Positions 1 through 24,336 are shown, counted from the first letter of the stretch. The stretch is DNA of 24,336 bases from a virus (IMGVR_UViG_2740892113_000002), one strand, 5' to 3'. Numbers and translations: made by a program. The notes: a model not told the origin generated them from the sequence alone.

Positions 1-443
1 TCAAATGTTATTACCCGATCTCGATGGAAGTTATTGAGTGATCTCCTTTCATGAAAATACGCAAAAGTCGACACACGGCTGTAAGCCACACCCGCCATCG
101 CATACGCGCTGAACCATTCATTCACGCGTACAGACGGCCCCGCCATCACGCTGAACCAGCGGTTACGCACGGAATCTTCATGCCAGCGGGTATCGCTGTA
201 GCGCGTTTTTTGCTCATCCTCAGCATTGGCATAACTGAAGGACGTAATCAGCCCCAGCGCGTCCGTAAACTCATAACGGTATTTCACGTTAATCCCGTTC
301 AGATCATCACTACCGGGAACGTTCGTCGAGGCATGGAGATACCCCGCGCTCAGCGTGGACTGATGTTCTGCTGCACTCGCTGGCGTAGCAGCGGCGACCT
401 GCCAGACTACTGCGGACAAAATAACAGCACATAATTTACGCAT
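1..443 (-). CDS. lom: Lom-family outer membrane protein (Ail/Lom/OmpX family), 3'-partial, runs off the window start
   Basis: Minus-strand ATG at 441-443 preceded by GAGAGG RBS. Translation MRKLCAVILSAVVWQVAAATPASAAEHQSTLSAGYLHASTNVPGSDDLNGINVKYRYEF...RWHEDSVRNRWFSVMAGPSVRVNEWFSAYAMAG closely matches lambda Lom as I recall it, with a signal peptide. Frame stays open to position 3. The last about 20 codons before the window edge diverge from lambda Lom. Absent from the ORF track because no stop lies in the window. Confidence 0.7.
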   Translation of the reverse strand, partial: MRKLCAVILSAVVWQVAAATPASAAEHQSTLSAGYLHASTNVPGSDDLNGINVKYRYEFTDALGLITSFSYANAEDEQKTRYSDTRWHEDSVRNRWFSVMAGPSVRVNEWFSAYAMAGVAYSRVSTFAYFHERRSLNNFHRDRVITF

Positions 444-464
444 AATTACCTCTCGCTTTTCTGC

Positions 465-492
465 AATAAAAAAGGCGCCATTTCTGGCGCCC
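465..492 (-). terminator. Intrinsic terminator-like hairpin downstream of J (GGCGCCA-GAAA-TGGCGCC followed by TTTTTTATT on the minus strand)
   Basis: Perfect 7-bp GC-rich inverted repeat with 4-nt loop, followed by a T-run, about 20 nt after the J stop. Confidence 0.6.
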
Positions 493-510
493 GTATCTGG
501 GTTATAAAAT

Positions 511-3500
511 TCAGCTAATCGTGATGCCTGCAGTGGCTTTCTTCATCACCACAACCAGCAAATCGCTGATACTTGCTGTGGGATACCAGTTATTTACCAG
601 CCATGCTGACACCGAAAACTCCAGTGTCATGTGACCGTGACCGGCAGGCATATCAATAACACCACTGTAAATCAGCGTATTATCCAGCGCGGTACGGTTA
701 TAAATTTCAGCACCGTTTTTCCGCACTATCAGACGGCATGAGGAGTAAATATCAGTATGCTCTTTCTCATGTTTAGCGCCGCTGAATGCCACCGCCGGAA
801 TAACAATCTGCCGGTCAAACGGCTGATCGTCATAAACCCTGACGGTAATGGTTCCTGATGGCCACCGCTCCGGTGCACGGGAGTCCCGGGGGAAAGCTTT
901 GCCCACTGTTTTAACGAGATCGCCTTCAATCTGGTTCGCGGACAATTTTCCCAGAACCCGACAGTTCTCGTTAATCGTGACGTTGTTGAGCGTCCCGGAG
1001 TTCGCATTCACGTTACCGCTGATATCGGCATTTTTCGCCGTCAGCCGCCCGTCCGGTGTCAGGGAAAATGCCGGAGGATTACCGCCGCTGGTAATGGTGG
1101 GAGCCGTCAGATATTTCAGGAACACTTCATTCATAAATATCTGATCGCCCTGACCAACAAACATCGGCTTTGTGTTGCCATTCGCAGGATTAATCATCGC
1201 AATCCTGTCTGCCGCCAGCAGCACCTGACTCTGCATTCCTGCTGGCGTATTCTCAATACCGGCACCGATACCCGCAATATAAAGGCGTCCGTCCTGCATC
1301 TGCTGCAGTTTCACGGCCCACATGCTGTTCAGGTTATTATTTGTATCAACCTGAACTTTCTGTATCTGCTGGATTGCCGCACTCTGATTTTCCAGTTTTT
1401 TATTGACGGTCTGCGTGATTTCATTGCTGACATTCGTAATGGACGTCCTGATTTCAGCCAGGTCCGGCGCAAGCTGACCGTTATCAATCTGCGTCCACAG
1501 CTCCTGGGCCAGATGTGTTTTCCCGATTTCTCCTTTGAAAAAATCCAGGTAACCTTCCGCATCATCGCTCGCCCGACCGACAGCCTCCACGAATGCCGAT
1601 TTGCCAACAGTATTCACACTGCGGATATAAAAATAATAATCATGGCCCGGTTTGATATTGATACTGGCAGCTATCCAGTACAGCGCCGAGCCAAGATAGC
1701 GGGCTGCGGTTTCAACCTGCCTGATATCCGCAATCCGCTTTTCCGAGAACCAGAACTCAAACTGTACCGTCGGGTCATAAACGGCAAGATGTGGCGTTGC
1801 GGTTATCTGAAAATAGCCCGGCGTCAGCTCAATCCGCGACGGTGCTGCCGGTGCGGCAATCCGGAAGGTGGTGGTGGCAGGTTCACCCTGCTGGCCATAG
1901 CTGTTTATCGCCCGCACCGTCAGGGTGTATTCCCCGAGCGGCAGGCCGCTGAAACGGTGCTCCGTGTCTGCGGTGATGGCGGTGGTCACCAGTCTGGCAT
2001 CCGTTCCCTTACCACTGGTCAGGCGCAGACTGAAGCGCACACCCTTCACCACCCGCGGCGTGTCCCATTTCGCCTGCGCCAGATACTGGCCGTCAGCTGC
2101 GCTCACCTCCACCGTCAGGTGCTGCACTGCCGGTGGGATGACGCTGTTCAGGGAACCTGACTGCGGCTCAAAGCGGGCACCGTTATCCACGATGGCTTCT
2201 TTTTCCGGTACGTGCTGCACCGCCGTGATGGCAAAGGTGCCGTCCGTGTTTTCCCGGATGGAGACACAGCGGAACAGGCGACGGCGCAGTGACGGCAGGG
2301 AGAGTCCCCACACCCCGTATGTCTCCACACCATCAGGCAGGGTACTGACCTGTATCCGGTCCGGCGCGGGGTGTGCGGTGATGTCCACACTCACCGGCTT
2401 ACCGCTGCCGTTAATCAGGTTCACCGCCGATGTACCTGTCTCCGGCAGGGTAACCTCACGGTCCAGCGTCAGGGTGCGGGTGGCAGCATCAATGGACAGG
2501 ACACGTCCGCCGGTCAGGGTCCCGGCATAGTCATTATCACAGATTTCAATAATGTCACCGGGTGTGTGCCGCAGCCCCTGAGACCCGAGCGTGAAATCCA
2601 CCGTCTGCGTTTCCAGCAGTTCGGTCTTTATCACCCACAGTCCGGCACGGTGGGCCTGACCGCGGCTGGTACAGCCGAACGCGTCCATCTTCAGCAGGTT
2701 GCGTCCGTAGCGCAGTATGGCTTCCGGGTCTTCCACCAGTTCCGTGGAGGTCTGCCAGCCGTTCTGCGGGTCGGTGTAATTCACCTCCACCGCCGTGTGC
2801 CGGTCCTTCAGGGCACTGAAGCTGTAGCGGAATCCCACGCCGTTATCATCCACCACCACATCGCTGTTGGTGTACGGCCACACCACATCCGACGGGCGGT
2901 CCTGAACGAACGTCAGCGTCTGACCGTTCCATACCGGCATACAGCGCATCGCAGAGCAGAAATCACTGAGAACGTCCCACGCCTTACGCTGTTGTGCCAG
3001 GTACGCATTAAAGGTCATCCGCGGCTCGGTCCCCCCGAAACCATCCGGGACCGTCTGGTCGCAGTACTGCCCGATGGCATACAGCGCCCACTTGTCCACA
3101 TCCGCCGCCCCCAGACGTTTTCCCATGCCGTAGCGCGGGTGAGTCAGCATGTCCCACAGACACCAGGCCGGGTTGTTGCTGTATGCCGGTTTCAGACTGC
3201 CGTCCCAGATACCACTATACGTGCGTTTTTCCGGGTCATAGTTTGACGGCACCTGGATGATGCGACCGCGGATATGGTAGTTCACCGTCATCTGCTGGCC
3301 GCCGAACTGCTCCGCATCCACCTGCAGCCCCACAATGGCCGTGTTCGGGTAGCACTGTTTCACATCGATGATTTCGGTGTATGACGACCACAGCGTCTTA
3401 TTCTGCAGCTGGTCCGTGGTGCTGTCCGCCGTCTCCCTGACCATCCGGATGTTAAAGGGCCGGGGAGGCAGATTATCCAGAATCACCGAGGCCAGGAACT

Positions 3501-3984
3501 GTGAGGTGGTCTTGCCGTTAATGGTGACGTCCTTTTCTGTCACCCAGTTACCGTTACGCTGTAACTGAATCAGCAGGCGGACGGATGCCGGGTTACGGTC
3601 ACCCTTTGAGGTGGTCTCCACCAGTGACTGCACCCCGAAGGTAACCCGCAGGCGGTCAATGTTCGCGGACGTAATGGTGCGCGTCACCGGTTTTGCCTTC
3701 GTCACTTCCACGCCCAGTCCGGTTTCAGCTCCGGAGGACTCAAAGCCTTCCGGTGGTGTCTGCTCCTGCTCCCCGGCGCGCCAGACCGCCGTCACACCGT
3801 GTATCACGGGATTGCCGTCCGTGTCCGTCAGTGGGGTTTTGTTCACCAGAATACTCTGCAGTCCCTTCACCGGACCTTCTATCGGTCCCTCACCAATCGC
3901 ATCAATCACGCTCATCATCTGCGTGGATTTGAGATTATCCTTCGCCTCACGAGGCGTGTGTGCCTTACCGCCACCTTTTCCCAT
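511..3984 (-). CDS. J: Tail tip / host specificity protein J (central tail fibre, receptor binding at C-terminus)
   Basis: 1157-aa ORF. N-terminus [45 protein letters not shown] and overall length match lambda gpJ as recalled. Sits immediately after I/K/L/M/H in lambda order. Confidence 0.95.
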
Positions 3985-4087
3985 ACAGCCTTCCCCTGAA
4001 TAAATTAACCGCCACTTGCCATTCCGTACAGAAGTCGGATATCCTTCGCCCGAAAAGCATGAAACACATTTCTGCCATGCTAAAGAG

Positions 4088-4123
4088 AAACCCCGGTATC
4101 AGCAGATACCGGGGTTTTCTTTC
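4088..4123. terminator. Strong hairpin in the I-J intergenic region (AAACCCCGGTATC-AGCA-GATACCGGGGTTT) with U-rich flank in both orientations
   Basis: Perfect 13-bp inverted repeat with 4-nt loop. Plus strand is followed by TTTTCTTTC, minus strand by TTTCTCTTT. Confidence 0.5.
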
Positions 4124-4189
4124 ATGCCCACCGATAATCCTGTTGGTTAAAACCGGTAATGGCATAAAAATTCTGAATATCTTCACATT

Positions 4190-4217
4190 TTCACACACTG
4201 ACTGTGGCGCTTATAAT
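4190..4217 (+). promoter_or_regulatory. Candidate sigma70 promoter on the plus strand (antisense to the tail operon): -35 TTCACA, 16-nt spacer, -10 TATAAT
   Basis: Perfect -10 hexamer TATAAT and a 5/6 match to the -35 consensus at 16-bp spacing. Located in the 340-bp I-J intergenic region. Confidence 0.4.
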
Positions 4218-4223
4218 TTCGCT

Positions 4224-4321
4224 GCGTTAGTGTTTTTTTGCCCGAGTAACAAAAACAACTCCTTAACATTGATCTTCATTTGTCTGTCCCCGCAGCTCCG
4301 CGATCACTGCGGGATTTTTTT
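4224..4321 (+). ncRNA. Candidate small non-coding RNA (about 95 nt) running from the predicted promoter to an intrinsic terminator
   Basis: Promoter and terminator bracket about 95 nt with no plausible ORF. Inferred from signals only; no homology claimed. Confidence 0.25.
4289..4321 (+). terminator. Intrinsic terminator on the plus strand (CCCGCAG stem, 11-nt loop, CTGCGGG, then A + T7)
   Basis: 7-bp GC-rich stem followed by seven Ts on the plus strand. On the minus strand the hairpin is preceded, not followed, by the U-run, so it is oriented for plus-strand termination. Confidence 0.5.
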
Positions 4322-4326
4322 ATGTT

Positions 4327-5007
4327 TTATCCCTGTCGCCCGATAACCACGACCGTTCCGCCCCCGCCTTCATCACGGGTGCTGATGTCCTGGGATATAC
4401 GGCGGGAGCCAACCAGCATTTCCCCGTAAGGCACCGGCATCGGGTTCCCCTGGGCAATCATGTTATCCAGCGAGGAAAAGTACGTGTTCTGTCTGCCGTT
4501 ATCCGTTGCGCGGTAATCCGGTGTTTTTGCCTTCGGGGCCAGCATCTGGGCCACACCGCCCAGAATCATGCTGGCTCCAAGTGAAAACAGCATCGTGGTG
4601 GCAGAAAAACCACCGGCTGCCAGGGCTGAACCCCATAACGCCATTGATGCCCCGGCAGTGAAGAAAGAGCCCACGATGGCTGCCGCCCCCAGCACAATCT
4701 GCAGTCCACCCTTTCCGGCCCCGGCCAGTCGCGGCACAATATGGATGACCGTTCCCTCACCCAGCTGTTCGTGAAGACGGGCGTACACCGCCTCCGGTGC
4801 CGTGTCATAACCGGCAATACGTATCTGGTACCAGCCTTCGTTCATCTGACGGCGAAAGCCCGGCACCTGTAACGACAGCGCCCGGATGGCTTCCGCTGCC
4901 GTGTTCACATACAGGCTGAGGCGGCGGCCAAATCGTTGTAAATCCCCGTGAAGGCAGATGCGTGCCAGTGGCGGTGACGCCAGACAGAATGCGTTCGTCG
5001 TTGCCAT
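4327..5007 (-). CDS. I: Tail assembly protein I
   Basis: 226 aa. MATTNAFCLASPPLARICLHGDLQRFGRR...GAAAIVGSFFTAGA...NTYFSSLDNM matches lambda gpI as recalled. Overlaps the K 3' end as in lambda. Confidence 0.9.
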   Translation of the reverse strand: MATTNAFCLASPPLARICLHGDLQRFGRRLSLYVNTAAEAIRALSLQVPGFRRQMNEGWYQIRIAGYDTAPEAVYARLHEQLGEGTVIHIVPRLAGAGKGGLQIVLGAAAIVGSFFTAGASMALWGSALAAGGFSATTMLFSLGASMILGGVAQMLAPKAKTPDYRATDNGRQNTYFSSLDNMIAQGNPMPVPYGEMLVGSRRISQDISTRDEGGGGTVVVIGRQG

Positions 5008-5648
5008 TTTTCGGAATACCTCTCCCGTTTACTCAGTTGTTCAGGCAGATGGTGAAGCAGCTCACCGTTGCCGCAGTAAATGGCGGCATGGTTCGGTACC
5101 GAAGCACCAAAGCAGCACAGCAGAATATCGCCCGCCTGTGCAGAGGACAGGGGCACCCGGTAAAAGCCGGTGACCGCCATATTGTCCAGGTAAAGGTTCT
5201 GACCGTTGCGCCACCAGTCATCCTCGCGATGAAAATCCGGCATTTCAGTCCCCGCCAGATGATAAGCATCCCGGAACAGCGTGTAACAGTCCGTCACCCC
5301 GTGCTCAAAGCGCCGTCCTGTCAGATGTGGCACACAGCGGAATTTGTGAATGTCACCCCGGCAGACCAGCCACCAGGGCAGTGCGCTTTTTATCTGCAGC
5401 CGCCGGTCAGCCTCGCTCAGCCAGGGCAGCCCACCGGGATGACTGTGGACCAGTGCCACAATCTCCCCCTGCATCTCTGCCCGCAGCCAGTCTTCCGGTG
5501 CGATACGAAAATACGCCTCCGGCTCTGCAGAAATATTCACACAAGGGATATACCACTCCCCCTCCGACGTGCTTATCACGAAGCCGCACGACTCCGCAGG
5601 CGCACACCGCCGGGCATGCGCCAGAATCGCTGATTCAGTCTGTGTCAT
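4905..5648 (-). CDS. K: Tail assembly protein K (JAMM/MPN plus NlpC/P60 domains)
   Basis: Start set at the internal ATG giving MTQTESAILAHARRCAPAESCGFV, which matches the lambda gpK N-terminus; the track ORF extends further upstream. JAMM motif HSHPGGLPWLSEAD (H-x-H-x7-S-x2-D) is present, with Cys/His residues typical of NlpC/P60. Confidence 0.9.
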   Translation of the reverse strand: MTQTESAILAHARRCAPAESCGFVISTSEGEWYIPCVNISAEPEAYFRIAPEDWLRAEMQGEIVALVHSHPGGLPWLSEADRRLQIKSALPWWLVCRGDIHKFRCVPHLTGRRFEHGVTDCYTLFRDAYHLAGTEMPDFHREDDWWRNGQNLYLDNMAVTGFYRVPLSSAQAGDILLCCFGASVPNHAAIYCGNGELLHHLPEQLSKRERYSEKWQRRTHSVWRHRHWHASAFTGIYNDLAAASACM

Positions 5649-5658
5649 AAACCGGGAT

Positions 5659-6357
5659 TTACTGCGAAAGTTTATTAATGGAAAGGAAACCGCCAAAATT
5701 GCCGACATTCCTGCGCAGTTCACACCCGCGCATGCACTTGCTGCATCTGTCCTTACGGATATCCGTGGTGGGGTTGTCGAACTCATCCGCCACCGCAGGA
5801 CCGTTATACCCGCATTCATCTCCCCGGTAATCCCACATACAGGTGTTCGCCAGCATGATGCGACCGGGAAACAGCGCCCCATCCGTCTCGGTCGGTGTAG
5901 CCAGCACAAACGAGGCCGTCATGGCTGTCAGCTGCGACATCTGCTCCACCACCCAGCGGTCACTCAGCTCCTGCTCCGGGTCCGCCTCCGGATTGCCCGC
6001 AACGAAATTCACCGCATCCAGAAAACGGGCATACACCCGGCGGCGGACCACCGTGGCCCCCACCAGACTCTGCAGGTCTTCCGCCATCCCGGTGACCAGA
6101 CCGAACAGATTGGACACCGTCAGCGACGGTCTGGCACTGCTGCCCTTCCCGCTCATCTCAAAACCGCTGCCGTCAATCGGGTATGCCTGATATTGCCGCC
6201 CCTGCCAGGTGACCGGCTCCCCTTTTTCATTCAGCTCATTACAGAAAAAATACCGCTCACCGCCCTGTACCGTCAGGTCGATTTCCCAGAGTACCACCCG
6301 CGGTGACTGCTCTGACTTAACCGACTCGTTCAGACTTTCTTCGCGAATATCCTGCAT
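5659..6357 (-). CDS. L: Tail tip assembly protein L
   Basis: 232 aa. MQDIREESLNE...VVLWEIDLT...GGERYFFCNE...NVGNFGGFLSINKLSQ matches lambda gpL in length and sequence as recalled. ATGA overlap with the M stop. Confidence 0.92.
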   Translation of the reverse strand: MQDIREESLNESVKSEQSPRVVLWEIDLTVQGGERYFFCNELNEKGEPVTWQGRQYQAYPIDGSGFEMSGKGSSARPSLTVSNLFGLVTGMAEDLQSLVGATVVRRRVYARFLDAVNFVAGNPEADPEQELSDRWVVEQMSQLTAMTASFVLATPTETDGALFPGRIMLANTCMWDYRGDECGYNGPAVADEFDNPTTDIRKDRCSKCMRGCELRRNVGNFGGFLSINKLSQ

Positions 6358-6698
6358 CAGTTCACCACCTGCTCAATCGTACAACTGAAATCACTGTGCC
6401 TGGCGTTATCTGTGACGCTCCACTCCCGGCACACCACCCTCACCGTCAGGTTATGTTTCGGCGGTCGCCACAAAAAGGCACGGTAACCACCATGCCACGA
6501 TAAAAATTCATCCAGCCAGCGCCGGGTTGGTTCATCCGTCACCCGGAACACCGCCTGAAACGTCTTCAGTCTGGCATTAAGTCCCGTCGGTCGGCGCTGT
6601 TCATAACCGTCACCAAACCGAACCCTCACCACCGACGGTTTCTCACTCACCTGCATCCCTTCACGCGGGACCAGATGCAGCGTTTTTATCTCAGCCAC
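6357..6698 (-). CDS. M: Tail tip protein M
   Basis: 113 aa with GTG start. VRVRFGDGYEQRRPTGLNA...FLWRPP...EQVVN resembles lambda gpM. Sits between H and L. Confidence 0.85.
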   Translation of the reverse strand: MAEIKTLHLVPREGMQVSEKPSVVRVRFGDGYEQRRPTGLNARLKTFQAVFRVTDEPTRRWLDEFLSWHGGYRAFLWRPPKHNLTVRVVCREWSVTDNARHSDFSCTIEQVVN

Positions 6699-9600
6699 TC
6701 AGCATTCCTCCGTCACGTCGCATGGACAGCATCACCGCCTGCACCCGCTGGTCAATCAGCTGCACAAGACTGCCTGCCGCCTCCGCCCCTATCTGTCCGT
6801 TAGCCCCGTCATTCTGAATGGCGATGTGGTAGACCGGGGAATACACCAGACCGGCACTGCCGTTCATACTGCCCACCGCGCGTACGCCCAGCGAGCCATC
6901 CGCCGCCCGGGTCAGGGGCATAATGGCTTCAGGTCCGGCTTCCCCCATCAGCCCGGCCCCTTTTGCAAACGCAAAGTACGTGGGCGTGTCCACAATGCTG
7001 TTGCTGTACGCACTCAGGTTTGCCGAGGTATACACGCCGCCTTTTGCATTGGCCACCGCACCGCCCAGCCAGTCACCAATGCTGCCAATAAATCCTCCCG
7101 CACCGGACATACCGTTTGCCGCCGTCTTAATTCCGTTGACAATCGCAGCATTCATAAGAACTTTTGAGATTTCCTGCAGTACGGATGAGGCCCAGTTGCG
7201 CCATTCCACTTTGTTTCCGTTCAGCATCTCCGTGATGTTATTCACCATCCCTGAGATACCCTCCGTCGCAAGCTGTGCTGCCTGTGAGGCGTAATCGGAT
7301 GCATTGTCCACCCAGTTACTGAGCCCCTCCTGCAAGCCTTTCTGCCAGTCCGCACGCTGCGCATCCGATTCGGCATAAAAGGCTGCCTGGTCCTTAAGGC
7401 GTTCGCTCAGATACTGCGCGTTCTGTGCCCGTGCCTGTCTGTAAAAATCCTCACTGATATCCCCGGTCTGATACTGAGACTGAAGGTCCGCATCCTTCTG
7501 GCGGAAGCTGTCACGGATCTGCTGCAACTCCCGCATGCGTTCCCTGGCTCGTTCTCCCTGCCCGTATCCCAGCAGTTCGGCTTCATTTGATGCACGCGCA
7601 GCCACATTATCATTCTTCAGGGTCTCTTCCCGGGATCGCAACTGTTCCCGGATTTTTTGCTGGTCAATCAGGGCCGCGTTACGCAGCAGTTCCTGCTTCT
7701 GCATCTCCGTCAGGGTTTTCAGTTCGCCCTGCGCAGTCTGGTACTTCAGCTTCGCCAGCTCTGTATTCTGACCCGCCAGTGCCAGTTGCTCTTTCTGCTG
7801 CTTCAGTAGCCGGGAAAAACTGTCTTCCGCTTTTTCCGTCTCTGATTTTCCACCCCGGGATTTAGGTTTGTTCGCCTCGTTATTACGCCAGGCTTCCAGA
7901 GCATTACTGATATAACGCTGTCTCGCCTCCTGATACGAATCCCCCACAAAACCAAGGTCATCCGCCGCATACCCCAGCCGGGCACGCTCTTTTTCCTCCC
8001 CCTTCAGTCGGGACAGGGCCAGCTCACGTTCTGTTTTTGTCAGGGCGCTCTGCTGTTTATCATCCAGGGTGGCCTGCGGCAGCCGTAACGGTACATTCAC
8101 CAGTCCCTGACGCTGCTGAAGCAGTTCATTCCCCAGCCCCAGCAGACGGTTGAATTCCGTATGCTGACCGTTCATAACCAGCATGGACTGGTACACCTTA
8201 TTCTGCTCTGCCGCCTGCTGACGAATTAACGCCACACGACGGTCTTCCAGCCCGGCAAGCACATCCTGAATGGACTGCGCTTTTTCCTGCATCTGTGCCA
8301 GACGGGACTGCTCAACGGCAAGCTGCTCTGTTGCCTGAGAAAGCCCTTCCGTCACGGTCTTCACCGATGTCAGATGGTTTATCATGAATCCGTCACCGGT
8401 TGTCCAGCCAGGGTTAGCCAGAACATACTGATATCCAGCGATTTTTTCCTGCAGGGATTTCACCCGGCTGGCCTGTTCATCAATCAGCCGGTTCTGCTCT
8501 GCCAGCGCCGCCCGTGTTCGTCCTTCATTATCTGAGGCTTCAGGCAAAGACATTGACGGCGTTTTATGCGCGATTTCATCTATCGTCAGTGCATACTGGC
8601 GCGCTGACTCCCTGGCCTGCTCCTGATTCTGGTACAGCGTATACCATGCTGCTGCCCCCAGCATCACCAGTCCGGGTACGCCACCAACCAGTCCCAACGC
8701 ACCAGTCATCAGACGTGAGCCCACCGCCGTTGTACTGTTCAGCTCATTCTGGGCTGCGGTTCTGGCAGCAATATTTCTGTTCAGGCGTTCCTGTGTGGCC
8801 GCCAGACGGGCTTCTGCAGCAATCTGCATCTCCGTCCCGCGGGCTGCCGCCACAGCCTGCTGTGCACGGTACACGGCTGCCCTTGCCCGCGCCGTGGCAA
8901 TCTGCGTCCCCCTGAGCTGTGCTTCCGCCAGTGCCACTTCATTACGTGCTGCCGTCACAAGTCCTGCCGTGGCAGACACCGCTCCGGAGGCCATATTGCC
9001 AAAGTACCGGGCAACCCCGACGGCAACCAGCGCCCCCGCGGCTGTTGCCACATTATCAATATTACCGGCAACACCGTTCAGCACGCCGGAGAGCGTTTTC
9101 GTCGCTCCGCTGGCTTCATTCGCGCCACCCACCCAGGCCATAAAGGCGTTTTCCACCTTTGTGATCCCGTCAGAGACCGTTTCCGGCATGGCGGCATATT
9201 CATCACGCAATACCCCCAGCTGGCTGATTAACGCAGGAACGACTTTATCCGCCGTCAGTTTGCCGTCGTCCGCCATCGCCTTAAGGTCTTTACGGGCCAC
9301 GCCCATACCCGCAGCCAGTGCACGTACGATCCGGTCTCCGCTTTCATTGACCGAATTAAATTCCTCACCGCGTAACACACCCTGTGCCAGCGCCTGGCTG
9401 AACTGGGTGATCACCGAGCCCGCCTCTGCCGTACTGGCACCGGAGATTTTCAGCCCCGTGGAAATGGCCTCCGTCACCTTCAGCACATCATCAGCACTGT
9501 AACCATATTCACGCATTGAGGCTGCCGAGCGGGCAAACAGGGCCGCATTATCTGAAAATGCCGTGCCCGTCCGCTGGCTGATATCCATCAGCACTTTCTG

Positions 9601-9933
9601 TGATGACGAAAATTCATCGGATGACTGCGACGCCTGTTTCAGTCGGGCATTCACGGAACTCCATTCATCGGCCAGAGAAATCAGGTGTCCGGTGGCAAAG
9701 GCACCTGCAAATGCCCCCGCCGTTCCGGCAGCTGAAGCGCGGATTTCCGTCAACTGGCTGTTCAGCTCAGCCAGGGCGCGTCGCTGCACCCGGGCGACTG
9801 CGGCAGCCTGACGCCCGCCATTCTGCAGGGTCCGGTAATATTCACTGCCCATGCGGGAAGCCCGCTGGATCTCCGACTGGAATGACTGCGAATTTGCCGA
9901 AATTTTGATAATCAGTTCACGTAACGTCGCCAT
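6691..9933 (-). CDS. H: Tail tape measure protein
   Basis: 1080 aa, Ala/Gln-rich predicted coiled coil. C-terminus GGVYTSANLSAYSNSIVDTPTYFAFAKGAGLMGEAGPEAIMPLTRAADGSLGVRAVG matches the conserved C-terminal region of lambda gpH as recalled. Lies between GT and M. Confidence 0.9.
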   Translation of the reverse strand: MATLRELIIKISANSQSFQSEIQRASRMGSEYYRTLQNGGRQAAAVARVQRRALAELNSQLTEIRASAAGTAGAFAGAFATGHLISLADEWSSVNARLKQASQSSDEFSSSQKVLMDISQRTGTAFSDNAALFARSAASMREYGYSADDVLKVTEAISTGLKISGASTAEAGSVITQFSQALAQGVLRGEEFNSVNESGDRIVRALAAGMGVARKDLKAMADDGKLTADKVVPALISQLGVLRDEYAAMPETVSDGITKVENAFMAWVGGANEASGATKTLSGVLNGVAGNIDNVATAAGALVAVGVARYFGNMASGAVSATAGLVTAARNEVALAEAQLRGTQIATARARAAVYRAQQAVAAARGTEMQIAAEARLAATQERLNRNIAARTAAQNELNSTTAVGSRLMTGALGLVGGVPGLVMLGAAAWYTLYQNQEQARESARQYALTIDEIAHKTPSMSLPEASDNEGRTRAALAEQNRLIDEQASRVKSLQEKIAGYQYVLANPGWTTGDGFMINHLTSVKTVTEGLSQATEQLAVEQSRLAQMQEKAQSIQDVLAGLEDRRVALIRQQAAEQNKVYQSMLVMNGQHTEFNRLLGLGNELLQQRQGLVNVPLRLPQATLDDKQQSALTKTERELALSRLKGEEKERARLGYAADDLGFVGDSYQEARQRYISNALEAWRNNEANKPKSRGGKSETEKAEDSFSRLLKQQKEQLALAGQNTELAKLKYQTAQGELKTLTEMQKQELLRNAALIDQQKIREQLRSREETLKNDNVAARASNEAELLGYGQGERARERMRELQQIRDSFRQKDADLQSQYQTGDISEDFYRQARAQNAQYLSERLKDQAAFYAESDAQRADWQKGLQEGLSNWVDNASDYASQAAQLATEGISGMVNNITEMLNGNKVEWRNWASSVLQEISKVLMNAAIVNGIKTAANGMSGAGGFIGSIGDWLGGAVANAKGGVYTSANLSAYSNSIVDTPTYFAFAKGAGLMGEAGPEAIMPLTRAADGSLGVRAVGSMNGSAGLVYSPVYHIAIQNDGANGQIGAEAAGSLVQLIDQRVQAVMLSMRRDGGMLSG

Positions 9934-9950
9934 TCACCTTTCTCCGGGCG

Positions 9951-9972
9951 TAAAAAAACCGCCTCAGCGGTT
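9951..9972 (-). terminator. Hairpin plus T-run between T and H (AACCGC-TGAG-GCGGTT then TTTTTTTA on the minus strand)
   Basis: 6-bp stem, 4-nt loop and T-run, directly read from the sequence. The same stem sequence recurs upstream of the protease/capsid gene. Confidence 0.45.
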
Positions 9973-9980
9973 CTCATCAT

Positions 9981-10295
9981 TCATGACTGTGCTGCGAAGC
10001 TCAGCGCGTCTTCCAGCGCCGCAAACGGATCCACCTCCGGCTTATCCTCATCCTCGCCCCAGCAGAGCATGGCGTCCTTCAGTGCAACATTCATCCCCTG
10101 TGCCCCAAAAACCGCTTTCACGATCTGTGCATTACGGATATCCCCGCGCTCATCACCCAGCGGGGATACCCTGTCGAACTCCATCCACATCATCGCCTCG
10201 CTCACACTCAGGCTGTGCCGCAGTTCGGATAAGGTGCGCCCCAGACGGAGCGCAAGTCGCATCAGAAAGCGAATTTCCGGGCGGGCTACTTTTTT
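9981..10295 (-). CDS. T: T-frame segment of the tail assembly chaperone, expressed as a G-T fusion by -1 programmed ribosomal frameshift
   Basis: The -1 frame stays open from the slippery heptamer A_AAA_AAG (minus strand, about 10289-10295, last two codons of G) through to 9981. Position between G and H is as in lambda. No independent RBS is expected. Confidence 0.65.
   Translation of the reverse strand, partial: KKVARPEIRFLMRLALRLGRTLSELRHSLSVSEAMMWMEFDRVSPLGDERGDIRNAQIVKAVFGAQGMNVALKDAMLCWGEDEDKPEVDPFAALEDALSFAAQS

Positions 10296-24336: not shown

Follow-up and report, generated by a model that had tools for sequence, protein, structure and literature searches.

A lambdoid prophage very probably carries the gene for the known small RNA PasB between its tail genes I and J

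The window analysed here is a 24,336-nt stretch of viral DNA (IMGVR_UViG_2740892113_000002), in which the two tail genes of interest lie on the minus strand. Gene I (4327-5007) matches Pfam Lambda_tail_I (E = 2e-16) and gene J (511-3984), the tail tip / host specificity gene, contains six GpJ Pfam domains; in matching genomes the two are annotated as tail assembly protein and gpJ, respectively. They are separated by a spacer of 342 bp (3985-4326), as expected from the insertion of about 340 bp that the initial annotation had placed at this junction. The statement that I and J abut in lambda holds only roughly, since the real lambda gap is 60 nt; the proposed inspection of the junction in relatives showed it to be near-contiguous elsewhere as well, the gap being 40-55 nt in the distant relatives from Enterobacter, Rahnella, and Pantoea. 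Compared with lambda, the window spacer has about 280 bp of additional DNA. Spacers of 234-255 bp are found in other lambdoid prophages and of 851 bp in prophages with a superoxide dismutase gene at this site, and the 342-bp form occurs in 1445 of 5426 complete E. coli genomes. RefSeq places no annotation within the spacer in matching genomes. On the other side of J, a 127-aa ORF on the plus strand (51-434) converges with the J 3' end; it has no Pfam match and a weak PHROG match (E = 0.02), and strain E2865 has an IS66 element after J in its place.

In terms of transcription signals, the spacer contains a plus-strand promoter at 4190-4217 that agrees with the sigma-70 consensus at 11 of 12 positions (-35 TTCACA at 4190-4195, a 16-nt spacer, and -10 TATAAT at 4212-4217). 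It is the sole match of at least 11/12 on either strand of the 24.3-kb window, where 0.12 would be expected per window and 0.002 per spacer. The intrinsic terminator of the unit, also on the plus strand, lies at 4289-4321 and comprises CCCGCAG, an 11-nt loop, CTGCGGG, a single A, and seven T residues at 4315-4321; its G+C-rich stem has 7 bp (4289-4295/4307-4313). Promoter geometry predicts a primary transcript of about 98 nt (4224-4321, plus strand), and comparable units of 90-101 nt are present in 17 distinct alleles. Both elements had been proposed from the raw sequence, the promoter as near-consensus and the terminator about 95 nt beyond it, and both were located as described, the terminator ending some 98 nt past the predicted start (about 4224). 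The stop codon of I falls 5 nt past the last T of the terminator.

Directly upstream of the promoter is a block, 4165-4190 (plus strand), that is constant in 23 distinct alleles and contains a TCTGA-N6-TCACA palindrome at 4172-4187; the only changes within the block are confined to the N6 of this palindrome. The palindrome agrees with TGTGA-N6-TCACA, the CRP core, at nine of ten positions and is the window's only match with at most one mismatch, 0.77 being expected per window. Its centre lies about -44.5 from the predicted start, compared with -41.5 for a canonical class II site. From its sequence, CRP may control this unit, which we offer as an idea and not as a finding; it is a testable idea for the higher level of the RNA in LB than in DMEM. 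Within the promoter itself, A4213, T4214, and A4216 of the -10 element are invariant across alleles and the remainder is largely kept.

The 176 bp nearest to J (3985-4160) form a module that occurs only in the 342-bp spacer type. It is present with at least 99% identity in 1441 E. coli records, always in the same context, and alignments show no counterpart of it in E2348/69 or Sakai. The module includes the second strong hairpin that the initial annotation had noted upstream (4082-4123, core 4090-4115), ACCCCGGTATC-AGCA-GATACCGGGGT flanked by AAAGAGAA and TTTCTTTC. On both strands its folding energy is -27 to -32 kcal/mol with z about -7, and, lying between an A-run and a T-run, the hairpin is terminator-shaped in both directions. 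At the equivalent position, the 240-bp spacers (e.g. L002, L004, L037, and L064) have a different hairpin, CAGGCACC..GGTGCCTG, with TTGTTTTTG next on the tail-operon strand and, in some alleles, one compensatory change from C-G to U-A. The 60-nt gap of lambda (L101, 1246-1305) likewise holds a tail-operon-sense hairpin, then TTTTGTCATTT. Given these tail-operon-sense hairpins just upstream of J in lambda and in the 240-bp spacers, the hairpin of the window probably lies outside the small-RNA unit, although its presence and strength are as described, and it would be the local version of the hairpin that normally precedes J. In one IMG/VR locus with a 295-bp spacer (L038), a 47-bp deletion between short TTTCT repeats removes the window-type hairpin and leaves the small-RNA unit and the rest of the module intact.

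Five ORFs of 20-128 aa in the spacer were tested and none has a Pfam or PHROG match (best E 0.23), on which basis the protein-coding readings of the spacer were rejected. The earlier judgement that the spacer holds no convincing ORF therefore agrees with the lack of a Pfam or PHROG family for these ORFs and of RefSeq annotation. In phage ASU11 (ON416862.2), a 66-aa hypothetical protein is annotated that corresponds to window 3965-4165 on the minus strand, running through the hairpin and overlapping the J start; this candidate was also rejected, as it has no family support and is unannotated in RefSeq genomes. A further ORF of 22 codons (4211-4279, minus strand, MKINVKELF...) lies antisense to the core of the small-RNA unit and is considered below.

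The unit was identified by comparison with published prophage RNAs. Pathogenicity-associated sRNA B, PasB (Pearl Mizrahi et al. 2021, Sci Adv, PMC8550237), is an 83-nt sRNA of prophage PP6 in EPEC E2348/69 (NC_011601, 1466343..1466261, minus strand; Table S6, PMC8550237), and was detected with the Northern probe AATCCCGCAGTGATCGCGGAGCT (Table S6, PMC8550237). The reverse complement of this probe has a single, perfect match in the window (4294-4316, plus strand), 0 matches being expected by chance; the site falls within the terminator. In E2348/69, PasB lies between a tail assembly gene (ending at 1466255) and gpJ (starting at 1466496), both on the plus strand, so that there and in the window alike the RNA is antisense to the tail genes and positioned between I and J. 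Window 4177-4326 aligns with the E2348/69 locus without gaps and with one mismatch. The counterpart of the published 83-nt RNA, 4239-4321 (plus strand), is identical at 82 of 83 nt, the sole mismatch being position 27 (window 4265), which is A here and C in E2348/69. The reported distinction between PasB-2 and PasB is a single nucleotide, at position 27, and the E2348/69 sequence is reported not to be the commonest variant (Zhu, Shabalina, Storz 2026 preprint, 10.64898/2026.05.13.724894). The predicted window RNA fits the PasB-2 variant.

Given the exact probe match, the one-base difference, and the same synteny and orientation, we conclude with high confidence that the spacer holds the pasB gene, a prophage moron that would be transcribed by sigma-70 polymerase and would yield a trans-acting, Hfq-dependent RNA. 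The RNA is already known, from its 2021 description and the 2026 genome survey, and the feature is not new. The literature on this near-identical sequence bears out the proposed self-contained unit, transcribed from the plus strand and antisense to the tail operon, and the suggestion of a moron-type sRNA gains an exact probe match in the same I-J slot with a single base separating it from E2348/69. Features of a moron are seen in the extra DNA at the junction relative to lambda and the other relatives and in the unit's own promoter and terminator. The expected transcript of 90-100 nt agrees with the promoter-based prediction of about 98 nt but not with the published size of 83 nt; the published 5' end (window 4239) lies some 15 nt beyond the predicted start (about 4224), and the 83-nt form would be either a species processed after the 5' U-run or a rough size estimate. 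Rfam gave no match at gathering score anywhere in the window and has no family for PasB, and a permissive Rfam search of 3900-4400 returned only sub-threshold, terminator-shaped matches to unrelated sRNA families.

The published data describe an Hfq-dependent RNA. PasB accumulates in the E2348/69 lysogen, where its size was corroborated on a Northern blot and its stability depends on Hfq (PMC8550237), with log2 fold changes in delta-hfq of -6.8 in the virulence-activating and -2.4 in the non-activating condition; it is more abundant in the non-activating growth condition (PMC8550237). The RIL-seq summary table of that study assigns PasB 37 partners, comprising 30 CDS/5'UTR, four 3'UTR/intergenic, and, at the level of that table, 0 sRNAs (PMC8550237). 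By the figures given in its supplementary data, PasB is the second RNA (3' partner) in 99-100% of its chimeric fragments (fraction 0.99-1.0), and accessory-genome partners make up at most 2% of them, so that core-genome mRNAs dominate (PMC8550237). The study reports motifs only for PasA and PasD1/D2 and no common target motif for PasB (PMC8550237). According to the 2026 preprint, PasB is embedded in a phage structural-gene operon, is distributed more widely than the other Pas RNAs, and has a function that is not elucidated (10.64898/2026.05.13.724894).

We further compared the unit across prophages. In total, 84 I-J spacers representing 32 distinct sequences were gathered from IMG/VR, GTDB genomes, and reference strains; the scan of genome contigs gave 12 loci, of which the distant ones are without a spacer. 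Sequences of gene I that are 90-98% identical to that of the window were also present on contigs labelled Streptomyces flavalbus, Parendozoicomonas haliclonae, and a Clostridiales MAG, and a contig of a Geobacteraceae MAG has an I gene resembling those of Enterobacter prophages; these foreign-labelled contigs (L005, L007, L009, and L014) are probably assembly contamination. Over the adjoining 300 nt of I and of J, identity to the window is mostly 92-100%, whereas for the PasB unit it ranges from 100% down to 73%. By their sequences, the units appear to represent at least four allele types with recombination among them: A, to which the window and E2348/69 belong, B, C, which is the Sakai type, and D. 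Hybrids between types are also present. Invariant or nearly so in 23 distinct alleles are the block at 4165-4190, most of the -10 element, GCGTTA at the predicted start, the core motifs AAYTCC and TTRATCTTC, the terminator stem, and the U-run. Variation is seen in the -35 element, in the 5' segment past the U-run, in the region separating the core motifs, and in the loop of the terminator. The -35 hexamer is conserved only in types A and B, and not in C and D; type C, with its poor -35, includes EcOnc22, an expressed RNA.

Every allele type has a run of A-R-N triplets ahead of AAYTCC, with at least three repeats at the same position in all four types despite sequence differences. In the window this run is AAC AAA AAC AAC (4248-4259, plus strand), a candidate contact for the Hfq distal face, and the A-R-N motif has been tied to Hfq binding (Tree et al. 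2014, PMC4104026). The candidate seed region (4257-4279, plus strand) contains the conserved CU-rich motifs AACTCC (4257-4262) and TTGATCTTC (4269-4277), both left unpaired by the consensus fold, and CUCCUUA is similar to the anti-Shine-Dalgarno sequence of 16S rRNA. In terms of structure, RNAalifold of 15 alleles places only the invariant terminator in the consensus fold, with all seven stem pairs and the U7 run unchanged and with no compensatory pairs or covariation. Structure in PasB beyond the terminator is neither supported nor contradicted by covariation. The allele series separates fixed segments from free ones and narrows the search for a seed, a role that conservation and accessibility suggest for the CU-rich motifs of 4257-4279.

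The alleles also connect PasB with RNAs described in EHEC Sakai. EcOnc22 (Sp15), EcOnc23 (Sp14), and EcOnc24 (Sp11) are homologous Hfq-bound RNAs (Table S2, Tree et al. 2014, Mol Cell, PMC4104026); EcOnc22 runs at about 85 nt on a Northern blot and is destabilised without Hfq (PMC4104026), and a 2021 review gives the targets of all three as unknown. The published coordinates of EcOnc22-24, placed on the current Sakai record, start 21-23 nt into the spacer. HnrS (EcOnc10), another RNA of that set, matches its terminator only after about 128 is added to its published coordinates, and from this position and the difference in record length a shift of +128 was inferred, the original Sakai record being 128 bp shorter than the current one. 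With or without this shift, the Hfq-CRAC peaks of EcOnc22, EcOnc23, and EcOnc24 fall inside the I-J spacers of Sp15, Sp14, and Sp11 and are antisense; with it, the three peaks cover spacer positions of about 150-211, the part homologous to the PasB body. Over 147 nt, identity between the Sakai units and the window unit is about 73%, with motifs and terminator common to both. EcOnc22-24 are probably divergent PasB alleles. The equivalence is proposed here, since Table S6 of the EPEC paper gives EcOnc homologues for PasA and PasD and none for PasB (PMC8550237) and the 2026 preprint makes no mention of EcOnc (10.64898/2026.05.13.724894). If PasB and EcOnc22-24 form one family, two Hfq-binding data sets merge for one RNA.

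A mechanism can be proposed from these features. Apparently inserted between the I stop codon and the hairpin preceding J, pasB would face against the late operon; host sigma-70 polymerase would start at about 4224 from the promoter at 4190-4217 and stop at the terminator at 4289-4321, giving an RNA of about 98 nt, and a CRP-like regulator bound at 4172-4187 may tune this transcription. PasB would then act in trans as an Hfq-dependent base-pairing RNA, anchored on Hfq by its 3' U-tail and the A-R-N stretch. Its unpaired CU-rich segment (ACUCC...UUGAUCUUC) would pair with purine-rich, Shine-Dalgarno-like sites, and this pairing would lower the translation or stability of host mRNAs. The target prediction that the initial annotation had called for gave nothing when run within the prophage: in RNAduplex, the PasB body scored at best -25.8 against the 56 translation-start regions of the window, worse than the shuffled controls (-32 +/- 3).

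A main role in cis would have PasB, which is perfectly complementary to the I-J intergenic part of the late tail mRNA, pair with that mRNA during lytic growth and alter its processing or J expression, as an antisense regulator directed at the phage and not at the host. In its favour, the late operon encloses the whole of pasB, which runs against it with 5 nt separating the gene from the stop codon of I, and every allele and spacer type preserves this arrangement. We consider such a role unlikely. PasB does not overlap the J ribosome-binding site, from which it is separated by about 240 nt here and by about 140 nt in 240-bp spacers, and the duplex scan just described, run on the window's own start regions, gave worse scores than the controls. 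In addition, at least 98% of the PasB RIL-seq chimeric fragments, by the published figures cited above, involve core-genome partners. The transcribed region moreover falls to about 73% identity between flanking genes that remain 92-100% identical, so that the PasB of one prophage would pair poorly with the tail mRNA of another. The same divergence bears on the notion that the promoter and terminator are chance matches or the inert remains of an old moron such as sodC, the superoxide dismutase gene. Some prophages do hold sodC in this slot, with the PasB promoter replaced there, but promoter, start region, core motifs, and terminator are kept across alleles that have diverged to 73%, and the number of 11/12 promoters expected in the spacer is 0.002. 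With the RNA detected in two pathotypes, the published Northern and Hfq data already contradict this notion, to which we attach next to no weight.

Two other readings concern which product the spacer specifies. The conserved core could be a small protein on the tail-operon strand and not an RNA seed, encoded by the ORF at 4279..4211 (MKINVKELFLLLGQKNTNAAKL) with GGGGA ahead of it. An ATG-AAG-ATY-AAY start is shared by allele types A, C, and D, and of the four changes that separate A from C over the first eight codons, three are synonymous; however, the common type B has ACG instead of ATG, past about residue 8 both length and sequence are unrelated among alleles, the product has no family match, and strand-specific probes and Hfq data show an RNA from the opposite strand. 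These points make the protein very improbable. We are also doubtful of a second plus-strand sRNA of about 70 nt from the J-proximal module, which would start at about 4052 from a promoter TTGCCA-18-TATCCT (4016-4045) and end at the hairpin 4090-4115 and its T-run. Downstream of the promoter-like site (9/12) there is indeed a hairpin of high stability and terminator shape, the predicted RNA would consist of a 5' stem-loop and then the terminator, and the module is at least 99% identical in the 1441 E. coli records. Yet the -10 is weak and 9/12 matches are at about chance level, the near-identity of the records leaves no sequence diversity by which conservation or covariation could be judged, Rfam gives only sub-threshold terminator-type matches, and no published transcript was found for the module. 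As in lambda and the 240-bp spacers, the hairpin is explained as a tail-operon-sense terminator, and no second RNA is needed to account for it. The reading of the spacer as the pasB gene, with a trans-acting RNA as its product, is thus the one that we retain.

Three loci (L089, L092, and L014) have 851-bp spacers with a Cu/Zn superoxide dismutase gene (sodC) on the PasB strand; sodC has its own terminator and replaces the PasB promoter, and the PasB body and terminator remain downstream. With sodC in the same slot in three loci, we view the I-J junction as an insertion site for morons. A broader and more tentative proposal, which we regard as possible though not probable, is that the junction houses a modular, recombining sRNA cassette, with PasB and EcOnc22-24 as its alleles. 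The regulator-binding block, the Hfq modules (A-R-N run and U-tail), and the CU-rich core would be kept in all of them, and prophages would exchange the 5' segment and the region separating the core motifs. If this is true, a cell with multiple lambdoid prophages (up to six copies per genome) would deploy several target specificities under one signal, and the CRP-like TCTGA-N6-TCACA site would link the RNA to carbon source.

Reading the raw sequence for promoter and terminator signals led to a real sRNA gene, to which the present analysis makes modest additions, namely the link between PasB and EcOnc22-24, the allele structure, and the conserved upstream block. Compared with PasB of E2348/69, the window has the same promoter, terminator, probe site, I-J position, and antisense orientation. 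The E2348/69 spacer is 240 bp in length, as opposed to 342 bp here, with an unrelated J-proximal module and a different hairpin, and there are a few base changes in the A/T tract upstream of the CRP-like site; the E2348/69 RNA has been detected by experiment, whereas the unit of the window is known from its sequence. EcOnc22-24 share with the window the I-J slot, the antisense orientation, the upstream block, the start region, AAYTCC and TTAATCTTC, the terminator stem, and U7, but differ from it in the 5' variable segment, in having a poor -35, and in a -10 that reads AATAAT.

Among prophage sRNAs of other families, HnrS (EcOnc10/11/12) is a multicopy RNA that represses hha (PMC13502914). In Sakai Sp12, HnrS is flanked by the Rz lysis gene and the gene for the small terminase, and its identification with the J-proximal module was rejected on this ground. 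In Sp12, the slot between a gene annotated 'DNase' and Rz holds 250 bp with a small ORF and HnrS; the window has only 53 bp there (20797-20849), and this prophage therefore lacks HnrS. Although HnrS differs from PasB in this location and is unrelated to it in sequence, both are Hfq-associated sRNAs of the prophage late region, and the CUUC-containing seed with which HnrS pairs to a ribosome-binding site is counted as a likeness. An anti-sRNA of the AgvB/AsxR type was likewise rejected for the window, which has no Rfam match to AgvB or AsxR, PasB having 0 sRNA partners in the RIL-seq summary. AgvB and AsxR are encoded downstream of PR' near lysis/stx genes, are 51-60 nt long, and sponge host sRNAs, in contrast to PasB. 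They nevertheless resemble it as short Hfq-binding RNAs with A-R-N motifs encoded at moron sites of lambdoid prophages (Tree et al. 2014, PMC4104026), and, like PasB, they form families in which a conserved 3' part is joined to a variable 5' part.
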